Part shown: positions 1-64,000 of the stretch, piece by piece
How positions within the stretch are numbered: the first letter of the stretch is position 1
How the letters are laid out: every line of letters begins with the position of its first letter
Source of the DNA: a phage
Sequence record: NC_100372.1
Direction: 5' to 3' (one strand)
DNA: 64,000 bases
The notes under the pieces: generated by a model
What the model saw: only the letters and a program-made list of their open reading frames with translations
What the model was told of the DNA's origin: nothing
Database searches by the model: none
Made by a program: the position numbers and the translations under genes

Positions 1-1983
1 TTATTTGATGTTATTCTTTGTATCAATCAGTTCACGGTATTCAATCATAGCAGGAGTGTCCCAATATTTCAAGCCTACATGCTTCAAAAGTGGATATTTC
101 TTTTCCAATCTTGCAATATAGGCCTTCCCGCACTTAACCCGGTTGGCGATTAAGATTTTGGCACGATGATTTAGCTCACCGTACTTCCACGTGGTGCTAC
201 CTTCCCACTTGTGGAAATGTGGCCGATAACTTCCAAAATCCTGCATGGGGATAATTTTACCTAACTGTCTGTACAGGCTGTCATATGAAGTTTCATTTGC
301 TGCGCGAGTTAGTAAGAATTTCCAAGCATCCTCTTTCAACAAATGTTCCACATTCTTCTCTGTAACATATTGGCAATCAGGATCAGTCCAAAGCAGACGA
401 GATTCCGACACCAGGTACAGATCTTCCCCTTCAGGAATCTGGAGTGCCGAACGCACACGGTCATAATCTTGCTGGTAGATGTTGCTCATCTGCCCTAGCC
501 AACAACTTCCGCGTTGGATATCCCCCTCATACGGTATGCAGTGCTTAATCTTCCTGAACTCTGCCTTAGTAATACGCTCACGCCGGAAGTAACCATCCTT
601 CTCAAGTTTTTTAACCCAATAACCTGGTTCGTAACGGGTTTTGGTTTCACCTTTCTTCGTAGGTCGGCGTGGAAGCTCCGATAACAATTTGACCGTATCT
701 GCAAAAAACGGATGGTGTGCCGCCTCTTTAAACTCTTTCACCAGATCCGTGTTCCGGCAATAGAAAACATTGCGTCCGGTAATCTCGCTTAAGTAGTTAC
801 ATTTATTCCGGTTGTATTTTCCGTCTCCGTCGTTAAATACTAAATAGACTCCCCGTAGGAATTCTACCTTTCCGTAACAAGCGTAGCCTATGCGGCCTTT
901 GTTTAAGCCACCTGCGAAGATCTCGCAGTCTCCCAAATTCCCTAGCCCTGTTTCTTCCCAGCGGTCATACATAAAATTCTTACCGAAGATGTGCCCGAAC
1001 ACTCCGCTGTTCTTCATCATCTCGCGTGCTTCTGAGGATGTTTTTGCTGTCTCCAATTCTGCAACAACTTCTGCTCCACGAAGGCGAATGCCTTCTTTGA
1101 CAAAAGCTTCCAAACGCTCTTGGAATCCACCATCGTCGTGACCTTCTATGGTCCATTCACGCCCTGGGTTAATATTGCAATCTCCGATAGGGATCTCTAC
1201 ACAAATTGCAGGATAATCTGTTAGTGTCTCCAGGAACTTAGAACGGTAAGGTTGGTGACCCATTACCACACGACTCTCGTCAGAGCTGGTATATCCTTTC
1301 AGGATGGTCATCTTCCAACCATCTTTTTCATAATAATACTGCGCCTCTACTTTGTCTCCCTCCAGCATCTTGCTCGTCATCGGATCGGTGACAGTGAACG
1401 GAAATTTTGCATAGCGCAGGCATGATGCAATAGCAGTGCGATATTTCAGAACATGCTCTTTCTTAACATGAAACTGAACTTTTACCCCGTTGTGATCTTC
1501 AGTCTTCCGCTCACGGATCTTGGTGACATTTGGGATACCCTGGTCCAAGAACAATAGGTATGTGCTTTCCACACCGTTGTGCACACTGATTACATCGAAA
1601 GTGTCCACCATGCTGAACGGGGCCTTTGAACCAACACCTTTATTGCCTACCAGAGCGTTGCTGTTGCGCTTGGTTGACTCACCGAGGTTCATGAAAGTGT
1701 TACGGACCATCTCTTCTGACATGCCTAATCCAACGTCCTGCACAAAGAAGTATGGTTCAAGGTCTGTAGGAGAGTGAATGATGATCGGTACATCACCTCG
1801 TCCAGACTCAACATGGGAGTCCACAGCATTGAAGATTGGTTCACGGCAGCTTGCCAGTACCTTATCTTCATAAATCCCTTTGATGATTAGCCCAAAAGTC
1901 TCTTTGTTCAGAGAAATTGATCCCCTGGTTACCTCCATATTCCCAGTTAGCACCGCTTTAGTTTCATTGCTGTTTACAATCAT
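1..1983 (-). CDS. GHKL (Bergerat-fold) ATPase domain protein, possibly rIIA-like
   Basis: 660 aa ORF. N-terminal third carries GHKL motifs in order: E-x3-NAxD (REPIFNAVDS), DxGxG (QDVGLGM), GxxGxG (GNKGVGSKA). C-terminal two thirds not recognised. Stop TAA at 1-3; start ATG overlaps upstream gene stop (ATGA). Confidence 0.5.
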   Translation of the reverse strand: MIVNSNETKAVLTGNMEVTRGSISLNKETFGLIIKGIYEDKVLASCREPIFNAVDSHVESGRGDVPIIIHSPTDLEPYFFVQDVGLGMSEEMVRNTFMNLGESTKRNSNALVGNKGVGSKAPFSMVDTFDVISVHNGVESTYLLFLDQGIPNVTKIRERKTEDHNGVKVQFHVKKEHVLKYRTAIASCLRYAKFPFTVTDPMTSKMLEGDKVEAQYYYEKDGWKMTILKGYTSSDESRVVMGHQPYRSKFLETLTDYPAICVEIPIGDCNINPGREWTIEGHDDGGFQERLEAFVKEGIRLRGAEVVAELETAKTSSEAREMMKNSGVFGHIFGKNFMYDRWEETGLGNLGDCEIFAGGLNKGRIGYACYGKVEFLRGVYLVFNDGDGKYNRNKCNYLSEITGRNVFYCRNTDLVKEFKEAAHHPFFADTVKLLSELPRRPTKKGETKTRYEPGYWVKKLEKDGYFRRERITKAEFRKIKHCIPYEGDIQRGSCWLGQMSNIYQQDYDRVRSALQIPEGEDLYLVSESRLLWTDPDCQYVTEKNVEHLLKEDAWKFLLTRAANETSYDSLYRQLGKIIPMQDFGSYRPHFHKWEGSTTWKYGELNHRAKILIANRVKCGKAYIARLEKKYPLLKHVGLKYWDTPAMIEYRELIDTKNNIK

Positions 1984-2480
1984 TTATTGCGCTCCTTGTA
2001 GTAGATATGGCTCCCGAATTGAGCTGTCCTCTGCATCTTTTTTGCCCATTTCGGTCGCACTTTTGTTGTATGGTAGTGTGTTGCTCCACCTGTTATATCC
2101 ATAGCCATGTATGCAACATGGTTGTTATTATAGACCTTTAGAAGCATCTTTGCAAGACTTTTAGCGTGATCCCATGAATCTTTTTCTGTCACCTTAAAAG
2201 TTTTGCCGTGGTTTGTCCACGAAAACTGGTTAGGTTGGTAGACAATCTTTCTTATAGTGTCTGGGTATTTGGGGTGAGATTTCCTGTTTAGTGTGGCAAA
2301 CCCAGATGCCAGCATACCCATCGTGCCATCCCCTCTAGCCTCCCTGTAGATATTGCATGCCAGAATGTTTTCCTTAGTATCCGACGGCTTGCAGGTGTGA
2401 TATACTTTTTGTTTTGGTGCTGCAACAACAGGCAGCGATAAAAATGCGCTCAAAATAATAGCAAAGATCTTAGTTTTCAC
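1980..2480 (-). CDS. secreted cell-wall hydrolase, SleB/CwlJ-like (Hydrolase_2-type) domain
   Basis: 166 aa. N-terminal signal-peptide-like segment (MKTKIFAIILSAFLSLPVVAAP), then NIYREARG motif typical of SleB/CwlJ-type hydrolases. GTG start with SD TGGAG 5 nt upstream; 4-nt overlap with downstream GHKL gene. Confidence 0.55.
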   Translation of the reverse strand: MKTKIFAIILSAFLSLPVVAAPKQKVYHTCKPSDTKENILACNIYREARGDGTMGMLASGFATLNRKSHPKYPDTIRKIVYQPNQFSWTNHGKTFKVTEKDSWDHAKSLAKMLLKVYNNNHVAYMAMDITGGATHYHTTKVRPKWAKKMQRTAQFGSHIYYKERNK

Positions 2481-2490
2481 AATAGCTCCA

Positions 2491-2516
2491 AATAGAAAAT
2501 CCCCGCCGAAGCGGGG
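2491..2516 (-). terminator. intrinsic terminator-like hairpin (RNA CCCCGC-UUCG-GCGGGG then U-rich tract)
   Basis: Perfect 6-bp GC stem with UUCG tetraloop on the minus-strand transcript followed by AUUUUCUAUUU; lies between stop of 2530..2910 and the RBS of 1980..2480. Confidence 0.5.
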
Positions 2517-2529
2517 TGTGTCTTAGAAA

Positions 2530-2910
2530 TTAATCGTAGTGTGCCAAAATCTCTCCATCGTTGCAAGTCCCCTCTACGAAGTTGTGAAGATTCATGCATT
2601 CATCTTGATAGAAGAATTTACCGCTTTTCAGCCGTAGACCAAACAACTCCGCATCTCCACGATGGCAAGCCTCTACAAGTTCATAGATTTCATACGGTAA
2701 CTCTCCATCGTCATGGAAGAACCCCGCTTTATCGTTGACATAGATGAAGAAATAGTCACTGCTGTCGCAAGCGTCCAGTATTTTAAACCAGATTTCATCC
2801 ACATCTTTTTCTCGGATATCGATCACACAAGTGGAGCTGCATTCGTACTCCTTCTCCGGCTCCTCGGTCAATACCACCAAGTAGTTTCCCCGCTTACCTA
2901 CTTTAGCCAT
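2530..2910 (-). CDS. hypothetical protein
   Basis: 126 aa ORF, tightly packed in the minus-strand early operon; no recognisable motif. Confidence 0.45.
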   Translation of the reverse strand: MAKVGKRGNYLVVLTEEPEKEYECSSTCVIDIREKDVDEIWFKILDACDSSDYFFIYVNDKAGFFHDDGELPYEIYELVEACHRGDAELFGLRLKSGKFFYQDECMNLHNFVEGTCNDGEILAHYD

Positions 2911-2919
2911 ACAACCTCC

Positions 2920-4104
2920 TCAAGCTTTAGCTAAAATGGCGCTAAACTCTTCACCAAACTCTTTTACAATCTTCATCAGGTTTGGGTATGCTTTGATCAG
3001 CTGAGCAACGATCTTGTCCCTGCCTTTACCAATAAGTAAGGCATTTCCTAAGGCGTTAGGTTTCATCATCGCCATAAAGACTGAGAATACAAAGTCTCGG
3101 TTCTCATCCTTGAAATTTTCCCAAAGGAAATCAAGGAAGTTTGCCACACAGCTGACAAGATCTTCGTCGGAGATACTTGCATTTTCCATCATATTACGAA
3201 TAGCGATACAACCTTCTGACCCCAGAATCCACAAGATGTCTGGCTGCTTAGGACCTACATATTCTTTGCAGCCTCCTGCCATAATCCGACCGATTTCTGG
3301 CAAGTTTCGTTTCTTGGTGTGGTAGGTCCAAATTTCTACCGCTGCAGTGTGACCAATTGCACCTTGTAGAAGGACACGGGCCATAGCGTCAGAAATAATA
3401 CCGCTGTCAAAATCGTGCAGGATGTCAGATGCAGCAACCCAAGATCGCGGTGTGGCAAAAGATGGACAATTAATCTCAGCCATGGCCTCATAATTATCAA
3501 TGGCTGATGGGACTCTTTTCAGATATCCAATTACAGAGGAGTGAACCCCATTAAGGAATGCGTAGTCCTCAATAAACACCTCTGCATTGCTTGTAACTTC
3601 TACAATAATAAAGCGGTTAGCTAGAGGAGCTTCGAGCGCCGAAAGAACAGCACCATCTGTAGCACGGTTACCTGCAGCTACAAAAACAGAACCCTTAGGA
3701 AATGCATAGGTACCGCACTTGTGGTCGAGCATAATTTGCATTGCAACCTTCTGCAGGTAGTTATCCGCATGAGTAAGCTCGTCTAGAAAGATAATTCCGC
3801 TCCAGTCCGGATCTGCAGGCCAAAATTCTGGAATTGCAAACACTGTACGTGTAGTCCCATCCGACTCCACAGGGATAGGCAGTCCAGATAAGTCAGCAGG
3901 ATCTTTATCTGACAACCGCACGTCAACCAGGTTGTCATCTCGCTCACCGAACATATTATCAGCAATCTGCTTCATCACCTGGCTCTTCCCCACACCCATC
4001 GGTCCTAAAATCAGGACAGATCGATTATGACGCTGGGCAAATTGAATAATAGCTGGCAACTCGCGGACAGTGATTTGACCACTTTCGAATACGTTTCTTG
4101 ACAT
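2920..4104 (-). CDS. MoxR/CobS-like AAA+ ATPase
   Basis: 394 aa. Walker A GPMGVGKS, Walker B-like IIFLDELT; size and layout fit MoxR/CobS-family AAA+ proteins. Confidence 0.65.
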   Translation of the reverse strand: MSRNVFESGQITVRELPAIIQFAQRHNRSVLILGPMGVGKSQVMKQIADNMFGERDDNLVDVRLSDKDPADLSGLPIPVESDGTTRTVFAIPEFWPADPDWSGIIFLDELTHADNYLQKVAMQIMLDHKCGTYAFPKGSVFVAAGNRATDGAVLSALEAPLANRFIIVEVTSNAEVFIEDYAFLNGVHSSVIGYLKRVPSAIDNYEAMAEINCPSFATPRSWVAASDILHDFDSGIISDAMARVLLQGAIGHTAAVEIWTYHTKKRNLPEIGRIMAGGCKEYVGPKQPDILWILGSEGCIAIRNMMENASISDEDLVSCVANFLDFLWENFKDENRDFVFSVFMAMMKPNALGNALLIGKGRDKIVAQLIKAYPNLMKIVKEFGEEFSAILAKA

Positions 4105-4373
4105 TAGTAAAAGTCCTCTACTTGTGTGTAAGTGTTTTCAAAGTTTTCCAAAACAGACATCACATCGGATCTGTCAATATCATACGCAACTCTCCAGCCA
4201 TATGCAACCCTTTCTGCTGTTGCCTCTTCTGGCGCTAGTCGTCTGCTGGCATAAAAGAGTGTTGGAGTACACTTTCTTGCTTGCCCTCTAACTTTCCCAT
4301 AATAATATCTGTGAATATCTTTGTCAAAATTTAATTCTTTTTCTGCACGAAGTTCGTACTGCTGGTATAACAT
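4104..4373 (-). CDS. hypothetical protein
   Basis: 89 aa ORF, 1-nt overlap with downstream ATPase gene, same operon. Confidence 0.4.
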   Translation of the reverse strand: MLYQQYELRAEKELNFDKDIHRYYYGKVRGQARKCTPTLFYASRRLAPEEATAERVAYGWRVAYDIDRSDVMSVLENFENTYTQVEDFY

Positions 4374-4417
4374 CTCTACTGCTCCTTAAGCAGCATCCTT
4401 GCCGCCATCCCTACCCA

Positions 4418-4798
4418 CTAAAATGCAGTCCGAATCCAGACAAGGTTCTTATCTGCCCAATCATAGAGGCAAGTCATTGCACTATTGAATTGCTCACACG
4501 GAGGATAATCTTCTTCCATCTTGCGCATAGCAGAGCCTTGTGGGTAAAGCTCCCGTGCTGCAAACCACGCGTCGTAGTCATCAACGGTATCGAAGTAGTA
4601 TACAACCTCCTCCAACTCAGGATCGAACTTTGAACTATCAGGATCCAGCTGTTCAGGGAACTTGGAGCGTAACTTGCCAGCCACAATACTTGCCAACTCG
4701 CTAACATGCTTGTTGTCCCACTCTACCAGTTTCCCGTCTTCAGTTATGCGTCCTAACCACTGATCATGAAGGTCAACTGTTGTCTTCCACTGGGCCAT
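4418..4798 (-). CDS. hypothetical protein
   Basis: 126 aa ORF, acidic, in operon context. Confidence 0.45.
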   Translation of the reverse strand: MAQWKTTVDLHDQWLGRITEDGKLVEWDNKHVSELASIVAGKLRSKFPEQLDPDSSKFDPELEEVVYYFDTVDDYDAWFAARELYPQGSAMRKMEEDYPPCEQFNSAMTCLYDWADKNLVWIRTAF

Positions 4799-4800
4799 TA

Positions 4801-5058
4801 TCAGTCTACCTCTTCTTCTCGTTGCAGTTCAAGATACCCATAGGTCTGGATATCTTCAAAGGTGTGGAACTCTCCATCTGCCGCTAAGGCACGGACAACC
4901 TGGCATAGAGTTTTATAAGGTACTTTCTCCAAACCCAGATTCAGCGCAGGAAAAACCTTATCTAAGTCAACAAAATATACAAACTGTAGCTCACCAGTTT
5001 CAAAAGGCGTATCTTCGATAAACATCTTCTCGGCATTAGTTAAGATTTGCACTTTCAT
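4801..5058 (-). CDS. hypothetical protein
   Basis: 85 aa ORF in operon context. Confidence 0.4.
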   Translation of the reverse strand: MKVQILTNAEKMFIEDTPFETGELQFVYFVDLDKVFPALNLGLEKVPYKTLCQVVRALAADGEFHTFEDIQTYGYLELQREEEVD

Positions 5059-5414
5059 TATTCTGCCTCCTCTTCTTTTTCTTCAGCATTAGTTTCAGTA
5101 CCACCCCACTCTGGAGTTTCCACCTCGACAGTAAACTCACGCACTACACGGTAATTGCCCATGAAGCGCTCCACTTCTTCAAGGCTTATGGAGAGGCCAT
5201 TGGCAACCAAGTCTGCAGCACCCTTCTCTACCAGGTAGTCCAGATTGGCTTCCAAGGCTTCAGGCTCAAACCCTGTCAATGCAATCATATAACCTTCCCC
5301 TTCATCAGGGAGGGCAATACAGCCCAACTGATTTTCTTTAAAAAAGCAGTGACCATCACTATTGATTGGTTGCTCATTGCAGTAAATAGCTGCACGATAA
5401 GTAACTTTAGACAT
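5058..5414 (-). CDS. hypothetical protein (acidic C-terminus)
   Basis: 118 aa ORF. Its first 24 nt (ATGTCTAAAGTTACTTATCGTGCA) are repeated exactly, in inverted orientation, inside the plus-strand gene at 7257-7280. Confidence 0.5.
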   Translation of the reverse strand: MSKVTYRAAIYCNEQPINSDGHCFFKENQLGCIALPDEGEGYMIALTGFEPEALEANLDYLVEKGAADLVANGLSISLEEVERFMGNYRVVREFTVEVETPEWGGTETNAEEKEEEAE

Positions 5415-5426
5415 TGATAGGCCTCC

Positions 5427-5705
5427 TTAGGCAACTGTCATTTTACATTCTTGAAATTTTAGCACAAGACGGTGATTGTGTCTAGTGTCTAAAAAGATTT
5501 TTTCAACCATCAGGCACACGGTATAACCGTCTGTCTTGTTGACAACAAAATCCCCAGGGTGAGGGAGAATGTCCCCAGGATTGGGGAAACATAACCCGCT
5601 CAAGAAGGCATCATCGGTGGTGGACTTAATGGATTTCCACACACTATCTGCCTGAACATTCTCACCAACATAATATACACTACCACATGACTTCATCATA
5701 GTCAA
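5427..5705 (-). CDS. hypothetical protein
   Basis: 92 aa ORF; 4-nt overlap with upstream gene. Confidence 0.4.
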   Translation of the reverse strand: MTMMKSCGSVYYVGENVQADSVWKSIKSTTDDAFLSGLCFPNPGDILPHPGDFVVNKTDGYTVCLMVEKIFLDTRHNHRLVLKFQECKMTVA

Positions 5706-6601
5706 ATCTCCGCGTAAATTAAACTGGAATCAGTATACTTCTTTAGTGGGTAAATATCCTGTCCATAGATGCCGTCATTAAACACCTCATCTACCCAAAG
5801 GCTACACTTATATCCCATCATCTCTAAAACACCCATCTCTTCTTCGGTAAACTTATCACCGCTCTTGCAAGATGTCAACACCTCATTCTGTACTCTTGCT
5901 ACCTCGAAGCGATTATTGGCAATATCGCTATTGGCGATCAAATACTCACCTAAAGGGTGTGCGGCATTAAAGATGCACAGTGGGCGGTTGACGTAATAGT
6001 CTCCAGGTGTATAAAAATTATTGAGGTCTTTCACTAGGACATTCTTATCAGTCACTTCATTTATAACATCATGCATATCGCACATCTTTATATGTTTGAG
6101 GATTCCATCCCCCATCACAAAATAAAAACTTGCTGAGACACTCTCGGCATAGATCTTACTAGATCCGTTGTAGTTGTATTTTACTCGGATGCTAACGGGG
6201 GTTTTTCCTGTCGCGTTAGCCATCATCCAAAGAAATGGCAGCTCATACTTCTCCTCTGAGGAAACAAAAGGTGAAGTTGCCAGAGATCGGAAACCTCCAG
6301 AGAAGTTGAAAGTTACAGAACCGCTCCGGCGGTATGATACTGCGTATTCCACTTTTATATCAACATATCCGTTGGAGTAAGTATGCCCTCCATTATCAAG
6401 GTATGTCCACTTATCTGACCCAGATACCAACCTCCGCTCAATTACCTTCATCACTACAGGGATTAGCGGATTAGTACAAACCGATTTTGAAGTAGCTTTA
6501 TCATCCAAAGCCTCGTAAATTGCAGAAAGGATATCACCTGCTGAGAGATTGGTTGTGATATCTTGTTTCCACCTGGTGCTAAAACTGTTAAGATTTGCCA
6601 T
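5702..6601 (-). CDS. hypothetical protein
   Basis: 299 aa ORF, first gene after the minus-strand early promoter; SD AGGAG about 9 nt upstream of ATG. Confidence 0.5.
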   Translation of the reverse strand: MANLNSFSTRWKQDITTNLSAGDILSAIYEALDDKATSKSVCTNPLIPVVMKVIERRLVSGSDKWTYLDNGGHTYSNGYVDIKVEYAVSYRRSGSVTFNFSGGFRSLATSPFVSSEEKYELPFLWMMANATGKTPVSIRVKYNYNGSSKIYAESVSASFYFVMGDGILKHIKMCDMHDVINEVTDKNVLVKDLNNFYTPGDYYVNRPLCIFNAAHPLGEYLIANSDIANNRFEVARVQNEVLTSCKSGDKFTEEEMGVLEMMGYKCSLWVDEVFNDGIYGQDIYPLKKYTDSSLIYAEI

Positions 6602-6641
6602 GAGTAAGTGCTCCTATGTTAGTTTTCTTTTGAATGGGTGC

Positions 6642-6670
6642 ACTATATCTGGGATTTAGAGTAAAGTCAA
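6642..6670 (-). promoter_or_regulatory. sigma70-like promoter, minus strand (TTGACT-17-TATAGT)
   Basis: On minus strand: -35 TTGACT (plus 6665-6670), 17-nt spacer, -10 TATAGT (plus 6642-6647); positioned upstream of 5702..6601. Confidence 0.5.
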
Positions 6671-6683
6671 CACGTTTTTGAGG

Positions 6684-6712
6684 TTGACATCTACCCAGGC
6701 GCTTGGTAAGAT
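6684..6712 (+). promoter_or_regulatory. sigma70-like promoter, plus strand (TTGACA-17-TAAGAT)
   Basis: -35 TTGACA 6684-6689, 17-nt spacer, -10 TAAGAT 6707-6712; back-to-back with the minus-strand promoter. Confidence 0.5.
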
Positions 6713-6743
6713 TTCTCCACCTACAGAGAACAAGAGACAACTC

Positions 6744-7721
6744 ATGAATCTTGAAAAATATTATACACCAGAAGAGTTAGAGCGCTTGCTCAAAAAATAC
6801 AGACGCAAACAGAATAACGCACGGAAACGGGATATAGAGTTCAACCTGTCATGGGAAGAATATCTCCTATTTGGTAAAAAACTTTTAGGAGAGGGAGTAT
6901 GCGACTATACCCTTATACCTTTCGACATGCACACAGATGAAAACGGACTGGGAAATCCTTTCTACCCATCTCTAGAGCGGATAGATGATGAAGGTCCTTA
7001 CGCAATTGATAATTGTTGTGTGGTAGGATTGAGGTGCAACTCTCTGAAGGACTGTCTGGTAGATAAAAAGACTGCAGTCTTGATTAAAGACGAAACTGAT
7101 CGAAAAATTGTCCAGCAGATGATGCTCCACCTGAGCGAAGAGCGTATGGAGAAATTGAAAGGTGATTATACTTTTGAAGATTTCATCTTGCAATATGGAA
7201 CGGAAGAGGATAAACTAGCACTCTTTGACGAAGAAGAGGAGGAAGATATGCTACCTATGTCTAAAGTTACTTATCGTGCACCCAAGAAGCACATTTCTGA
7301 CATTGTAAACGAACCTATCACAGAAGAGATTGAAGAAATGACGCAACAGGTACATGAAGAGGAAAAAGAGACTCAGGAGGTCGAAGAGGGGCTTACAGAA
7401 GAGGTTCCTGCACTACCTGATGATGTTGAGATTGCCAAAGCTTACACCTTCTATTGTCAAACGTTCTACGATGTAGGCATGAAAGTTGATCTGTCGTTCA
7501 GCCAATTTAAGAGCACATACATTCGAAAATGTTGTGCTTTAACTGGTGAGCGTCTCGGGGCCGGACTTAAACCACTATTAGTTACCGACTGGAACAAAGG
7601 TTTCACCAAAGGTAACTTCATGGTGGTATCTCCAATCATGGAAAAAGCTATGACAGACCTTATGAAGACCACCCGCATGACAATGACCGAGTTGGCTGGT
7701 ATTTTCAAGCACGTTAAATAA
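6744..7721 (+). CDS. protein with two degenerate HNH-like (HNH_3-type) modules separated by an acidic linker
   Basis: Track ORF 6678..7721 starts at TTG inside the promoter; ATG at 6744 (MNLEKYY) is the likely start. Module 1: ARKRDIEFNLSWEEY ... CDYTL ... SLERIDDEGPYAIDNCCVVGLRCNSLK; module 2: CALTGERL ... VTDWNKGFTKGNFMVVSPIMEKA. The His of the S-I-D-H-I-D consensus is Arg or absent. Confidence 0.45.
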   Translation: MNLEKYYTPEELERLLKKYRRKQNNARKRDIEFNLSWEEYLLFGKKLLGEGVCDYTLIPFDMHTDENGLGNPFYPSLERIDDEGPYAIDNCCVVGLRCNSLKDCLVDKKTAVLIKDETDRKIVQQMMLHLSEERMEKLKGDYTFEDFILQYGTEEDKLALFDEEEEEDMLPMSKVTYRAPKKHISDIVNEPITEEIEEMTQQVHEEEKETQEVEEGLTEEVPALPDDVEIAKAYTFYCQTFYDVGMKVDLSFSQFKSTYIRKCCALTGERLGAGLKPLLVTDWNKGFTKGNFMVVSPIMEKAMTDLMKTTRMTMTELAGIFKHVK

Positions 7722-7725
7722 TGAC

Positions 7726-7742
7726 AGGGGCCATTGGCCCCT
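7726..7742 (+). other. GC palindrome / stem-loop (GGGGCC-ATT-GGCCCC)
   Basis: Perfect 6-bp GC stem between 6744..7721 and 7755..9215; no clean U-tract follows. Near-identical to the stem of the terminator at 13437-13452. Confidence 0.35.
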
Positions 7743-7754
7743 TCTGGAGTTTTA

Positions 7755-9215
7755 ATGGATAGCAGAAGTTCAGAAATCATTACCGCACAAAAAGATGATG
7801 CCTTGCGAATGCTGCAGGCCGCTCGCATGTATCTTCTTGAAAAGCTGCCGTTTTATGGCACACTGTTGTCAGGGTTGCAGTTCGTAGAAAACCACACATG
7901 GTGCTCCACTATGGCAACAGACCATAAACGCATCTACTACAGCCCTGAGTTCATTATGGGGTTGGCAGATGAGCGTAAAACCATTCTTAAAGCATCTCTG
8001 ACTGACAAGCAGTTTGAGATGGCTGAGGTTTTCTATTCCCCAAAATCTGTGAAAGAGGTGGCATTTCTTCTGTCACATGAGGTGGGGCATATTATCTGTG
8101 ATCATCTGGTCCGTGGTAAAAGCTTTGAGCCGGAACTGTTCAATATTGCTTGTGATCACGTTATCAACACAGGTCTTGTGGTTGACTTTAGCAAGCCTCC
8201 TTGTGTTTTCTTCCCGAAGGGGAAAAGCACTGAGTTCGTAAAAGGTAAGCCTTTTGGCTTCTTAGCTAATTGCTACTGCGACATGAAGTTTCATGGATGG
8301 ATTGCTGAGAACGTCTATGCAGTTCTTGATAAACAAAGAGATCAGAATGGCGGTAAAAGTAAGAACGGTAAAGGTGAGAACTCCCAAGGAGATAAACGAC
8401 AAACCGATGATCACATGAGCGGGAACGGTGGCACTAGTGATGATCTTGGAAAGGCTATGGGGTATGATCAGCCGCAACCAGTAATCAGTCAATCTGATAA
8501 AGATCAGGCCATGCAGGATTCTGGTGACATGTTGGAAGCAGCAATGCAAGCTTCAGGAGGTCGTTGCCCCGAGGCGGTGCGCGAGTTTGTCAAAAACAGA
8601 GGCAAGCCTGTAATCAATTATATAGATATTATTAAGCAACGTATGTTATCTAAAAGAAAGGCTGAGTTAACCTACAGAAAACCTGGTCGCCGATCTGGGT
8701 CTTTGACCACCACAATGCGAAAAGTTGGAGCTATAAACAAGAATCAACACGTTATTGTTCCTGGTCGTAATCCGGAAAACACTATAGATATTGTAGTGGC
8801 TTTAGACGTTTCTGGGTCGATCTCACAAAGAACTTTAAAGAAAATGTTCAATGAGATCACCGGGTTGTGCAATCTGTATAAAGAGTTTAAGGTTACGATG
8901 TTCTGTTGGTCAACCGAGGTTGGAGAGGTTAAAGTATACACTCGCGGTAACATCGATGAGATGATCAACTATGAGGTCCACTCAACATGGGGCACAACAG
9001 CCGCCTGCGTGTTCGAGTATCTAGATGCTAACATACCGAATGCAAAAGATGTCATCGTCCTTACCGACCTCTACTTTGAGCATAACTTTGAACAAAAGGC
9101 TGTTGACAACAAGTGGAAAAAGTACGATACTTTATGGGTTCTCACCGAAGGGTATAATAAAAATTATATCCCGAGCTTTGGGAAAACTGTGGAATTAATC
9201 GAGTACGCTAAGTAA
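7755..9215 (+). CDS. vWA-domain protein with N-terminal HExxH metallopeptidase-like domain
   Basis: Track start 7734 is TTG; ATG at 7755 has SD GGAG 5 nt upstream. HEVGH motif (LLSHEVGHIICDH) in N-terminal half; MIDAS-like DxSGS (IVVALDVSGSIS) in C-terminal half; Gly/Asp/Ser-rich linker between. Confidence 0.6.
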   Translation: MDSRSSEIITAQKDDALRMLQAARMYLLEKLPFYGTLLSGLQFVENHTWCSTMATDHKRIYYSPEFIMGLADERKTILKASLTDKQFEMAEVFYSPKSVKEVAFLLSHEVGHIICDHLVRGKSFEPELFNIACDHVINTGLVVDFSKPPCVFFPKGKSTEFVKGKPFGFLANCYCDMKFHGWIAENVYAVLDKQRDQNGGKSKNGKGENSQGDKRQTDDHMSGNGGTSDDLGKAMGYDQPQPVISQSDKDQAMQDSGDMLEAAMQASGGRCPEAVREFVKNRGKPVINYIDIIKQRMLSKRKAELTYRKPGRRSGSLTTTMRKVGAINKNQHVIVPGRNPENTIDIVVALDVSGSISQRTLKKMFNEITGLCNLYKEFKVTMFCWSTEVGEVKVYTRGNIDEMINYEVHSTWGTTAACVFEYLDANIPNAKDVIVLTDLYFEHNFEQKAVDNKWKKYDTLWVLTEGYNKNYIPSFGKTVELIEYAK

Positions 9216-9230
9216 GAGAGGATGGTATTT

Positions 9231-9488
9231 ATGGCAACAGAGGTAGTAATTAAAGCTGAACGCCCAGTTAAAAAAGCTATCAACACGTTCCCTGTAGGAA
9301 CCATTGTGAGCATGATTACAGAGTCAGGCCGTGTATCTACACTGCTAATCGTGAAATCTGCATGCTCATCTTGTGTGTGGGCATACGATCTTGACGAGAA
9401 AGAACTGAAAGATTTTGTCGGGGAGCTGAAAGCAACAGAGCTTGACGCTCGTATCGAAGTATTTGGTGAAACTATGGAGGAAGAGTAA
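9231..9488 (+). CDS. small protein, member 1 of a tandem paralogous family
   Basis: Second ATG (9231) has better SD spacing than track start 9222. Shares Cys position and C-terminal E-I-x-V/I-F/Y pattern with the next two ORFs. Confidence 0.45.
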   Translation: MATEVVIKAERPVKKAINTFPVGTIVSMITESGRVSTLLIVKSACSSCVWAYDLDEKELKDFVGELKATELDARIEVFGETMEEE

Positions 9489-9751
9489 TGACTACAAAAA
9501 TCACCATTGCAGAACCAAAAGCTAACACGCAACCTATCGAAAAGTTTAAATGCGGTGAGGTGGTAACATTCACACCAGATAATGAAGATGCCAAGATTTT
9601 TGCCATGGTCACAGCCGAGTGGATGTGTGACAATACCACACAGGTGCTGCGTTTTGACACCTATCTTACAGATGAAATCAGGAACGACAAGATCGTGACT
9701 GGTGTGGATACTGAGATTATTTTCTACAAGAGCTTTTTAGAGGGTTTCTGA
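9488..9751 (+). CDS. small protein, member 2 of a tandem paralogous family
   Basis: 87 aa; ATGA overlap with upstream gene; KFxxGEVV ... C ... EIIFY pattern. Confidence 0.5.
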   Translation: MTTKITIAEPKANTQPIEKFKCGEVVTFTPDNEDAKIFAMVTAEWMCDNTTQVLRFDTYLTDEIRNDKIVTGVDTEIIFYKSFLEGF

Positions 9752-9752
9752 T

Positions 9753-9986
9753 ATGGCAAAAATTCGTAAATTATCCAGCAATCAGGTTGTGAAAGACTTT
9801 GAATCTGGAGAGATCTTGTATGTCCGTGATGCAGATGATGAATGTGAAGATCTTGTTATGCTGGTAGGGCACGCTGAAGACGGATGCATCCAGGCTGTTT
9901 TTCTTGAAACAGCGATGGTGCACTGGATAGAGCTGGACCTGAAAGCACGAAAACCTAAAGCAGAAATCATTATTTACGAAGATTAA
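9753..9986 (+). CDS. small protein, member 3 of a tandem paralogous family
   Basis: 77 aa; starts 2 nt after upstream stop; DFESGEILYV ... C ... EIIIYE pattern. Confidence 0.5.
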   Translation: MAKIRKLSSNQVVKDFESGEILYVRDADDECEDLVMLVGHAEDGCIQAVFLETAMVHWIELDLKARKPKAEIIIYED

Positions 9987-10002
9987 CAAGAAGGAGAGAG
10001 CC

Positions 10003-10452
10003 GTGTTGAGCAAACGTGAATGCGACAGCATTAGCCTGAATTCTTATAAGAAACAATGGTTTGGGGTAGAAGTTTGCCGACTACGGCTGGGCTCCTACTT
10101 GAACTTCGTCCATTATGAGAGTGACAGTCGTATCGTTTCTTATGAAGTGTTCTACACTAAGAATACATTCGAGCTGAGACGTAAGGTGGATGGCGGGAGA
10201 TCTACCGCCCAGAATAATTGGGAAACTATTCTGCCTCCAGATGTTATAGGAAGTCCCCTGAATGTATCTGAAGATGAAAATCTTATGGTTCATGCTATGA
10301 TGGGACTTGACAGCTTAGAGCTGGCGATCTATGATATGTCCATCGAAGCAGTTAAGTTGGACTACATCGAAAACACTTTAGAGGAAGGTATCAAGAAGTT
10401 TCTCGGTGAGAAATTGAAAGCCCACTTTCATAAGGAGCTATATCTGTTATGA
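10003..10452 (+). CDS. hypothetical protein
   Basis: 149 aa; GTG start with strong SD AAGGAGAG 4-5 nt upstream. Confidence 0.5.
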   Translation: MLSKRECDSISLNSYKKQWFGVEVCRLRLGSYLNFVHYESDSRIVSYEVFYTKNTFELRRKVDGGRSTAQNNWETILPPDVIGSPLNVSEDENLMVHAMMGLDSLELAIYDMSIEAVKLDYIENTLEEGIKKFLGEKLKAHFHKELYLL

Positions 10453-10694
10453 AGACCCGTAAAGAACGTAACAAGATTTTACCTGGCGCTCTCGAACATA
10501 TGATGAAGTGCAGATCTATCTGGCACTCTGCCAAGGAGGGGCAGCATGTAGTCGTGGTTAGTGATAATGCCAACCCGTTCGGTGATTATGTCACCATGAT
10601 GACTCCATACATCCGCGACGGTGTTGTGGAAGTGGTTCCTTATAGTGGTCTGCATGAGAGGCATTTTGAGAGCACTTTGCTAGTGGAGCTATAA
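10449..10694 (+). CDS. hypothetical small protein (possible diverged fourth member of the paralog family)
   Basis: 81 aa; ATGA overlap with upstream gene; GxHVVVVSD ... VVEVVPY loosely echoes the family pattern. Confidence 0.45.
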   Translation: MKTRKERNKILPGALEHMMKCRSIWHSAKEGQHVVVVSDNANPFGDYVTMMTPYIRDGVVEVVPYSGLHERHFESTLLVEL

Positions 10695-10696
10695 TT

Positions 10697-11263
10697 ATGG
10701 CGGTCAATGTGGCTTACAACACAGGAAAGCTTGACAGAGACATTGGGTGTCTTGTCCTTTCAGATACAGAGGAGTATTGGGGTTATGGGTTGCTGTCAGA
10801 CCCACACCCGAGCAACCTTGTATCAACAGTGCTATATCGCTACGACCCTGTACCAACGGTACACGACAAAGACATTCACGACCTTCGGATCAAGTGTCTG
10901 GAAGATCTTCTGAACAATGGCTGCAACGATCTGCGGGTAGCCAAGGAGAAGCTTACAAACATTCACAAAGAGGAAGTGATGAGCACCCTCAGTAAGAGAT
11001 CAGTGCACAAAAAGATGATGCTGAACTTTGCAATGGGTATCTACATGGATGGGTATAAGGGAGGGGATCCGATCCTCAAGCTTCGCTGCCCAACACTGTG
11101 GGAAAGAGTGGTTGACAGTAAGGACGGTACTGCCCTGCTAGAACTCCACACTGCAGGTTGGATTTGGCGGTATGTGGACGGATACCCTCTGTGGGCATGT
11201 GGGCCCGGTGAGTTTGTTGACAGACCTAGTGCGGTGGTGGATTTGCTATTGCAGTTTGAATAA
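10697..11263 (+). CDS. hypothetical protein
   Basis: 188 aa ORF, 2 nt after upstream stop. Confidence 0.5.
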   Translation: MAVNVAYNTGKLDRDIGCLVLSDTEEYWGYGLLSDPHPSNLVSTVLYRYDPVPTVHDKDIHDLRIKCLEDLLNNGCNDLRVAKEKLTNIHKEEVMSTLSKRSVHKKMMLNFAMGIYMDGYKGGDPILKLRCPTLWERVVDSKDGTALLELHTAGWIWRYVDGYPLWACGPGEFVDRPSAVVDLLLQFE

Positions 11264-11318
11264 AAGGTGAGTTATAAAGCATTCATACACCTATCAACAA
11301 TAAACAGGAGAGACTGAG

Positions 11319-11594
11319 ATGACGAAAGAAGAGGCAGATGTATTGGACTTTGCATTAGAGGCTACGCAGGAGGCTTTGGTGTTAGCTTGGAAAATGAACC
11401 AGCGTGCTGCAGAATGCAACCGCCGCATCAATGAGATTCTAGGTATGTCTATGTATGATTTCACCATGCATGCTGGAGAGATTCCTGAATTAACTGCTGA
11501 GATGAATGATCTTGACAATAAAATTAATATCATTCTGAAGACAGCAGAAACAACTCACCAAACCGCCCGTAAATTTATCAACGAGAAGGTGTGA
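11319..11594 (+). CDS. hypothetical protein
   Basis: 91 aa; SD AGGAGAG upstream of ATG. Confidence 0.5.
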   Translation: MTKEEADVLDFALEATQEALVLAWKMNQRAAECNRRINEILGMSMYDFTMHAGEIPELTAEMNDLDNKINIILKTAETTHQTARKFINEKV

Positions 11595-11596
11595 AT

Positions 11597-12070
11597 ATGG
11601 ACTACAGCTACTGCGGAGAAGAAGTACCTTTTAACTACAGCAATCTCACCACGAGCAATCCATATGAGACTCGTCACGGCACACACATCATTGCTATTGA
11701 CTTTGATGGAACGTTTAATGCGAGCCCTTTCATCTTCTCCCGCCTTATTAAGGACCTGAAGAAGGAAGGGTGGACAGTCTATCTTGTGACTTTCCGATTC
11801 ATCACTCAAGACAACGTGGACATCGAATACTGGCGCAAGGAGCTTGATGTTGGAGTGTTTTATACTGGGGGTGTTCAGAAGGCCGCTTTTCTGGCGCAGT
11901 TTGATATCTACCCAGACATCTGGGTTGATGATTCTCCAGCTTGCATTCCAGCTAAGAATCAGCTAGAATTTGCAATTAAGGAGATCGAGTATAAGTCTGA
12001 GGCTAAACGTAACGGATGGCCCTTTATTATTGAAGATTACCCAGATCCTGAACCGGAGAAAGAACCATGA
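11597..12070 (+). CDS. HAD-superfamily phosphatase-like protein
   Basis: HAD motif I IAIDFDGTF and a later WVDDSP acidic motif; ATG at 11597 preferred over track GTG 11591. Confidence 0.45.
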   Translation: MDYSYCGEEVPFNYSNLTTSNPYETRHGTHIIAIDFDGTFNASPFIFSRLIKDLKKEGWTVYLVTFRFITQDNVDIEYWRKELDVGVFYTGGVQKAAFLAQFDIYPDIWVDDSPACIPAKNQLEFAIKEIEYKSEAKRNGWPFIIEDYPDPEPEKEP

Positions 12071-12237
12071 AACGAAGATACCATTACGTGATGTGGAAGT
12101 TATATCATGGTGCTGCTAAGGCTTATCGAGCCGTGTTTGGTAATGACAATCACTTCATTATGTTACACCTTACATCCATTGAGCATCACAATGAGTGGAT
12201 TCGTGAAATCGTAATAGGTGACAAAGACTTTAAGTAA
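12067..12237 (+). CDS. possible small ORF (56 aa), translationally coupled
   Basis: ATG overlaps stop of HAD gene (ATGA); below the 60-aa track cutoff; fills an otherwise empty 200-nt gap. Weak evidence. Confidence 0.25.
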   Translation: MKRRYHYVMWKLYHGAAKAYRAVFGNDNHFIMLHLTSIEHHNEWIREIVIGDKDFK

Positions 12238-12267
12238 AGTATGGCTTTCTAGATGGAGACTGACTAA

Positions 12268-12648
12268 ATGTGCAAGTGTAAATCTTATAATTGGAAAGTG
12301 AAAGGTGCCAAGCATCCAAATGTTATCGTTGATGTGCCTAAAAAGCTCCGTGACGGCAAAAAACGTGTGTGCCTTGATAAGTGCATGGCTAAACCTATCA
12401 TGAGTCTATGGGCGGCAGGATTGAAAACTCTAAACTGCTGCTGTGGTCATAACAAAGATGTTCCAAGCATCATTATCCCAGAGGATGCAGACCCTAAAGC
12501 TTATGCCAAAATACTGACTCGCTACCCCAGCACCTTTCTGATCGGAAAATGGTGTCACGATGAACTTCAATGGTGGATAGCGTACGGTAGTGTAGGTGCT
12601 GCTTTTGGCTTCCCAGCTTTGTCAGAGCGCTACGTCAAATCATCATAA
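12268..12648 (+). CDS. Cys-rich hypothetical protein
   Basis: 126 aa with many Cys (MCKCK, CLDKC, NCCCGH); SD GGAGAC upstream. Confidence 0.45.
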   Translation: MCKCKSYNWKVKGAKHPNVIVDVPKKLRDGKKRVCLDKCMAKPIMSLWAAGLKTLNCCCGHNKDVPSIIIPEDADPKAYAKILTRYPSTFLIGKWCHDELQWWIAYGSVGAAFGFPALSERYVKSS

Positions 12649-12657
12649 TCTATTTTA

Positions 12658-12675
12658 AGGCCTCAAACGAGGCCT
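12658..12675 (+). other. stem-loop (AGGCCTC-AAAC-GAGGCCT), not a clean terminator
   Basis: 7-bp stem just after stop of 12268..12648; no U-tract on either strand. Confidence 0.3.
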
Positions 12676-12752
12676 GTGCCTTCATAAACTGCCTACCTCT
12701 GTGTGATTACCTCTCTAAATAAAATACCCTCTCAAATTGCTTAAAATTAAGC

Positions 12753-12781
12753 TTGACATCAACACCAGATTTATATATGAT
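12753..12781 (+). promoter_or_regulatory. sigma70-like promoter (TTGACA-17-TATGAT)
   Basis: -35 TTGACA 12753-12758, 17-nt spacer, -10 TATGAT 12776-12781; upstream of 12812..13219. Confidence 0.5.
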
Positions 12782-12811
12782 TATCTCATCAACCAAGCAG
12801 AGGAGATTGTC

Positions 12812-13219
12812 ATGGATAATCTTGCAAGTGTGAACGTCGAAATTGTTAAACTAAAGTTCTTGGGCTTTCGAGACCCTAATTCTCTAACAGCTATACTGAT
12901 GGATACCCACTTCACACCTGGGAAAGAGTACACTGCCTTCCGTTATATTTGCGGAGATCACGAATCGGCCTATAGTGTGAATACAAACCTCGGCGAGGGA
13001 TATTTCATCAAAGATATCACAGATCACTTGTGGGGTATGTGGGAATTGGTGGAAGAAGAGAATAAATCCCTTCCCAAAGAGATTTGGGTGCACACCTTCC
13101 ACACAGGTAAGTTCGGAGGTACGGAACATAAGTCTATCCACTATGATGAAGTAAGTGCCATCAAACAACAAGCTGTGCTTGGTGGATCTGTAGAAAAATT
13201 TGTTAAATGCGAGGACTGA
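12812..13219 (+). CDS. hypothetical protein
   Basis: Track ORF 12737..13219 contains the promoter; ATG at 12812 (MDNLASV) has SD GAGGAG upstream. Confidence 0.5.
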   Translation: MDNLASVNVEIVKLKFLGFRDPNSLTAILMDTHFTPGKEYTAFRYICGDHESAYSVNTNLGEGYFIKDITDHLWGMWELVEEENKSLPKEIWVHTFHTGKFGGTEHKSIHYDEVSAIKQQAVLGGSVEKFVKCED

Positions 13220-13222
13220 GAA

Positions 13223-13423
13223 ATGGCTGATTTTTGCAAAGATTGTTCTGAAGAGTTGTTTGGTTTTGACTGCAGAGATCTGGAAGGACTGATCACAGAA
13301 GACCAGTGGAAGGAAGGTTATGCGGCACCTGTTATTTGTGAAGGTTGTGGCTATACCTATGTTGACCATAAAGGTAAGCGCGTCAAGCCGTCTGAAGATG
13401 GGGCATGTTGGGAGTATTACTAA
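13223..13423 (+). CDS. small Cys-rich zinc-ribbon-like protein
   Basis: 66 aa; CxxC ... CxxC ... C spacing (CKDC ... CEGCGY ... C). Confidence 0.4.
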   Translation: MADFCKDCSEELFGFDCRDLEGLITEDQWKEGYAAPVICEGCGYTYVDHKGKRVKPSEDGACWEYY

Positions 13424-13429
13424 CTATAA

Positions 13430-13458
13430 AAAGAAAGGGGCCAAATGGCCCCTTTTTT
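13430..13458. terminator. bidirectional intrinsic terminator (GGGGCC-AAAT-GGCCCC flanked by T/A runs)
   Basis: 6-bp GC stem with TTTTTT on plus and a U-rich tract on minus; sits between convergent genes 13223..13423 (+) and 13471..19104 (-). Confidence 0.6.
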
Positions 13459-13470
13459 ATCTACTACTTG

Positions 13471-16400
13471 TTAAAGAGAGAAAGTCGCGTAGGCTCCCAG
13501 ACGATACTGCTGGTCACCAGGGAACATAACACCTATAGAGGCTGTCCCTAGAATCCTGCCTTCCTTTCCAGACTCCATTCTGAACCCTACCCATCCGGAA
13601 CTCCTTGCAGCCTCGATGTTGTCGCTATACCCAAAAGTGGCAAGCTCGTCAACACCAGCTCCAAACAGCAACTGAAGCTGACTTCTCGGAAGCCCTATAA
13701 TTTCAGGAATATATGCACCAAAGTACACCATCTGCCCTACCTTAGGACCGCTGCCGTACTCCATCGGCTTGCTTGTAGAGAAAGTCTTCATACCAGAAGT
13801 CCCTGCCGGATTAGGGTATGCCCCGTTTGTTGCTGTGCCTATCCACATTCTCCACTGAGGTGCCATCTGTCTGACAGTGAAAGATGTTGAAGACGTTTTG
13901 CGGCCTGCATCATCCGTAACTACAAACTTTATAGTGACATTACCAGGGGCTTTAAATGTTACCAATCCTGTGGTAGCATCCACTGTTGCAATGTTAGTAT
14001 TACTACTTTCCCAAGTCTTTCTAATCCCTGGCACATTGGAAGGGGTAATAGAAGGTTCCTGCATCTGCAGTTTACCGCCCACAATCCCTATGCCGTTACC
14101 TGGATTATACAACGCACCAACTTCATCTACAATGTTACCTGCCTTGAGGCTGTACTTTTTAGAGAAGTTGTAAGTGCCGTTATATGCGTGTGTCCCTGAG
14201 AAGGTTACATCTGCCTTGCCGTTGGAGATGCAAACCAAAGCATACTTCCTGTCAGGCAACTGTGCCCCAGTTTCTGGGTGAGTTTTACCCACCTGGAACA
14301 CGCTCGGGTCAGTAGAGTCGTGGCTATCACTAACAGAGCTTGGACCACCCATCAACTGTGACAAGCAATTCCTTACCCATGTCCAGTTATTGTCACTGGA
14401 GAAGTCTACAGTCAAATCAAACACAACCCACTCATTTGGCTTCCACACAGGTGTTGTGATCAACTTACCAACACCCCCACCCTGAAGGGTAGGAGATTGT
14501 TCAGTGATCAAGGCAGAGTATGCCAGAGTTCCCAACTGCATAGTCTGGCTTGCTGTTCTCACTACCTTAGAATCAGCATCTGTGAAGTTGTTGATGATCT
14601 GGAATGTGCCATAAGTGTTTTTACAGGTAATTCTGGCATTCAGTGTATCAATCTTTCTCACATCTGCCATGGCAGTGTTAGACACAGAGAAGTCAGAAGC
14701 TTTAGCTGAGTTTGCTGCAACAGCCGGATCAACGTTGAGGGTTGCGTTGAACTGGCAGGCAGGAGTAACCAGTAGCTTGTTATCACCTATTTGCTTCCAT
14801 GAAACACTTTGAACAGGGAGATTCCATTTAATACCTGAGAAAACTTTAGCAACCCTTGGTCCCAAAGCTCCAGTTCTGTTGTCTTTACAACACATAGACA
14901 TGGTGATTGTTGACGGAGTGGCCTGACCAAACAATTGCTGGGCTTTTGCAGAGGACATAGTGTAGAAATTGTCCTTAACAAACTCATCAGCTGCTAACGA
15001 TCCGTCAGATCTCCACCATTGTACCTGGTACCCTGTCTTATCCCAGCCACCAACCTGCTTTAAGTCCTCCCAAGAGATTTCCAAATCCCCCGTGGTAGGG
15101 TTGATTGCCGCAGTTCCCGGTGTTCCAGATGACCATATTGGTATATCGAACCACGCTGGCTTAACAGACTGCACTGCGTTAGGGCCTATTGCAGCAGCAA
15201 GTTGTTGACCCATCAATACGCGAGCATCTTTCACCAGACCCCACTCGATCATGGATCCGGAGTAACCCTCTTTCTTATACGCGGATGACCCATTCAAGTG
15301 AATAAGTCTACTTGTGCCGAAGTTATGTGCTCCACCGCCGTTGTCGTCTGCAAAATTGGTTATGATTCTATCCCTGATGTTTTTCCATGCCCTGCCCCCA
15401 ATCTCGTAGTCATGGTCATAACATCTTTGCAGCGTTGTCCAGCAAATGATCGCCATCCTTCTGCCGTTACTGAAGCCAAAAGCCTGATCGTTAAGCTCTC
15501 TCCACAAATAGCAGTTAGTGGTCCACATAGCTCTGTGAATGTTGAACCAGTTTATAGACTTGGCTGAGTTATCCCACTGAGTCCCAGGTAATTCAGGCCA
15601 CACTGCATTAACCAGCATGTCTTCTGTTCCTGCATCAACCAAGAACCCTCTTACCTTTTTACCCATGCCTACCCTGTCTTTTGCAATCCAACTGCCAAAC
15701 AATCTCAGTTTTGGACCGTAAACAACATCTTCCGGATGCTCAAAAGAGACATACTTCAGATATACTGTAGGGTCACCATAGGTGCCATCACAAACAGCTT
15801 TGTGCATGTTCTCGCCAAGGTCTAGACGAAGTCCTGTTACAACTTTTGACGTGTCGGTGAATTTGTCTGTTAAATCAAATTCATACCACCACCAACCTGC
15901 ACCCAACAATACCTTCTTACAACGCTGCGCATCTGTATCAGATATTCTCTTATCTCCTGAAAAAGGTGAGTCAGCAAACTGATAGTGCAGAGCAATTTCA
16001 AAAGGATGTGTGGAGGTCCCGTTTTCTGCAAGGACTTGTTTACCTATTAAGTCACACTTAATAATCATCACAACACGTTTGTACCCATTTGTTACTGGGA
16101 TCTGCATAGACATAGATGTCCCGTCCATGTTTGATCTCAGCGCAGTCATGATGATATAAGGATCAACGGCATTACCAAGAGTTTCAGGCCCTGGAATTAT
16201 CTTATACTTCTTAACCTGCCCCATGATGTAATCACTGGCGTAAGTTGCAGCCTCGAAGCAAGATCCCCCGTTAGGCAGTTCCCCTGGCCCCCAGAAAAAT
16301 GCGCCATAACAGTTATAAAACCACTTGTTAGGGTCGTATTTGTTCTTGAAGGTCTGAACCTCGTTGGCCTGTTTTGTCAAGAAAACCTGCGTATCTGTAA

Positions 16401-19104
16401 AGATTGCAGGGTTTACTCTTGACTGTCGATTAGCATACCCGGTTTGGTTAAACCATTGATTGCAAGAGTAATCCCTCATATAATCGTAATCAGAGTATTT
16501 GTTTGCATCCTCGTTCCAACACATGTTGAGGTTGGTGCCGCCCATGCATACAATATATTCTTCAACGTATTTATCACTTCGAGTGGGAATTCCTATGAAC
16601 CATCTGTTAACAGGCTCGTCCCAAGCGGTACGTTCATCTTTAACGCAGATTGCAATCCAGTCATGTGTCCCTGTTTTCTTGCACACATCCCGTTTCATAC
16701 CGTAGTAGAATTCTTTGGTATTTGGCTCAGGTGCGCTTATCAGGTAGCTCCACGCTTGGTCTGCATAGGTTCCGTCAGTGCGTGGGTCGTGATCAAAGGC
16801 GTACATGATGATCCTTTCCCCGCCAAGATGTTCACCAAGAGTAACTTTGATGTTCACATCCCCGTAACCGTTGCGAACAACATCCATATTATCAATAGAA
16901 ATACCTCTAGGAGTGTAGGCAATTTTCAGCGAGTTATCCTCACTGGTGCCCCCAAGTGTAATCCCTATGTTGTTTGTTGTCCCGTCGGCATATCTTACTG
17001 TGGCTTCCCAGCGTATTCCGAAATATCCTGCATCATGGCTGACAATTTTCAGTGTACGAGCACCTGGGTGAGGTTTTCCAGGATCAGGCCAAGGGTCTGG
17101 GTGTTCGTGGACAGTCAACGACGTTCCGTTTTGCTCGTTAACCTGCAACATTTTACCACCTCTGCCGTTAGGGTTGAACTCCCATACGGCCTGTGTCTGC
17201 ACTAAGTTGTTGTAGGTATTTCGTCTCTGATCATAAATCTCTTGGGTAACATCATAGGTGACTGATCCAGCATCCATTCTGTGGAGTCGGACCATATACG
17301 ATGTATCTCCTTCTACCGCAGGCTGAGTCCCATTCAGCCCGAAGTATACAGTATCGTTAACATGGAACTGCTTGTTTCTACCAACGGTATGCCACTTACC
17401 GTCAGAAGGATACGCAGGAACTATGGTGTTCCAGTTCAAAGTCCTTGTCGTGTGAGTTCTTCCTGTGCCATGCTTGTCATGATAGGTTATTTTTACAGAG
17501 TACAGGCCACGTCTGTTAACATTCCTGTTATACTGAGTAACAACAACTTCGTTGGCCCCGCCGTGGTTCCAGTTGGTGGAGAATTGGTAATTTGCATCTG
17601 TAACAACCGTACCCGCAGCATTTACCAGTTCAATCTTGTCAATAATGAACGTAGCCCCCTCTGGCTGAGGCTTCAATTTCATCTTGACCGTGTCACCAAT
17701 GTAAATATTGCTAACGCTGCTAACACCGTTAACGTCAAAAATATCATCAACACCCCAACTGTCTACTGGGACATTTTTATACCAATTCTCAGGAACCTCT
17801 GTGAACCCCTGACTATTAAGTCTGCCGCCAAACAGGTTGTTAGAGCCTGCAAAACTTCCCCTTGGGATGCCTGACCACCAAAGTTTACCATTAACAACAG
17901 TAAAGGTACCTAAAAAACCTTCTCTGTGAATGCCTTGGAAATAAACACTCTCTGTCCAGCTAACTGGGAGGCGTTGCTCAACGTATTTGGCTGTGGCAAG
18001 AGCTTGATAGTGGATAAAATTGGCCCTAGGGTTATTGTTTGCAGATTGTGCGCCAATATCATTACATAAGTTGCGAGAGAATCCGCGATACTGCTTAGTG
18101 CCATTATTGAAGAAAATGCCACTTGTTCCGTACCCACGAGCCATTATTACTTCATGGGTGTAGGTAATATTTAAGGAACGCCATGTATCATCTCCCCAGA
18201 CATCTTGCCCGTAGAATACGTTAACAAGCTGCTGGTCATTGGGCTTATGCATCCGCTGTGTAACAACCACTGCCCCGTTCGGACCGCACATGAACCCTTT
18301 CCACTCCTCGTCTGCAGGAATGCCTCTCAAATCGTCACGGGTAACCTGAGCAGGAGGCCAAACGAGAGTGTTTCTACTATTATTCCTCAGAAAGTCATAT
18401 CCAGCAATCCAGAAACCTCTAGGGCCACCGAAAATAACAGAGTTATCATGCACCTCGCAGTTAATGCTTGGGTTTTTCCAAGGACCTGTTTCAGGATTTT
18501 CTGATGTTTCACCAATCTTTACAGGAGTTGCATGCTGGTTTTTATCTACATGCAAAGATCCGTAGGTGTTGTTACCAGATCCATACAGGTTCAGTATGCC
18601 AGTGCCTTCTGCCTCTGCAATAACCCAAACAGTGTTGTTAATACCACCCATCACCTCAACAAGGCGCTCTGGGTGCGTGTCAAGGTGTAACCCTTTAACA
18701 ATCTGTTCAGGAAGAGGTGTCCACTCGTTTACGCAAACATCGTTACCACCTGCCGCAGTGGATCCGATAAGACCTGCAGTGCAGCCAATGTAGAAAAACT
18801 GGTTATCAAAAGTCCGGATCACAAACGCACGGTCTGCTCTCCACACATGATCAACATTCCAGGCTGTCTCGCTCGGGTAGTTTATAGGGCTACGATCCCC
18901 CGTGCGACACTCCCCGAACTTGTTATAGCCAGTAATATTAAGCTGACCATCGTCAAAAAGTATAGCTAAGCTATTTACATAAGCTACTGTAGTGCTTGTA
19001 CCGTCACTGTTGTCTATTGGGTATGACAGAACAGCAAGTTCCTTAACTCCACCCCTCTTATCGAGGAAATGACGACCAAGTTTTAGCAAAGGGATTGGAA
19101 GCAT
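13471..19104 (-). CDS. very large tail fibre / tail-associated protein with RCC1-like and Ig-like regions
   Basis: 1877 aa. N-terminal region has repeated G-rich beta-propeller-like repeats (LYGSGNNTYGSLHV); C-terminal region has Big_2-like segment (GNVTIKFVVTDDAGRKTSSTSFTV). Last gene of the late module. Confidence 0.5.
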   Translation of the reverse strand: MLPIPLLKLGRHFLDKRGGVKELAVLSYPIDNSDGTSTTVAYVNSLAILFDDGQLNITGYNKFGECRTGDRSPINYPSETAWNVDHVWRADRAFVIRTFDNQFFYIGCTAGLIGSTAAGGNDVCVNEWTPLPEQIVKGLHLDTHPERLVEVMGGINNTVWVIAEAEGTGILNLYGSGNNTYGSLHVDKNQHATPVKIGETSENPETGPWKNPSINCEVHDNSVIFGGPRGFWIAGYDFLRNNSRNTLVWPPAQVTRDDLRGIPADEEWKGFMCGPNGAVVVTQRMHKPNDQQLVNVFYGQDVWGDDTWRSLNITYTHEVIMARGYGTSGIFFNNGTKQYRGFSRNLCNDIGAQSANNNPRANFIHYQALATAKYVEQRLPVSWTESVYFQGIHREGFLGTFTVVNGKLWWSGIPRGSFAGSNNLFGGRLNSQGFTEVPENWYKNVPVDSWGVDDIFDVNGVSSVSNIYIGDTVKMKLKPQPEGATFIIDKIELVNAAGTVVTDANYQFSTNWNHGGANEVVVTQYNRNVNRRGLYSVKITYHDKHGTGRTHTTRTLNWNTIVPAYPSDGKWHTVGRNKQFHVNDTVYFGLNGTQPAVEGDTSYMVRLHRMDAGSVTYDVTQEIYDQRRNTYNNLVQTQAVWEFNPNGRGGKMLQVNEQNGTSLTVHEHPDPWPDPGKPHPGARTLKIVSHDAGYFGIRWEATVRYADGTTNNIGITLGGTSEDNSLKIAYTPRGISIDNMDVVRNGYGDVNIKVTLGEHLGGERIIMYAFDHDPRTDGTYADQAWSYLISAPEPNTKEFYYGMKRDVCKKTGTHDWIAICVKDERTAWDEPVNRWFIGIPTRSDKYVEEYIVCMGGTNLNMCWNEDANKYSDYDYMRDYSCNQWFNQTGYANRQSRVNPAIFTDTQVFLTKQANEVQTFKNKYDPNKWFYNCYGAFFWGPGELPNGGSCFEAATYASDYIMGQVKKYKIIPGPETLGNAVDPYIIMTALRSNMDGTSMSMQIPVTNGYKRVVMIIKCDLIGKQVLAENGTSTHPFEIALHYQFADSPFSGDKRISDTDAQRCKKVLLGAGWWWYEFDLTDKFTDTSKVVTGLRLDLGENMHKAVCDGTYGDPTVYLKYVSFEHPEDVVYGPKLRLFGSWIAKDRVGMGKKVRGFLVDAGTEDMLVNAVWPELPGTQWDNSAKSINWFNIHRAMWTTNCYLWRELNDQAFGFSNGRRMAIICWTTLQRCYDHDYEIGGRAWKNIRDRIITNFADDNGGGAHNFGTSRLIHLNGSSAYKKEGYSGSMIEWGLVKDARVLMGQQLAAAIGPNAVQSVKPAWFDIPIWSSGTPGTAAINPTTGDLEISWEDLKQVGGWDKTGYQVQWWRSDGSLAADEFVKDNFYTMSSAKAQQLFGQATPSTITMSMCCKDNRTGALGPRVAKVFSGIKWNLPVQSVSWKQIGDNKLLVTPACQFNATLNVDPAVAANSAKASDFSVSNTAMADVRKIDTLNARITCKNTYGTFQIINNFTDADSKVVRTASQTMQLGTLAYSALITEQSPTLQGGGVGKLITTPVWKPNEWVVFDLTVDFSSDNNWTWVRNCLSQLMGGPSSVSDSHDSTDPSVFQVGKTHPETGAQLPDRKYALVCISNGKADVTFSGTHAYNGTYNFSKKYSLKAGNIVDEVGALYNPGNGIGIVGGKLQMQEPSITPSNVPGIRKTWESSNTNIATVDATTGLVTFKAPGNVTIKFVVTDDAGRKTSSTSFTVRQMAPQWRMWIGTATNGAYPNPAGTSGMKTFSTSKPMEYGSGPKVGQMVYFGAYIPEIIGLPRSQLQLLFGAGVDELATFGYSDNIEAARSSGWVGFRMESGKEGRILGTASIGVMFPGDQQYRLGAYATFSL

Positions 19105-19152
19105 TGTGTTCTCCAGATAAGAAAACCGCCCCGTCAGGAGCGGTCAGATATA

Positions 19153-20898
19153 TTAACGTTGTGCAATAACCACATCCACAATATCACCAACACCACAATA
19201 TGTCAATTGTAACAAGGTGACACTGTTGGCTTTGTTGTTAATAACAGGAGTAGCCGACAGTATGGCATATTTATCGTGTAAAGTCACGTTGTGGCCTACA
19301 GCATCCTGAATGACATAGATGATTGCAGTGAACGGGTAAGGTTTATCTTCAGCCGATGTTCCAGGCCATTGCCCTATTGTAAAATCCCCTTTCGCGTGGA
19401 CAACATACATATTGGCCTGCCCGTTAGGTGTCCATGTTCCACTAGATGCGTCAGCCTCCTCTAAGTCAAACTCCACCTTCCCTGCATGGAAAGCAGGGGC
19501 AGTAATAGTTTTACCAGCTTCAATTTCTTGAGAGGTGGTTATCTTGCCACTGGAGTTAATGCCATTACAGACAAAGTTGACATTAGAGAAGTCTGGCAGC
19601 CACCCAGTCACTGTACCTGATATTTCAAGGTTGTGAAGGTAGGTGGTGCCAGTCCCTGCTGCGTTTAAACTAACATCTCCATTTACCTGCAAGTTTCTGG
19701 TAACGTTGCAGTTTTCAGAGTTTGCAGTTGTTGCAGTTAAAGTGGTGGTTGTCAGCTCGGTAATTACACCTTTGTTGGCTGTAAGCCCTTCTCCTTCAAA
19801 AGTGGCACGCTCATTCACCCTCAGAGTATTTAAAGATATGTTCTGGACAGATGCTGTGCCACGAATGACTATAGATCCGCCAACCTCTAAATCTCCATTG
19901 ATCAGTGCATCTCCCGTGCTTTCAATATAGCTAGGGTAGATCATGGTGCCATCTACAGAGTAGGTTATCCCTGTAACGGTGCCTGTCACCTCAAGGTTCT
20001 TAACCCTGGTGGTCCCATCAACCTGCAATGTCGGTTCGGTGGCTGCCTTCATGGCATTACCGCGAATGTACACGTAGTCAAAAAAGTTATTACCTAGACC
20101 ATCAAAATGCACATCGTTGTTATTAGCCACTGGTTTCCCAGAAGTTATAGTGTCAGCTATAACTCTGTGAGTTGATACTTCATGAGGTTGCAGCTCTGTG
20201 CTTCTCCAGTCTGCATGCTTAGGATCGCTCCACGCAAAAGTCAGTGTAGAAGTATTTGCCGTAAGGATTAGGTTCCTGAAGCGTGCAGTAGAATCTGCTC
20301 CATTAACAGGTCCGTGTAAGGTAAGGGTACCCCCAACTATAGTGTTAGCAAGTTCTGTAAGACCTTTTACCACCAAAGATCCTACAGTAACTTTCATCCC
20401 CTCCATGGCTTTAAATATGCTATCCACATAGTCAACAACAAACTCTGTGTTTGCTATAGACTCGGACTTATCATCCATTGGAGGTGTAGGTACTCTCGGG
20501 TCACCTTCGAACCTTGGGCTGTTAAGTTTTGCGTAGTATTTTGCCATTACTGCAGAATCGGTATATAATCTCCAGTTCGGAGATTGTGAAGGATCTGCTG
20601 GCATCCTAACTGGGTTAGATTTTGATGCTGCTGGGGCGTACCACCACTGAGTGCCTGTATCCCCTTTAAACTCATACAACTGGTTAAAAACTGTTGTGGA
20701 TGCACCATACGCCCAAGGGATTGGTGGCGTTTTAAAATAAAGGGTGTCAAGCATGGCTTTTCGTACCGTAGGGATAGTGGTCCCATCCTCTACGACAACT
20801 TCATCCACAGCGTTACCGTTGACAATCAAGTGCAAACGTTCAGAATCAACAATTACTTGATCTACCGCCTGCTCGAAGCTTGTCATGTCTTGCGCCAT
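19153..20898 (-). CDS. tail fibre protein (beta-helix-like repeats)
   Basis: 581 aa; Thr/Gly/Asn-rich repeated segments typical of fibre shafts; sits in tail-fibre cluster. Confidence 0.5.
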   Translation of the reverse strand: MAQDMTSFEQAVDQVIVDSERLHLIVNGNAVDEVVVEDGTTIPTVRKAMLDTLYFKTPPIPWAYGASTTVFNQLYEFKGDTGTQWWYAPAASKSNPVRMPADPSQSPNWRLYTDSAVMAKYYAKLNSPRFEGDPRVPTPPMDDKSESIANTEFVVDYVDSIFKAMEGMKVTVGSLVVKGLTELANTIVGGTLTLHGPVNGADSTARFRNLILTANTSTLTFAWSDPKHADWRSTELQPHEVSTHRVIADTITSGKPVANNNDVHFDGLGNNFFDYVYIRGNAMKAATEPTLQVDGTTRVKNLEVTGTVTGITYSVDGTMIYPSYIESTGDALINGDLEVGGSIVIRGTASVQNISLNTLRVNERATFEGEGLTANKGVITELTTTTLTATTANSENCNVTRNLQVNGDVSLNAAGTGTTYLHNLEISGTVTGWLPDFSNVNFVCNGINSSGKITTSQEIEAGKTITAPAFHAGKVEFDLEEADASSGTWTPNGQANMYVVHAKGDFTIGQWPGTSAEDKPYPFTAIIYVIQDAVGHNVTLHDKYAILSATPVINNKANSVTLLQLTYCGVGDIVDVVIAQR

Positions 20899-20907
20899 GA
20901 TTTCTCC

Positions 20908-21174
20908 TTAAGCTTTTTGCTCTTCGTTTTTAACGTGGTCAGGGTGCTGGCAACCCCACCGGAGCGAGATGAATTTGCTAATAAGCTGGGGGCAAGCTAC
21001 CGAAGGTGCGTATATCCACGCATACCATTCAGGAAGCGTATCATTGTACCCCATATGAATAAACACCCCAGTCATCACTGCCATGCCTATGTTTGACCAT
21101 AGCTTAGATTGGGACACTTTCGTAGGGTCATCAGATGCCGCAACCAACCCCCATAAAAACTGAGTTAATTTCAT
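20908..21174 (-). CDS. small protein with one hydrophobic segment
   Basis: 88 aa ORF exactly filling the gap between two fibre genes; hydrophobic stretch NIGMAVMTGVFIHMGY. Confidence 0.35.
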   Translation of the reverse strand: MKLTQFLWGLVAASDDPTKVSQSKLWSNIGMAVMTGVFIHMGYNDTLPEWYAWIYAPSVACPQLISKFISLRWGCQHPDHVKNEEQKA

Positions 21175-21183
21175 TTACCCTCT

Positions 21184-22230
21184 TTAAGCATAAGATATGG
21201 TAATCCATTGACCGTTTACAAATTTTTGAATAGCACCAGTCCAATAGTCACCTTGATACGGGTGTTTATAGGCGTAATTGCCGGAGCACATTACATGCCC
21301 AGGGTATACTCTTGATTCTCTGTAGGTGGTTCTGAAGCGGTTTGCTATCCTTACATCTTCAACACCCCTACTAGGCATAGGGATAGTAAGGTTACCACTA
21401 CTGTCTGCGCTGCTACCGTTTACCCTGCGGACCACGTTTCTCCCACCAACTGTTGCATATTGACCCCTGGTGGTTTTATCGTTACAATCTACTCTTCCAC
21501 CTATTTGAGCGCTGCCGCAGGATTGTTGTCCATTAACAGTGGCTCTAGGTATCGTTACCGCATTAGCATTTGCAGAGGAGCTTTTTGCATCATTGCATTC
21601 AAGATTCCCTTGGATAGCCAGTCTTGCACGGTTGGCAGTTATAGCATTGAGCTTCATAGCCGAAAACACAGGCTGCCCACCAGAAGGTTGAAATCTCCAA
21701 CGGAAACCGTCTATTTGGTGAGAGGGATCATCAAGGTCTGTGCCGTCAGCACCACCTATGTTGTCCATAATCCAGAAATCCATCATCGTCTTGTCTGGAG
21801 TTATGGTGGTATATATCGCCGCATTGTCTGTTGACGCGGATGCAAACTCGATTCTTTGAAGACCTAAAGTTTGAGTCTGGGTCATTGTGTCCCCAGTCTT
21901 GTCAACATACAGGTCATCCATTTCTTCAGGCGAGTATACATTGAGAACTTGACGTGCAGCAGCTTTGTCTGGAACGTCTGCCAGATTATTAGTGACCCTT
22001 AAGAATCTATTATCCCATCCCGGGACAACATCTTCTGTTAAATGCTTTAACCACGCAGAAAGCATGTGAAGTTCAAAGTTAACAACCTCACATGCCACTC
22101 TTTGTGTCATACCCCAACCTTTCAATCTCTCTTCTTTTTTTGGTTGGGACTTATTCAATTCTCCCGTATTTTCAAGCACAACATCCTGATTGGCCCAAAT
22201 ATCAAGAGGGATAACTGGTTTAGTCATCAC
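21184..22230 (-). CDS. tail fibre protein (paralog A)
   Basis: 348 aa; shares PL(D/E)IWA start, (Y)VDKTGDTMT(G) motif and C-terminal KFVNGQWITISYA with 23243..24283. Confidence 0.55.
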   Translation of the reverse strand: MMTKPVIPLDIWANQDVVLENTGELNKSQPKKEERLKGWGMTQRVACEVVNFELHMLSAWLKHLTEDVVPGWDNRFLRVTNNLADVPDKAAARQVLNVYSPEEMDDLYVDKTGDTMTQTQTLGLQRIEFASASTDNAAIYTTITPDKTMMDFWIMDNIGGADGTDLDDPSHQIDGFRWRFQPSGGQPVFSAMKLNAITANRARLAIQGNLECNDAKSSSANANAVTIPRATVNGQQSCGSAQIGGRVDCNDKTTRGQYATVGGRNVVRRVNGSSADSSGNLTIPMPSRGVEDVRIANRFRTTYRESRVYPGHVMCSGNYAYKHPYQGDYWTGAIQKFVNGQWITISYA

Positions 22231-22317
22231 GTTCTCCTGAGAAAATTCCTTAAGGACTATTTTAACACTTTAGAGAACAAAATGCAAGAACGGCATCCTT
22301 GCCGTTCTGGCCTTTGT

Positions 22318-22632
22318 TTACCTTTTACTATGCTCTACAAGCATGTGTAAAATCTTTTGCACATCAGCTCTGATACCGGAGACATCTGTCCTGACATCTT
22401 GCTTAAGGTCGTTGATATCAGCCTCTAGCTTACTTAACCGGGTTTCAATAATGGAATCAAGTCTATCTTTTGTAACCATGCTATTTTTCACTAAAATAAG
22501 GTCTTTCTCCAGCTCATCCAACCTCTTGGAAATGCCTTTCCATTTGGTGTGCCACTGGTTGAAAGCCCATACACAGATCGGGACAACGGTACCCATGCAG
22601 ATACCGTACAATGCCGCCAAATCCAACTCCAC
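22318..22632 (-). CDS. small membrane-anchored coiled-coil protein
   Basis: 104 aa; N-terminal hydrophobic helix (LAALYGICMGTVVPICVWAF) followed by heptad-like charged region. Confidence 0.4.
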   Translation of the reverse strand: MELDLAALYGICMGTVVPICVWAFNQWHTKWKGISKRLDELEKDLILVKNSMVTKDRLDSIIETRLSKLEADINDLKQDVRTDVSGIRADVQKILHMLVEHSKR

Positions 22633-22643
22633 AACACCTCCTC

Positions 22644-23228
22644 TTAGAGGGTAGGTCGTTCCGGGAAGAAAATGTCAGGGGCTTTAGATGTATCTATTTC
22701 AAGAAGTTTTACCCTGTACATTTTCAAATCCCTGATGTTGCGTTTTTGGTCATCAGTAAGATCGTATTCAAGGTCAATCATGTCTTGATAGGCACCAATT
22801 CTAGCAGTAGCCCAAGCAAGTTCTGTCTCTATGACACCCTCTGCCTGTTGAACAAAGAATTCATTGTCTGTGACAAATTCATCACCAACTAAACGCAAAG
22901 CGTCGTGGTGGAGCATAATGTTTTCTGGTACCTCTTCTTTTTTGGCGATAACCACACGAAGACCTGGAGCAGGCCACAAGGCATCAGGTTCTTCTGTAGA
23001 TGTCTTAAGAATACCCTTCTCGTCAACAAGTAAGAAGATACAGCCTGGATTTTCTTGTCGCAGTGTTCGTGATTGCACATACCAATCGCCATCATCATTA
23101 CGTAAAAAATATCCAGTGTATGCTGTGTAATCCTCAACCTCCTGAGGAGTCAGCTCCTTGGTCTCCTTGTTGGTGTAGTATTCGCCAGATCCCGGCTGGT
23201 AAAGTTTAAACTCTTGAAGTATTTTCAT
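22644..23228 (-). CDS. tail fibre assembly chaperone (Tfa-like)
   Basis: 194 aa directly downstream of fibre paralog B; C-terminal ELAWATARIGAYQDMIDL ... YRVKLLEID resembles the conserved Tfa C-terminus. Confidence 0.5.
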   Translation of the reverse strand: MKILQEFKLYQPGSGEYYTNKETKELTPQEVEDYTAYTGYFLRNDDGDWYVQSRTLRQENPGCIFLLVDEKGILKTSTEEPDALWPAPGLRVVIAKKEEVPENIMLHHDALRLVGDEFVTDNEFFVQQAEGVIETELAWATARIGAYQDMIDLEYDLTDDQKRNIRDLKMYRVKLLEIDTSKAPDIFFPERPTL

Positions 23229-23242
23229 GCTAGTCCTCCGAT

Positions 23243-24283
23243 CTACGCATAATTAACAGTGATCCATTGACCATTTACAAGTTTTTGTAAAGGTCCTGCC
23301 CAGTAGGTTGAACCACGCATCTCTTTTTTATCACCAAAATGCCAACCTGTGACAACGTAGCCGTTGCGAACTGGAGATTCAGAAACACCATCAACAAGTC
23401 TTGCACCGATTCTGATATCCTGTACCCCTGTCTGCGGGATGGTGATCGTTACATCGCCGTTACCGTTAGCCGTCACTCCATTCACAGAGCGCACCACATT
23501 TCTGTTACCTACAACACAATGCTGGCTTCTTACAACCATACTGTCACAACTTGCGCCGCCATTAACATATACGGACCCAGCTGTCAACTGACTAGCCACA
23601 TTACAGTTGGTGAATGTTGCTGTGCTGCTAATGGTAAGGTTGTTACACCGCATGTTATCGACAACTTCAACATTACCTACCACTTTCAACAGCGCACGGT
23701 TAGCCGTGATCGCGTTCAGGTACATCAAAGTGAACTCTGGATTAATGTCTGGCTGAGTTGGCTGGAATCTCCAACGAAACGCATCTACTGTAGATGTGCC
23801 ACCATCATCAAACGCCCCAGTGTTATCACTTAACCCAAAGTCGAGAGTTGTCTTATCTGGACCAATAGTTGTCTCTATCCAAGCCTTATCTGTCTCGGCA
23901 GCTTTAAAGTTGATACGCTGCAAACCTAAGGGGCCTGTCATTGTATCGCCTGTAACTTTTACATACCTGGCGTCTGCCTCTTCCTTAGTAATAACCCCAA
24001 GGTTTCTACGGGCGACAGGAATGTTCAGAAGATCGCTCAGGTTATTATCACGTACCAGATAACGGCCCTCTTGGGCTGGGATCTGCTCGTCAGCAATATA
24101 TTTTGCCCAAGTCCCGAGCATATTGAAAATATAGTTAAGTTCTTCACATGACGGCTTTTGACCAAGATCCCAACCTTTTCTCCACAAATCATCAATCGGG
24201 CGTAGCCTGTTCTGTCTGTGGGTGTTAGGCAGAACCTGATCCTCCTCTGCCCAAATCTCTAATGGAAAACTAGGTTTTGACAT
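23243..24283 (-). CDS. tail fibre protein (paralog B)
   Basis: 346 aa; PLEIWAEED start, KVTGDTMTGPL motif, C-terminal KLVNGQWITVNYA; paralog of 21184..22230. Confidence 0.55.
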   Translation of the reverse strand: MSKPSFPLEIWAEEDQVLPNTHRQNRLRPIDDLWRKGWDLGQKPSCEELNYIFNMLGTWAKYIADEQIPAQEGRYLVRDNNLSDLLNIPVARRNLGVITKEEADARYVKVTGDTMTGPLGLQRINFKAAETDKAWIETTIGPDKTTLDFGLSDNTGAFDDGGTSTVDAFRWRFQPTQPDINPEFTLMYLNAITANRALLKVVGNVEVVDNMRCNNLTISSTATFTNCNVASQLTAGSVYVNGGASCDSMVVRSQHCVVGNRNVVRSVNGVTANGNGDVTITIPQTGVQDIRIGARLVDGVSESPVRNGYVVTGWHFGDKKEMRGSTYWAGPLQKLVNGQWITVNYA

Positions 24284-24295
24284 TTTATCTCCTGA

Positions 24296-26368
24296 TTATG
24301 AGAAGTCTGGCGGAACAACATCTTCTACATACCCTTTCAGAGCAACCTGCCCCATATGCAGAACAGTAGAATCTCTGGCGGTAACAGTGATGCTGTCAGA
24401 CATTACTTGCGGGTATGCCCACACATACTGTTTTACCTCAGGGTATCTATACTCTATGGTTGCCATGTTTCCGCAAATACATCTCCATAAAAATTCTTGG
24501 TAATTCCTGGTTGGGTCGTAGCCATATACCGGAGCAAGCTCTTTGCTAGGAACGAACCCTGCAAGGTATTGTATTTCAGACGGTTTCCAACCTAACTTAA
24601 CGATAGGTATGTTTACAGACTCTTTTGCCTTTTCAATACCTCCCTGCATCACCCAATCGTAGCACTCAGTGCAGAAGAAATCAAGAGCACCTGCTTCCTT
24701 TTTATATTGGTCAGCAAGGTTCAGTTTTTGCGTAAGCTCGGTTTCCATAATAGTGGGGAAAAACAGTAAAGCTGTCATCTGAGCCGATGCAGCGTGTGCT
24801 TTTATTGCCTTTGAAATGGCTGCAATACGAGCGCCAAGCTTACCACGACAAAATGCTACATACTTGTCATAAACACCGCCAGTTTTAGGATCGTCAATAG
24901 TCCCAATGTCTAGTGCATATTCACCAGTCTCATCATAAAACGCCTGCTTTGTAGGGTAGTCATAAATACAAGGCTTACGAGTATCGGTATTGAACCACCA
25001 CCACGGTTCACCAATCTGCATAATCACTGGCAGGTTGTTTCTCATAGCGGCTGATGCAAAATTCTTAAATACTGCAGTAAGGAAATTCATGCCCTCTTCA
25101 ATGGTTGGAGACAGGAGGTAACTACAAGGCGTATAGCCTGTTTTAGCATAGTTATCGTTCCAGTCTCTCTGGGTCCATTCCAACGGACAGGCATCGCTAT
25201 AAAGCTCAAAGCTTACAGACTGCATAACGTCGAAGTCATGTCGTTTGGCATTGTACATAAAATCATCATGCCATTTATAAGCTGCAGCGTTTAGAGCTCC
25301 TGTTTTGTTTATAGACCATTGGGTTCCTGACCATGTGTAGTCATAATAATGGCTCATACCAACATAATGGTTTATGGTTCCTGTATAGCCCAGACGCTTG
25401 ATATTGCTCAACACCCTTAAAGGGGATACGTTCCACATATCGTCATATGCTGTGCAGATCCCAACATCGTGTTCTTTCACCTGAATATTGTTAAGTTGCA
25501 TCATTTTCCAGCCTGTGTCCGGCTGAAGAAGATCTAGACGCAACTCACACTCTACATTTTCCGTTCTCGGGTCTGTGCTATTACCTACCCAATCTTTAGG
25601 CATAAGTGGTATTAGAATCCTTCTCACCTGCCGAGGATCAACACCCATCATGTTGTTGTTCTGGTCCATCCCGACGCAGTCCTCGAAATCAATATGAATT
25701 TCTGCAACATTCTTATCCTCTGAGATGCTGACAGCATATTGAGCTAAAGGAACATAGATGATTGTACCATCAACAAGGTCTACAGTCATAATCATCTTTT
25801 CAGGGGTGGAGAAGTTGCTGGCATTGGTTATTGACATTCTGAACCAAAGCTTGGTGTTTCTCATCTCGTAGTGATCATCAAATCCAATGCCGAAATGGTC
25901 ATACTTGTCAACTGTTTCCCAAATGCACCCAGCCATGCCCCCATATGTTCTTGACACTAAACGGTTAATACAGCAGTTATTATCCGCAACAATACAGGTG
26001 CTTTCAGTCTGCTGTGTGGTTGTAACCCAGTATCTTGGGTGAAACATTCTCTCCTCAACGGTATCCCAAGATATTCTGTCAAGATTCTCATCTGAAACTA
26101 TTGTACATTTCGCTCTTTGTGTTCCAATCATAACCCCTTGGGAGTTTGATGAAAACTCCATAAAGAAGCTTCTTGGCAACCTGTTTGGCAATTTGTCAAC
26201 AATTTCTACAGGGATCTCAATACTGGTTGCCCCAACCGGGATAGTTACATCGCCCTCAACATGATCATAATCCCTACCCGGAACTGCAGTATCCTGAACT
26301 GTGCGGTAATGAAACCGTGCAGCCATTGTAGAGTAATCACGGTAAGGTTTAAAAACAGCTGTTGCCAT
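24296..26368 (-). CDS. tail-associated protein with Calx-beta-like N-terminus and putative glycosidase-like body
   Basis: 690 aa. N-terminus PGRDYDHVEGDVTIPVGATSIEIPVEIVD is Calx-beta-like; remainder Trp/Tyr-rich, reminiscent of carbohydrate-active enzymes. Assignment by pattern only. Confidence 0.4.
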   Translation of the reverse strand: MATAVFKPYRDYSTMAARFHYRTVQDTAVPGRDYDHVEGDVTIPVGATSIEIPVEIVDKLPNRLPRSFFMEFSSNSQGVMIGTQRAKCTIVSDENLDRISWDTVEERMFHPRYWVTTTQQTESTCIVADNNCCINRLVSRTYGGMAGCIWETVDKYDHFGIGFDDHYEMRNTKLWFRMSITNASNFSTPEKMIMTVDLVDGTIIYVPLAQYAVSISEDKNVAEIHIDFEDCVGMDQNNNMMGVDPRQVRRILIPLMPKDWVGNSTDPRTENVECELRLDLLQPDTGWKMMQLNNIQVKEHDVGICTAYDDMWNVSPLRVLSNIKRLGYTGTINHYVGMSHYYDYTWSGTQWSINKTGALNAAAYKWHDDFMYNAKRHDFDVMQSVSFELYSDACPLEWTQRDWNDNYAKTGYTPCSYLLSPTIEEGMNFLTAVFKNFASAAMRNNLPVIMQIGEPWWWFNTDTRKPCIYDYPTKQAFYDETGEYALDIGTIDDPKTGGVYDKYVAFCRGKLGARIAAISKAIKAHAASAQMTALLFFPTIMETELTQKLNLADQYKKEAGALDFFCTECYDWVMQGGIEKAKESVNIPIVKLGWKPSEIQYLAGFVPSKELAPVYGYDPTRNYQEFLWRCICGNMATIEYRYPEVKQYVWAYPQVMSDSITVTARDSTVLHMGQVALKGYVEDVVPPDFS

Positions 26369-27054
26369 TAACCCTCCTGTCTAGTTGCGTTTACTGTAAT
26401 ACTTTCACAATAAATAGTTGTGGTATCCCAATCAGGTCTTACGTCAGGGACATATAACAAAGTAGCCAGCCCACCAACCCCGAACTGGTTTTCTTCCCAC
26501 ACTGATCCGAAGCCGAGAGCTGTAGAGTCCCCTTCAAAACCAAAAGCTTGCCCTTGCGACTCCGTAAGACGCAAATGACAAGGCAATGGCAGCATATCTA
26601 AGATCTGGTCGATAGACTGCAATATGTCAAAGCAAGTTTTTCTAATGTTTATGTCAAACCTGAAATTGTCACCTTTCCACGTATCGAAATTGTCTCTTCC
26701 GAACAATTGTCGCAAGGTGGAGATGACATCTTCGCGAGTCCCACCCCTTGATGCTGCTGCTTGCTGAATAACCAGGGTAGCACGAAAATCCGCATCTGAA
26801 AGCCCATTCCGAAGAATACCGAGTTGATTACCAACTTCGTCAAGGTATCTCCCGCTGGCATTGTTAAGCAATCTTCCTTCAGCCAAGCCTACCAGCATTT
26901 TATCAACATCCTCCAACCTTTTAAGGTACACGGTTAAGAATGTGACTAAATTAACCTTCTCAGCCAGAAAATCTCCAGGCAGGTAATCAAGACCTCCCTG
27001 AACAAAATCTGGCAGAGTGTGGATGTGGTTGACATCCGACTTAATCTCTGCCAT
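26368..27054 (-). CDS. baseplate/tail protein
   Basis: 228 aa; 1-nt overlap with next gene; downstream of baseplate J-like gene. Confidence 0.4.
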   Translation of the reverse strand: MAEIKSDVNHIHTLPDFVQGGLDYLPGDFLAEKVNLVTFLTVYLKRLEDVDKMLVGLAEGRLLNNASGRYLDEVGNQLGILRNGLSDADFRATLVIQQAAASRGGTREDVISTLRQLFGRDNFDTWKGDNFRFDINIRKTCFDILQSIDQILDMLPLPCHLRLTESQGQAFGFEGDSTALGFGSVWEENQFGVGGLATLLYVPDVRPDWDTTTIYCESITVNATRQEG

Positions 27055-27065
27055 ATCTCACCGCC

Positions 27066-28556
27066 TTAAATAGTTTGTTGGAAAGTTATATTACTTTCGT
27101 CTAGGTCAAACACCTCAGTCATGTTTGCAACAATATCGTTTGTAGTGTAAGCTTCATCAGAGGCTCCCACAGGTTTTACTTGAATCACAAGTCTGTTAAA
27201 TCTGCCTATTGACACAGCAGCTGATGCAGCACCAACCAATTGGATATTGTACAACGTATCTGCAACATCCAGTCCGTTAACAACCTGCAAAAGAGCCTCT
27301 ACAATGGCATCTTTTTCGGTTGTGGAAAGCGCAGCACCTGAGTAGGTAATTCTTACATCTAGGCGGTAGGTATTTGCCTTGGAGTAATAAATCCTTTCAG
27401 TCTGACCGTCTGATGTGGTAATATCGTAGAAGATATTCCCATAAGTTCTGTTTGTGCAAGCTATGGTTTGATACAGCGCCTGACAGATATCCTCTGTTGC
27501 ACCACCAAACACCACCACTTGAAACTTATAAGGTGGTATACCTTTCGCATCCGTTTTATCGGTGTTGTTAGAGAACACTCTTACTTTCTCAACACCTTTC
27601 ACCTCGCTTACAGCGCTAAGAATTGCAGGACGGGTAGCTTTAGATGTCAGCTGTTTAGTGCTGGAAGCTCTTAAGCGATACTCAGAGTCTTTCTCAACAT
27701 CCCTACCCTCATTGAATCTTTCTCGGTTGGTAAGCTTGATAAATCCACTGGGAGTAGGTGACATTGTTGTCACGGTTTCTGCCTCTCTTGACAGCTCACC
27801 AGCCTCGTTAGCGATAACATCTAGGGTGATAGTTCTTTCCCCTACAATCGGGGATACTCTGAAATCTACCCTGCTATTAAGTCCAACTTGATCAAGATTC
27901 GAATTGTACCCTATCCACAACGTCCCTGTCAACATATCTATCTGAATTAAATCATCATTCAGCAGGGTTGTATTATCGACAATGAATTGCTTAATCTCAC
28001 CGTAAAAGCTTGGCAAATCAGAAGAGTCCAGAGCCTTATCTGTTAAAACCAGACTTTTTGTTTTGATACTTCCGTCTGTCTGGTTGGTAATTTGAAAGTT
28101 GTATTTCCCAATTCTTAGGTCTGGAGCGTTTATTCTGTGAGCAATAAGATTTCCCGCCACCTGCACATCGTTGCTAAGAACAAAGTTGCCACTGTCCAGC
28201 GTATAAGTTTTGGAATCATAAATCATATTGTATGGCACAGTTGTGTTGATTGTCAACTGGCAGGTACCTGATGATTTAGAACGGCCTCTTCGGTAAATAC
28301 CCTGTCTTCCAAGAAGCTCATCCAGGTAAATACCTTCTGCCCCATACAGCGTCTGCGATGCGTATACAGATGCTGCCATAAGAATAAGTTGATACTCTCG
28401 CTCGTTGAAGATAGTGGTCAGCTTATCTGCAACGGAGTTACTCTGTACGTTGAAGTTTTCGCCAAAAGCACGGATCAGGCTTTGCTTAGTTTCAACGATT
28501 AGGTCATTTAGGGTTGGTATAACGAAACCAGCCTCTGTCAATCCATACTTAGCCAC
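27066..28556 (-). CDS. baseplate J-like protein
   Basis: 496 aa; size, position and overall composition fit baseplate wedge (gpJ / gp6-like) proteins. Low-resolution call. Confidence 0.4.
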   Translation of the reverse strand: MAKYGLTEAGFVIPTLNDLIVETKQSLIRAFGENFNVQSNSVADKLTTIFNEREYQLILMAASVYASQTLYGAEGIYLDELLGRQGIYRRGRSKSSGTCQLTINTTVPYNMIYDSKTYTLDSGNFVLSNDVQVAGNLIAHRINAPDLRIGKYNFQITNQTDGSIKTKSLVLTDKALDSSDLPSFYGEIKQFIVDNTTLLNDDLIQIDMLTGTLWIGYNSNLDQVGLNSRVDFRVSPIVGERTITLDVIANEAGELSREAETVTTMSPTPSGFIKLTNRERFNEGRDVEKDSEYRLRASSTKQLTSKATRPAILSAVSEVKGVEKVRVFSNNTDKTDAKGIPPYKFQVVVFGGATEDICQALYQTIACTNRTYGNIFYDITTSDGQTERIYYSKANTYRLDVRITYSGAALSTTEKDAIVEALLQVVNGLDVADTLYNIQLVGAASAAVSIGRFNRLVIQVKPVGASDEAYTTNDIVANMTEVFDLDESNITFQQTI

Positions 28557-28623
28557 GTCACTCCTCCGGTATGAAAATCTCTACAAGGTATTTTACCAAA
28601 TTTTGTAACAATAGTCAATCTGA

Positions 28624-28656
28624 GCATAAAAATAAACCCCGCCGAAGCGGGGCTTT
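28624..28656 (-). terminator. intrinsic terminator (RNA CCCCGC-UUCG-GCGGGG then UUUAUUUUUAU)
   Basis: Same 16-nt hairpin core as at 2501-2516; immediately downstream of stop of 28661..32806. Confidence 0.55.
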
Positions 28657-28660
28657 ACTG

Positions 28661-31600
28661 TTAGTCGTGAGACTCATTCCAAGGACCTTGGAAACTTGAG
28701 TTAGAACGACTTACAACGACTGTAGGACAAGATATTGTAATGCCTGTCACGTTCCCTGTTGACCATGGTGTGTAAATCTCGATAATAATGTCTATAGTTT
28801 GTTCATCTAGACCTGTTATCCCAACTGCACACATGCCATCGTTATCGTTTCCGTACTTCTTGCCAGCAAGTAGTTGGTGACCAGCTATCCACGCATTTAG
28901 TTGAGAGTTGGCACGAGTACCGTTCAGTTTAAAGAAGAATGTTACGTTTTTACCTTGGCCTTGCACGTTGTCCACATATCTCCACCTCCAACGGCAAACC
29001 CTTTGCTGCGAGTTATATACTGGAGCACAATCTCCGTAAGTCCTGTGTGCAACAATCGCACCTTCGAACTGGTTAGCACGGATAACGGAAGCTTCTACAC
29101 GTCCACGGAATGTACCTCCTGTTGCATCTATGGTCCCTCTAAAGCTACCATTGTTGGCATAAACATCTCCACGGAAGGTACCACTGGTGGCGTTAACTGC
29201 CCCTGTGAAGTTACCTGCACTAGCGTTGATGTTACCTTTCACCCACACATCCATAAACTGGGCGTGCCCGTTCTTGTTAATATACCAACCGTATTTGTGG
29301 TACCCGTTGCCATCGTAGTTGTTTGACGAAATTTCTTGCGCGATCTTGGCAGAAGAGATCGTGCCGTTCTCTATAAAAGCGTCTTTCAAGAACGCTTGGT
29401 TGTTCTTGATTGCGAAAGCAAGGGTTGCTGTTCCATTGCCTGGGTTGTATACCGCAAAGTTGTTTGCGCTAACCATGAAATATGACTGAACTTGGCCTCC
29501 AGAGCCTTCCATGCCTAACTGGATACCTGCCACATACTTATTCCCTGCGGAGTCTACCTGTATTTTTGTGCCCCATTGAGCATTTACTTTGCCCTCTAAG
29601 TCGGTCACAGCCTTAGATGTTGTAGCCACTGCAGCTCTGAGTTCGGTCACATCTCCAACATCATCAATAATCTCCTGCTTAGCAACAGCAAGTTCTTGAC
29701 GAATAGCTGACGCTGTGCCATTAATAAGGTCAACAGTAGACTTATTAGTTTCAGAAATATTCGCAGACAATTCTTTCTTAGTCTGAGTCAGCTTATTATC
29801 CAACCCGGTAATGTTATTGGTGTTGGTTGTAATCTGCCCTTTAGCAGTGGTTAACTGCTCAGTCAAAGCTGCCGTTTTCTGATTCAATAGGTCAGTTGTG
29901 GCCTTGTTGGTGGTAGAAATCAACGTATTAAGATCAGACTTGGCGGTGTTTATCTTACCATCAAGCGTGGTGTAGTTTTTGGACACTGTGGCGTTGGTCT
30001 GGCTAATCTTCTGGTCAAGAGTCTCAGAAGTTCTGTTCAGCAAGTCCACAGTGGCCTGGTTAGTGCTCAGAATGCTCGCATCCAACTCAGATCTTTGAGT
30101 ATTCAACTTGCCCTCTAGGCTCTTATCACCAGCCAGATAGCCTTTTTCAACATCTCCGATCTGCTCAGTCAACTCTCCCTGTGCAGCAACCAGTTTTTCA
30201 TCCAACGCCTCTGTTTTCTTATTAAGAAGATCAGTGGTGGATTTGTTGGTTGACTCAATCAAGGATGATAGTTTAGCACTCTCATTCTGCAGGTTGTTGG
30301 TCAACTCACCTTTCGCTGCTGTCAGCTTATTGTCTAAAGCCTCGGTTTTCCGATTAAGGAGATCTGTAGTCGTTTTATTGGTTGAAACAATCAGAGAGTT
30401 CAGCTCAGAGCTTTCCTGTGCCAAAGCATCTTCCAATTCACCCCTTGTTGAAACAATCTTCTCGTCCAAAGCTTCGGTTTTCTGATTTAACAGATCGGTT
30501 GTAGCTTTGTTAGTGGTCTGTATTAGAGAAGTCAGCTTACCACTTTCTTTAGAAAGATCATCTGCAAACTTGTTCTGAGTGGCTACCAGTTTCTGGTCTA
30601 GAGTGGTAAGCGTTCCATTAACGTCCTGGAAGTTGTCGTGGGTTTCTTGGATGAATATTCCAACCCTATCCCCCAACTGAGCATACAGCTTGTCTACTCT
30701 AGAGAACTCACCTTCCATGTGGTCAAAAGCCTCGTCAACTCTACCATCCATGTACCTGTTAAGTTCTGTGACACGATTTTCAACCTCTTCGATAGAGGAA
30801 TCTAAAGTGCTCATCAACTCTTTATAAGTTTCTGTCTTTTTAAATTCAGCATCTATCTGAGGCATCAAATCTTCAATAGAGGTGTAGCAGCGTGCAGCGC
30901 ATTCTATAAACTGAGAACTACCAAAAGCGTTTGTGGTTCGAATATACCAATAATAGATCTTATCATTCTGCAGACCTTCAGATGTCCAAGTTGAACCAAC
31001 ACCCATACGAGTGGCTTTTGAAGTAACGGTTGCATCACTTGTGTCTGGCAGCCTTGTCATACCAGATGTCCAAAAGTCATACTGGGTGCTTACACTTGCT
31101 AAGTCCCTGCTGTGCGGAATCAAGGTGATAGCAAAGTATCCCTGCTTAACTTCTACAGAAACCGGAGCTTCAGGTGCCTGAATGTTAAACTCGCAGTAAG
31201 CTTCTGGAGATACACCACCTTTATAAGATGTTGCAACCACGGTTGCTGTGTATGATCCTTTGGTCAATCCTTCTACACGGACAAACTGCTCAACTGTCTG
31301 TGCTGTCCAAATAATCTCTCCGTTCTTTCTTACCTGCACAATATTTTGAGCATAAGTTCCAACGTTGTCCCAAGCCAAAACACCATGAGTTACTTCCCCA
31401 GCTTGAAGAACAGAGTATCTGAAGTTTTGCGGTTGAGCTACGCCGGACGGGGATATCGGAATATCCACATCTCCAGAATCCGGAAGTTGCCCTGTGGCAT
31501 CATTCCACTCTTTAGCATCTTGACGGAGTTTTACCTTGACACCGCCCTTTTTGGTGAACTCCCACTCAAGAACCCTCATTTCTTGGCCCACTATACCAAT

Positions 31601-32806
31601 ACTTGGAAGGTCCATCGTAACGTAACGCCCAGGCTTAAATTTAAAACCCCGCATATTGCAGGTTACTTCAATAATCCTACCAGCTCTGGCACGTCTTAAG
31701 AAGATTGCAGAAACACGCTGAGCTTGATAAGGACTGGTAACAAAGCGATAATCTATATCGATTATCTTTCTTTCTCCATCCTTCTCTATCCACTCTGGGA
31801 CAAACACTGATGGAAAATCTGTTTCAGAATACCCTTTAGCCGGACTAGTGAATCTGCCAGTTATTGTGTTGGATCTTTTGTCGAAGGAGGCTTCAGGATA
31901 GATCTTAACCTCACCGCAAACACAGTCCTCACTCAGTGTCATTGTTGCCGGGCCATAGTATGCACCTACCAGCAGACCATATTTGCCAGCTACATAGCTA
32001 AGGTCTGCACCACAAGCTTTCAGCATCTCTGCCATAATGCTTGCTGGTGCTTCATCCATGTCGAACTCGCCATTAATGGTGTAACGGCGCTCACTGGTTC
32101 CGTCCGCGTTTTTTACAGCCTCGTCGCATATGTTGGCAGCTTCCTTGAAGGACTCCCAGTTGATGGTTTCGTCAGGACATTTAAGGTACGTTCTTAGGTA
32201 GTCCAGAATCACCAGGGCAGCGTTATTGGTATGCACCTCTTTACTGATACGAGGATCATAACATTTTTTACCAACCTTGACGAGTGTAACGTTTGGCAAC
32301 CCAAAAGGAAACTTGTTAGGGTCAAACTTGAAGCTGGCACGTAGCCAACTGATCCCTCTACCTATCATGTCCGGTGTCCACGAAGGGCAGTGTGTGCCCA
32401 TGAAAGGATCAGAGGTTTTTCTGTCGTTATGTAGCTCCCAAGATACCAAATCTCCATATGAGGAAATAGGATTACCGTCGATAAGTATATCTTCTATACC
32501 TTCCAAGGGATGATTGGCAAGAACAATAGCACAATGAAGGGTTCTGTCCCTGTCCTGCTCCAAAAACGCAAGCAATCCAGATGTGCGTGTCTTCCCATAC
32601 ACTACAGAGCAAGGTGCAGCAGAAGATCTGAGAAGCTTTTGTCTATCTTGCTGACTTCTGTAAGATTTGTTACCTTCGAAAATCTTATCCAAGGTTCTGG
32701 TGGTAACAGTGTTCAGGCTGTCAGCCAGAGCTGCCTTGGATGCGTTCCAGTCATAGCTCGAAGATCTTGCAGAAGCAACGATGTTATCAATCATTGCAAT
32801 TGGCAT
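28661..32806 (-). CDS. large tail/baseplate protein with repeated coiled-coil segments
   Basis: 1381 aa; about eight repeats of TTDLLNQKTEALDEKL-type ~35-aa units in the middle; beta-rich C-terminus; N-terminal third resembles phage central-fibre / host-specificity proteins. Confidence 0.5.
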   Translation of the reverse strand: MPIAMIDNIVASARSSSYDWNASKAALADSLNTVTTRTLDKIFEGNKSYRSQQDRQKLLRSSAAPCSVVYGKTRTSGLLAFLEQDRDRTLHCAIVLANHPLEGIEDILIDGNPISSYGDLVSWELHNDRKTSDPFMGTHCPSWTPDMIGRGISWLRASFKFDPNKFPFGLPNVTLVKVGKKCYDPRISKEVHTNNAALVILDYLRTYLKCPDETINWESFKEAANICDEAVKNADGTSERRYTINGEFDMDEAPASIMAEMLKACGADLSYVAGKYGLLVGAYYGPATMTLSEDCVCGEVKIYPEASFDKRSNTITGRFTSPAKGYSETDFPSVFVPEWIEKDGERKIIDIDYRFVTSPYQAQRVSAIFLRRARAGRIIEVTCNMRGFKFKPGRYVTMDLPSIGIVGQEMRVLEWEFTKKGGVKVKLRQDAKEWNDATGQLPDSGDVDIPISPSGVAQPQNFRYSVLQAGEVTHGVLAWDNVGTYAQNIVQVRKNGEIIWTAQTVEQFVRVEGLTKGSYTATVVATSYKGGVSPEAYCEFNIQAPEAPVSVEVKQGYFAITLIPHSRDLASVSTQYDFWTSGMTRLPDTSDATVTSKATRMGVGSTWTSEGLQNDKIYYWYIRTTNAFGSSQFIECAARCYTSIEDLMPQIDAEFKKTETYKELMSTLDSSIEEVENRVTELNRYMDGRVDEAFDHMEGEFSRVDKLYAQLGDRVGIFIQETHDNFQDVNGTLTTLDQKLVATQNKFADDLSKESGKLTSLIQTTNKATTDLLNQKTEALDEKIVSTRGELEDALAQESSELNSLIVSTNKTTTDLLNRKTEALDNKLTAAKGELTNNLQNESAKLSSLIESTNKSTTDLLNKKTEALDEKLVAAQGELTEQIGDVEKGYLAGDKSLEGKLNTQRSELDASILSTNQATVDLLNRTSETLDQKISQTNATVSKNYTTLDGKINTAKSDLNTLISTTNKATTDLLNQKTAALTEQLTTAKGQITTNTNNITGLDNKLTQTKKELSANISETNKSTVDLINGTASAIRQELAVAKQEIIDDVGDVTELRAAVATTSKAVTDLEGKVNAQWGTKIQVDSAGNKYVAGIQLGMEGSGGQVQSYFMVSANNFAVYNPGNGTATLAFAIKNNQAFLKDAFIENGTISSAKIAQEISSNNYDGNGYHKYGWYINKNGHAQFMDVWVKGNINASAGNFTGAVNATSGTFRGDVYANNGSFRGTIDATGGTFRGRVEASVIRANQFEGAIVAHRTYGDCAPVYNSQQRVCRWRWRYVDNVQGQGKNVTFFFKLNGTRANSQLNAWIAGHQLLAGKKYGNDNDGMCAVGITGLDEQTIDIIIEIYTPWSTGNVTGITISCPTVVVSRSNSSFQGPWNESHD

Positions 32807-33243
32807 TAATACCTCCAGACATCAACAACGATAGAATCTTTCATGTCGAACATAAAGATCCCTTTATCACCTTTCGCCCAAATCTGATTGTTCCAGAACA
32901 CACCAGCGGTGAGCCCGTTCAGACCTTCGAAAATAACAATATCGCCACGCTGAACCTGTTTAGGAGTATCCAGTCGAGTCAAAAAGAGATCAAAAATAGT
33001 AGGCAGATGTGTGGTTTTGAAACGAAGCATGCACCATCTCTTGCTTTCCAACTCTGTTTTATACGTTCCTTCAAAGTTAGAAAGAAAATCTGTTCCGTAT
33101 TGGGCATCAACACACTTAGCCGCAAAAGTGCAGCAATCGTGGAATCCCCATTCAAACGGGACGGTGGCTTCTTCGTCAAACACTTTCCACAATCTTTCTT
33201 GCCAGTCCACTAAACGAGGGTGTGTGCTCATTAAACCTCCCAA
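32806..33243 (-). CDS. small tail-associated protein
   Basis: 145 aa; 1-nt overlap with downstream large gene. Confidence 0.35.
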   Translation of the reverse strand: MGGLMSTHPRLVDWQERLWKVFDEEATVPFEWGFHDCCTFAAKCVDAQYGTDFLSNFEGTYKTELESKRWCMLRFKTTHLPTIFDLFLTRLDTPKQVQRGDIVIFEGLNGLTAGVFWNNQIWAKGDKGIFMFDMKDSIVVDVWRY

Positions 33244-33797
33244 ATGATCGGGCGGCTTGCCACCTGATCCACATATTTAAAAAATCTGTCATTATCGTTT
33301 CTTGAGCTATGGCTCTCCTCTGTGTATCGATAAGGAAAACCTCTTAACCAGCTGTTGAAGATGGAAGATATGGATATGGACAAAGCACTATTCTCCCCTG
33401 TCTGAATAGCCATGTCTGTTATAAGGCCGTCAAACAAGCCATTGGTTGTAACAGGTAAACCATTCTCCATGGCTGTGATATACAACGTGGCACGACAACC
33501 CGAATACTCTGTCTTCAGCAGATCACCTACATACTTGGGATCAAACCCGTTCAATGTTGCTACCACAGACCCAAAGTTGGTGGCATCTTTCTCAGATACA
33601 GCAGTCAATGTTGCTGATCCCCCTATCCCTATAAAATGTTGCCCCTCAATCACCACAACACCAGTTCCTGAGCACACCCTAACAGTCCCTGTTGGTAGCT
33701 CTAGCTTTGCAGCAATTAAGATCTCAACACTATCAAGCTCCAGCTTTTCAAGAAATAAATTATCTAATGGCGCTCTAATCATCTTAGAAATCCTCAA
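33231..33797 (-). CDS. tail/baseplate protein
   Basis: 188 aa; overlapping-stop coupling with neighbours in structural module. Confidence 0.4.
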   Translation of the reverse strand: MRISKMIRAPLDNLFLEKLELDSVEILIAAKLELPTGTVRVCSGTGVVVIEGQHFIGIGGSATLTAVSEKDATNFGSVVATLNGFDPKYVGDLLKTEYSGCRATLYITAMENGLPVTTNGLFDGLITDMAIQTGENSALSISISSIFNSWLRGFPYRYTEESHSSRNDNDRFFKYVDQVASRPIIWEV

Positions 33798-34374
33798 AGA
33801 AGTTGATAACTATATTATCACCTTTTTGCATAGCATCGACTTTTTGCTTAATTTTATAAATATCCCTGATATGAAACCTACCCTTTGGGGATTGAGTTAT
33901 TATCTTCATAGTGTCCCCTGCGGCAATAGGTTTTCTAAGTCTTGGAGATATGCTTATAACAGCAGACCCAACACCATCGCTGCGCACTGGAGCTGTTACC
34001 ACTTTCAATTCATCGTTAACAGATATTTTATCCCCAGCTCTAGCTATGTCTCTGTTTGGCTCCCATCCGACCGTCTTCAAAAAATCGTCGTTACCAGTAG
34101 GCCCAAGGGCGATTGGCTCATTAGCTGTTACTGAGTGACCGTACGTTTTAATAAGAAAAATGTTCCCATCTTTATACACCTGATCAACAAAGCTCTTAAG
34201 CTCTAGCAGCTGTGACTCGCTGATATTGGAAACCGTCAAAGTGCCTTTCCAGTTAGGTGTGGCATAGGTCACTTTTTGCGTTTTACCTGTAAACGGACTT
34301 TTAAACGTAACAATATCTGCCAGCAGCTCCAATCTGATGTCTGGAAGGTATCTAGGCCTTTCCCATAAAAACAT
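33784..34374 (-). CDS. tail/baseplate protein
   Basis: 196 aa; in structural module. Confidence 0.4.
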   Translation of the reverse strand: MFLWERPRYLPDIRLELLADIVTFKSPFTGKTQKVTYATPNWKGTLTVSNISESQLLELKSFVDQVYKDGNIFLIKTYGHSVTANEPIALGPTGNDDFLKTVGWEPNRDIARAGDKISVNDELKVVTAPVRSDGVGSAVISISPRLRKPIAAGDTMKIITQSPKGRFHIRDIYKIKQKVDAMQKGDNIVINFFEDF

Positions 34375-34435
34375 TGTGCCTCCAGGTTAAACAATCATGA
34401 TAGTTATTTTACCAGATTTTGAGTTAATACGCAAT

Positions 34436-34466
34436 ACAAACAAAAAGCCCCCGCCGAAGCGAGGGC
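34436..34466 (-). terminator. intrinsic terminator (RNA GCCCUCGC-UUCG-GCGGGGGC then UUUUUGUUUGU)
   Basis: Variant of the CCCCGC-UUCG-GCGGGG core, downstream of stop of 34474..38283. Confidence 0.5.
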
Positions 34467-34473
34467 AAAACAG

Positions 34474-37400
34474 TTACTTCAGTTTCTCTTGCAACCCAGT
34501 AACAACCTCTGTCAATTTTTTAACCTGCTCCTCAAGGGAGGTTATTTTATCATCCTGTTCCCTACAAACTTGGACAAGCAAGCCTGTCACAGCTGCGTAG
34601 TCAACATTATAGAATCTTTCCTCGGTCATCAGAGGAATACCATCTTGAGTAGAACCAGGAACCTCTTTCCTTTTCACGAAAGAACCAACCGCTTCAGGTA
34701 ATGCTTCCATAACCTCTTGAGCAATTACCCCCGCGTGAGGCATACCATTCTCTTTTAGAGTGTAGGTATAGCCCTTCATCTTACGGATAGCTTCCAGCGC
34801 GTTAGGAATAACCTCTATGTTATCCTTCAGGTCTCTATCAGAGCTCTGGCTCACAGTGGTGCACTCAACTACACCGTTGACAGCAAAATATCTTGACTTA
34901 GCCTCGTCTGCCCTAGCCCCGCAGTGGAATACCCAACTAGCAGAAGAAGAGTTGTCGTTTATCTGAAACTCAAGAACGTTCTTCCTGTCTGCGCCGTTAC
35001 CCCAATAGTACATTCTACCTGAATTGGCGGGTAAGTTATCGGCGTTACTAGAAAGACTGTTAGCACCGACATGAATTTCCAGTTGATTACTGGTTTCACC
35101 AAAAGTGTAATTAGGTCTTAACTGGATGCCCTTACCAGCATCGTGTCTCCATTCTTCCCAAGTAAAGACATCGCCAACGTAGTTACCAGCACGAGTATAT
35201 CTGTCACCAAAATAGGTGATATATTCCTGCACACAACCTTGAGGTCTGTTAGCTGTGTTTTTGTAAACAAGCAGTGTACCAGCGTACGGAGCAGGGTAGT
35301 GGCGATCTATTACAAGTGCGTCAGCGTTTGAACCTTGGTGATAGAAACCTTCACGGCTACCATCATAGGCATTAAGGTCTTCTGTCCCCAGACCTTGACC
35401 ACGGTGCTGAATAACTTTGTTCCACGCCCTGTGGTTACCACCCTCAATAGATCTGGTGTATAACTGATCAAGGCGACCAGCCATTTGGAAAGCATAGTTT
35501 CCAGAAAACGCCACAGACAGTCCACCAACAACCATCGAACCTTCTGGCCCGTTGACGTTGCCAGCCATTATTTTTGACGGGTTATTAGGCCCGAACTGGT
35601 TGTTCCAGTCTCCACCAGTATGACATACAAAACCACCAGGGGCTGAGAAAGTACCATCTTTGTTGAAGTTGTAGAATCTGTGAGCGGAACCTACAACATC
35701 ACGAACAATAACTTGACCAGCTTCTGGAGTAGACCTGAACTCTGCTTGGCCTTGAAGGCCAGCACCATTACCGCATTTAGAGGTAAACGTGCCGTTAGTT
35801 AGATCCTCTGTTCCGTCAGATGCACACTGGAACCCTGCATTAGAGAATAACGCCTTTCTAGGACTGCCGTAGCACAAATAGTCAAGACCGTCTGCCCACA
35901 GCTCGACTTTAGGCATGTTCGTTTTGCTCATCACTGCATAGCGTTCAGGAGTCCCCAGGTAGTGCCACATAGTTCCACCACCAGTGTAGAAACCTGATGT
36001 TCCTTTGAACTCAACCAGAGGTCTGGTGTTTGTTACATCATCACCTTTGATTGCAAGACTCAAATCTGCAGATTCCAGAGGAGCACAGAACTTGACACCA
36101 TCTTGGTTACCTGTCACGTTGCCTACTTGCCAATCAGCCTCCCTGGTTGACACTTCTATTACAGTAGCGCCAGCATATACTGTAACAGGGAATGCACGTG
36201 CCTCTACATAGAATGCAACATACTCCTGCTTACCTCTGGTTGGAGATACACATCCGAGGATTGCTCTCTCGTTTTGGTAGAAATTAATAACCCCTTGGAA
36301 AGAATCACCTCTGTCCGTCCAGCCACCAGTTCTGTAGTGACACTGTAGTGTAGCACAGTTCATTGGGTCGCCGCCAGAAGAAGATCTGGTGACAATGGTT
36401 AAATCTGTCCCGATAGTTGCTGCAAAGTTGGGGTCAGTTCTGACGATAATAGGATAATACTTACCGTCCTGCATAGCTGCAGTTCTGGGCAGGTTTACAT
36501 ATGGTCTAGCGCCTGCTGCCAGAGGGATTCTGAATTGTGCTTGAGCATCCCCTACAGTCCTGGCACTGGTACCACCACAAGCTATCGGTAGTGGTTCCCA
36601 TTTGGCTTTCCGGTTGTTATAAACACCCCACTCAAGCGTTCCTTCACCTTGCTCGTCCATACCGCCATCCCAGATGACCATCTTGGCGGCTTTCTTAGAT
36701 CCCCAGAAACCTCTTTCTGCCCTTGAACTGCGGATCCATTCTCCAAGTCCCCAGTTTGCCAGCTGACCGTTCAGATCACCAACCTGCATATATTTAGGAC
36801 AATCTAAGACCCCATCCTCGCGGAAGCCTAAATATCTATGAGTTTCAGATCCTTTTGCGCCTTTGTGCAGGTGGATTGTCAACCAAGCCTTATTGTCGTT
36901 TCTTACCTCAGAGTAGATCCTATACCCATGCTCAAGGACACCGTCAGCGCTGTATTTGTCCCCGTTAACAATACCTGATGCCGACTTAACATCAGCCGAG
37001 CTTTGAGACAGGTAAAGGTGCCCGAAGGTAGGAGAATTCCTAGACCCAAGACCGATGTGCGATCTAAAGGTCTCATCGTTACGAGGTCTGACCATCGGCT
37101 GCCATGCAGTCCACTGGTTTGTGTTGGCCTGATAGGTTCTCAAATACCAAACATCTACGTTAGAGAATGGGTAGTATTCCTGACGACAGCCTGTACCGCC
37201 GTTAGCATTGTTCTGCCAGACAATCAAGTGACCAGCACCAGAACCTGCAGGGTAACCATTTGCCTCAGTTGCATAAGCAGTCATCGGCTGGTAGTATATA
37301 CCATCCTGATTACCAGTCAAGTTATTGATATTAAAATTTGACTCAAGGGCTGCACGTTGCTTATAGAAAGCCCCTAAATTAATGCGTGCACCTGCGGCAT

Positions 37401-38283
37401 CTCTGGCCCCTGTACCGCCCTGCTCTATAGCAAGAGGTTGCCACGAGGCTGTTTGTTGGTTCCACATACCCCAACGGCCTGTTGCATCAAGCTGCAAGTA
37501 CCCTGCCGTGTTTAAATCATCTCCGGCACGGATAACTGTTCTTGTTGGGTTGTTTGCCTCCAGGCGTTTAAATTCGTCACGAAGTGCTATTCTTTTTGTT
37601 GTTGCTACACCGTTGGCTACTGCAATGGTATACATGGCTCCGGAGGTAGCGCCACGGAAAATGCCATCAACAGTTGTAGTATCACGACGAGATACCACAC
37701 CGTTCAGAAATTTTTCACCCGCCGCTTCAGAAGGGTAGTTAGTAGTTCTTCCCTCTTCAATAACTGCAGGACCAACAAAGTTGACAAGGTGAATAACATC
37801 GCCTACAGTATGCACTGTGCCAAAATCTACCCGCTGTGCAAGTGCTTTAGCATCGTTGGCTGTCTGAACAGTAACATCCATTACATCCTGGACAGACTGC
37901 CCTTCGGCTGTCATGATCATAGATGCGCCAATGGTAGACTCCAGCTCCTCCCTTAAGGACGGATCTGTATATACCATCCACGCAGCGTCAGTAATCCCAC
38001 CGTCAGAATATGGTGAAGACAGTGCAGGGACAGTGTGTGGAAATTCGCCTTTCCAACGCAGGTATAGATCTTCCTCTTCGAAGTAGGCAAAATCCATTGG
38101 GCCGTTTAACTTACCACCTTCCTTAAAGGAGATTACATGAGAAACAGTCCCATCCACATGGACAACATCGCCAATTTTCACACGACGGGTCAGGTCTGGT
38201 TGTTGAACAACCAGGTAATCATCCTCTGTCACTGCGGTAGTGGCAGGAAGAGATTCAATTCTGACAACTTTAATATCAGCCAT
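34474..38283 (-). CDS. long tail fibre protein
   Basis: 1269 aa; first ~90 aa shared with the 222-aa protein at 40918..41586 (DD(F/Y)LVV-Q-D-TR-KI-DVV ... EGG ... FAY); remainder Gly/Asn/Thr-rich. Confidence 0.5.
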   Translation of the reverse strand: MADIKVVRIESLPATTAVTEDDYLVVQQPDLTRRVKIGDVVHVDGTVSHVISFKEGGKLNGPMDFAYFEEEDLYLRWKGEFPHTVPALSSPYSDGGITDAAWMVYTDPSLREELESTIGASMIMTAEGQSVQDVMDVTVQTANDAKALAQRVDFGTVHTVGDVIHLVNFVGPAVIEEGRTTNYPSEAAGEKFLNGVVSRRDTTTVDGIFRGATSGAMYTIAVANGVATTKRIALRDEFKRLEANNPTRTVIRAGDDLNTAGYLQLDATGRWGMWNQQTASWQPLAIEQGGTGARDAAGARINLGAFYKQRAALESNFNINNLTGNQDGIYYQPMTAYATEANGYPAGSGAGHLIVWQNNANGGTGCRQEYYPFSNVDVWYLRTYQANTNQWTAWQPMVRPRNDETFRSHIGLGSRNSPTFGHLYLSQSSADVKSASGIVNGDKYSADGVLEHGYRIYSEVRNDNKAWLTIHLHKGAKGSETHRYLGFREDGVLDCPKYMQVGDLNGQLANWGLGEWIRSSRAERGFWGSKKAAKMVIWDGGMDEQGEGTLEWGVYNNRKAKWEPLPIACGGTSARTVGDAQAQFRIPLAAGARPYVNLPRTAAMQDGKYYPIIVRTDPNFAATIGTDLTIVTRSSSGGDPMNCATLQCHYRTGGWTDRGDSFQGVINFYQNERAILGCVSPTRGKQEYVAFYVEARAFPVTVYAGATVIEVSTREADWQVGNVTGNQDGVKFCAPLESADLSLAIKGDDVTNTRPLVEFKGTSGFYTGGGTMWHYLGTPERYAVMSKTNMPKVELWADGLDYLCYGSPRKALFSNAGFQCASDGTEDLTNGTFTSKCGNGAGLQGQAEFRSTPEAGQVIVRDVVGSAHRFYNFNKDGTFSAPGGFVCHTGGDWNNQFGPNNPSKIMAGNVNGPEGSMVVGGLSVAFSGNYAFQMAGRLDQLYTRSIEGGNHRAWNKVIQHRGQGLGTEDLNAYDGSREGFYHQGSNADALVIDRHYPAPYAGTLLVYKNTANRPQGCVQEYITYFGDRYTRAGNYVGDVFTWEEWRHDAGKGIQLRPNYTFGETSNQLEIHVGANSLSSNADNLPANSGRMYYWGNGADRKNVLEFQINDNSSSASWVFHCGARADEAKSRYFAVNGVVECTTVSQSSDRDLKDNIEVIPNALEAIRKMKGYTYTLKENGMPHAGVIAQEVMEALPEAVGSFVKRKEVPGSTQDGIPLMTEERFYNVDYAAVTGLLVQVCREQDDKITSLEEQVKKLTEVVTGLQEKLK

Positions 38284-38297
38284 TCTTTCTCCTGAAA

Positions 38298-38314
38298 GGG
38301 GGCAAACAGCCCCC
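38298..38314 (-). other. GC hairpin (GGGGGC-loop-GCCCCC) immediately upstream of the RBS of 34474..38283
   Basis: 6-bp GC stem followed on the minus-strand transcript by only UUU, then SD AGGAG and the start codon; may act as a weak terminator or processing signal. Confidence 0.35.
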
Positions 38315-38318
38315 TATG

Positions 38319-40916
38319 TTAAAGGTACAATCCACGGTATTGAGCATAAAGGCCAAGACCGCGAAGGATTTCGCCAGAGTGATAGCCTACCGGATCAGAA
38401 ACTGCCCAGCAGCCATTTAAAACATTATCCCCATTAATAAAGTGGTGCTTTTGCAGTAGCTTCATACAGGCTTCTACAACAATATCTATTTGAGGTATTG
38501 TTTCTGAATACCCGCACAGACCTAGCCAGCAGCAACCTGCAAGCCATTCACCTACCACCCACATCCTATCTCCTCTATCTTGATAAGAGTATCCACCAGA
38601 GGTGTTAAAGTCTGTAGGCAAATTTCCTGAATGGGATGACTGGAATCTGTTGAGGAACCATGCCCATTTCTGGCAGAACAGGAACAGTCTTTCATCAACA
38701 GGCTCTTTATGTTTCTTGAGCTCATATATTGTGCGGCACGCAGCAACAAAAGATCTTGACTGGAGCTTAGAGTTATCTACCATCTCCCACCAACCAGTCA
38801 ACCCTTCATTACCTCTTTGCCATACATAACGTGAGGCAACTGGACCCTCTGTCTTAAATGTATTGTTATACCAGACTTGAGAGTCATACAGAAAGCCTAT
38901 TGTATTTGACAATCTATGGCGGTCTATGTTTTCTGCACCCATGCAGTAGACTGCTGGGTATTGCATACCAGGACAGGGCCAACTTGGCCTTTCCTCTAAG
39001 AGATAATTTTCCTTATCTATCACCTTTCCGGCAGGGAACACACCTGGGGTGTGCCTGTAGGCACCTTGCTTGTAGTTTCTGACATAGCAATCACCAACCT
39101 TGGCGGTTGATTCTGTCTTGCTTGCCATCCATACGCTAAACCAGATTAGATAAGCATCCCTATCTGCAACATAAAATTGCGGCAGTGTGTTGACGCAATA
39201 CAGATCGAACAAGCCATTACCTATCTGCCTGTCGCTCAGACTGAAATCTACAGAGGTAATTCCTTTAGGGTTAGCAAAGAAAGGTTTAATCTCATCTTCT
39301 GTGTGATGAGGTTGTGTTGGGTCTAGTTTAAAATCACCTAGGGTAAGAGTTTCTGTTACCCATTGCCCGTTAGTGGCATATAGATCAGCATACCATAACC
39401 AACGGTCTTTGTCAAGAAATTTGACCCTTACCATCTCATCATCTGATCGATAAGTCACTGAGTTTAAAGAAATCTCTCTTCCAAAATTGAAAGTTACTTT
39501 GCCTCTTACTATATTGCAACGGGTGAAGTTGTCGGAGTGGTTGTAAATGTCGGTACCATACTGCATACTGACACTCGCGCCACCGCTTACGGTAATGTTT
39601 TCCTCTTTTGGCAAGAGATACGGGTTACCGTCTTTACCAACCACCTCCACGAAATCGGTGACCTTGGCAACTGTCTCTGTTACCTCTGCCCCTCCAAAAG
39701 GGACCCCTATCCTATACTGTTTTTTGTTATTGTTGCCATCATTAAGGATGAAATGTGGCTGGAACAGGACCCCTTCTCCTCCAAAATTCATAACAATTTC
39801 GGCATCTCTGCCTATTTTGTATGTAGTCCCTTTTTGGATTATTTCGCAAGGCTGGCGTGCGTTCATTCTAAAATTGATATATCCGTCACTATCCCTACTC
39901 ATGACAGGTACTGTTCCTGCAACTAGACAAGCGCCATCTGTGAACGGGGCCTTAATCAACGTGGTCTTTCTGAACAGCTTGTCGTAGGCATTTATATCAC
40001 TAAAATTAAGCAACTTATTGTAAGACTGCTTAAACGCGGTGTAATACTTTTCCTCACCTGTCAGGGTGTAGAGTTGATAACAAGCGTCACACCACATCTC
40101 TTCCCCATCTAACTCTGGGGCTTGATTGTCTGCAACCACGTTTATAGGATTTACAATTACAGGGGATCCAGCAGGTATCACCGATCCGCCCTGCTCTTGA
40201 GGCAATCTCACACAATAGGTAACCTTGTGGTTGCCTGTAACACCCTTATCTTGCAGTTGGATTGTGCCGAACTCTGCAGACGTATGACCACTGTCGGCTA
40301 TGCTACCGTTGGCCCAATAGCGGTTACCATCCCATGCTATATACCACTCAACCCACCAACTTAATCCGGAAGTTGTCCAATTAGGATTAGCATCTGTGCC
40401 GCCGTAAACATCAGAGTCTACAGTGTTTCTTCCTAAAACACCGTTATACGCCTGAAAAGCCTTGTCCAAGTATTCTCCCCATGTCGGGGATCCTGCTGGG
40501 ATTTTTCCTCTACCTTTGTTAAAAGACACAACCACATCTTTAAACCCACCATGTGATGGAACTCCATCTGTGGATAACGGGTAGTGGGACAATCTTTGCA
40601 TTTTACTTTCTACTGCATATACTCCCAGAAGATGACTGTTGTAGGCTTCCCAAGCCTCTTTGGCCCTGTCCAGATAAAAATCGCTTTTTGATGCCCTGTA
40701 TGCCTCAATGTATCCCAGAATCAACACAGCTTGGGACTCATGCATTGCCCAATCATTATTTATCTTACTTCCTGACCAACCTGACGCTATAAGTCCATCC
40801 TGGTTTACCAGTTTGTTCTGTGTAGGGAGATTGGTAATACCTGTGTTGTTATCGAGGCACTTCCTGTGCCCCTCGATCATCTGAAATACGTTATCAATGT
40901 TGTGTTGAATACGCAT
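38319..40916 (-). CDS. putative polysaccharide-degrading tail protein (alpha/alpha-toroid-like composition)
   Basis: 865 aa; Trp/Tyr-rich with helical-repeat-like N- and C-terminal regions (AWEAY, GEWLAGCCWLGLCGY); lacks the shared fibre N-terminal anchor. By-eye assignment. Confidence 0.4.
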   Translation of the reverse strand: MRIQHNIDNVFQMIEGHRKCLDNNTGITNLPTQNKLVNQDGLIASGWSGSKINNDWAMHESQAVLILGYIEAYRASKSDFYLDRAKEAWEAYNSHLLGVYAVESKMQRLSHYPLSTDGVPSHGGFKDVVVSFNKGRGKIPAGSPTWGEYLDKAFQAYNGVLGRNTVDSDVYGGTDANPNWTTSGLSWWVEWYIAWDGNRYWANGSIADSGHTSAEFGTIQLQDKGVTGNHKVTYCVRLPQEQGGSVIPAGSPVIVNPINVVADNQAPELDGEEMWCDACYQLYTLTGEEKYYTAFKQSYNKLLNFSDINAYDKLFRKTTLIKAPFTDGACLVAGTVPVMSRDSDGYINFRMNARQPCEIIQKGTTYKIGRDAEIVMNFGGEGVLFQPHFILNDGNNNKKQYRIGVPFGGAEVTETVAKVTDFVEVVGKDGNPYLLPKEENITVSGGASVSMQYGTDIYNHSDNFTRCNIVRGKVTFNFGREISLNSVTYRSDDEMVRVKFLDKDRWLWYADLYATNGQWVTETLTLGDFKLDPTQPHHTEDEIKPFFANPKGITSVDFSLSDRQIGNGLFDLYCVNTLPQFYVADRDAYLIWFSVWMASKTESTAKVGDCYVRNYKQGAYRHTPGVFPAGKVIDKENYLLEERPSWPCPGMQYPAVYCMGAENIDRHRLSNTIGFLYDSQVWYNNTFKTEGPVASRYVWQRGNEGLTGWWEMVDNSKLQSRSFVAACRTIYELKKHKEPVDERLFLFCQKWAWFLNRFQSSHSGNLPTDFNTSGGYSYQDRGDRMWVVGEWLAGCCWLGLCGYSETIPQIDIVVEACMKLLQKHHFINGDNVLNGCWAVSDPVGYHSGEILRGLGLYAQYRGLYL

Positions 40917-40917
40917 C

Positions 40918-41586
40918 TTAGATAGCTCCTGCGATGATCAGTGCCCCGTACCAAGTTAGTCCATTATCATATGTTTCCAACTTGAAAATGTCTGTTGCAC
41001 CAGCTGTAAATGTTAGGATAGGATCTCTTCCGTAGGCCCATTTAACATTGTCAGGCCAATAAACTTTGTTACCACCAGAGGTCTGCGTTATGCATACAGT
41101 TATAGTTCTTGCCACTCCGTCGAGCCCTTCTGTTTGATTTTCAAAAGAGATTGTGGTGTTTGAAGTGAGCCGAACTTTAAACGTGTCTGCAACGTCAAGA
41201 TCCATGTCAAGTTGACCACCAATAGAGCCGTAATCAACTATCCTACCTGAAGAAGTTGCAGCAAGCTCTCCAAAAACAGACCATGCTTTTGCAGACACAC
41301 CTCCGGCACCCTCTACAGTGGAATCTGGGAGGATTATTTTAGGATAATCTCCATTCCATGTGTAGTAGCGCTTAGTTTCCGGATCATAAGCAAAATCCTT
41401 CTTGCTCTTAAGATAACCGCCCTCTGTGAAATAAACTATTTTAGTAATGCTAAGATCATTGACAACATCATCAATCTTAGCCTTTCTTGTCCCGTCAGTC
41501 TGGTTGACAACCAAGAAGTCATCACTCAAGACTGTTTCTGCATCTTCAAGATCTGGGATTGGTATTGTAGGATAAGCTACAGCCAT
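40918..41586 (-). CDS. tail protein sharing the fibre N-terminal anchor domain
   Basis: 222 aa; N-terminus aligns with that of 34474..38283. Confidence 0.45.
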   Translation of the reverse strand: MAVAYPTIPIPDLEDAETVLSDDFLVVNQTDGTRKAKIDDVVNDLSITKIVYFTEGGYLKSKKDFAYDPETKRYYTWNGDYPKIILPDSTVEGAGGVSAKAWSVFGELAATSSGRIVDYGSIGGQLDMDLDVADTFKVRLTSNTTISFENQTEGLDGVARTITVCITQTSGGNKVYWPDNVKWAYGRDPILTFTAGATDIFKLETYDNGLTWYGALIIAGAI

Positions 41587-41595
41587 GATTTCTCC

Positions 41596-42312
41596 TTAGT
41601 TAACATCAATAGCACGACCAGACTGGTTGGCAATAGCCTCATCATTAGAGGTAGCAATAACACCAGAATATTCGCGCTCATCTGGAGCAAGCGTCCAGGT
41701 ATTGCGGTTAATGGTTTGTTCTGCATCAGTCATCAGCAGATCTTTATCCTGAGTCAACAGAGAACCTACAGGGATCGGGTTTTCCATCTCAGGACCAGCA
41801 TACTGGTTCCACCACGTAGCATCTCCAGTTCTAGGCAATCTGAAGTTGATCAGGTAGTACAGTTTATTAGCCCACTTAATCCAACCTTCATCATCACAAA
41901 GAGAGGTTGCCCCGTCATCAGGCTGTGGGTAGGTAAACTGATCAAGACCTACGAAAGCCAGCCTTACAATCTCGTTCTCCTTGGTAACAACCTCAAAGAA
42001 CGCTTGGTATGTTCTAGATCTTCGATCCATAGTAGACTGGAAGTTTATGATGTTTAGCACATCTGGCTCTTGTCTTGCCACTTCCATAATCTTGTTATCA
42101 AGAACAGTCTTCATGACCTTCTTACTGAGAAAGTCCATATAAGGGAAGCCAAACAACTCATCAAAGTACCAGCTCCCCTTCCATGTATTAAACCTCATCC
42201 ACAGGCGCTGGCGCAGACTTACTTGGTTTGAATCTATCAACTCAAGACCTTTGTCTATCGCCAAATCACCTGTCTGTGGGTCCATCAATATATCACTATA
42301 AAGCGTAGCCAT
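41596..42312 (-). CDS. baseplate protein
   Basis: 238 aa in baseplate cluster. Confidence 0.4.
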   Translation of the reverse strand: MATLYSDILMDPQTGDLAIDKGLELIDSNQVSLRQRLWMRFNTWKGSWYFDELFGFPYMDFLSKKVMKTVLDNKIMEVARQEPDVLNIINFQSTMDRRSRTYQAFFEVVTKENEIVRLAFVGLDQFTYPQPDDGATSLCDDEGWIKWANKLYYLINFRLPRTGDATWWNQYAGPEMENPIPVGSLLTQDKDLLMTDAEQTINRNTWTLAPDEREYSGVIATSNDEAIANQSGRAIDVN

Positions 42313-42324
42313 TCAAGCCCTCTA

Positions 42325-43002
42325 TTAGTGCGGTCCACTTGTCTCGCCATCAGGGCAAGAGTGGGTATGACCTTTATATTCTGCATAGAATGAGTCCAAA
42401 TCCACACCAGCAGCCGTTATAATTCTACCTGATGGATCTATTGTGGCACCATTCATTCTGATATTTCCATCCACAGCAGCTCGTAAATTGGCAGCCCCGT
42501 TGGTGAAAGAAAACTCCCCGCTACTGTCGCACCGTAATGTCCCACCAGGTGTTTGAAGCTCAAAATCACCAGAAGGTGTTAGCTTAAAATAAACCCTATC
42601 ATTCCATAACTCTACATTATCAGGATCGATCTGCAAAGCATTCGAATCTGAATGAACAGAGGTTATTGCCCACCCTGGAAATAGGCCGTGAGTTTGTTGA
42701 TCATCGTTATTGTTTTCATTTCTCTCTGAAAACTGCAACCCTACAACATCCCCAGCCTTAATTGGTAGTGTTAACCTTGCCTTCCCACTGTTTGCAGACA
42801 TCACCTGGATTGGAACATCATAGATAAGAGGGTATCTCTCAACATCTCCGTCATCAAACGTGGTTTCAGCTATCGGCTGCACGGCTGCAGAAGGGATACT
42901 GTAATCTACACTGACAACTCTGGCCCTGATACTGGTGTGGTAGTCCCTCATTATTTTTTCTATAAAGGATCTTACAGCAGCATCTTTCCTATTTATTGCC
43001 AT
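42325..43002 (-). CDS. baseplate spike protein (gpV / Mu gp45-like)
   Basis: 225 aa; C-terminal GHTHSCPDGETSGP matches the HxH metal-binding tip typical of myovirus spike proteins. Confidence 0.5.
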   Translation of the reverse strand: MAINRKDAAVRSFIEKIMRDYHTSIRARVVSVDYSIPSAAVQPIAETTFDDGDVERYPLIYDVPIQVMSANSGKARLTLPIKAGDVVGLQFSERNENNNDDQQTHGLFPGWAITSVHSDSNALQIDPDNVELWNDRVYFKLTPSGDFELQTPGGTLRCDSSGEFSFTNGAANLRAAVDGNIRMNGATIDPSGRIITAAGVDLDSFYAEYKGHTHSCPDGETSGPH

Positions 43003-44000
43003 TATACCTCCTCAGTTTTGTCAACAACTCCACCTATTGTTTCCCCAAGGCCAAGCTCTGTAGTGTAATCACCGCCTTCTATGGTGCCCTTATGATGGAC
43101 TGTGATCACCTTATAGAAGCCTGTGTATTGCCTGCTTTTAAGATAAATGGTGGACTCTGGGAGGATAGCCCCATTAAGACATGTGGTTACAGTAAGACCA
43201 ACATCCTCTCTCGGGTTTTTCTTTTTCTTACTTGTGCCACCTTTCGCAGCAGCTTTAGCTTTTCGTTTTTTAGCAGGTTCTGGGTTTTTAGGTGTGGGTG
43301 ATCCGTGCATCCCAGACTCTGCACTTATTTCAAATACAGAGTCCTTGAACCTTTTTCCAACCTTGGTCCAATATAGAGCACCGTCCTGAACGCTGAATGT
43401 TGAGTTTGTCAGCCTTGCAAACCTGCGGAGGTTCTCTGCAGTGTTCCCAGAGAAAGCCATAGAGTATTGTAAAGTCTGGTTTCCAAAACCAACAACCCTA
43501 CCTTTTGGCAAGTTCATATCCTTCAGCAGGTCATTAAGCACAGAGTTCAGAGGTGTGCCCTTCTGATAAGATCTTGTGCTTTGGCACTTAATGATGTTCT
43601 CAGTGCCATCCCCAAAGATGAACTTAGTTTTTCTGGTCGGACCTTCCCATCTGTCCTCAACAAACTCTACAGTTCCGGAGAATATCAACTGGTTCTCATT
43701 ATCATAGCCAGCCTCAAACATAACTGCAAGAGCATCAGCTTGATGCATATCTAGATAGTTAACTGTATCGTCAGACAGGTTGTAAACTGTCACATAGCCT
43801 TTGTTTGGCTCTTTGGTATTGTCCTTTTGTATGTCAAACTCTATATTGGCAGCACCAGTGTCCGAGCTAATCTCATAAACTCCGGAATCACTCTCTCCTT
43901 TCTTTTCAACAGATTTTGGGATATTGGTTTTTGATTTACCGCCATGCTCTACAGGACGACCAAATAATAATCGCCATGTTCTACGTCTGTACTCTGCCAT
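43002..44000 (-). CDS. baseplate hub-like protein
   Basis: 332 aa; 1-nt overlap coupling on both sides; basic Lys/Ala-rich C-terminal tail. Confidence 0.4.
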   Translation of the reverse strand: MAEYRRRTWRLLFGRPVEHGGKSKTNIPKSVEKKGESDSGVYEISSDTGAANIEFDIQKDNTKEPNKGYVTVYNLSDDTVNYLDMHQADALAVMFEAGYDNENQLIFSGTVEFVEDRWEGPTRKTKFIFGDGTENIIKCQSTRSYQKGTPLNSVLNDLLKDMNLPKGRVVGFGNQTLQYSMAFSGNTAENLRRFARLTNSTFSVQDGALYWTKVGKRFKDSVFEISAESGMHGSPTPKNPEPAKKRKAKAAAKGGTSKKKKNPREDVGLTVTTCLNGAILPESTIYLKSRQYTGFYKVITVHHKGTIEGGDYTTELGLGETIGGVVDKTEEV

Positions 44001-44380
44001 TATTCTAACCCTTGCTGTTCCTTGTAAAGATCAACTGGGGTGCCGTATACAAGCTGTAACTCGGATCTTGCTCCAAGGTTGTATCTTCCAACCCTGCCCC
44101 AATATTGATCATCTTTAAACGACAGCGCCATCAATCTACCTTTCGGTAAATCGTCTCTGTAATGCAGTCCGTCTAAGATATCTTGACAAGCTGTTACTTT
44201 TCTGGTTACTAAAGGGCTGTCACCTACCGGACCAAGGGATAACCACCAAGACTCATCCCTCTCATTCCATTGCATACGCATTTCATACGTTTCATTGTCT
44301 AAAACAACACGCATGGTTTGATCAGGAAAGCCGTCAATGTCCCACACAAAGGTGATTATGCACCAATCTTTAAGCTCCAT
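44000..44380 (-). CDS. small baseplate/tail protein
   Basis: 126 aa; coupled to hub gene. Confidence 0.4.
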   Translation of the reverse strand: MELKDWCIITFVWDIDGFPDQTMRVVLDNETYEMRMQWNERDESWWLSLGPVGDSPLVTRKVTACQDILDGLHYRDDLPKGRLMALSFKDDQYWGRVGRYNLGARSELQLVYGTPVDLYKEQQGLE

Positions 44381-44391
44381 TGCACGCCCCC

Positions 44392-45303
44392 TTATTTTCC
44401 GTTCACTTTGTTGTAGTTTCCCTGCTCAGATGGGACTATGGTAGAAGGTCTTCCATATTCCTGATAATACCAATCCGCAGCAGATTGAGTAACACCGTTT
44501 TCATCCGTCCACATCATAGATTTGTATGGCTGCCACTCTTCTGCGGCATTTGTGGATGCAGTGTCTGCAAATGCCCCTGTATCCCTCTTGTTACCTACGT
44601 TACTGCCATTCTTACAGTCGTTGACAGCACCTTTTTGCTGGGTCTTGCCTACTTTCTTAGGGTTGCTGTACACAGTTGCATTAACAACCTTGTTCAAGTA
44701 GAATGTGCGGAACTCTGTAAGTTCTACATCAAACACCATCGCAGCACCTTCACCAACAGACTTGTTGGCAGAAAGGCTGGTTATGATGTAGTTCTCAAGG
44801 AGTCTTTCCTCGGTAACCAAAGAAACCAACTGGCGCTTATTAATGATCTCAGTCAAAGCCTCCAGTGCAGCGCCTGGTCGCATAGATGCTGCAGGATTTT
44901 TAGAGTCAGTATTCCTGTCAATGTAGTTTTGCTCATAGATTATATGTGGTGATGTATTTACCCTACCAGTAAAAGAAAATACACCATCTTTAATTACAGC
45001 GTGGTCTGACAGGGTAGATTTATCTTCCACCGCAAACCCAGTTTTATCAACAGAATGTTTGAAAGAGTAGTTCTCAACCTGATCGAAGATAATGGCAAGA
45101 TCGTTAGTAAAGTTTTTACCCTTCATCTCCGTATTGCGACCGCCATAGTTAAGACCGCTGACAAACATAGTGTACTTTACATCGCTTTCAGTTTGCTGCT
45201 CTGCCTTTTCAGCCTTTGGAGATTTAACCTCTTGAGGCTTGTACAGGTCTTTTTCATCAACTATATTGCTTGGCATAACCTCTCCAGGACACTCCGATAC
45301 CAT
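44392..45303 (-). CDS. tail protein downstream of tape measure
   Basis: 303 aa; position immediately after TMP. Confidence 0.4.
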   Translation of the reverse strand: MVSECPGEVMPSNIVDEKDLYKPQEVKSPKAEKAEQQTESDVKYTMFVSGLNYGGRNTEMKGKNFTNDLAIIFDQVENYSFKHSVDKTGFAVEDKSTLSDHAVIKDGVFSFTGRVNTSPHIIYEQNYIDRNTDSKNPAASMRPGAALEALTEIINKRQLVSLVTEERLLENYIITSLSANKSVGEGAAMVFDVELTEFRTFYLNKVVNATVYSNPKKVGKTQQKGAVNDCKNGSNVGNKRDTGAFADTASTNAAEEWQPYKSMMWTDENGVTQSAADWYYQEYGRPSTIVPSEQGNYNKVNGK

Positions 45304-45339
45304 CTAGATATTGTATCATAAAATAGCCGTTTTTACAAC

Positions 45340-45369
45340 ACCGATAAAATAAAGGGGGCCGGAGCCCCC
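45340..45369 (-). terminator. intrinsic terminator (RNA GGGGGC-UCCG-GCCCCC then UUUAUUUUAU)
   Basis: 6-bp GC stem with U-rich tract, downstream of TMP stop. Confidence 0.5.
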
Positions 45370-45382
45370 TATGTGCCGTTTA

Positions 45383-47719
45383 TTACCAAAGATCTGTTGA
45401 CATAAAGTTAATATCTTTGTTGTTCTCCCACTCAAGTTTTGCATCAATTATTTTGTTAAACTCGCCCTCATTTATTGAAATAGTGATTTTCCCATCACTG
45501 ATCTCTAAAGGTAGCATTTCCATAGTTCTTAATTGAGAAGCAAAACCAGGGCCACCTGGCAACGGAAGAGTACCGCCAGGTAAGGTGTCCAAAGGATCAA
45601 CAAACCCGTTACCTCCGGATATAATATCTTTGCGAATCATATCGCTGATAGTATCCAGTTGCTGATTTCTTTCACTCAGCGGGTTGAAACGGTCATTAAA
45701 TAACTCTCCGGCACTTAATATTGTGCCGATAATGCCCAGCTTGCCAAGTATGCCAACTTTACCACCAGGTGTCTTGAGGCCACCTCCACCTTTTCCTGCT
45801 GCGCCTCCACCACCAGATCCTTCTGCAGTGGCTGCACCTGCTGCTCCAGCTGCACCTCTTAGAGAACTAAGGAATTTAAAGGTTTTTACAAGCATGGATG
45901 CCATGACAAAACCTTTTGTCAGGGCGTTGACGACCAGCATGATGGCAGCAGCAAACCCTGCCCATTTAGCATAGCTAAAGGTGTCATGAAGCTCTTCAGA
46001 ATATTCCTTCGTCTTAGCTGTTATGAATCCCCATTTAATCCCCCATTCAAGGAAAAACATGCGGATCTTGACTATAGTGTTGTTCAGTTCACCAACTACC
46101 CAGTTAAGACCTCTCACAAACCCGCTAACAAAATCACCAGAGGCATCCCACACAAATTGCAAAGTCTCACCAGTGCGGATCAGTGTATAATAGAACTCTG
46201 TTAGTTCGTCAGCCCAACGGGTGAACAGTTTCTGACGGGACAGTTCGATGAAGGTTTTCAGTCTGTTTTCTGCCAGCACGTTAGACTTCTGCATTCTCTC
46301 ATAACCAGCTGCAGATGCCTCGTTCATGTACTTAGCCACATACTTCATGATCTTGGCTGTTTTAACCTCACCTTTCTTCATCATGTCCATGAACTGATCC
46401 ATGGAGAGTTCAGAAAGACCAAAAGCCTCTTTGGTGGCCTTGATGAAAGGTTCATATGCCCCAGGTAACGCCTCAGCAAGCTGTTGCTTAAGTTCTTCTG
46501 ACATTACCTGTCCTTTACCAAGCATTTGCTGGATTGCCATAATACCGCGCTGGTATTTTACCTCATCAGCACCATAAGCAGCAGCATATTGAGAGTATGC
46601 AGAGAATAGCTCATGTACCTCTTGGTTTGTCATCTGATTTTTGGCGTTCACCGCCATCTGAGAATAACCCTGAAGACCAGATTTGAGATCAAAACCAAGA
46701 CGCATAGCCTCCTGCTGGACAAACGCAACTTCACTGTTGGCTTTGTTTGGATCTCCAGTAACAGCAGTAAGAGCAGCACTTGCCCCCTCCATCATGTGAC
46801 CGGATCTGTTCACCGCAGCAAATCCAGAAAAAGCTGTATACGCAGCTGTTGCATTAATAACAGATCTACGTAAGTCTCTCAAGGCATCGCCTAGTGTAAG
46901 CGTTTGGCTGGTGGCGCTTTTAAACCCAGACTGCAGAGCTGACAGGTGGGCGTTAAAGGTTGACTTTTTCATCTCTCCGCGAGCAAACCTGGACTCTAAC
47001 TCGGAGTATCCTGGCAAGCTTCCACGGAATCCGGCTCCATACTTGGCAGAAAGTCTTATCGCAGAGTTGTATAGGTGGGTTCTCCTTGCCTCACGATCCG
47101 ACATAAGCCTATTATCCATACCAGCTTTACTGTCCCTTCTTAGCTGCCTATGGTAACGGTTCATAGCCGCTGTCTGAGCTTTCACAAGATTAGGGTCGGA
47201 AGCCACACCACCCATGTTAGGGTTACCGGGGATATATTTGAAAGATTTGGCATTAGCCAAAACTCTTGCCTTAGGTGCCTTATACCCGCCGTAAGACACT
47301 GGTGCAGATTTGGCAGCCTTTTTGGCCTCTTTAGCTTGCTGCTGGTAGAACTTACGCATCCTTGCCATTTCTGGATTTTTAGCAGTAAGATTACCTACAG
47401 CTTGTTTACGTCTCGCGTTCTCCCTACGTTCTATTGCAGCCCTTACTGCAGCCTCTTTCTTGGCTTGTGCTACGCTCTCCCTGTGCAGTTTAGCATTTGC
47501 CTGAGATTGCTGCCTGGCAACCCGCTGCATTGTTTGCTGGGTTTTAACAGCCACTGCCTGCCATCTACTCATTGGGTTGGCTGAGTTAAAATCCTCGCCC
47601 AGTTTCCTGAACTCCCTCCCAATACTGCGAATTTTCTCTACAGCTTTTTTGTAGGAGGAGTTCTCTATCTCAAAGCCAATCTTGTTGACTGTTGTGGCAA
47701 CTATTTTGTTTGTAGCCAT
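45383..47719 (-). CDS. tail tape measure protein
   Basis: 778 aa; long helical Ala/Gln/Lys-rich body, Gly-rich patch (GAAGAATAEGSGGGGAAGKGGGG) near C-terminus; sits after the frameshifted chaperone pair. Confidence 0.6.
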   Translation of the reverse strand: MATNKIVATTVNKIGFEIENSSYKKAVEKIRSIGREFRKLGEDFNSANPMSRWQAVAVKTQQTMQRVARQQSQANAKLHRESVAQAKKEAAVRAAIERRENARRKQAVGNLTAKNPEMARMRKFYQQQAKEAKKAAKSAPVSYGGYKAPKARVLANAKSFKYIPGNPNMGGVASDPNLVKAQTAAMNRYHRQLRRDSKAGMDNRLMSDREARRTHLYNSAIRLSAKYGAGFRGSLPGYSELESRFARGEMKKSTFNAHLSALQSGFKSATSQTLTLGDALRDLRRSVINATAAYTAFSGFAAVNRSGHMMEGASAALTAVTGDPNKANSEVAFVQQEAMRLGFDLKSGLQGYSQMAVNAKNQMTNQEVHELFSAYSQYAAAYGADEVKYQRGIMAIQQMLGKGQVMSEELKQQLAEALPGAYEPFIKATKEAFGLSELSMDQFMDMMKKGEVKTAKIMKYVAKYMNEASAAGYERMQKSNVLAENRLKTFIELSRQKLFTRWADELTEFYYTLIRTGETLQFVWDASGDFVSGFVRGLNWVVGELNNTIVKIRMFFLEWGIKWGFITAKTKEYSEELHDTFSYAKWAGFAAAIMLVVNALTKGFVMASMLVKTFKFLSSLRGAAGAAGAATAEGSGGGGAAGKGGGGLKTPGGKVGILGKLGIIGTILSAGELFNDRFNPLSERNQQLDTISDMIRKDIISGGNGFVDPLDTLPGGTLPLPGGPGFASQLRTMEMLPLEISDGKITISINEGEFNKIIDAKLEWENNKDINFMSTDLW

Positions 47720-47773
47720 GCTTTCCTCATAATAAAAAGGGCCAGATCCCAGAAAAGGAATCCGGCCCTTAGA

Positions 47774-48022
47774 TTATCCTCTCCTGCGCTTAGCTTTCGC
47801 AGCAGCTGCGGCAGCCTTCTGCTCCCGCTCCATTTCCCTGTTTTGGACGGTATCTAGGAATTCTTCGATATCAAGATACTCACAGAGTTTCAGGAAATAC
47901 GCCATATCTGCAAGATTTAGCGATTCAAAATTTTCCCCTTTGAAATTCTTGAGCACCCTGCACCAAAGAAAGTCGAACCAGTTAAGTGAACTGTTCTTGG
48001 CTGCCCACTCACTGGCCCTCAC
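47774..48022 (-). CDS. tail assembly chaperone, -1 frame extension (likely expressed as frameshift fusion)
   Basis: 82-aa ORF in the -1 frame relative to 48034..48507; this frame stays open upstream back to the slippery site at 48133-48139. Confidence 0.45.
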   Translation of the reverse strand: MRASEWAAKNSSLNWFDFLWCRVLKNFKGENFESLNLADMAYFLKLCEYLDIEEFLDTVQNREMEREQKAAAAAAKAKRRRG

Positions 48023-48033
48023 AACAACCTTGC

Positions 48034-48507
48034 TTATTCCTGCTCTTCCGGAGCCTGATCCAGATTGTTCACCTGCTGGATCATACCCATCTGCTGTAAC
48101 ATCTCCAGAAGGCTTCCTAAACCGTCTTGTGTGAAAAAACAGCCGTAGTTAACCTCCAGAACCTTACCTGCCAGCTTAATCATCTCCAGCAGATGCCCTG
48201 CAAACACAACATCAGGGTTAAGCTTATCCACACCATCCACGGTAATATCTTCGAACAAGATCTTAAATAACTCTTCAATAGAGTTATCATCAAGTTCTTG
48301 AAACAGGTAAGCCAGGGCTGTAGGAAGGACCTCTGCCATATTCTGACCACCTGAGAGAATAGATCCGCCGACAGCTCCTAGCGGGACAGCTACAATCTTA
48401 CCGATTTTAGGCATGTTTTTCATTGCTTTCATCGGTCCCCAGTGGGTGATCACAAAGTTGTGCCCTGCTAAATCAATCTCTGTTGTAGGTCTAAAGTTTA
48501 TAGCCAT
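48034..48507 (-). CDS. tail assembly chaperone
   Basis: 157 aa between tube and TMP genes; contains slippery heptamer T-TTT-TTC in frame. Confidence 0.5.
   Translation of the reverse strand: MAINFRPTTEIDLAGHNFVITHWGPMKAMKNMPKIGKIVAVPLGAVGGSILSGGQNMAEVLPTALAYLFQELDDNSIEELFKILFEDITVDGVDKLNPDVVFAGHLLEMIKLAGKVLEVNYGCFFTQDGLGSLLEMLQQMGMIQQVNNLDQAPEEQE
48133..48139 (-). other. candidate -1 programmed frameshift site (U UUU UUC)
   Basis: Minus-strand heptamer TTTTTTC (plus GAAAAAA) in X-XXY-YYZ register within GCFFTQD; the -1 frame downstream has no stop until 47774. Confidence 0.5.
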
Positions 48508-48614
48508 TTTATAGCATCCTTATTAGTCATGTTGTGCACCATATTTGTGTATTTTACCATGATTATGGTGCATTGTCAATTTAACCTTTCAAGCAATCCA
48601 AAAGAGTTTGTCAA

Positions 48615-48652
48615 AACCATAAAAGCAAAAAGCCCCACCCGAAGGTGAGGCT
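48615..48652 (-). terminator. intrinsic terminator (RNA AGCCUCACC-UUCG-GGUGGGGCU then UUUUUGCUUUUAU)
   Basis: UUCG-tetraloop hairpin after the tail tube gene. Confidence 0.5.
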
Positions 48653-48669
48653 TATACTAAAGTGTGCCC

Positions 48670-49143
48670 TTAGATAATACCTGCAAGACCTGCGAGGCCA
48701 GTGAGAGCACCAGTGATGTTGTCACGGTTGAGCCATGCATCCAGAATACCGATATCCCAGTCCAGCTGACCTACTTCGGTTCCGTAAGTGAGGTCAGGCT
48801 GTTTTTGGATCCAACCGATTGTAGCAATACCAGGACCCTGGCTACCTTCCAGTAGAACCGGGAAGAATACCAGACCAGTAATAGATGCCTGTTTCTGCCA
48901 GTCAGAAAGGTAAGCGTTCCATACAGAAGTGTTCTGCAAAGACACAGTCATAACACCAGATTGGTTACGAGACAGGGCTGCAGACATTTCGCCATCCACA
49001 CCAACATGAGGGTAGATGTTGTCTTCGTTTCTTGAAACAACAATCTTGGTGTCAGCAGCGAAGCCAGTGACACGCTGCTGCATCAGATACAGTTTGACCT
49101 TTTTAGGGTCATAAGCATAAGGAGTTAAAATTTGAGTTTCCAT
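48670..49143 (-). CDS. tail tube protein
   Basis: 157 aa immediately downstream of the sheath gene, followed by a terminator. Confidence 0.5.
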   Translation of the reverse strand: METQILTPYAYDPKKVKLYLMQQRVTGFAADTKIVVSRNEDNIYPHVGVDGEMSAALSRNQSGVMTVSLQNTSVWNAYLSDWQKQASITGLVFFPVLLEGSQGPGIATIGWIQKQPDLTYGTEVGQLDWDIGILDAWLNRDNITGALTGLAGLAGII

Positions 49144-49153
49144 CTAGTCTTCC

Positions 49154-50530
49154 TTATTCAGTCATTGCAACAGCATTGGTGGATTTAGAACCAACCTTGT
49201 CCAGAAGGACGTTGATCCGGATACGAACGAAGTGCAGGGCGTTGTTATACACCAGTTCTACTTTCACACCTTCCAGAACACGAGCAGCCAACTGATTGGT
49301 TGGGATCTCTGCACGTTTAGGAACTGTGATGATCGGGTCGTAGAACACATTGTTGTCTTCGTCAAAACCTGTCAGGATCGCGCCATTCTTAATGCCAGTA
49401 TTGATCGGGTTGTTCATCAGAACAGACTTGATAACCGGAAGATCATCATCAGACATCTTCATGCTTAAACCCATATTGGAGCGACGATGCATGTACCCAA
49501 ACATGGATTCTTCAGATCTGAACTTGATCCAGTGTGCAAAACGAATAGCGTCTGCATACTGACCTGAAGCACACTTACCTTCCCAGAAAGCGCCAACACC
49601 GTTAATCATTCTGTAGAAGTTAACGTGGTTTTCCCAAATCGCCATACGTTGAGTTAAAGTCAGAGATGGTGCAATCACACCTGGCATCTGTTTTAAGTGC
49701 AAGCTGTCACCGTAGGACGGATCGTTGGATGCCATAGCACCTATGATACCACCCTCCGGGAAGTCCTTATCTGCACGAGGATCGTACATGCCAACACTGT
49801 CATATTGTGCAGCTTTCAGTTTGGTAGCGATGTTGCTATCTTTGCCAGTCACATCTTCTGCAGTAGAGTAGACGTGCAGCTTGTAGTTGGCCTGAGCCCA
49901 CTTAGCACATGCTTCAATGTCGGTGTGGTCTTCATGGCACAGGAAGTACCAATTGTCCCGCTCAGCATTGATCTTATCAACTACTGTAGAAGGTTTTTCA
50001 GAATTGGCGATATTCTTGATTGTATAGTTACCAGTATGATAACCAACAGTGCAGTCACCAGTGATGGTGATAACACCTTCAGAAGCCTCTACAGTGATAT
50101 CGTTCAAGTTATCATCTGCTTCGATTTTAGTCTTCATTGATTCTGCAATCTGAGTTGCAGCTGTCCCACCAGAGATAGGAACTATCAAAGAGGTATTGTA
50201 GCCACCTTTTGCAATAGTCATTACGACATCAGTATCAGCTGCGGCAGCAATACCTTTAAAATCTACAGTGGTTTTTTCTTTGGCCTGTCTGCCGATCATA
50301 ACATATTGTGGAGGGAATACACCACCAAAAGCTTTTGCTGCAAACTCATACGCTGCAGAGCCTTGTGCGAAACCATCTTCCACCATCTGATCCAGCTCCG
50401 CATATACGCGAGCTCGCTCAGTGAAGTTGTTGTGGATAGCGATGAACAGGGGAGTTTCGAAACCTACAGTGTCAATAGGTTGGGTTCCGAGGTTAACTGT
50501 AACATCTACCACTTTATCTAAATATGGCAT
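49154..50530 (-). CDS. tail sheath protein
   Basis: 458 aa preceding tube and chaperones; size and position typical of contractile-tail sheath. Confidence 0.5.
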   Translation of the reverse strand: MPYLDKVVDVTVNLGTQPIDTVGFETPLFIAIHNNFTERARVYAELDQMVEDGFAQGSAAYEFAAKAFGGVFPPQYVMIGRQAKEKTTVDFKGIAAAADTDVVMTIAKGGYNTSLIVPISGGTAATQIAESMKTKIEADDNLNDITVEASEGVITITGDCTVGYHTGNYTIKNIANSEKPSTVVDKINAERDNWYFLCHEDHTDIEACAKWAQANYKLHVYSTAEDVTGKDSNIATKLKAAQYDSVGMYDPRADKDFPEGGIIGAMASNDPSYGDSLHLKQMPGVIAPSLTLTQRMAIWENHVNFYRMINGVGAFWEGKCASGQYADAIRFAHWIKFRSEESMFGYMHRRSNMGLSMKMSDDDLPVIKSVLMNNPINTGIKNGAILTGFDEDNNVFYDPIITVPKRAEIPTNQLAARVLEGVKVELVYNNALHFVRIRINVLLDKVGSKSTNAVAMTE

Positions 50531-50602
50531 TTGTTTCCTCTTAATATCTGTGCACGGATATCAAACACGCAGTGTAATCATTACACTACACAATTATAAC
50601 GA

Positions 50603-51154
50603 TTACTGACCACTGTCTGTAACCGCTTTACCAGAATTGGGTGAAGGGAAGTGTGTGGTTATTTCAGCCTTAATTCCCTGAAGATCCTCAAAAGCCCCAA
50701 TGTCTGTCTCAACAAACCTTACGTTAAATGTCAGCATTACTGTGGCTCTATTTTCATACGTCTGCTTATTCAACGGCACCCTTTGAGGTGAAATTGTTGA
50801 ATTGTTAGAGTAGGCAAAGCACGATCCCAGAGGGAAATACTTGTCATAAAACATTGGAAGGTTTATTGCTTGCAATACTCTGCTAAGTGCAGCATATGCC
50901 CTGCCGCGATAAGCTGTTAACAGATAAGTAACAGTGTAGCTGTGGGTGACGTAAGCATTACCCTCCGCATCTTGAAACTCATTATCTTCCCAAGTGGTGG
51001 GATTGATCGCCAGGGTTTGCAAAAGTACAAACTCACCTTCCGGCTTCGGTATGGTAGAGCTTTCTGCCAGAACTACAGTTCTTCCTGTGGCAACCTTGAC
51101 AAGCTTAGCGATGGTTGTTTCAAGATCAGAAAAAACTTTTTCGAAAGCTTCCAT
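50603..51154 (-). CDS. neck / tail completion protein
   Basis: 183 aa between head and sheath genes. Confidence 0.35.
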   Translation of the reverse strand: MEAFEKVFSDLETTIAKLVKVATGRTVVLAESSTIPKPEGEFVLLQTLAINPTTWEDNEFQDAEGNAYVTHSYTVTYLLTAYRGRAYAALSRVLQAINLPMFYDKYFPLGSCFAYSNNSTISPQRVPLNKQTYENRATVMLTFNVRFVETDIGAFEDLQGIKAEITTHFPSPNSGKAVTDSGQ

Positions 51155-51579
51155 CAGTTTTCTCCTTCAGGCTCTTCTACCACAAAAAATCTATATCTTC
51201 CACCACCAGACGTGACATAAGAATCGCATTTTAAAACGGTAAACCACTTCAGGTCACCACGGATGTCAGGCAGTTGAATTTGATCAGCCATTGCATATGT
51301 TCCTTCGTCTGGACTATACAACTTGGTTGAGGAGTAAACTGTAAAAGCCTCGTACTGTCTGTCACCCTCAGGATTTATCTGGGAGGAGTAATCTTTAGCT
51401 GCTCTTCCTGTCAACGGCTGCACAACACACTCTAAGACATCAAACTCTTCATACTCAAGTTCTAACCCCTCGTTAGCAAAAGGACTGCCAACTGTTTTGT
51501 TATATACTCTGTGGCGACCTTTGAATGTTTTACGAGGTATTAGCCTGTTCTTTCCTATCAGCTTATAACCTGCTGCCAC
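51154..51579 (-). CDS. neck / head-tail joining protein
   Basis: 141 aa; 1-nt overlap coupling. Confidence 0.35.
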   Translation of the reverse strand: MAAGYKLIGKNRLIPRKTFKGRHRVYNKTVGSPFANEGLELEYEEFDVLECVVQPLTGRAAKDYSSQINPEGDRQYEAFTVYSSTKLYSPDEGTYAMADQIQLPDIRGDLKWFTVLKCDSYVTSGGGRYRFFVVEEPEGEN

Positions 51580-51598
51580 TCAACCACCCCCTTATTTT

Positions 51599-52069
51599 TT
51601 ACTGTCCAATTTTAAAGGTTGCAGATTCAAGCAGCACATCGTAATGCCGCATAGCCTCGTTGAAGCCCTTCTCTTGTGCCCACTGCTCACTAACAGTAGG
51701 GTTACTAAACTGACCAGCCTCAATAACAAACTGGATAGCTTTGGCCCCTGTGTCCCCCATCTGTCTAAGAACAGCCTCTGCACTTGATCCTCTAGCCATA
51801 GCTCTCAACAATTTTTCTGTCAAGGTCTGTAGTTGCGTGCTGTGAAATGCAAAGGCCGTCTCCATGAAATTGCGAACAGGCAGCCCGTTCCAACCGAAGT
51901 TGTGAATAGCTGCCAATGTTGCCATATTTAAGCCTGACGGGTGAGGTTCATCATAAAAGCCGTAGGTTATTGTTTTGCTTTCAAGTTTCACAAGGTCTTT
52001 ATAAAAGCGATCTAAACGCTTTAGGTTGAACCTTGTTTGACATTTAACCTTTAGCATTATATTCCTCAC
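51599..52069 (-). CDS. head completion / neck protein
   Basis: 156 aa. Confidence 0.35.
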   Translation of the reverse strand: MRNIMLKVKCQTRFNLKRLDRFYKDLVKLESKTITYGFYDEPHPSGLNMATLAAIHNFGWNGLPVRNFMETAFAFHSTQLQTLTEKLLRAMARGSSAEAVLRQMGDTGAKAIQFVIEAGQFSNPTVSEQWAQEKGFNEAMRHYDVLLESATFKIGQ

Positions 52070-52110
52070 TAATGTATTTTACCACAAAGATACATCAAAA
52101 GCAACAATTT

Positions 52111-52788
52111 TTAAAAACTGCGTTTGCGTCTTGGGTGGCGAGGAGGTTGATTATTTAGACCACTAATAGGTGTAATCCCCTGAACATCGAACGGGCCGTT
52201 ACTGTTTTCATTAAATTTAACCCGAATTCCTTCGTCTACACGAACACCACCAATGATAATCATTCTGCTATAAGCATCTAGCTCAGAGTCTACATAATCT
52301 GGGTGTGCCAGCAGCCAATCAAGAAAATCTTTCCACTGAGCGTAGGAAGATCCACCACGAATCTCTATGGTCTCATCACCTATTTTTTCCAGACGAGAAG
52401 TTATACTTGCATTACCGCTGGAAACTTCCTGCATCATCAGCCACCGCACAAGCTGCACAAGCACATTGTACTTAAGCAGGGGTAGCTTATCAGGGTCTGC
52501 CGGATAATTTAGTTTCAGCTTCTCCATGTCAAGGAATGTTTTAATTACCTCATCAGGGAGTGTTTCCTCGTCAACATTGCCAAGCAATAACCTCATAATA
52601 TCAATAAGAGGTTGGTCTGGATCAGGTTCCGGAGGCACAGGATCTTCTTTTGGTGGTTCTTCTGGGGTATCGACTACACCATCATGGTTAGGCGGTGACG
52701 GGATAATCTCTTCATCTTCATACCATGCCATTTGAAAATACCTCGTAAAAATAAAGCCCCATTCCTGATTTGGAAGGGGCCTTAACAA
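52111..52788 (-). CDS. head-tail connector-like protein
   Basis: 225 aa; Pro/Glu-rich N-terminus. Confidence 0.35.
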   Translation of the reverse strand: MLRPLPNQEWGFIFTRYFQMAWYEDEEIIPSPPNHDGVVDTPEEPPKEDPVPPEPDPDQPLIDIMRLLLGNVDEETLPDEVIKTFLDMEKLKLNYPADPDKLPLLKYNVLVQLVRWLMMQEVSSGNASITSRLEKIGDETIEIRGGSSYAQWKDFLDWLLAHPDYVDSELDAYSRMIIIGGVRVDEGIRVKFNENSNGPFDVQGITPISGLNNQPPRHPRRKRSF

Positions 52789-52790
52789 AA

Positions 52791-53645
52791 TTATGCCAGT
52801 GCAGCCTCAAAATCTTTCATCATATTTTGGAAAGTTTTTGCCTTACTTAAGGTGACACCGTGCTCTTTAGCGAAGGTTTGGAGTGCATCTTTCGAACCAC
52901 TTTTGTCATCTTCGTTGTTAAGAGCTGAGGCTTGCTGTAGTATGGCATCAATATCATTACCGGAAGATCTTGATTCTTGTGCCTGTTCAGGATCCTGCTC
53001 AGTGCCTTCCGTACCATCCGGTGCGGTAGGGCCTGGTGATTCCTCACTGCCACCACCAGGCTCAGTAGGGCCTACAGGTGGCTCAGGCTCTGGTTCAGGT
53101 TCTGGGGCTACTGTAGAAGTCAGCCCAAGATTTACAACCTGAGAACGTTTCTTAGGCCACTCAATGGTGAAAGTCTGGGTATCTTCTGCATAAGCAACAT
53201 CGCATTGCTCATCGTTTATGGTCACTTTTTTGGGCATCCCTTCAGGGTCCCACAGATGACCTTCTGCTACGGAAACCTTGAAAGCAGCATCTACCTCTTT
53301 AAACACTGACGGGGTGAGTGTGATATTGACATCACCGCTTTGCAGTGTTAAAGTGCTTTCATCAAGGTTTTCTGTGAAGAACAGAAGAATAACACCCATA
53401 CGGATAGTTGAAATACCAGTATCAATTGGCAGACCTGTGTGTTTTGCAATCTTCTCGAAGAAGTCTACAATCGTTCTGCATGGATAGTGAACACTGCCAA
53501 TAACGAACTCTGTTGGTGGCAGCAGGGCTGATAAACCAACATTGATTTCTGGATTGTATTGTGCTAAAAATTGATAAAAACTTAACTGATTGTTGAAAAC
53601 TCTTAATAGAGGATCATACTCGACTGGATATACGGCTCTCTTCAC
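52791..53645 (-). CDS. structural protein with PEPEPEPEP linker
   Basis: 284 aa; central low-complexity PEPEPEPEPPVGPTEPGGGSEESPGPTAPDGTEGTEQDPEQ segment. Confidence 0.4.
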   Translation of the reverse strand: MKRAVYPVEYDPLLRVFNNQLSFYQFLAQYNPEINVGLSALLPPTEFVIGSVHYPCRTIVDFFEKIAKHTGLPIDTGISTIRMGVILLFFTENLDESTLTLQSGDVNITLTPSVFKEVDAAFKVSVAEGHLWDPEGMPKKVTINDEQCDVAYAEDTQTFTIEWPKKRSQVVNLGLTSTVAPEPEPEPEPPVGPTEPGGGSEESPGPTAPDGTEGTEQDPEQAQESRSSGNDIDAILQQASALNNEDDKSGSKDALQTFAKEHGVTLSKAKTFQNMMKDFEAALA

Positions 53646-53665
53646 GGGACACTCCTGTTAAACCC

Positions 53666-53702
53666 TAATAAATAAAAAGGGGAGGGGGAGAACCCCCTCC
53701 CC
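53666..53702 (-). terminator. strong intrinsic terminator (RNA GGGGAGGGGG-UUCU-CCCCCUCCCC then UUUUUAUUUAUU)
   Basis: 10-bp GC stem plus U-tract immediately after the major capsid gene stop. Confidence 0.6.
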
Positions 53703-53726
53703 ATATGGGATGAATCACCTTAGTGA

Positions 53727-54734
53727 TTAGTCACCTTTCAGAGTTGCTTTAACAACCAGCTCTGGGCGGGTGTTAACTGCCAGCATTGAAGTTTCAGATT
53801 CAATCTTCTCTTCACGCAGGTATGCAGAGTGTTTATACCACATGTACAGTTCCTGTGCAGGGGTGTTTGCTTCGTTAACATCATCTGCCGGAGCAAAGTG
53901 CAGCTGGAACATCTGATCAATACCCATCGGCAGGATGCGAGCCTCTTTCTTAGGAATATTGCCAGAGATATCTTCGATAAAGGTGATACCTTTATGTTCA
54001 AACACACGGTATACGCTGTCTTGACCGCCAGCACCCAGACGGCGACGCAGAGGTTCCTGAGCAGAGCCGTAATAGGTGTATGCCAGTTCTACCAGCGGGT
54101 GATGGGTAACAGCACTGAAGAACTCCGGTGAGCACAGAGCTACAATACGATAGCCAGCTGCGTTATCACCAGCTTGCAGTGCGATGTGCAGACGAGCTTC
54201 TTCCAGAACCTCCATAGGATCCTGATCTGCTTTTGCAGGGTCGATCTCAACAGACTTCTGAGACACACCCCACAGAGTGTAGTAATCATACTGGCAGGTA
54301 GCGTCACCAGGCGCATAGGATTTACCCAGAATAGCCTGGAACAGCGCTTTCTCACGCAGTGCTTCATGAGAAACACGGATACGGCGAACAACGCGGGTTA
54401 CTACATCCTGAACAGTTTTCGGAGCGTCAGGGGTGAAGTAACGACGGAAGTTCTGAACATCTGCAGCAGTGATGCCTTTGTCCAGAGGGAAGAACGGGAT
54501 GTTCAGGTTTTTAACCTGAGCACGTTCACTACCAACATAGTTACGCTCACCACCACGACGGCGTGCCGGAATGTCGGTTACAACTTCATCAACACGCTCG
54601 ATCTGAGCAATTGTTGAGGTGCCGAGACGGGTTTCGAACAGATCCATACCGGTAATCAGTCGGAATTGGCGCGGAACAAGGTCCAGAGTAGCACCTAAAT
54701 CGACAATGCCAAATTCATCTTTACGAGTAATCAT
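53727..54734 (-). CDS. major capsid protein
   Basis: 335 aa; position after scaffold and decoration genes, strongest terminator of the window directly downstream, good SD (GGAGAAA). Confidence 0.55.
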   Translation of the reverse strand: MITRKDEFGIVDLGATLDLVPRQFRLITGMDLFETRLGTSTIAQIERVDEVVTDIPARRRGGERNYVGSERAQVKNLNIPFFPLDKGITAADVQNFRRYFTPDAPKTVQDVVTRVVRRIRVSHEALREKALFQAILGKSYAPGDATCQYDYYTLWGVSQKSVEIDPAKADQDPMEVLEEARLHIALQAGDNAAGYRIVALCSPEFFSAVTHHPLVELAYTYYGSAQEPLRRRLGAGGQDSVYRVFEHKGITFIEDISGNIPKKEARILPMGIDQMFQLHFAPADDVNEANTPAQELYMWYKHSAYLREEKIESETSMLAVNTRPELVVKATLKGD

Positions 54735-54784
54735 TTATTTCTCCAAAGTAAAACTTAAATATTTCCCGAACAATTTAGGGCTTA

Positions 54785-55171
54785 TTATTCACCAACAGTT
54801 TGGACGTGAACTTTGTTACCTAAAGCTTCCAACTTATCCAGAATTCTTTGGTCTGCTTTAGCTCCCTCTGCACCTAACAGCATGTCTTTTGCAAAGGTAA
54901 CACCGTGAACGGCAACAACCAGGTTATAGGATTGACCAACTTCTAACGGTTTTGCAAGATGAACCGTACCAGCATCTTTGACAAGAGCACGGTCAACAAG
55001 AACGCCGTACACATCAGAACCGTCTGCGTTAGCGATGGTCCCAGTTTTTGTTACAACAGTACCAGCGTGGTGATGCTCTGTCAGTGTTACCTTGATTTCT
55101 TTAAAATTGTAGCCAGCATCGCTAGAATCAACTTTGCCGAGCACGATATCAGAATATTGAGCGGTAATCAT
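54785..55171 (-). CDS. putative head decoration protein
   Basis: 128 aa between scaffold and capsid genes; Gly/Val/Ala-rich beta-like composition. Confidence 0.35.
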   Translation of the reverse strand: MITAQYSDIVLGKVDSSDAGYNFKEIKVTLTEHHHAGTVVTKTGTIANADGSDVYGVLVDRALVKDAGTVHLAKPLEVGQSYNLVVAVHGVTFAKDMLLGAEGAKADQRILDKLEALGNKVHVQTVGE

Positions 55172-55191
55172 TTATTTCCCCCGTTAATGTC

Positions 55192-56169
55192 TTATTTGGT
55201 AGATTCTGCACGTGCACGAGCAAGTGCTTTTGCAACGTTTTCAGCAAGAATTTCTTCTGCGGATTTTGCAATATCATCCACAACAGGTTCGCCATCATTA
55301 CCATGTTCAGTGGTGGCAAACTCTTCTTTGGTTTTATGCACCTCTGCTTCCAGCTCTTTAATTTTGGCTTGAGCTTTCTCCAGCATAGCTACGATAGGTT
55401 CGTTAGCTTTTTCCAGCATGAAGTCAACCAGGGTTGCATGATCTTCTTCACCAACAAAGCTTAAAGCTTGAGCTTTAGCCAGCATTTTAGCTTTTTCAAC
55501 TTCAACCTGGGCCTTGATGATTTCTTCAGCTTTACTCTGGGTTGCTTTCAGCTCTTCTACTTGCTTCAGCAGATCCAGATACTCTTTAGTTTTGGTTACG
55601 TCCACCGGATTCTCCTCGGTATTTGCGGATTTTGCAACATCATCCACCTCGGTAGTTTTATCCACCTCAGTAGGTTCCTGTACCGCCTTGATCAGGTTCC
55701 CTTCTTTATCGAAGAGATCAGCGGTTACTTGTTCAAAAATCTGTTGTGTTTTTAACAGACTGTACTGATCTACCACACTAAGCTGCTTGCCTTCTTTTGC
55801 AGCTTTATGAATGGTCACGTTATCACAACGCTCTTCCAGCCATGCAATGCAAGACTCTGCGTCAGCTTGTGCCCATTCCCAATCAGGATGCTCTTTAGCC
55901 CAAGCTTCCTCTTCAATCTCAAAACCAAGCATGTGTGCGAGTGCTTTGGCATCGTCATACCACATATCGAAGAAACGACGCAGGTATTCTTCAAAACTCA
56001 GCTCCACAGTAACTTGGCGAAGTGCCTTAACAATATCGTCTGTTAACTGCTCAGGCTGAAGATCACTCTTCATCAAAAGAGATACAGGTCTGTTGTTAGC
56101 GCTATAGCCTTGCGCCTTATGGCACAGGGCAATCCCCTTCTCTTTAATAGTGATTGTTTTTTCAGACAT
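55192..56169 (-). CDS. scaffolding protein
   Basis: 325 aa; highly acidic, helical, coiled-coil-like (EELKATQSKAEEIIKAQVEVEKAKMLAKAQ); between protease and capsid. Confidence 0.5.
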   Translation of the reverse strand: MSEKTITIKEKGIALCHKAQGYSANNRPVSLLMKSDLQPEQLTDDIVKALRQVTVELSFEEYLRRFFDMWYDDAKALAHMLGFEIEEEAWAKEHPDWEWAQADAESCIAWLEERCDNVTIHKAAKEGKQLSVVDQYSLLKTQQIFEQVTADLFDKEGNLIKAVQEPTEVDKTTEVDDVAKSANTEENPVDVTKTKEYLDLLKQVEELKATQSKAEEIIKAQVEVEKAKMLAKAQALSFVGEEDHATLVDFMLEKANEPIVAMLEKAQAKIKELEAEVHKTKEEFATTEHGNDGEPVVDDIAKSAEEILAENVAKALARARAESTK

Positions 56170-56600
56170 TATTCATTGCCCTCTTCTACAACACTGATCC
56201 CGAAATTTACATTGGTAATTTCGCCCGTCTCTTCATCAACATTACCTGTTGCCTGAATGCTTAGGCCACCAACAATGCCAGCCTTCTTAGCTTCCCATAA
56301 TTCAGGATTATTGTATTTAACTTTAGCAACCCAAGAGCCAGCCTTGATGACCTGCTCAGTACCAATTACTACAACATCAAACTCTTCTTGAATCCACGTC
56401 TTTTCAATAGTGAAAGCATCTGTAGAGGTCAAGTGGAAAAGGTTTTCAGAAACCAGGCCTGCGGCGTATGCTGCGTCCCAATTATCTTTAGCCTTTTTGA
56501 TGGTGTCTTTACTCATCCACTCACCGTGAGCGTCTTTAGTGTCCGGTTCGTAGATGATTTCGTAGGAAATCATTTCTTCCTGTGGCATCTTATTCCCCAT
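56169..56600 (-). CDS. prohead protease-like protein (XkdF-like)
   Basis: Track ORF 56169..56744 overlaps portal by 89 nt; internal ATG at 56600 (MGNKMPQ) or 56588 avoids overlap. Motif IYEPDTKDAHGEWMSKDTIKKA resembles the XkdF-type family. Start uncertain. Confidence 0.4.
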   Translation of the reverse strand: MGNKMPQEEMISYEIIYEPDTKDAHGEWMSKDTIKKAKDNWDAAYAAGLVSENLFHLTSTDAFTIEKTWIQEEFDVVVIGTEQVIKAGSWVAKVKYNNPELWEAKKAGIVGGLSIQATGNVDEETGEITNVNFGISVVEEGNE

Positions 56601-56655
56601 GTGGATTATTTTATCACGCCAAAGGAGGTTTTGCAACCCCCTGTGTTGATAATTT

Positions 56656-58212
56656 TTAATTTTCCATGTTGGATATGGAATTATCTCTGGTTGATGACAT
56701 CTTAGAAGTGCCGTTGCCAGTGGATCCTGCAGCCATTCCATCACCAGCCCTACTGATATCCTGGCCCAAGAGCTTCATTAGCTCTTCCTGATCCATGTCC
56801 TCGTCAAATCTTTCATCAAACCCACCTACTTCAAGAATCTTATTAATTACTGCAGGAGTTTTTGGCAAGTAACCTACAGCACCGATCCTCTGGACAAACT
56901 TGGAGAAGCTCTCCATGTCCACCTCTTCAATCAGACCAGGTTTCAGTTTAGGCATATCATCATCTTCAAGGATGATACCATTCAATGCCAGAAGCTGTGG
57001 AATAAGATCTTTATTGAAGGCCTCAGTGATAATATCTATATCACGCTGAACAAAATGACCATGGATAGACTGTTTTGACTCAGACAGAGAGAAGGATCCG
57101 ACGTTATCGTTACCGAGGTTAATAAAGCCAGCACCGAAACGGTCAAGAATCGCCTTCTTACGGGCATCAATCAAATCTTTAGTGGAATACTGCTTGCCCA
57201 TACCGTCAACCCCCTTCAGGGTCATGGAGTAAAGCTCTTTACCAGACTTATCTCTATCAGACGGAAGTATAAAGAAACTTTGCTCCCCACTATGGGCGTT
57301 TGCTGCGTCAAGCATAAGATCTGCAACCATTCTCCCTTCCATTGAATTCGGGTCAATACTGGCCTTGTTCAAAATATTGGAAGGAATTTTCAGCTCAAGC
57401 ACACCACCAAGGTCTTTGGAACAGCCAACAACCTCAAGGTTTTCAATCAAAACTTTCTCACGGAAAGATCTGTAGCAACCTATCATCGGTGACACACCTG
57501 CAGGGTTAGATTCTGTTCCTGACAGAGTCATGAGCATAAGCTTTTTAGCAGGGATGAAAATTTCAGGCTCATTAAAGCCTTTTGAAGGCATTGCAGCGAG
57601 AGGACCAGCCCAGCGTGCATTCTGCGTGTTTAGAAATGCATTAGGTGATTGATAAATACCTGTCAGTGTTCTACTATTCTTGTCAAAGACAAACGGCTCT
57701 GATCTGGACAAACTGGCCTGTGGTCGGAACGCAATCTTATCAATGAGAAGCATCCCGGCGTATTTGCCTTCTTTCTCTCTGCGGTATACTTTCTCAAACA
57801 GTGAAAAACCATACTCGTTAAAGGTAGCTGCGCTTCTTGCAATATCTCGAAGAGTTTGTTGGTTTGCCAAATTACGCAAAGAATACTCTATAAGCTCGGC
57901 GGCTTTCTTAGAGTCTTCACTTTTAACATTATAAAGGATCTTAAAATCATTGAATGCTTTCGTGATGAAAACATATTTTGTATCTAAGGCAGTAGCAACT
58001 GTGGAATCACATTTCATAGTCTCCACTGTGGCAATCAGCTGAGGCCAACGCAATTCCTCAACCATCATAGATTGTGATTCTGCCATAATTTGGGAAAGTG
58101 CGCCAGAACCGATCTCACTCATACGAACATTATGAGTTGGTGCGCCTGCGTTCCCAGATTTATTCACAGTTTTGGCTGTGGCGTTGTGTTTCCTGCGGTT
58201 CTTTTTGGACAC
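56656..58212 (-). CDS. portal protein
   Basis: 518 aa immediately downstream of terL. Confidence 0.5.
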   Translation of the reverse strand: MSKKNRRKHNATAKTVNKSGNAGAPTHNVRMSEIGSGALSQIMAESQSMMVEELRWPQLIATVETMKCDSTVATALDTKYVFITKAFNDFKILYNVKSEDSKKAAELIEYSLRNLANQQTLRDIARSAATFNEYGFSLFEKVYRREKEGKYAGMLLIDKIAFRPQASLSRSEPFVFDKNSRTLTGIYQSPNAFLNTQNARWAGPLAAMPSKGFNEPEIFIPAKKLMLMTLSGTESNPAGVSPMIGCYRSFREKVLIENLEVVGCSKDLGGVLELKIPSNILNKASIDPNSMEGRMVADLMLDAANAHSGEQSFFILPSDRDKSGKELYSMTLKGVDGMGKQYSTKDLIDARKKAILDRFGAGFINLGNDNVGSFSLSESKQSIHGHFVQRDIDIITEAFNKDLIPQLLALNGIILEDDDMPKLKPGLIEEVDMESFSKFVQRIGAVGYLPKTPAVINKILEVGGFDERFDEDMDQEELMKLLGQDISRAGDGMAAGSTGNGTSKMSSTRDNSISNMEN

Positions 58213-58314
58213 AAGCTTTACCCCTCAAAACAGTATAACAAAATAGCCCTCGTGTCAGAGGGCTAGTATCTCCGATTACTCTATTCTACCACATCTAATT
58301 AAGATTGGCAACAC

Positions 58315-59862
58315 TTAGATAAAACGCTTGAACATAGAAGGTGATGAGATTGATGGAATCACACAAGGCAGCGCTACCTCCTCTTTCTCCAGGAAATTAA
58401 TCGCAGAAGCTACACAGTCGGCCCAGTCGTCTTTTCTGTTAAATGTTGATCTTTCCCCGTTGAACTTTTCAAGTTCAGTCAGAAATGCTTCCAGAGTGTC
58501 AGGATGGAAACTGGATTTTACAATCCTCACCATTCCTTGTTGGGCAAGATTGGCAAAAGGTGAGAACCTTGTCAGTTTAGATTTGTTGGAAGGCATTGGA
58601 TCTTCTTCAACCCTGAACCCTTCGGCGAGCAAAGATCTGGACGAGGTTAAGAACTCACTCTTACCTGCCTGACCGGGGTCTACAGAAAATACGATTATGC
58701 AATCATCTCCATCAAACTGCGCCTGTTTCCTGATGATCACATCTCGTTCCCCAGCCTTTTTACAGAACTTTCCTTCCAGACCTGTGGAATACCTACCGTC
58801 ATCCACGTTCTCAGGACAATAATCCCCGGACAGGTAATAAAAGCCGTCGCTATCTTTACTTACCTTAACACTGGCAGTAAAGTCAGGAAATTTATTACCG
58901 GAAGTTCTCTCGGTTCCTGCCTTATCCCATGCCCTGCAAGATACTGATCCAAGAGGTACTCTATCGGCATCCCGAAGGAAAGATCTTTGGAAATAGTTTG
59001 CACCCTCAGGTTTGGCAAACCAGTTGCCATGAAGAAGCTGGGCTTTTTCAAGCTCGGGTAGACCTTCAAGGAAAGCAAGGTATTCCGGGTTGTCTCTCAA
59101 ACAGACAGGATTATCGAAAATTGTTGCGCCTATAAACGAGAATGACAACGGTCTTGGCTTGATCTCCACACCCAGTCCGTTAACCGTGGTGTATTTCTCT
59201 ATTAACTCTTCTTTAGAGTCTCCCCAAATAAATTCACCGTCGCGTCGGATAAAATATCTTTTCTTACCACATTTCTCCGGATCTGGATACCCTTCATCGT
59301 CCAACCACCACCTAACCAGTTTGGCAAGCATGTGTTCTGAGTCGGGGTTACAGCTGATAACCATTCTTGATGGATACTTTGACTGAGATCGCAGACGAGA
59401 CATCAAATAGTCTATCTGCTCCCATTCGAATTGCGTGCCTTCATCGAAGCAAACCATGGTGTACTCAAGGCCTTGATGGTTAAGCTTATCTTGGACATAC
59501 TCCATGTGGCAGTATTTTACAACGGCCCCTTTTTTGCTCCTGTCCCACTTGCCAGTGCTCGGATCAAACCGTGGAAAAATAAACTTATGATCCTTCTCTC
59601 TGAACTTTGGTTTAATGTTTTCAGGCAGATCACTGTAGATAGCTACTGCTTTAGGCCATAGCCCACCCTCACCTTCCAACTGGGGAGTTGTTCTTCGGAA
59701 CATAACCACAGAGCTGTGCGGGTCATCAATAATTTTAAGCGGCATTAGCTGCAAGAGGAACGACTTGCCAGACCCAGCTGCACCTCCGATCACCAAAATA
59801 TCTGCATCGTTCTCTAGGATCATCTTCTGCTTTTCAGAACACGGTCCGTAAATCTTAGACAT
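58315..59862 (-). CDS. terL: terminase large subunit
   Basis: 515 aa; Walker A VIGGAAGSGKS, Walker B-like MVCFDEGTQ, C-terminal acidic nuclease-like residues; start overlaps o-spanin stop (TAATG). Confidence 0.7.
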   Translation of the reverse strand: MSKIYGPCSEKQKMILENDADILVIGGAAGSGKSFLLQLMPLKIIDDPHSSVVMFRRTTPQLEGEGGLWPKAVAIYSDLPENIKPKFREKDHKFIFPRFDPSTGKWDRSKKGAVVKYCHMEYVQDKLNHQGLEYTMVCFDEGTQFEWEQIDYLMSRLRSQSKYPSRMVISCNPDSEHMLAKLVRWWLDDEGYPDPEKCGKKRYFIRRDGEFIWGDSKEELIEKYTTVNGLGVEIKPRPLSFSFIGATIFDNPVCLRDNPEYLAFLEGLPELEKAQLLHGNWFAKPEGANYFQRSFLRDADRVPLGSVSCRAWDKAGTERTSGNKFPDFTASVKVSKDSDGFYYLSGDYCPENVDDGRYSTGLEGKFCKKAGERDVIIRKQAQFDGDDCIIVFSVDPGQAGKSEFLTSSRSLLAEGFRVEEDPMPSNKSKLTRFSPFANLAQQGMVRIVKSSFHPDTLEAFLTELEKFNGERSTFNRKDDWADCVASAINFLEKEEVALPCVIPSISSPSMFKRFI

Positions 59863-60149
59863 TAACCTCTCTCCTTTGGAAACAGTGTTCTTATATAGTC
59901 TTGCAAAATGATCAATTTAGCTCTATCATTACTACAAGACAGGTTATTATCCCTCATAATGCCAGAATTCACCGCATCTGGCGCACCTTTCTTCAAAGGG
60001 ATAGCTTTAGCAGGTGGTTTCATAGCACCCTCGGGAGGTTTAACAATCAACCTTCCTACATCCGGAGGGTCAATCTTGTATTCTCTCTCAACACTGGTTG
60101 CACACCCACACAATAACAAGCACAAAACAACCAGTGCAGTAACTCTCAT
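59862..60149 (-). CDS. o-spanin-like outer-membrane lipoprotein
   Basis: 95 aa; lipoprotein signal with lipobox LLLCGC, proline-rich mature part (KPPEGAMKPPAKAIPLKKGAPD). Confidence 0.5.
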   Translation of the reverse strand: MRVTALVVLCLLLCGCATSVEREYKIDPPDVGRLIVKPPEGAMKPPAKAIPLKKGAPDAVNSGIMRDNNLSCSNDRAKLIILQDYIRTLFPKERG

Positions 60150-60544
60150 CGAACCTCCTGATTGATACTCTCATTATAAATATCTATTAGCTGATCAGGA
60201 AGTGTTGACTTCTTACCTTCAGGAGATTGGAGGTAGATAATCTGCTTTTCTTTACCTGCCTTCTCAGCCATATTTAATTTATCCTGTAGATCAGAAAGAG
60301 ATTTTTCAAGGTTTTTAACCTCCTCTGCGTGGCCCATTTTAATTTTGTCGGCTTGCTTTTGTTGTTGGTCAAGGATCCGTTCCCACTTCAACTCTGTTGC
60401 TGACACACCTTCCTGATAAGCATCATTGAGCTTAGAGTTAAACCAATACACGGCCCCAAGATAAGCCATGCCTATAGCCGCTGCAAAAACTAAACCTTTT
60501 ATGATCCCTCTGTATTTACTCATCAATGTTAAGACTGAAATCAT
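60146..60544 (-). CDS. i-spanin-like protein
   Basis: 132 aa; N-terminal TM helix (GLVFAAAIGMAYLGAVYWF), coiled-coil periplasmic domain; 4-nt overlap with o-spanin gene. Confidence 0.5.
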   Translation of the reverse strand: MISVLTLMSKYRGIIKGLVFAAAIGMAYLGAVYWFNSKLNDAYQEGVSATELKWERILDQQQKQADKIKMGHAEEVKNLEKSLSDLQDKLNMAEKAGKEKQIIYLQSPEGKKSTLPDQLIDIYNESINQEVR

Positions 60545-60582
60545 TTTAAGGCTCCAGAAACGAAAAAACCCCGCAGCTATAC

Positions 60583-60615
60583 AGCTAACGGGGCGGGTTA
60601 AAATTGAGTAACCTA
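60583..60615 (-). terminator. terminator-like hairpin with U-tract
   Basis: Minus-strand RNA CCCCG-(17-nt loop with internal AGCU pairing)-CGGGG followed by UUUUUUCG; between 60650..60919 and the spanin/terL block. Confidence 0.4.
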
Positions 60616-60649
60616 AATAGATCGAAACTAACTAAAAGGAGACTAATAC

Positions 60650-60919
60650 TTATCGAGGCACTCGGTGGATGATTCTGACAGTAACCGCATTCTCATTCAT
60701 CAAGTAAGCATCCACATCTCTGTAAATATAAAACTTCTGCTCGCTATCAACAACACAAGCTACTGCCCCTTCAGAGTTGTCTTCAAAGAAGACCACAACT
60801 GCATCGCAGCTTAGTTCATGATACGACTCTCGAAGATTTACAGCAAGAGGGTTGAAATCTTCACGAAAATCTACAGTATGGGTTGGATTTACACGTTCTA
60901 CAATTTTAAGTGTATACAT
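60650..60919 (-). CDS. hypothetical protein
   Basis: 89 aa ORF just downstream of the tRNA array. Confidence 0.45.
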   Translation of the reverse strand: MYTLKIVERVNPTHTVDFREDFNPLAVNLRESYHELSCDAVVVFFEDNSEGAVACVVDSEQKFYIYRDVDAYLMNENAVTVRIIHRVPR

Positions 60920-60965
60920 TTTAAAGGTTCCTTTTGTGTGTATATATTTAAAGTATAACTAAAGG

Positions 60966-61042
60966 TGGTCTCCACGGAGTGATTCGAACACTCGACCTCC
61001 TGATCCCAAATCAGGCGCTCTACCAAGCTGAGCTACGCGGAG
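60966..61042 (-). tRNA. tRNA-Pro (anticodon UGG)
   Basis: Manual cloverleaf: acceptor CTCCGCG/CGTGGAG, D-arm GCTC..GAGC, anticodon loop UUUGGGA, T-arm GAGTG-TTCGAAT-CACTC, 3' CCA encoded. Confidence 0.65.
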
Positions 61043-61053
61043 TATTTATTATT

Positions 61054-61128
61054 TGGTGGCCCTGGGTGGAATTGAACCACCGTCTGGCGATTATGAGTCG
61101 CTTGCTTGAACCTTCCAGCTACAGGGCC
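61054..61128 (-). tRNA. tRNA-Met or Ile2 (anticodon CAU)
   Basis: Acceptor GGCCCTG/CAGGGCC, anticodon loop CUCAUAA, T-arm GGTGG-TTCAATT-CCACC, CCA encoded; G1-C72 pair argues against initiator. Confidence 0.6.
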
Positions 61129-61129
61129 A

Positions 61130-61205
61130 TGGTGCTGATGGCAGGACTTGAACCTGCAACCTATTGATTACAAATCAATTGCACTGCCAATTGTGCTACA
61201 TCAGC
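61130..61205 (-). tRNA. tRNA-Thr (anticodon UGU)
   Basis: Acceptor GCTGATG/CATCAGC, D-stem GCAC/GTGC, anticodon stem ATTGA/TCAAT with loop UUUGUAA, T-loop TTCAAGT, CCA encoded. Confidence 0.65.
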
Positions 61206-61209
61206 AAAA

Positions 61210-61308
61210 GGTGCTAGGTGATGGAATCGAACCACCTATGTATTCAACGACTACCTCGTCTATTTTCAGGATTAAAAATCCTCGCCCTTGCCAAAGGGCT
61301 TACCTAGC
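61210..61308 (-). tRNA. atypical tRNA-like element (about 99 nt; anticodon arm ambiguous, possibly UUU)
   Basis: Perfect 7-bp acceptor pairing GCTAGGT/ACCTAGC, D-arm GCCC-TTTGGCAA-GGGC, T-arm GGTGG-TTCGATT-CCATC, but about 30 nt between anticodon hairpin and T-arm; CCA not fully encoded. Confidence 0.4.
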
Positions 61309-61406
61309 GCAATATGTTGACCATGTGGCTAGTCGGCGATGACGACTGTAACATTTGATAATCCGGTTCTGCTTCCGGCTTTCGCTTAATTACAAGGTCA
61401 ACAATG

Positions 61407-61497
61407 TGGCGGAGAGTAATGGAATCGAACCATCATCGAGTCATCCTCAACGGGACGGTTTTCAAGACCGCTTGAGCACCATTGCTCCCTACCCTCC
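61407..61497 (-). tRNA. tRNA-Ser (anticodon UGA), long variable arm
   Basis: Acceptor GGAGGGT/ACTCTCC (one G-U), anticodon stem GCGGT/ACCGT with loop CUUGAAA, about 20-nt variable arm, T-arm GATGG-TTCGATT-CCATT, discriminator G, CCA encoded. Confidence 0.6.
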
Positions 61498-61601
61498 TTT
61501 ATAAATTACACTGATAATGACACTGATTTTCGAGCAGTTAGTGACTAGTATAAACGACGATAAATATCAATGTCATTATCTGTATGATTTATGCATTTAA
61601 A

Positions 61602-61688
61602 AATATAAATTTGGTGGGGAGTGGTGGAGTCGAACCACCCGAGTCGCAATGACAATAGATTTACAGTCTACACCGCTACCTCTACGGG
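61602..61688 (-). tRNA. tRNA-Tyr (anticodon GUA)
   Basis: Acceptor GGGGAGT/ACTCCCC, anticodon loop CUGUAAA, variable arm about 13 nt, T-arm GGTGG-TTCGACT-CCACC, discriminator A, CCA encoded. Confidence 0.65.
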
Positions 61689-61692
61689 ATAA

Positions 61693-61767
61693 CTCCCCAA
61701 TTTGGCACCCCGTACTGGACTCGAACCAGTGTCAACGGCTTAGAAGGCCGCTGCTTTATCCACTAAG
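61693..61767 (-). tRNA. tRNA-Arg (anticodon UCU)
   Basis: Acceptor GCCCTGT/ACGGGGT (two G-U), D-arm GCTT..AAGC, anticodon stem GCGGC/GCCGT with loop CUUCUAA, T-arm ACTGG-TTCGAGT-CCAGT, CCA encoded. Confidence 0.6.
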
Positions 61768-61835
61768 CTAACAGGGCACTGGGTGGCTTTCTTTTACACC
61801 TGAGCCGCCAGAAAAGGTGGGAGACCATGTTTATA

Positions 61836-61864
61836 ATATTACACTGTTAGGCAAAGTTTGTCAA
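61836..61864 (-). promoter_or_regulatory. sigma70-like promoter for the tRNA array (TTGACA-17-TAATAT)
   Basis: On minus strand: -35 TTGACA (plus 61859-61864), 17-nt spacer, -10 TAATAT (plus 61836-61841); about 60 nt upstream of tRNA-Arg. Confidence 0.5.
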
Positions 61865-61873
61865 GAAAATATT

Positions 61874-62212
61874 TTAACTATTGCCAACAGGCTGTATTTC
61901 TGTGGTAAATGGCATAAAAGGTGCTGGTTTTTCAGCCTCTTCTACTACCACCTCTTCCTCTTCACCAAACATCTCATCATATTCTTCCTGCATTCGGTCT
62001 GCCTTATCAAGAACATACTCTGCAATGCTTTGACGAATATTTTGTTTGGTTTTCGGGTCCAACATCAGCTCTCTTAAAACTTTGTGAGCTTCTGGAACCA
62101 TCGCTATAAAAGATTCCTTCATATCAAGAATGTTCTTCTCTAGCTGAATGGCGTTGGACTCCTCTTTCAGAGGTCTGCCTCTACGGCGACGCTTTTTAGT
62201 TGTATCCGCCAT
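61874..62212 (-). CDS. small basic protein with Arg-rich AT-hook-like N-terminus and acidic C-terminus
   Basis: Track ORF 61874..62332; internal ATG at 62212 (MADTTKKRRRRGRPLK) has strong SD GGAGG 4 nt upstream. C-terminus acidic (EEEEVVVEEAE). Confidence 0.45.
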   Translation of the reverse strand: MADTTKKRRRRGRPLKEESNAIQLEKNILDMKESFIAMVPEAHKVLRELMLDPKTKQNIRQSIAEYVLDKADRMQEEYDEMFGEEEEVVVEEAEKPAPFMPFTTEIQPVGNS

Positions 62213-62557
62213 GTTTCCTCCATTATCACGTGATAGGTGGATTTTATCACGGCAAATACTGATTGTCAAGTTCGCCGCAGGGTGGTATTCCCTGCGACTT
62301 GCCCAGCGTCCTGGACCAGCAAGACCCAACAAGTGGGTTACCAGATACCCATTACCGCGCTCTGGCTCGACCTTATTACAGGTTGGCTGGGGTCACATCG
62401 TCATGTGCTGGCTGCCCCTACCATTTTAAGTGTGGTGCACTATCAAGCCCTCTAAGGGGAACTCAGCCTTCTCCGAACCCTGTTTCAAAGCATCCGGAGA
62501 TAAAGCCATCAAACTCATCTTTAAATTGGATATTCATCATGATACACGAAAACAACC

Positions 62558-62800
62558 TCATTGTAAAGCACAAATAAATAAAACATACTTAATTTGTTTG
62601 TTATCGGGCTCAGGGTAGAAGTAGAAGATCTTGCTATCACCAATCTGAACACCACCATCCCAACAACATAAACCATAACCAGTATTCATACAAGCTAAGT
62701 CGTTGGCAAAATCTATTGCATCATCTAGTGCACGAAATTCACCTTCATCTTCTAAATAATCCTCATTCATGGAACGGAAAACGAGCTTAACCTTAAACAT
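62558..62800 (-). CDS. hypothetical protein
   Basis: 80 aa ORF. Confidence 0.35.
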   Translation of the reverse strand: MFKVKLVFRSMNEDYLEDEGEFRALDDAIDFANDLACMNTGYGLCCWDGGVQIGDSKIFYFYPEPDNKQIKYVLFICALQ

Positions 62801-62876
62801 AGCATTACCTGTAGACCTCGTAAGTTAAAATTGTATCACATCATATTGCAGATCTTATCAGGTAACATTATTTTTG

Positions 62877-63086
62877 TCAACAGATTCCGGCCTTATCCTT
62901 CCTGTCTGCGTATTCTTTAATCGCAACCTCACCTGCATTGGTGACTAGATCTTCAAAGTAATTCTCAAGCTCCTCGTCAATGTCCGGTGACCAGCTCTTT
63001 TTCCTGTCGGTGTGAATTGCAGACTTGTTGAACTTATTACAGTTCTTTGCTACCGGATTGTTCATTAAGCTCTCCTCAACGTTCAT
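62877..63086 (-). CDS. hypothetical protein
   Basis: 69 aa ORF; overlaps start of next gene by 11 nt. Confidence 0.35.
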   Translation of the reverse strand: MNVEESLMNNPVAKNCNKFNKSAIHTDRKKSWSPDIDEELENYFEDLVTNAGEVAIKEYADRKDKAGIC

Positions 63087-63654
63087 AGTAAATCTTATTC
63101 AACATTACCTCATCGTTTGCAGAAAGGATATCAAGATATGCATCACCAAATCTGCCTGCAACAACCTCTGCATGATACATCACTTCGTTAACATCGTCAA
63201 GAGTGATAACCGGATGACCATATCTTTCTGAATATTGTCTCAGGGTGCGATGTAACGAGTCGTCATCATATGCAGACTTTTTAATATCACAAACACGACG
63301 AATAGCCTTGATGTCGAAAAAACCTGTGCGATACCACCCAAGAAAAAAGTTCCGTGTAGTGTCAACATCTACATCAATACCATTAAGAACCTTATCTACA
63401 AGATAGCTGTCATCCTTTGGACTAGTGTCCTTAGTGCGAATGTAGTTGCCATCTTTTCCAGGTGATAGCTCCTTCTCATCACCAACCTGCATGCCATCAT
63501 TTGGCGGTGTTAGCCACTTATCAGGATGCTTACGATCACGAGCGTTAGAATGATTACGCTGGAAACCTGGCTTCCACTTGAAAGTTTTCTCCATCTGTTC
63601 TTCATTCTGATAACGTTTTGCAATCTTTTCACTGGCATCTTTGCGTGAACTCAT
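63076..63654 (-). CDS. hypothetical protein
   Basis: 192 aa; SD GAAGAGGAG upstream of ATG. Confidence 0.5.
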   Translation of the reverse strand: MSSRKDASEKIAKRYQNEEQMEKTFKWKPGFQRNHSNARDRKHPDKWLTPPNDGMQVGDEKELSPGKDGNYIRTKDTSPKDDSYLVDKVLNGIDVDVDTTRNFFLGWYRTGFFDIKAIRRVCDIKKSAYDDDSLHRTLRQYSERYGHPVITLDDVNEVMYHAEVVAGRFGDAYLDILSANDEVMLNKIYYER

Positions 63655-64000
63655 AGCAGACTCCTCTTCAAGTTATAGAAAAAACTCACTGTATCGCTTT
63701 GTAACGAGCTTTTCTATCAAACTGGTGCGATTGCCTTACTTGGTATAGTTTATATAGCTGTGGAGCGATTTAGGGGCCTTCTTGTCAGTTTCCACACATA
63801 AACTTTATCCGAACTCGCGCGGGAGGCTCTCAACCGACTCCTTCCGGCGCTGGCAAGCTTTCGTCGGTGGTCCACATTAGTGCTCGGCCTTTGGCCTGTG
63901 CTATCGCTTCGCTCCCACACATGTTAACAGTCCTGCATGTATGCACTTCTGTTATTGTGTGCACTATGGAGGCCCGGCATCTCGCCCCTCGTAGGCGAGT

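Follow-up and report, generated by a model that had tools for sequence, protein, structure and literature searches.

The window analysed here, a 64 000 nt stretch of phage DNA, holds 14 plus-strand genes (positions 6744–13423) between two minus-strand units, and the question raised by this block is whether it represents accessory cargo, as first proposed, or an established part of the phage genome. At matching genome coordinates the window showed 92–98% identity to rV5-like phages, and the source is a Vequintavirus (an rV5-like phage of E. coli). The unit was published as rV5 'genes 11-26' by Kropinski et al. (2013; Virol J 10:76, PMC3606486), who reported its promoters P010, P011 and P025, its terminators t026/t027 and the identification of gp11 as an Srd homolog. 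The block is this previously described rV5 transcription unit, neither newly found nor a mobile cargo island, and is in this sense ordinary and already known. It is a conserved set of host-takeover and orphan genes that is probably expressed early.

Organization and transcription signals

The orientation of the block, opposite to that of both neighbours, was confirmed; the flanking minus-strand genes end at 6601 and 13471, and positive GC skew is limited to 7–14 kb. The general anatomy that had been predicted, a divergent sigma70-driven unit with tight gene packing and a bidirectional terminator, proved correct, with gaps of 3 nt or less at eight of the 13 gene junctions. The statement that most genes are coupled by ATGA overlaps was overstated, as ATGA was found at two of the 13 junctions (10449 and 12067) and TAATG at one (9488).

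The predicted back-to-back promoter pair was located at the start of the block by scanning and from the sequence, and both members are published. P010 (TTGACT-17-TATAGT, minus strand, 6670–6642) drives the leftward unit, and P011 (TTGACA-17-TAAGAT with an extended −10 TG, plus strand, 6684–6712) marks the block start. Comparison with eight other genomes showed that the P010 hexamers are invariant; the −35 hexamer of P011 is also invariant, its −10 hexamer is TAAGAT or TACGAT and its spacer is polymorphic. The published internal promoter P025 (TTGACA-17-TATGAT, plus strand, 12753–12781), detected by scanning, is intergenic and its −35 hexamer is invariant in eight genomes. A further copy of TTGACA-17-TATGAT lies at 10307–10335 inside the coding sequence of g6, where conservation is uninformative; the sequence predicted for a second promoter is, therefore, present, but in two copies rather than one. 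P010, P011 and P025 each match 10–11 of 12 hexamer positions with 17-nt spacing, and their invariant or nearly invariant hexamers, with polymorphic spacers across the eight genomes, are those of sigma70-type promoters. Promoter-like sites numbered 25, compared with 14.7 ± 3.8 in shuffled sequences.

The block ends at the published bidirectional intrinsic terminator t026/t027 (13437–13452, both strands), which is shared with a convergent tail-fibre gene. Its sequence, AAAGGGGCC-AAAT-GGCCCCTTTTTT, provides a GC-rich stem with U-tracts on both strands, and folding of both strands (−19.7 kcal/mol, z −5.3 on the plus strand; −18 kcal/mol, z −3.6 on the minus strand) confirmed the predicted terminator. 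Across genomes the stems are invariant and the loops vary. Palindromes of the form GGGGCC-loop-GGCCCC occur exactly twice in the 64 kb, against none expected: in this terminator and at 7727–7741 (GGGGCC-ATT-GGCCCC, plus strand), between g1 and g2. The latter hairpin has no U-tract, a minimum free energy of approximately −14 kcal/mol (z −1.3) and is found in seven of eight other genomes, FV3 being without it; it may act as a weak attenuator or RNA-stability element. A hairpin following g12 (GGCCTC-AAAC-GAGGCC, plus strand, 12658–12675; −13.1 kcal/mol, z −4.0) was invariant in all eight aligned genomes, one of which, MaxBurger, carries other cargo downstream.

Conservation of the block

With the block as query, coverage reached 80% or more in 113 of 121 related genomes, with 90–99% DNA identity, and its proteins are mostly 95–100% identical across the genus. 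Purifying selection acts on all 14 ORFs (dN/dS 0.01–0.28), and the GC content, 0.434, is similar to that of the remaining window (0.446). A divergent unit led by an Srd-like gene is also present in Seunavirus, Avunavirus and a Klebsiella relative. These data do not support the description of the block as accessory, if this is taken to mean variable cargo. Conservation across genera is limited to g1, g2, g10 and, weakly, g6; 10 of the 14 genes are genus-restricted, and inside the genus only two places vary, the slot of g3 and that of P025/g13. According to the original prediction, conservation among distant relatives combined with matches to replication or nucleotide-metabolism genes would have made this an ordinary core early region; gene order is indeed conserved in the genus, and a g1-g2-g6-g10 skeleton across genera, but replication functions were not matched.

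The products are mostly small acidic or Cys-rich orphans, as had been predicted. The accompanying claim that they have no recognisable fold held, in the libraries searched, for 10–11 of the 14 proteins.

The Srd-family protein g1

g1 (rV5 gp11; plus strand, 6744–7721) encodes 325 aa and was assigned to the Srd family by PHROG and BLASTP comparisons. It matched PHROGs 3118, 1400 (Srd anti-sigma factor, E=6e-11) and 1035 (endonuclease VII), and full-length matches were found in 207 phage records. The N module aligned to T4 Srd at E=6e-8 (residues 8–143 against Srd 4–133) and the C module at E=5e-4 (region 249–295 against Srd 30–80), both modules matching one and the same Srd region. Similarity to the T4 Srd family is, therefore, evident in the sequence, but the full-length architecture of Srd is not reproduced, as nothing in g1 corresponds to the C-terminal half of Srd. 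g1 is predicted to consist of two degenerate HNH/EndoVII-like modules with an acidic linker.

T4 Srd is an early protein that was first annotated as an anti-sigma decoy. In the account given in PMC13232886 (citing Qi 2015), it binds the N-terminal half of RNase E and stimulates host mRNA decay, a function established for T4 Srd only. As the architecture of g1 differs from that of T4 Srd, g1 may not share this action on RNase E. A role in host modulation, as first suggested for the block, is plausible for at least g1.

g2 and a candidate ATPase partner

g2 (rV5 gp12+13; plus strand, 7755–9215; 486 aa) combines a DUF2201_N metallopeptidase and a VWA-like domain, with both Pfam matches above the gathering threshold (PF13203, 101.1 bits, cutoff 23.2; PF09967, 43.8 bits, cutoff 26.4). 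The HEVGH (HExxH) and DVSGS (MIDAS DxSxS) motifs are intact in the translation. Homologs are found in N4-like phages, RaK2 and the Thermus phage phiFa, and g2 is a predicted N4 gp25-like Zn-metallopeptidase/VWA protein.

Outside the block, a MoxR-type AAA+ ATPase (rV5 gp4; minus strand, 2920–4104) was recognized by BLASTP as a homolog of N4 gp24 (E=2e-34 to a RaK2 gp24-like protein and 1e-22 to PhAPEC7 gp24); it is named 'MoxR - ATPase' in the rV5 Table S3 (PMC3606486). In N4-like phages and RaK2 the gene for the ATPase sits next to that for the VWA protein, and in phiFa ~1 kb separates the two; both the homology of the ATPase partner and the gp24-gp25 linkage hold in three unrelated phage groups. 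In the window the two genes are 3.6 kb apart on opposite strands, which suggests that the partner is present and that adjacency has been lost. The ATPase is the probable partner of g2. The literature gives no function for gp24 or gp25 in any phage.

The remaining gene products

g3 (9231–9488), g4 (9488–9751) and g5 (9753–9986), all on the plus strand, encode acidic proteins of 77–87 aa. Profile comparison by hhalign (g3 alleles against g4 and g5; 91.9% probability, E=7e-7, 78 columns) identifies them as tandem paralogs. Their dN/dS is 0.01–0.10; g3 has alleles at 41% identity, and HdK5 and B9-1 carry an additional copy of it. g6 (gp17; plus strand, 10003–10452; 149 aa) is an orphan whose matches in Seunavirus and Avunavirus (25–26% identity) immediately follow the g2 homolog; the 'tail protein' label of PHROG 6790, which it matches, has no supporting evidence. 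g7 (10449–10694), g8 (10697–11263) and g9 (11319–11594), again on the plus strand, are genus-restricted orphans that match PHROGs without assigned function (dN/dS 0.02–0.08). Among 1.84 billion representatives, g8 had two full-length remote relatives only, and both g8 and g12 were still orphans after exhaustive search and modelling.

g10 (gp21; plus strand, 11597–12070; 157 aa) carries all four HAD catalytic motifs (DxDxT, S/T, K and DD). The residues D35xD37xT39, T65, K95 and D111D112 are invariant in six homologs from Vequintavirus, Seunavirus, Klebsiella and Kuravirus phages, which span 29–97% identity. No match was found in Pfam, NCBIfam HMMs or PDB sequences, and the structural model was weak (pLDDT 53), with a best Foldseek E of ~0.01 and several HAD proteins mixed with other Rossmann-like folds. 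On the motifs, g10 is a probable HAD-superfamily phosphatase. In BP9 a frameshift divides the gene in two, a sign that it may be dispensable.

The most variable gene is g11 (plus strand, 12067–12237), which encodes a basic protein of 56 aa. g12 (plus strand, 12268–12648) encodes a Cys/His-rich orphan of 126 aa, and its deposited label, TYW3 methyltransferase, was matched by neither sequence nor fold similarity to TYW3. The two modules of g13 (plus strand, 12812–13219) match separate PHROGs and Kuravirus ORFs; g13 is replaced in MaxBurger, and in FV3 two extra genes lie upstream of it. g14 (plus strand, 13223–13423) encodes 66 aa with a CxxC...CxxC arrangement and has homologs at 60–72% identity in FelixO1-like and T5-like phages (T5.062). 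g13 and g14 form a moron-like terminal cassette.

Proposed function of the unit

The reading that we prefer, with a probability of about three in four, is that of a rightward sigma70-dependent, non-late (early or middle) Vequintavirus unit, equivalent to rV5 genes 11-26. Host RNA polymerase would start at P011, back-to-back with P010, read through 12 tightly packed genes, be reinforced at P025 before the two-gene terminal cassette, and stop at the bidirectional terminator held in common with the convergent late tail-fibre gene. By analogy with T4 Srd, whose target is RNase E, g1 would most likely bind a host RNA-metabolism or transcription factor and so favour expression of the phage over that of the host. 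g2 would most likely act with the MoxR-type ATPase of the leftward unit; g10 would be a HAD phosphatase, g3-g5 a paralog family and seven further proteins orphans. The data show the anatomy of the unit, its homologies, its conservation and the coding status of its ORFs, whereas expression timing and all biochemical activities are proposals. No transcript data were found in the literature for any member of the subfamily, and the early timing that we infer, therefore, follows from promoter type and analogy; as sigma70-like promoters are spread across the rV5 genome (PMC3606486), promoter type alone cannot fix the timing.

The small orphans, approximately 10 of 14 products and mostly of net negative charge, could instead be acidic and Cys-rich defence inhibitors in a counter-immunity island whose cargo turns over under arms-race pressure. 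The two turnover sites (g3 alleles and extra copy; replacement or insertion at P025/g13), the split g10 of BP9 and the occurrence of g10, the g13 C-terminal module and g14 in unrelated coliphages (Kuravirus, T5-like and FelixO1-like) are consistent with this. The coverage, protein identity, purifying selection and genome-typical composition of the block argue against it, and no characterised inhibitor family, including the Ocr, ArdA, Acb, Tad and Gad types, was matched in Pfam, PHROGs or NCBIfam. PADLOC, which covers defence systems and not inhibitors, reported nothing relevant. In the BASEL data the Vequintavirinae, including the block-bearing Bas54, are 'exceptionally susceptible' to restriction-modification and commonly hit by Abi, and this sensitivity argues against an anti-defence role where restriction is concerned. 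We consider such an island unlikely, although individual genes may have a role of this kind.

A support role in replication or nucleotide metabolism, in which the gp24/gp25-like pair, together with the HAD phosphatase, contributes to dNTP supply or DNA metabolism and the orphans are accessory, appears less likely still. In N4-like phages and RaK2 the pair does have dCTP deaminase and/or thymidylate synthase genes in its vicinity, the unit of the Klebsiella relative contains a MazG-like pyrophosphatase and is adjoined by thymidylate kinase and phosphohydrolase genes, and the g10 motifs are compatible with a nucleotidase. However, no block protein significantly matched a replication or nucleotide-metabolism family, the corresponding rV5 genes are elsewhere, from gene 82 onward (PMC3606486), and most of the block is genus-restricted. 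Late or structural functions, suggested by the g6 label that several GenBank records copy, are very improbable. The published late-promoter motif TGGTAAAATA, allowing at most one mismatch, had 16 matches against 5.6 expected, 14 of them on the minus strand of the structural unit; the only match in the block contains a mismatch and lies inside coding sequence. The block converges on the structural unit and is not part of it, and 'MS evidence' in rV5 Table S3 is given for structural-unit genes only and for none of genes 11-26 (PMC3606486).

Comparison with known systems

The block shares with rV5 genes 11-26 the position, gene order, P010/P011/P025, t026/t027 and the assignment of the first gene to Srd. 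Where the rV5 reference lists 16 genes, 14 are present here, as rV5 genes 12 and 13 correspond to one intact ORF (g2, 486 aa) and gene 23, a small overlapping ORF, was not called; g1 also has a lineage-specific linker patch. The present analysis adds to the 2013 description the two Srd-type modules of g1, the N4 gp25-like nature of g2 and its probable ATPase partner, the tandem paralogs g3-g5, the four HAD motifs of g10 and the orphan status of g8 and g12.

T4 Srd and g1 are both encoded among small takeover-type genes, and their N-terminal ~130 residues are homologous, with the motif 'SLER.D...GN...N' common to both. We take this motif to resemble an HNH core in which Glu-Arg replaces the usual Asp-His. 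g1 is longer (325 aa compared with 248), and its C-terminal half, unlike that of Srd, is a second N-type module, joined to the first by a long acidic linker. N4 gp25 has the same DUF2201_N + DUF2201 architecture as g2, and N4 gp24 is homologous to the 2920–4104 ATPase; the N4-like pair is side by side, whereas here the divergent promoter separates the two genes, which are on opposite strands, an arrangement repeated in the three other Vequintavirinae-type lineages examined. Like phage morons (promoter-gene-terminator), the g13-g14 cassette is preceded by a conserved hairpin and P025 and ended by a terminator, and what is carried at this slot varies between genomes. Unlike morons in prophage late regions, it is situated inside an early-type operon of a lytic phage, and g14 itself is conserved.

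Organization and boundaries of the plus-strand block

The ORF listing placed fourteen plus-strand genes (g1–g14) at 6744–13423 amid minus-strand genes, which end at 6601 on the left and resume on the right with a tail-fibre gene (1877 aa) beginning at 13471; the island described in the original prediction is thus present. Positive GC skew was found in the window only between 7 and 14 kb, and the GC content of the block was 0.434 against 0.446 for the remainder. The gene calls agreed with the deposited annotations of eight related genomes. Pooled dN/dS (NG86) was 0.01–0.11 for thirteen of the genes and 0.28 for g11 (12067–12237), and these values indicate that all 14 ORFs are coding and under purifying selection. 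An antisense ORF of 161 aa (12884–13369, minus strand) overlaps g13 (12812–13219) and g14 (13223–13423); given the low dN/dS of the frames on the plus strand, it is probably spurious. Translational coupling of most genes by ATGA overlaps had been overstated, as two of the 13 junctions are ATGA and one is TAATG, although eight of the 13 gaps measure 3 nt or less.

The back-to-back promoters expected at the left edge were located by sequence scan, the minus-strand P010 (TTGACT-17-TATAGT) at 6670–6642 and the plus-strand P011 (TTGACA-17-TAAGAT, with an extended −10 TG) at 6684–6712. In eight other Vequintavirus genomes the hexamers of both are invariant or nearly so and the spacers are polymorphic. 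The sequence of the predicted second promoter, TTGACA-17-TATGAT, was present but in two copies, one intergenic (P025, 12753–12781) and one a promoter-like site (10307–10335) inside g6 (10003–10452), where the surrounding coding sequence hardly varies among the compared genomes. No variation is seen in the −35 hexamer of P025, the internal promoter before g13, or in the hairpin that follows g12, and this holds for MaxBurger too, which has different downstream genes. The bidirectional terminator proposed for the end of the block lies at 13437–13452, with A-/U-tracts on both sides; its folding energy is −19.7 kcal/mol (z −5.3) on the plus strand and −18 kcal/mol (z −3.6) on the minus strand. Exactly two copies of the GGGGCC-loop-GGCCCC palindrome are present in the window, and the shuffles contained none. 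An Rfam search of 6000–14000 found no RNA family.

Conservation among rV5-like phages

A 7-kb query (6600–13600) matched 121 phage records, 113 of which cover at least 80% of it at 90–99% identity; almost all come from Escherichia phages of the rV5-like genus Vequintavirus. Several match at the coordinates of the window itself, for example rV5_ev168 at 6577–13683, so the window represents approximately the leading 64 kb of an rV5-like genome. The name 'Campylobacter phage' is carried by 16 records (host C. jejuni, ∼135–143 kb; e.g. MG065655 and MG065644) that are 92–93% identical to the block and may be mislabelled or contaminant rV5-like coliphages.

Within Vequintavirus most block proteins are 95–100% identical, and only a few places vary: the g3 slot (alleles at 41% identity, with one extra copy in HdK5 and B9-1), g11 (77–98% identical) and the P025/g13 region, where FV3 has two extra genes and MaxBurger a replacement. 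A concatenated-protein search of Seunavirus, Avunavirus and a Klebsiella relative showed that only g1, g2, g6 (weakly) and g10 are kept; their order is the same in the three lineages, and they again open a unit divergent from the leftward one. The block had been read as accessory; its conservation within the genus and the persistence of g1-g2-g6-g10 across genera show a genus-level conserved unit on a subfamily-level skeleton, rather than a variable island.

Expression class

With up to one mismatch allowed, the late-promoter motif reported for rV5, TGGTAAAATA, has 16 matches in the window where 5.6 are expected, an enrichment; 14 of the 16 are minus-strand sites in the structural unit (17149–59522). 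The block contains one copy only, mismatched and within the coding sequence of g1. By this distribution the block falls into the sigma70-type, non-late class. The motif is T4-late-like, and where it occurs agrees with the late promoters that have been proposed in rV5. At the end of the leftward unit lie an rIIA homolog (1–1983, minus strand) and a Hydrolase_2 cell-wall hydrolase (1980–2480, minus strand). In T4, rIIA is an early gene, and its presence in the leftward unit fits both divergent units being early. A literature search for transcript data from the Vequintavirinae found none.

g1, g2 and the probable ATPase partner

Comparison of the 14 block proteins with Pfam, NCBIfam and PHROGs gave informative names for g1 and g2 only. 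The PHROG matches of g1 (6744–7721) were Srd, 'decoy of sigma70' and endonuclease VII. T4 Srd is matched by the N-terminal region of g1 with E = 6e-8, and the identical Srd segment by the C-terminal region with E = 5e-4; g1 therefore comprises a pair of Srd-type modules with an acidic linker between them. Acinetobacter and Aeromonas myoviruses are among the 207 phage records with the full-length architecture. The motif common to g1 and Srd, SLER.D...GN...N, resembles an HNH core in which Glu-Arg replaces the usual Asp-His, and would fit a binding protein better than a nuclease. No block protein other than g1, by its similarity to Srd, resembled the genes of the T4 srd region. T4 Srd is described as binding the N-terminal half of RNase E and promoting the decay of host RNA (PMC13232886, citing Qi 2015).

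The acidic linker contains one arm of a 30-nt inverted repeat (28/30 bases; 5391–5420, minus strand, and 7251–7280, plus strand), which copies into it the RBS region and first eight codons (MSKVTYRA) of the minus-strand gene 5058–5414. A second repeat of 16 nt (5062–5077 and 7231–7246) matches the acidic tail of the same gene. Among nine genomes checked, the patch is found in this phage and HdK5 only, the linker differing in the others. The patch resembles the product of a short ectopic conversion, and creates a candidate in-frame internal start (GGAGG...ATG) before the C-terminal Srd module.

In g2 (7755–9215) the DUF2201_N and DUF2201 domains both score over the Pfam cutoffs, and HEVGH and DVSGS motifs are present. 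Its homologs include N4 gp25, and a g2-type gene adjoins that for the gp24 AAA+ ATPase both in N4-like phages and in RaK2; the distance between the g2-type gene and an AAA+ ATPase gene is ∼1 kb in Thermus phiFa. The ORF at 2920–4104 (minus strand), a MoxR-type AAA+ ATPase, is homologous to gp24-type ATPases (E = 1e-22 and 2e-34) and is likely the partner of g2. As the ATPase lies in the leftward unit and g2 in the block, the gp24/gp25 pair is present but split across the divergent promoter, and it appears to be split likewise in the other lineages examined. The literature was searched for a role of DUF2201 or gp24/gp25 and yielded none, and a PADLOC screen returned nothing but P-loop noise, for the ATPase. 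The metallopeptidase-VWA gene is one intact ORF of 486 aa in the window and most relatives, and is split into two ORFs in the rV5 reference annotation (genes 12 and 13; 441 and 81 aa).

The remaining genes

g3–g5 (9231–9986) are tandem paralogs (hhalign probability 91.9%, E = 7e-7). HdK5 and B9-1 have four copies of the family (comparison loci L007, 4738–5762, and L009, 3644–4668), and their two g3 alleles are just ∼40% identical to that of the window. For the small ORFs that separate g1 from g2 in other genera, assignment to this family was unsupported (∼1% probability).

An exhaustive HMMER search with g8 (10697–11263) returned two remote full-length relatives among 1.84 billion representatives. 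A further match, to a short stretch recurring in three large proteins of which two have tectonin domains, was attributed to chance because the stretch is not conserved in true homologs, and no similarity to T4 ModA/ModB was found.

All four HAD motifs of g10 (11597–12070) stay unchanged in homologs sharing as little as 29% identity; four close matches were all that the homolog search gave. PDB sequence searches with g1, g10 and g12 found nothing, including by profile for g10, which likewise had no HMM match. The AF2 model of g10 was poor (pLDDT 53), and Foldseek gave no clear match with it. In BP9 (L011, 6010–6475) g10 is annotated as two overlapping CDSs and only 61% of it aligns, which is probably a frameshift suggesting a dispensable gene, or else a sequencing error. 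g12 (12268–12648) is a Cys/His-rich orphan of a narrow family, for which no fold match was found with a model of moderate quality.

The CxxC...CxxC protein g14 (66 aa) has ORFs of 60–72% identity in FelixO1-like and T5-like phages, including T5.062, which in T5 lies within the tRNA gene cluster (L016, 2504–2704); Pseudomonas phage 119X has a more distant copy (50% identity). Kuravirus (phiEco32-like) phages have homologs of g10 and of the C-terminal module of g13 ∼500 bp apart (L017, 1495–2364; L018, 1477–2269), which suggests that these small genes may travel together between unrelated virulent coliphages.

Discussion

The best-supported reading of the block is a sigma70-driven, non-late unit. 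Within it g1 would be a host-takeover factor, g2 one half of a conserved ATPase/VWA-metallopeptidase pair and g10 a putative phosphatase, the remaining products being orphans and the end of the unit a moron-like cassette. That the block is structural is very improbable, as neither the late-promoter motif search nor the rV5 tables support it. A role in nucleotide metabolism, for which the support is contextual, is decidedly doubtful, and an anti-defence role is unlikely for the block but may hold for individual genes. A more elaborate scheme, also rather unlikely, joins the block to its leftward neighbour as one host-takeover machine, in which the MoxR-type ATPase and g2 would act on a host target by remodelling or cleaving it, the double-module Srd would redirect RNA decay, and counter-defence factors would come from the copy-variable g3–g5 array and the P025 moron slot.

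Few E. coli phages are isolated as often as the rV5-like ones, which are candidates for therapy. Of the 14 genes, all conserved and under purifying selection, ten have no assignable function, and such functions, once assigned, would inform host-takeover biology. As a feature the block matters little: it is real, but ordinary and already described, the details added here being incremental, and what has been found again is a transcription unit published earlier for a coliphage genus that is common and well sequenced. Nothing in its sequence points to a new kind of system. The ATPase and metallopeptidase-VWA pair is kept from N4-like podoviruses to jumbo phages. In rV5 four transcription units were proposed, including 'genes 11–26' (Kropinski et al., 2013; PMC3606486); Table S3 of that work names gene 4 'MoxR - ATPase' and gives DUF2201_N to gene 12, and Table S4 lists P010, P011, P025 and the end terminators t026 and t027 with sequences identical to those of the window. 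All structural elements of the original prediction are already present in that description.

Follow-up and report, generated by a model that had tools for sequence, protein, structure and literature searches.

The window analysed here is NC_100372.1, a stretch of 64,000 nt from an rV5-like Vequintavirus, a coliphage. Three small genes, which we call A, B and C, lie contiguously at 9231-9986 on one strand, with no unrelated gene between them (Table 1). The first-pass annotation of this DNA described them as adjacent and translationally coupled, and the coordinates, the plus strand and the stop-start junctions bear this out: the stop codon of A (TAA, 9486-9488) and the ATG of B (9488) have one base in common (TAATG), and a single base separates the stop of B (TGA, 9749-9751) from the ATG of C (9753). 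Each start is preceded by its own Shine-Dalgarno sequence, GAGAGG (9216-9221) for A, GGAGGA (9476-9481) for B and GAGGG (9740-9744) for C. Translation of A is likely to start at 9231 and not at the upstream ATG at 9222, since the latter overlaps with the Shine-Dalgarno sequence and A is annotated in rV5 from the position equivalent to 9231.

Table 1. Genes and sequence features of the array and its surroundings in the window.
Feature	Position	Strand	Details
Paralog A	9231..9488	+	85 aa; rV5 ORF14; phrog_10698; pI 4.65; first, polymorphic array slot
Paralog B	9488..9751	+	87 aa; rV5 ORF15; phrog_12861; pI 4.46
Paralog C	9753..9986	+	77 aa; rV5 ORF16; phrog_12046; pI 4.59
Swappable A body (cassette)	9246..9475	+	clean breakpoints by blastn, at window positions 9245 and 9476
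Sigma70-type promoter, rV5 P11	6684..6712	+	TTGACA, 17 nt, TAAGAT, extended -10 TG; consensus scan and rV5 record annotation
Upstream boundary gene, DUF2201 metallopeptidase and VWA-like (rV5 ORF12/13)	7734..9215	+	Pfam PF13203, PF09967; not a family member
Downstream boundary gene, rV5 ORF17 homologue	10003..10452	+	149 aa; phrog_6790; not a family member
ORF D, proposed fourth copy	10449..10694	+	81 aa; phrog_4868; pI 7.0

The array lies in an operon with a sigma70 promoter, behind a gene for an Srd-like anti-sigma factor. P11 is presumed to be the promoter of this operon and, to judge from the promoter type only, the array would be expressed early. In rV5, genes 11-26 have been proposed to form one transcription unit (PMC3606486). 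The downstream boundary gene is kept across the Vequintavirinae, matching gp215 of PVP-SE1 in BLASTP with an E-value of 4e-11.

A, B and C are almost certainly of common ancestry, as judged from sequences whose similarity is beyond chance and becomes clear-cut only with relatives included. When single sequences were aligned by Smith-Waterman and scored against shuffles, z was 3.6-3.8 for A and B, 4.1-4.2 for B and C and 1.0 for A and C. In profile comparisons with hhalign, from which the frameshifted fragments P0002, P0006 and P0040-43 were left out, the A family matched B with a probability of 92.5% (P 4.9e-7, z 15.8) and C with P 1.1e-4 (z 8.2), and A and B combined matched C with a probability of 86% (P 4.9e-6, z 9.3); none of 100 column shuffles equalled the score in any of these three comparisons. 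Alignment against shuffled controls had been named as a test of the proposal, and all three comparisons exceed the shuffles in hhalign with z of 8-16. The profile similarity of B and C alone is weak, its score being equalled in 8 of 200 column shuffles, so that these two are linked through the A family and through P0045, a single-copy gene at the same position in a metagenomic relative, which aligned with A, B and C at z of 15.5, 6.3 and 6.6 respectively (Smith-Waterman, 0 of 2000 shuffles each). Among the 310 real ORFs of the window, a profile built from A alone placed A first, B next and C in third place, and the matches to B and C were full-length and collinear (77 and 68 columns), as against 8-26 columns for the best unrelated ORFs. 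That the resemblance reflects only chance and shared composition among three small, acidic, beta-rich proteins with no common origin is so improbable as to be negligible: the weak direct scores of A-C and B-C would suit that reading, as would their separation into three families by PHROGs, which employs remote-homology clustering, but the shuffled and real-ORF controls reject it, each of the three has significant similarity to the outgroup gene from this locus, and the same array can contain undisputed paralogs (A1 and A2, below).

The copies are now 15-20% identical, with the barrel core retained. Of the shared pattern described in the first-pass annotation, the N-terminal and C-terminal parts hold, as F-x-x-G-[TE]-[IV]-[VL] and [DE]-I-x-[IV] respectively, with G23 and I75 invariant. 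The mid-protein cysteine is not a family-wide feature: it is absent from A1 and P0045, and the cysteines of B and C align with different cysteines of A. C is without the N-terminal strand found in A and B. End-to-end PHROG matches were obtained for A, B and C (E 5e-48, 9e-62 and 2e-53), the first family also taking in A1, A2, P0044 and P0045; whereas PHROGs treats phrog_10698, phrog_12861 and phrog_12046, all of 'unknown function', as three unrelated families, the comparisons made here place them in one superfamily.

The description of the locus as a tandem array of diverged paralogs, possibly four in number, is therefore upheld for A, B and C by profiles, by P0045 and by copy number, and fails for the fourth. 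By sequence comparison, ORF D belongs to a separate family and is not a member of the array. Smith-Waterman alignment of D with A, B and C gave z of only 0-2.1, and P0045 against D gave 1.5. Its family profile matched the array-family profiles in hhalign at z of 1.0-1.5, a score equalled by 8-17 of 100 shuffles, over 11-15 columns that are out of register, and D was not in the best 20 matches of either family HMM among the 310 ORFs of the window. Instead, residues 1-80 of D match phrog_4868 end to end (E 7e-32). The supposed fourth copy had been recognized by a loose motif echo (VVVVSD ... VVEVVPY), and similar length, a common strand and operon and a C-D Smith-Waterman z of 2.1 (p about 0.05) might also be cited in favour of D as a highly diverged paralog; we consider this very improbable given the profile scores, the separate PHROG, the neutral pI (against 4.5-4.7 for A, B and C), the unrelated 149-aa ORF17 standing between D and the array, and the presence of a D homologue in the metagenomic relative L008, where the array is a single copy.

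AF2 predicted an all-beta structure for A (pLDDT 82, pTM 0.68) and, for C (pLDDT 81, pTM 0.68), the same order of strands, offset by a four-residue N-terminal deletion. Both would probably form the same five-strand SH3/Tudor-like barrel. Structure prediction had been suggested as a check for a shared fold, and the two ORFs modelled do agree; both models were built from the combined A, B and C alignment, so that their identity of fold is not an independent test. SH3-like barrels are among the commonest small folds and are little informative on function.

Likenesses to known barrels are correspondingly general. When 1.84 billion representatives were scanned in full with HMMER, the only sequences gained were P0044, P0045 and an SH3b-repeat protein, this last being the sole match outside the family (E 2e-4). 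This match is in register on the F-x-x-G-x-[IV] segment, or more fully x-x-[FY]-x-x-G-x-[IV]-[VL], and a predicted five-strand barrel is common to the family and to bacterial SH3 domains (SH3b; SH3_3 PF08239, SH3_4 PF06347). SH3b domains are usually extracellular, wall-binding parts of larger enzymes, whereas the array proteins are free-standing and acidic, and A, B and C matched no Pfam SH3 family even at E up to 1, nor did any reach the gathering threshold. Tudor, KOW and ribosomal L2 C-terminal barrels, including the RNA-polymerase-binding Tudor domain of UvrD/PcrA, are only 4-19% identical and give no sequence-family match; here the likeness goes no further than a very common fold, and neither an aromatic cage nor a KOW motif is evident in the alignment. 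Nor do the array proteins qualify as Sm/Hfq-like ring-forming proteins, a class defined by an N-terminal helix with Sm1/Sm2 motifs, a structural match to Sm or Hfq and a ring oligomer. In BFVD, phage barrels of 70-90 residues (for example those of N4, gp21, and of Erwinia phage Rexella and Escherichia phage SU7) are similar in size and predicted fold (Foldseek TM 0.6-0.7, E 3e-3 to 5e-2) and are likewise encoded among non-structural genes, although they have no detectable sequence relationship to the array. N4-like phages also carry a DUF2201/VWA gene.

When B alone and the family alignment served as queries in a word-indexed search of 5.8 billion proteins, only Vequintavirus-like sequences were found. 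A, B and C were also compared by tblastn with 50,697 phage records, and up to an E-value of 10 the only matches outside Vequintavirus were chance ones (Rhodobacter phages, E 2-3). The family profile gave one non-significant match among PDB sequences (2mmp_A, E 0.46). The array proteins matched nothing in Pfam, NCBIfam or PADLOC, and neither these databases nor PHROGs nor the PDB sequences yielded a homologue of known function. The rV5 genome paper makes no mention of 'paralog', 'duplicat' or gp14-gp18, and a literature search found no Vequintavirus transcriptome and no functional study of the array genes. Within the window, ORF -60650..60919 weakly resembled the family HMM (E about 0.1 among 310 ORFs), a match judged to be due to chance.

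Copy number at the locus ranges from none in sister genera, through one in L008, to three or four in Vequintavirus, and the comparison across related phages thus agrees with the array proposed at the outset, the single-copy homologue lying at the same position. In L008 the copy is flanked by the VWA gene on one side and the gp17 homologue on the other. Searches of the locus in PVP-SE1 (Seunavirus), a Klebsiella phage, A73 and the Certrevirus PBES 02 detected no family member: in PVP-SE1 and the Klebsiella phage the gp17 homologue follows the VWA gene directly, none of the small neighbouring proteins at the syntenic loci of these four fits the family profile, and an 85-aa gene that PVP-SE1 carries between its Srd-like and VWA genes scores z 0.6 against the family. 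Being missing from sister genera, the array genes are accessory. In a tblastn census of 117 Vequintavirus records, 73 have A at an identity of at least 95%, and so three copies, as do rV5 and the window; the remaining 44 have two places about 40% identical to A, here termed A1 and A2, and so four copies, as in L013 and phage A51.2, where the four-gene array is annotated.

In these 44 records the tandem A1 and A2 replace the body of A, while the flanks are about 94% identical in nucleotide sequence. Either state of the A slot occurs with either variant of C, giving all four combinations. In L013, B and C are conserved far above their flanks, with lower dS, and appear to travel together as one segment. 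Sequence comparison across these records indicates that the array genes are accessory genes shuffled by recombination, with the first slot a swappable cassette. A simple origin of A as a chimera of A1 and A2 was considered and rejected, identities being interspersed along the A/A1/A2 alignment.

Substitution rates indicate that orthologs of the array genes are under strong purifying selection, and that few neighbouring genes are as tightly constrained as B and C. Values of dN/dS were 0.00 for A (against rV5 and FV3), 0.00-0.04 for B, with dS up to 1.1, and 0.00-0.16 for C, those of B and C being mostly at or below 0.09; for comparison, the VWA gene gave 0.04 and gp17 0.07-0.13. B and C are present in all 117 Vequintavirus records, with 94-100% protein identity for B. 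Strong purifying selection on each copy implies that each has its own retained function. With such extreme conservation and universal presence, B and C resemble the parts of an obligate complex, or genes with a housekeeping role in the phage, more than they resemble arms-race inhibitors.

The array is an ordinary lineage-specific gene expansion, and as a whole we think it reasonably likely that it consists of duplicated barrel genes whose products act as protein-binding modules. The ancestor would have been one small gene between the DUF2201 VWA-metallopeptidase and the ORF17 homologue, encoding an acidic protein of about 80 residues with a predicted SH3/Tudor-like five-strand barrel, to which A and B add an N-terminal strand. 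Tandem duplication would have multiplied it from one to three and then to four copies, the last in a third of Vequintavirus genomes, and the copies would have diverged around a barrel core marked by F-x-x-G-[TE]-[IV]-[VL], hydrophobic strands and [DE]-I-x-[IV]. Together with the Srd-like anti-sigma gene, the array would be transcribed from the host-type sigma70 promoter and translated as a coupled string, yielding what may be small intracellular protein-binding modules. All members are acidic (pI 4.2-5.0, net charge -4 to -9), and this acidity, with the lack of a curated-family match, the sigma70 promoter and the Srd-like neighbour, would fit small protein-binding factors of host takeover. After genome injection, such products might bind and modulate proteins of the host or of its defences, or possibly those of the phage; B and C, being fixed, would then have invariant partners, and the first slot, holding A or A1 and A2, might be a specificity cassette that recombination can exchange. 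A host-takeover or anti-defence role of A, B and C through protein binding is put forward tentatively. Their absence from sister genera and the swappable first slot would also suit inhibitors that each act on a different host factor, as the first-pass annotation proposed.

Alternatively, A, B and C could be subunits of one hetero-oligomeric assembly acting on a single target, with coupling setting their stoichiometry. SH3/Sm-like barrels frequently oligomerise, and eukaryotic Sm paralogs assemble as one ring; the junctions that join A to B and B to C, the co-occurrence of B and C in every record, their very strong constraint and their apparent movement as one segment in L013 all accord with such an assembly. 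We nevertheless consider it unlikely, given that the first slot passes from one gene to two with B and C unchanged, which suits a fixed complex poorly, that one relative has a single copy only, and that coupling is common in phage operons whether or not the products form a complex. It is quite improbable that the proteins are nucleic-acid-binding regulators, the barrel binding RNA or DNA in the manner of KOW, ribosomal L2 C-terminal, PWWP or Tudor-like domains and so tuning phage or host transcription or translation; acidity throughout the family is unusual in direct nucleic-acid binders, and the Pfam KOW, Tudor and PWWP models are unmatched even at E up to 1. A decidedly long shot is a modular specificity system, in which B and C would form an invariant core engaging a conserved host machine, for example RNA polymerase beside the Srd-like anti-sigma factor, while interchangeable first-slot subunits would retarget the complex or protect it against strain-variable host defences. 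If true, such a system would amount to a viral counterpart, on a small scale, of hetero-oligomeric SH3/Sm-like assemblies, its specificity modules being swappable.

The practical consequences are for annotation and for experiment. Three PHROGs of 'unknown function' are merged into one superfamily with a predicted fold, and the locus provides a clean, synteny-dated case of tandem expansion from one to three to four copies in a genus, the rV5-like phages, that is used therapeutically. Three or four non-core, strongly constrained genes beside an anti-sigma factor make a compact experimental target, and the A-slot polymorphism between otherwise ~94%-identical phages is a natural experiment for host-range or defence-evasion phenotypes. 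It is otherwise an ordinary accessory-gene expansion, with no bearing on any long-standing open question. Lineage-specific expansions of small accessory genes are familiar from takeover regions such as the SPO1 host-takeover module and the hyperplastic regions of T4, which likewise contain short, sigma70-driven, non-core, packed genes of variable copy number or content. Most such regions comprise unrelated genes, whereas the array comprises demonstrable paralogs, two of the three being unusually conserved.

We regard the common ancestry of three adjacent small genes, here called A, B and C, as established from sequence comparison, on the strength of profile-profile scores, a control with real ORFs and a bridging database sequence. 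The 3-kb stretch around them is 93–98% identical to 117 phage records, nearly all Escherichia phages of the genus Vequintavirus (rV5, FV3, V18, BASEL phages and others). The ORFs named by the first-pass annotation, which had proposed three and possibly four tandem paralogs, were all located in place. The last base of A's TAA stop is the first base of B's ATG, one base separates B's TGA from C's ATG, and a Shine-Dalgarno sequence lies 7–9 nt 5' of each start; for A, the ATG at 9231 is the plausible start, rather than that at 9222.

Features of the array and its surroundings
Feature	Position	Strand	Remarks
Srd-like anti-sigma gene	6678-7721	+	first gene of block
Promoter-like site, sigma70-type	6684-6712	+	from site scan; rV5 counterpart annotated
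DUF2201 metallopeptidase/VWA gene	7734-9215	+	block start, with Srd-like gene
A	9231-9488	+	rV5 ORF14, annotated 'hypothetical protein'
B	9488-9751	+	rV5 ORF15, annotated 'hypothetical protein'
C	9753-9986	+	rV5 ORF16, annotated 'hypothetical protein'
ORF17	10003-10452	+	149 aa; unrelated; between C and D
D	10449-10694	+	rV5 ORF18, annotated 'hypothetical protein'
B-C segment of L013	L013:4258-4756		compared with window 9488-9986

The Srd-like ORF can begin at TTG 6678, overlapping the predicted promoter; since the rV5 annotation puts this start at the equivalent of ~6787, the longer version is probably incorrect. PHROGs of endonuclease VII/HNH type also match the N-terminal part of this ORF. 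The DUF2201/VWA protein carries the RefSeq/PHROG label 'HNH endonuclease', where Pfam finds only DUF2201_N and DUF2201, and the ORF17 homologue is labelled 'tail protein' with no Pfam support; both look like propagated misannotations.

Pairwise similarity among A, B and C is borderline (Smith-Waterman z over shuffles 3.6–3.8 for A-B, 4.1–4.2 for B-C and 1.0 for A-C), and PHROGs assigns them to separate families (10698, 12861 and 12046). In some genomes two genes, A1 and A2, stand in the place of A; identity is ~40% between either of them and A and 36% between the two (z 18–28), and the three are by these scores undisputed paralogs. Two further diverged members, P0044 and P0045, emerged from an exhaustive HMMER scan of 1.84 billion representative proteins. 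Built from A-type sequences only, the A-family profile matched B with an hhalign probability of 92.5% (P 4.9e-7, 77 collinear columns; z 15.8 over column-shuffled profiles) and C with P 1.1e-4 over 68 collinear columns (z 8.2), and in each case none of 100 shuffles reached the score, so that the alignments beat the shuffled controls; A and B combined matched C with a probability of 86% (P 4.9e-6, z 9.3). Among the 310 window ORFs of at least 45 aa, the A-only profile placed B second and C third, behind A itself, the next-ranked ORFs aligning over just 8–26 columns. P0045 bridges the three, with plain Smith-Waterman z of 15.5, 6.3 and 6.6 against A, B and C (0/2000 shuffles each), and the proposal of three diverged tandem paralogs is upheld. 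Their signature comprises F-x-x-G-[TE]-[IV]-[VL], in which G23 never varies, then alternating hydrophobic strands, and towards the C-terminus [DE]-I-x-[IV], where I75 is likewise invariant; the mid-protein Cys originally thought to be shared is not conserved across the family.

The suggested fourth copy, D, matched none of the members or profiles: Smith-Waterman z was 0–2.1, hhalign z was 1.0–1.5 with 8–17 of 100 shuffles attaining the score and 11–15 out-of-register columns, and D was not among the 20 best matches of the family HMMs to window ORFs. D falls in phrog_4868 and has a neutral pI (7.0), whereas A, B and C are acidic, and its homologue accompanies that of ORF17 in a relative with a single array gene. 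The top non-family score to the family HMMs came from an 89-aa beta-rich ORF (60650-60919, minus strand), whose E of ~0.1 among 310 ORFs is non-significant and was treated as chance.

Relatives differ in copy number, as the first-pass annotation had suggested comparing. The ORF17 homologue comes directly after the VWA gene in PVP-SE1, a Salmonella phage (Seunavirus), and in a Klebsiella relative, and phage A73 and Certrevirus PBES 02 likewise have 0 copies at this locus; the family profile matched none of the neighbouring small proteins in these four. A 123-kb metagenomic contig (L008) has exactly one member, P0045, flanked by the VWA gene and the ORF17 homologue; rV5 and the window have three; A51.2-type phages and L013, a diverged lineage, have four, tandem A1+A2 replacing A in 44 of the 117 genomes. 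A progression of 0, 1, 3 and 4 copies at a single locus is the mark left by in-place tandem duplication. P0044 (61% identical to A; L011:1355-1606) occupies another context, upstream of a homologue of ORF24 (window ORF 12268-12648) and downstream of 84-aa and 211-aa genes without homologue in the window, which implies that the family gene can also relocate. L008 additionally carries a TnpB/Cas12f-like gene (OrfB_IS605, Cas12f1-like_TNB; 2119-3258) inserted upstream of its Srd-like gene, and two tandem copies of the ORF19 homologue (6938-8128; 197 and 183 aa, each resembling window 10697-11263).

Judged by ortholog dN/dS (A 0.00; B 0.00–0.04, with dS up to 1.1; C 0.00–0.16), A, B and C are real proteins under functional constraint; the neighbouring VWA gene, ORF17 and D gave 0.04, 0.07–0.13 and 0.03–0.12. 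Between the window and phage A51.2, ~94% nucleotide similarity ends at 9245 and restarts at 9476, just within both ends of A, which is cassette-like behaviour of the A slot. Each of the four possible pairings of A-slot state with C variant is represented (JEP1, slur16, Gotham/A51.2 and EdH4), implying recombination inside the array. L013 shares 96.5% and 92% amino-acid identity with the window in B and C, against 60% and 56% in the flanking ORF17 and ORF19, with dS of 0.47–0.63 against 2.4; this combination of high identity and low dS suggests that lineages recently exchanged the B-C segment horizontally.

AlphaFold2 predicted an all-beta fold for A from a 13-sequence family alignment (mean pLDDT 82, pTM 0.68), with a long strand at the N-terminus (2-16), then a one-turn helix and the five strands 25-29, 35-44, 48-53, 58-63 and 67-78. 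With C placed first (pLDDT 81, pTM 0.68), five strands follow in the same order, offset by a 4-residue N-terminal deletion and without the N-terminal strand; the two models agree in strand order, although both derive from one combined shallow alignment and their agreement is not independent evidence of a shared fold. Beyond the family, the sequence scan matched a single protein, 540 aa long and composed of bacterial SH3 repeats (Pfam SH3_3); its alignment keeps register with the F-x-x-G-x-[IV] segment, at a whole-library E of 2e-4 when the repeats are summed. A, B and C resemble SH3b/Tudor barrels in predicted fold, but the Pfam membership test does not place them in SH3b. BFVD holds many uncharacterised 70–90-aa phage proteins of similar predicted fold, none annotated, and the fold is too common to reveal function.

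The three proteins are small, acidic (pI 4.5–4.7) and constrained, match no curated family, and are encoded by co-oriented, translationally linked genes in a sigma70-promoter operon adjoining the Srd-like gene; they are non-core in the subfamily and fixed in the genus. On the preferred but uncertain reading, they would be intracellular modules that bind proteins of the host, its defences or the phage at an early stage of infection, B and C each engaging a partner that does not vary and the first slot serving as an interchangeable cassette. The main rival, in which a single hetero-oligomer is built from the paralogs, seems unlikely, and nucleic-acid binding is less probable still, being disfavoured by their acidic charge.

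NCBIfam, PADLOC and PDB returned no relatives of A, B or C, and the rV5 genome paper (PMC3606486) has no mention of 'paralog', 'duplicat' or gp14-gp18. It is well known that small accessory phage genes can expand in tandem in particular lineages; what is gained here is a merged family, in which profile comparison unites three PHROGs of unknown function, together with a copy-number series and the exclusion of the fourth ORF. The natural polymorphism of A versus A1+A2 offers a handle for experiments. Elsewhere in the window, 60966-61777 (minus strand) holds a tRNA cluster of seven genes (Pro, Met, Thr, Ser, Tyr, Arg), among which one odd 99-nt call with a four-base anticodon (61210-61308; 'tRNA-???', atcc) could represent an unusual tRNA, a pseudogene or an artefact of ARAGORN.

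What the first reader, a model, noticed from the sequence alone, without database searches (positions are those of the whole stretch)
13471..19104. 1877-aa terminal protein of the late module with RCC1-like repeats and Ig-like domains
This is the largest gene in the window and the last before the bidirectional terminator. Its N-terminal region has repeated G-x-N/G-rich blades (LYGSGNNTYGSLHV) suggestive of a beta-propeller, and its C-terminal part has Big_2-like Ig segments. A propeller domain on a fibre-sized protein is unusual and could be a lectin or enzymatic receptor-binding domain.
Basis: partly seen in the sequence, partly recalled or inferred. Interest (0 to 1): 0.4.

Follow-up and report, generated by a model that had tools for sequence, protein, structure and literature searches.

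The report
Giant rV5-type phage propeller–Ig fibre protein
This is the known but uncharacterised 208-kDa last gene of the tail-fibre cluster of rV5-like coliphages (rV5 gp27): it does begin with an RCC1-like propeller domain and carries an Ig-like domain near its end, but the propeller looks more like the conserved base of the protein than its receptor-binding tip.

Summary
Window 13471-19104 (-) is one 1877-aa ORF, the largest in the window. It is the last late gene before a bidirectional terminator.

The window is a Vequintavirus. The gene is 97.7% identical in DNA to Bas49 'lateral tail fiber protein with intimin domain' and is the orthologue of rV5 gp27.

RCC1-like repeats at the N-terminus are real at profile level:
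- Pfam RLD E 4e-5 and phrog_4219 E 5e-7.
- A family profile hits only RCC1-family propellers in the PDB (UVR8 5e-12, HERC1 6e-9).
- Shorter orthologues pass Pfam's RCC1 cut-off.

A closed seven-bladed propeller is inferred, not shown, because AlphaFold2 failed (pLDDT 41).

Only one Big_2 domain is significant by sequence. Other beta-sandwich domains rest on weak models. Residues 481-1433 have no relative outside the family among 1.84 billion representatives.

The propeller is the part shared across genera. Variation within the genus sits in the last ~125 residues.

The best reading is a low-copy accessory adhesin fibre, anchored by the N-terminal propeller, with a variable C-terminal tip. Virion association rests on weak MS data. 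The gene is already known and of modest interest.

The parts
13471..19104 (-). Complete CDS, 1877 aa, 208 kDa, pI 6.35. Orthologue of rV5 gp27 and Bas49 gp41.
   Evidence: ORF list and translation. 97.7% nucleotide identity to MZ501062 bas49_0041. rV5 gp027. Mass and pI.
19015..19104 (-). N-terminal peptide, aa 1-30 (MLPIPLL...G19.K21). M1, P3, I4, P5, G19 and K21 are invariant even in orthologues that are 25-33% identical. Candidate docking peptide and/or closing strand of the propeller.
   Evidence: Alignment A4. The function is inferred.
17770..19017 (-). RCC1-like domain (RLD), about aa 30-445. Probably a seven-bladed beta-propeller. Clear RCC1 repeats at aa ~37-81 and 149-198; the remaining blades are degenerate.
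   Evidence: Pfam WD40_RLD E 4e-5. phrog_4219 E 4.8e-7. Family profile against the PDB: UVR8 5e-12, HERC1 6e-9, HERC2, RPGR, RCC2. Orthologues pass the Pfam RCC1 cut-off. Foldseek of the weak model hits RCC1-family propellers at prob 1.0. Repeat spacing fits seven blades.
18514..18660 (-). Best-preserved RCC1 blade, aa 149-197, containing LYGSGNNTYGSLHV.
   Evidence: It aligns to each blade of UVR8. It corresponds to the PF00415 hit in the orthologues.
14806..17664 (-). Family-specific central region, aa 481-1433, with no detectable relative outside this protein family. Contains predicted beta-sandwich domains at about aa 451-560, 735-842, 965-1125 and 1330-1425.
   Evidence: phmmer against 1.84 billion representatives gave only two hits, both from the same family. 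No Pfam, NCBIfam or PDB hits. AlphaFold2 domain confidences.
15130..16569 (-). Strongly conserved core of the central region, aa 846-1325. Rich in Trp and Cys, with invariant motifs such as GTEDMLVNAVWP, SINWFNxHRAMW and EGYSGSMIEWG. Fold and function unknown.
   Evidence: Conservation profile and invariant columns. Composition. AlphaFold2 predicts helices here at pLDDT below 30, which is unreliable.
14356..14808 (-). Variable segment, aa 1433-1583. Replaced or expanded in the sister clade, where identity is only 20-28%.
   Evidence: BLASTP coverage gap at 1433-1583 and insertion sites.
13840..14334 (-). Two Ig-like domains: aa 1591-1655 (structure prediction only) and aa 1672-1755 (Big_2; Pfam core 1685-1732).
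13474..13839 (-). C-terminal beta-rich domain, aa 1756-1877 (16% Gly). The most polymorphic part within Vequintavirus; candidate host-contact tip.
   Evidence: 44-76% identity to the AlexBoehm allele against more than 88% elsewhere. Two allele classes among 113 phage records. pLDDT 50-70.
13434..13455 (.). Bidirectional rho-independent terminator shared with the converging plus-strand genes.
   Evidence: rV5 t026/t027.
19111..19145 (-). Terminator-like hairpin (19124-19145, identical to rV5 t028) followed by the RBS GGAG (19111-19114), directly upstream of the ATG. No late-promoter motif lies in between.

Best explanation
The gene encodes a low-abundance accessory adhesin or side fibre of an rV5-like myovirus.

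Shown:
- It is the last gene of the tail-fibre module.
- It starts with an RCC1-like repeat domain and carries a Big_2 Ig-like domain near the C-terminus.
- The N-terminal peptide plus RLD is the only part shared with the positional orthologues of other genera.
- Polymorphism within the genus is concentrated in the last ~125 residues.
- A terminator hairpin with no promoter motif after it precedes the gene.

Inferred:
- The conserved N-terminal peptide and propeller dock the protein on a conserved virion partner. The most plausible partner is the product of the always-adjacent gp28-type fibre gene, or the baseplate periphery. On this view the propeller is a protein-protein platform, as RCC1-family domains usually are.
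- The ~1400 residues that follow form an extended chain of beta-sandwich domains around a conserved core of unknown fold.
- The Ig-like domains and the variable C-terminal domain make weak, reversible contacts with host surface glycans. These contacts would help adsorption or host range rather than being the essential receptor trigger.
- Read-through of the upstream terminator keeps the copy number low.
For: - Identity and context.
- RLD.
- Conserved synteny of a gp28-like fibre gene followed by the RLD gene in Vequintavirus, Seunavirus and Phapecoctavirus. gp28 is 43-45% identical over its full length in Seunavirus.
- Architecture series: RLD+Big_2 (570-610 aa), then 891 aa, then 1877 aa, with only the N-terminus shared.
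- Conservation: the N-terminal 480 aa are at least 87% identical in every full-length Vequintavirus copy. A third of the genomes carry a 77-80% allele of the last 294 aa, with the drop located in aa 1751-1877.
- The C-terminal half models as Ig-like beads, including matches to Ig domains of phage tail proteins.
- Ig-like domains on phages are known as accessory carbohydrate-adhesion modules of structural proteins (Fraser et al. 2006, cited in PMC7344957; the functional reading of that paper is my own knowledge).
- RCC1-type proteins were found by MS in W70 virions (PMC11370258).
- Terminator t028 lies upstream, and there is no late-promoter motif before the ATG.
- Three peptides of gp27 appear in the rV5 virion MS table.
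Against: - No confident 3-D model: pLDDT 41 for aa 1-845 and 50.6 for aa 836-1877. The closed propeller, the domain count and the extended shape are therefore unproven.
- Virion association is weak. The three rV5 peptides are non-tryptic and low-scoring, the same table also lists a non-structural rIIA-like protein, and gp27 is not among the proteins named in the paper's text.
- No experiment places the protein on the tail, or shows which end is attached.
- No fibre-typical trimerisation fold was detected.
- Conservation of the propeller could equally reflect binding of a conserved host glycan.
- The strongly conserved central core (aa 846-1325) is not explained by a passive-spacer role.
Confidence: 0.5

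Rival explanations
1. The N-terminal propeller is itself the receptor-binding (lectin) or enzymatic domain, and the rest of the protein is stalk.
For: - Beta-propellers can be lectins or glycosidases.
- BASEL authors argue that the conserved parts of Vequintavirus fibres may target conserved glycans such as ECA.
- The RLD is under strong constraint.
Against: - The propeller is N-terminal, and it is the only module shared among genera that infect different hosts (E. coli, Salmonella, Enterobacter, Cronobacter).
- Polymorphism lies at the opposite end.
- All sequence and fold matches are to RCC1-family protein-interaction domains. None is to a lectin or glycosidase propeller.
- Another fibre protein, with a deacetylase domain, is already assigned to the conserved glycan.
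Confidence: 0.2
2. It is a head or neck decoration fibre, comparable to Hoc or whiskers, that mediates adherence to mucus or surfaces rather than a tail fibre. It could be anchored through its C-terminal region.
For: - phrog_215, which matches aa 1592-1876, is filed under 'head and packaging' as 'structural protein with Ig domain'.
- Weak PDB matches of the Big_2 region include a phage decoration protein (9kmh gp29, E 0.054).
- The predicted domains are beta-sandwiches and a propeller, which are monomer-type folds, with no trimeric fibre fold detected.
Against: - The gene is embedded at the end of the baseplate and tail-fibre module, next to a fibre gene, in three genera.
- PHROG labels the N-terminal family 'tail protein' (phrog_11922).
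- The C-terminal domain is the variable part and is absent from the short orthologues, which argues against it being a conserved capsid anchor.
Confidence: 0.12
3. The conserved central core (aa 846-1325) is a new glycan-degrading or glycan-modifying enzyme. On this view the protein is a depolymerase-type fibre, and the propeller and Ig domains serve as anchor and binding modules.
For: - The core is as conserved as the propeller. It is rich in Trp, Cys, Asp and Glu, with invariant acidic and aromatic motifs.
- Other fibres of this module carry glycosidase or deacetylase domains.
Against: - No match to any enzyme family in Pfam, NCBIfam, PHROGs or the PDB, and no relatives outside the family.
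- The model there is unreliable.
- The short orthologues lack the region entirely.
Confidence: 0.15

Closest known systems
rV5 gp27 (YP_002003529, 'Ig-like domain-containing protein') and BASEL Bas49 gp41 ('lateral tail fiber protein with intimin domain'); PHROG family phrog_15684
   Same: The same gene. DNA identity is 91.7-97.7%, with full-length colinearity and the same position and terminators.
   Different: Nothing substantive differs. Public annotations mention only the Ig/intimin-like domain. The N-terminal RCC1-like domain and the domain map are not annotated in those records.
Short positional orthologues: PVP-SE1 gp40 (604 aa), Enterobacter phage EC152 'Ig domain-containing protein' (567 aa), phAPEC8 gp180 (891 aa)
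   Same: Each is the last gene of the tail-fibre module, downstream of a gp28-like fibre gene and before a convergent terminator. They share a homologous N-terminal peptide plus RLD (25-40% identity), followed by Big_2 domain(s).
   Different: They lack the ~1100-aa central region and the C-terminal 125-aa domain. Their RCC1 repeats are better preserved and pass the Pfam cut-off, whereas the query's do not.
Stand-alone RCC1 virion proteins of Septuagintavirus W70 (W70_237/238/239, phrog_4219)
   Same: They are RCC1-like propellers in the same phage subfamily. The query's aa 42-197 match phrog_4219, and the W70 proteins were detected in virions by MS (PMC11370258).
   Different: They are ~40-kDa propeller-only proteins encoded elsewhere in the genome. 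Their location in the virion and their function are also unknown.
Eukaryotic RCC1-like domains (RCC1, UVR8, HERC1/2 RLDs, RPGR)
   Same: The repeat signature and probable seven-bladed propeller are shared. They are the only PDB families hit by the family profile and by Foldseek.
   Different: There is no functional relationship to Ran-GEF, UV sensing or similar roles. Identity is 15-19% over about three blades, and blades 4-7 of the phage domain are degenerate.
Ig-like-domain accessory adhesins of phages (T4 Hoc, lambda gpV C-terminal Ig, T5 pb6, N4 gp65)
   Different: Those domains decorate capsid or tail-tube proteins with known locations. Here the Ig domains are part of a 208-kDa multidomain protein whose location is unknown.

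Membership tests
RCC1-like domain (Pfam PF00415 RCC1 repeat / PF25390 WD40_RLD; seven-bladed propeller) | RCC1 repeat or RLD model matched above Pfam's curated cut-off in the protein itself | tested here: not met
   In the query, WD40_RLD scores 23.5 bits (cut-off 150) and RCC1_2 scores 13.1 bits (cut-off 22). PF00415 is not reported for the query.
RCC1-like domain (Pfam PF00415 RCC1 repeat / PF25390 WD40_RLD; seven-bladed propeller) | Homology to RCC1-family proteins at profile level, and orthologues that pass the curated cut-off | tested here: met
   The family profile A4 against the PDB hits only the RCC1 family: UVR8 5e-12, HERC1 6e-9, HERC2 3.5e-5, RPGR and RCC2. phrog_4219 matches at E 4.8e-7. 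Orthologues aligned over the whole domain score 24.0-36.6 bits on PF00415 against a cut-off of 21.7.
RCC1-like domain (Pfam PF00415 RCC1 repeat / PF25390 WD40_RLD; seven-bladed propeller) | Seven blades closing into a propeller | tested here: inconclusive
   The AlphaFold2 model of aa 1-845 has pLDDT 41 and no closed propeller. Foldseek still ranks RCC1-family propellers first, but over ~150-180 columns with TM of about 0.25. Two blades are clear in the query and four in Seunavirus orthologues, and their spacing fits 2+3+1+1 = 7.
Big_2 bacterial Ig-like domain (PF02368) | Pfam model above the gathering score | tested here: met
   33.0 bits for the whole protein and 37.1 bits for the fragment, against a cut-off of 22.8, at aa 1685-1732. 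pLDDT is 74-90 there.
Intimin/invasin adhesins (the 'intimin domain' of the public annotation) | Intimin architecture: outer-membrane beta-barrel, serial Big domains and a C-type-lectin-like tip. NCBIfam intimin cut-off is 1400 bits. | tested here: not met
   Only a 39-residue stretch (aa 1695-1733) aligns to one intimin Ig domain: 21.8 bits against a cut-off of 1400, and PDB E of 0.005. The label means nothing more than 'Big_2'.
Phage lateral tail fibre / receptor-binding fibre | Encoded in the tail-fibre/baseplate module of the late region | tested here: met
   It is the last gene of the module in the window and in annotated relatives.
Phage lateral tail fibre / receptor-binding fibre | Conserved N-terminus (attachment) with a variable C-terminus (receptor contact) | tested here: met
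Phage lateral tail fibre / receptor-binding fibre | Trimeric fibrous fold (triple beta-helix, coiled coil, intramolecular chaperone, or a dedicated assembly chaperone next to the gene) | tested here: not met
   No such Pfam, PHROG or PDB match. The predicted domains are a propeller and beta-sandwiches. The Tfa-type chaperone of the module sits beside the short fibre genes, not beside this gene. Oligomeric state itself cannot be tested with these tools.
Phage lateral tail fibre / receptor-binding fibre | Demonstrated presence in the virion, on the tail | not testable with these tools
   Only weak literature evidence exists: three low-score non-tryptic peptides in rV5 Table S5. No structural localisation has been reported. 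The phi92 and phiTE cryo-EM papers do not assign a homologue.

The most novel reading that the evidence does not exclude
The RCC1-like propeller could be a previously unrecognised docking adaptor that plugs accessory proteins onto the fibre network of rV5-like phages. This would explain both the fused forms and the stand-alone RCC1 virion proteins. Alternatively or in addition, the ~480-residue conserved orphan core (aa 846-1325), which has no relative outside this family among 1.84 billion proteins, could be a new fold with enzymatic activity on a host envelope glycan.
Probability: 0.2. Interest if true: 0.55.

Novelty: already known. Interest (0 to 1): 0.27.

Why it matters
rV5-like phages are widely used therapeutic and biocontrol candidates with unusually broad host range. 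It is still an open question which gene makes which of their several fibres (BASEL paper). The analysis yields three concrete, testable constructs:
- a conserved N-terminal RCC1-like base;
- a conserved orphan core;
- Ig-like domains with a swappable 125-residue tip.

It also corrects two misleading labels: 'intimin domain', and 'chromosome condensation protein' for the related stand-alone propellers. It does not reveal a new kind of system.

Tried and rejected
1. AlphaFold2 on aa 1-845 and aa 836-1877, each with an 8-sequence alignment. Both models were poor (pLDDT 41 and 50.6), because the family has only two shallow clades.

2. Deepening the alignments:
- Whole-protein homologue search: 15 hits.
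- N-terminus-only search: 2 hits.
- Profile search with A4: 10 hits, all rV5-like phage proteins.
- Exhaustive phmmer of aa 481-1433 against 1.84 billion representatives: only the family itself.

3. PDB profile searches of both halves found nothing beyond the Big_2 domain. NCBIfam found only intimin fragments.

5. A search for paralogues of any part of the protein elsewhere in the window found none. A search for internal sequence repeats also found none.

6. tblastn of the C-terminal module, using both the query and the sister-clade version, to find it in other phage groups returned Vequintavirus only. The source of phrog_215 is therefore unresolved.

7. An IMG/VR scan with the N-terminal profile returned the same lineages only.

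8. A literature search for functional or structural work on rV5 gp27, PVP-SE1 gp40 or RCC1-type fibre proteins found none. The PVP-SE1 proteomics paper is not held in the library.

9. The sigma-70-like promoter hit at 19178-19206 was rejected as chance. The region holds 13 such hits against 10.9 expected, and this one lies upstream of a terminator hairpin.

10. The E-values from the iterated blade HMM are inflated by self-inclusion and are used only for blade positions.
Full report
**1. What is there**

Window 13471-19104 (minus strand) is a single ATG-initiated ORF of 1877 aa, with a mass of 208 kDa and pI 6.35. It is the largest ORF of the window.

Sixteen bases past its stop lies a perfect G+C hairpin at 13434-13455. 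An A-run flanks one side and a T-run the other, and plus-strand genes converge on it from the far side. The coordinates, the size and the 'last gene before a bidirectional terminator' are all correct.

**2. Origin**

The gene is 91.7-97.7% identical in DNA over its full length to more than 100 Vequintavirus (rV5-like myovirus) genomes. In Escherichia phage EmilHeitz (Bas49) it is bas49_0041, 'lateral tail fiber protein with intimin domain'. There it is the last gene of a ~25-kb baseplate and tail-fibre module, and convergent early genes follow it.

It is the orthologue of rV5 gp27 (1878 aa, 'Ig-like domain-containing protein'). PHROGs holds it as its own family, phrog_15684, of unknown function.

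[quoted passage not shown] **3. The N-terminal domain**

The query itself does not reach Pfam's cut-offs, but the signal is clearly above chance:
- WD40_RLD (RCC1-like domain) matches aa 44-199 at E 4e-5.
- phrog_4219 'regulator of chromosome condensation' matches aa 42-197 at E 4.8e-7.

tblastn showed that the first 200-450 residues are shared with the last tail-module gene of three related phages:
- Phapecoctavirus phAPEC8 gp180, 891 aa.
- Seunavirus PVP-SE1 gp40, 604 aa.
- Enterobacter phage EC152, 567 aa.

These shorter proteins, and further ones from metagenomes, pass Pfam's RCC1 repeat cut-off (24.0-36.6 bits against 21.7). They match the RLD model over as much as residues 40-330, and Big_2 domains follow directly.

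A six-sequence profile of the domain (A4) hits nothing in the PDB except RCC1-family seven-bladed propellers: UVR8 5e-12, HERC1 RLD 6e-9, HERC2, RPGR, RCC2 and ATS1. Most of that score comes from one well-kept blade, aa 149-197, which contains LYGSGNNTYGSLHV. That blade aligns to every blade of UVR8.

A blade HMM built from UVR8 recognises blades at about aa 52-77 and 149-197 in the query on the first, independent pass. After iteration it recognises four blades in the Seunavirus orthologues. Their spacing (2+3+1+1) fits seven blades between about residues 30 and 445.

AlphaFold2 with the shallow alignment failed (pLDDT 41), so a closed propeller is not shown. Even so, Foldseek of that model ranks RCC1-family propellers first (prob 1.0, about 150-180 columns).

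Verdict on this domain: RCC1-like repeats are confirmed. A complete seven-bladed propeller is probable but remains an inference.

**4. The rest of the protein**

Only one Big_2 domain is significant by sequence, at aa 1685-1732 (33 bits). The 'intimin' label reflects a 39-residue match to one intimin Ig domain and nothing more.

The second AlphaFold2 model (aa 836-1877, pLDDT 50.6) has moderately confident beta-sandwich domains at about:
- aa 965-1125;
- aa 1330-1425;
- aa 1591-1655;
- aa 1672-1755 (the Big_2 domain, pLDDT up to 90);
- aa 1760-1877, a weaker beta-rich domain.

Residues 481-1433 have no relative outside this protein family among 1.84 billion representative proteins. They also have no Pfam, NCBIfam or PDB match. 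Within that stretch, aa 846-1325 is as conserved as the propeller, with invariant Trp, Cys and acidic motifs. Its fold is unknown. No internal repeats and no paralogues in the window were found.

**5. Pattern of conservation**

| Comparison | Result |
|---|---|
| Across genera | Only the N-terminal peptide (M-x-P-I-P...G...K) and the RLD are shared. The remainder differs in length and content: 570, 891 and 1877 aa. |
| Within Vequintavirus, first 480 aa | Never below about 87% identity in full-length copies. |
| Within Vequintavirus, last 294 aa | About a third of genomes carry an allele that is 77-80% identical. |
| Position of the drop | aa 1751-1877 (44-76% identity against more than 88% elsewhere). 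|
| Uncultured sister clade | aa 1-1432 are 53-59% identical, aa 1433-1583 are replaced, and the C-terminal ~280 aa are 36% identical. |

A gp28-type fibre gene always lies immediately upstream. It is 43-45% identical over its full length in Seunavirus.

**6. Expression and virion evidence**

A hairpin at 19124-19145 plus a T-tract lies between the stop of the upstream fibre gene and the RBS GGAG of this gene. It is identical to rV5 terminator t028. No late-promoter motif (TGGTAAAATA) lies between the hairpin and the ATG. The nearest intergenic motif is at 22258-22267. Expression by terminator read-through, and therefore low copy number, is a reasonable inference. phAPEC8's annotators marked a terminator at the equivalent place.

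The rV5 MS table lists gp27 with three peptides, nine spectra and 3.1% coverage. These peptides are non-tryptic and low-scoring, and the same table also lists an rIIA-like protein. gp27 is not named among the detected proteins in the text, and a later paper counts only six rV5 proteins as MS-confirmed.

Indirect support for a structural role comes from two sources. Three stand-alone RCC1 proteins of the same PHROG family are well-detected virion proteins of Septuagintavirus W70 (PMC11370258). Ig-like domains on phages occur nearly always on structural proteins (Fraser et al. 2006; my own knowledge of that paper).

**7. Interpretation**

The best-supported model is a low-copy accessory adhesin or side fibre, at roughly 50% confidence. 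In this model:
- the conserved N-terminal peptide and RCC1-like propeller form the base that docks on a conserved virion partner, either gp28 or the baseplate periphery;
- a long chain of beta-sandwich domains and a conserved orphan core project outward;
- the Ig-like domains and the polymorphic C-terminal domain contact the host surface.

The position and conservation pattern argue against it, as does the fact that all matches are to protein-interaction RLDs. It is not excluded, since a conserved glycan target would also give conservation (about 20%).

Two further readings remain possible: a head or neck decoration role (about 12%), and an enzymatic role for the orphan core (about 15%, which is compatible with the main model).

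**8. Novelty**

The gene, its family and its position are already in public records. RCC1/RLD hits on the short orthologues are already precomputed in Pfam-annotated databases. What this analysis adds:
- recognition of the RLD in the rV5-type protein itself;
- a domain map;
- the localisation of polymorphism to the last 125 residues;
- the terminator-bounded transcription context;
- a caution about the MS evidence.

This is a useful annotation refinement and a source of testable hypotheses, not a new kind of system.

Noticed in passing
window 19111-19155 (minus strand): A rho-independent terminator-like hairpin (19124-19145, identical to rV5 t028) sits between the stop of the 581-aa fibre gene and the RBS of the 1877-aa gene. 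No late-promoter motif follows it, so the giant gene appears to be expressed only by read-through. phAPEC8 has a terminator annotated at the equivalent place.
   Followed up: partly
GenBank MG0656xx records (hits H23, H40, H55, H66 and others): Fifteen to sixteen records named 'Campylobacter phage' with host Campylobacter jejuni carry rV5-like or phAPEC8-like genomes. Their copies of this gene are 89-97% identical. The host label looks doubtful; the phages may have come from mixed cultures or contaminants.
   Followed up: no
rV5 Additional file 5 (PMC3606486): The rV5 'virion' MS table lists non-tryptic, low-score peptides for gp27 and also for the non-structural rIIA-like gp1. Presence in that table is therefore weak evidence of virion association.
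   Followed up: partly
P0003-P0015; loci L010-L013 (IMG/VR contigs of 117-141 kb): An uncultured sister clade of Vequintavirus encodes a 1930-1976-aa version of the protein. It is 53-59% identical over aa 1-1432. It has a different, longer segment in place of aa 1433-1583, and a C-terminal module that is 36% identical. Two members (P0008, P0014) lack the C-terminal Ig/tip module.
   Followed up: partly
window 13224-13424 (+): A small 66-aa ORF with CxxC...CxxC spacing (Zn-ribbon-like), the equivalent of rV5 gp26, converges on the same bidirectional terminator.
   Followed up: no
window 20908-21174 (-) and neighbours: An 88-aa membrane protein (phrog_1322, filed under 'moron/auxiliary') is embedded between fibre genes. 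PVP-SE1 has three small membrane proteins at the same place. Their role inside a tail-fibre module is unexplained.
   Followed up: no
Septuagintavirus W70 genes 237-239 (PMC11370258): Three stand-alone RCC1-like proteins are abundant virion components. That paper interprets them as 'chromosome condensation' proteins that help DNA packaging. The name is probably misleading, and they may be propeller-type structural or adhesion modules related to the N-terminus studied here.
   Followed up: no
protein aa 1592-1876 against phrog_215: phrog_215 ('structural protein with Ig domain', filed under head and packaging) matches the C-terminal 285 aa at E 3e-47. However, tblastn finds this module only in Vequintavirus gp27 orthologues, so the membership of that PHROG family is unclear. 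It may hold split or fragmentary gene calls, or the sister clade.
   Followed up: partly
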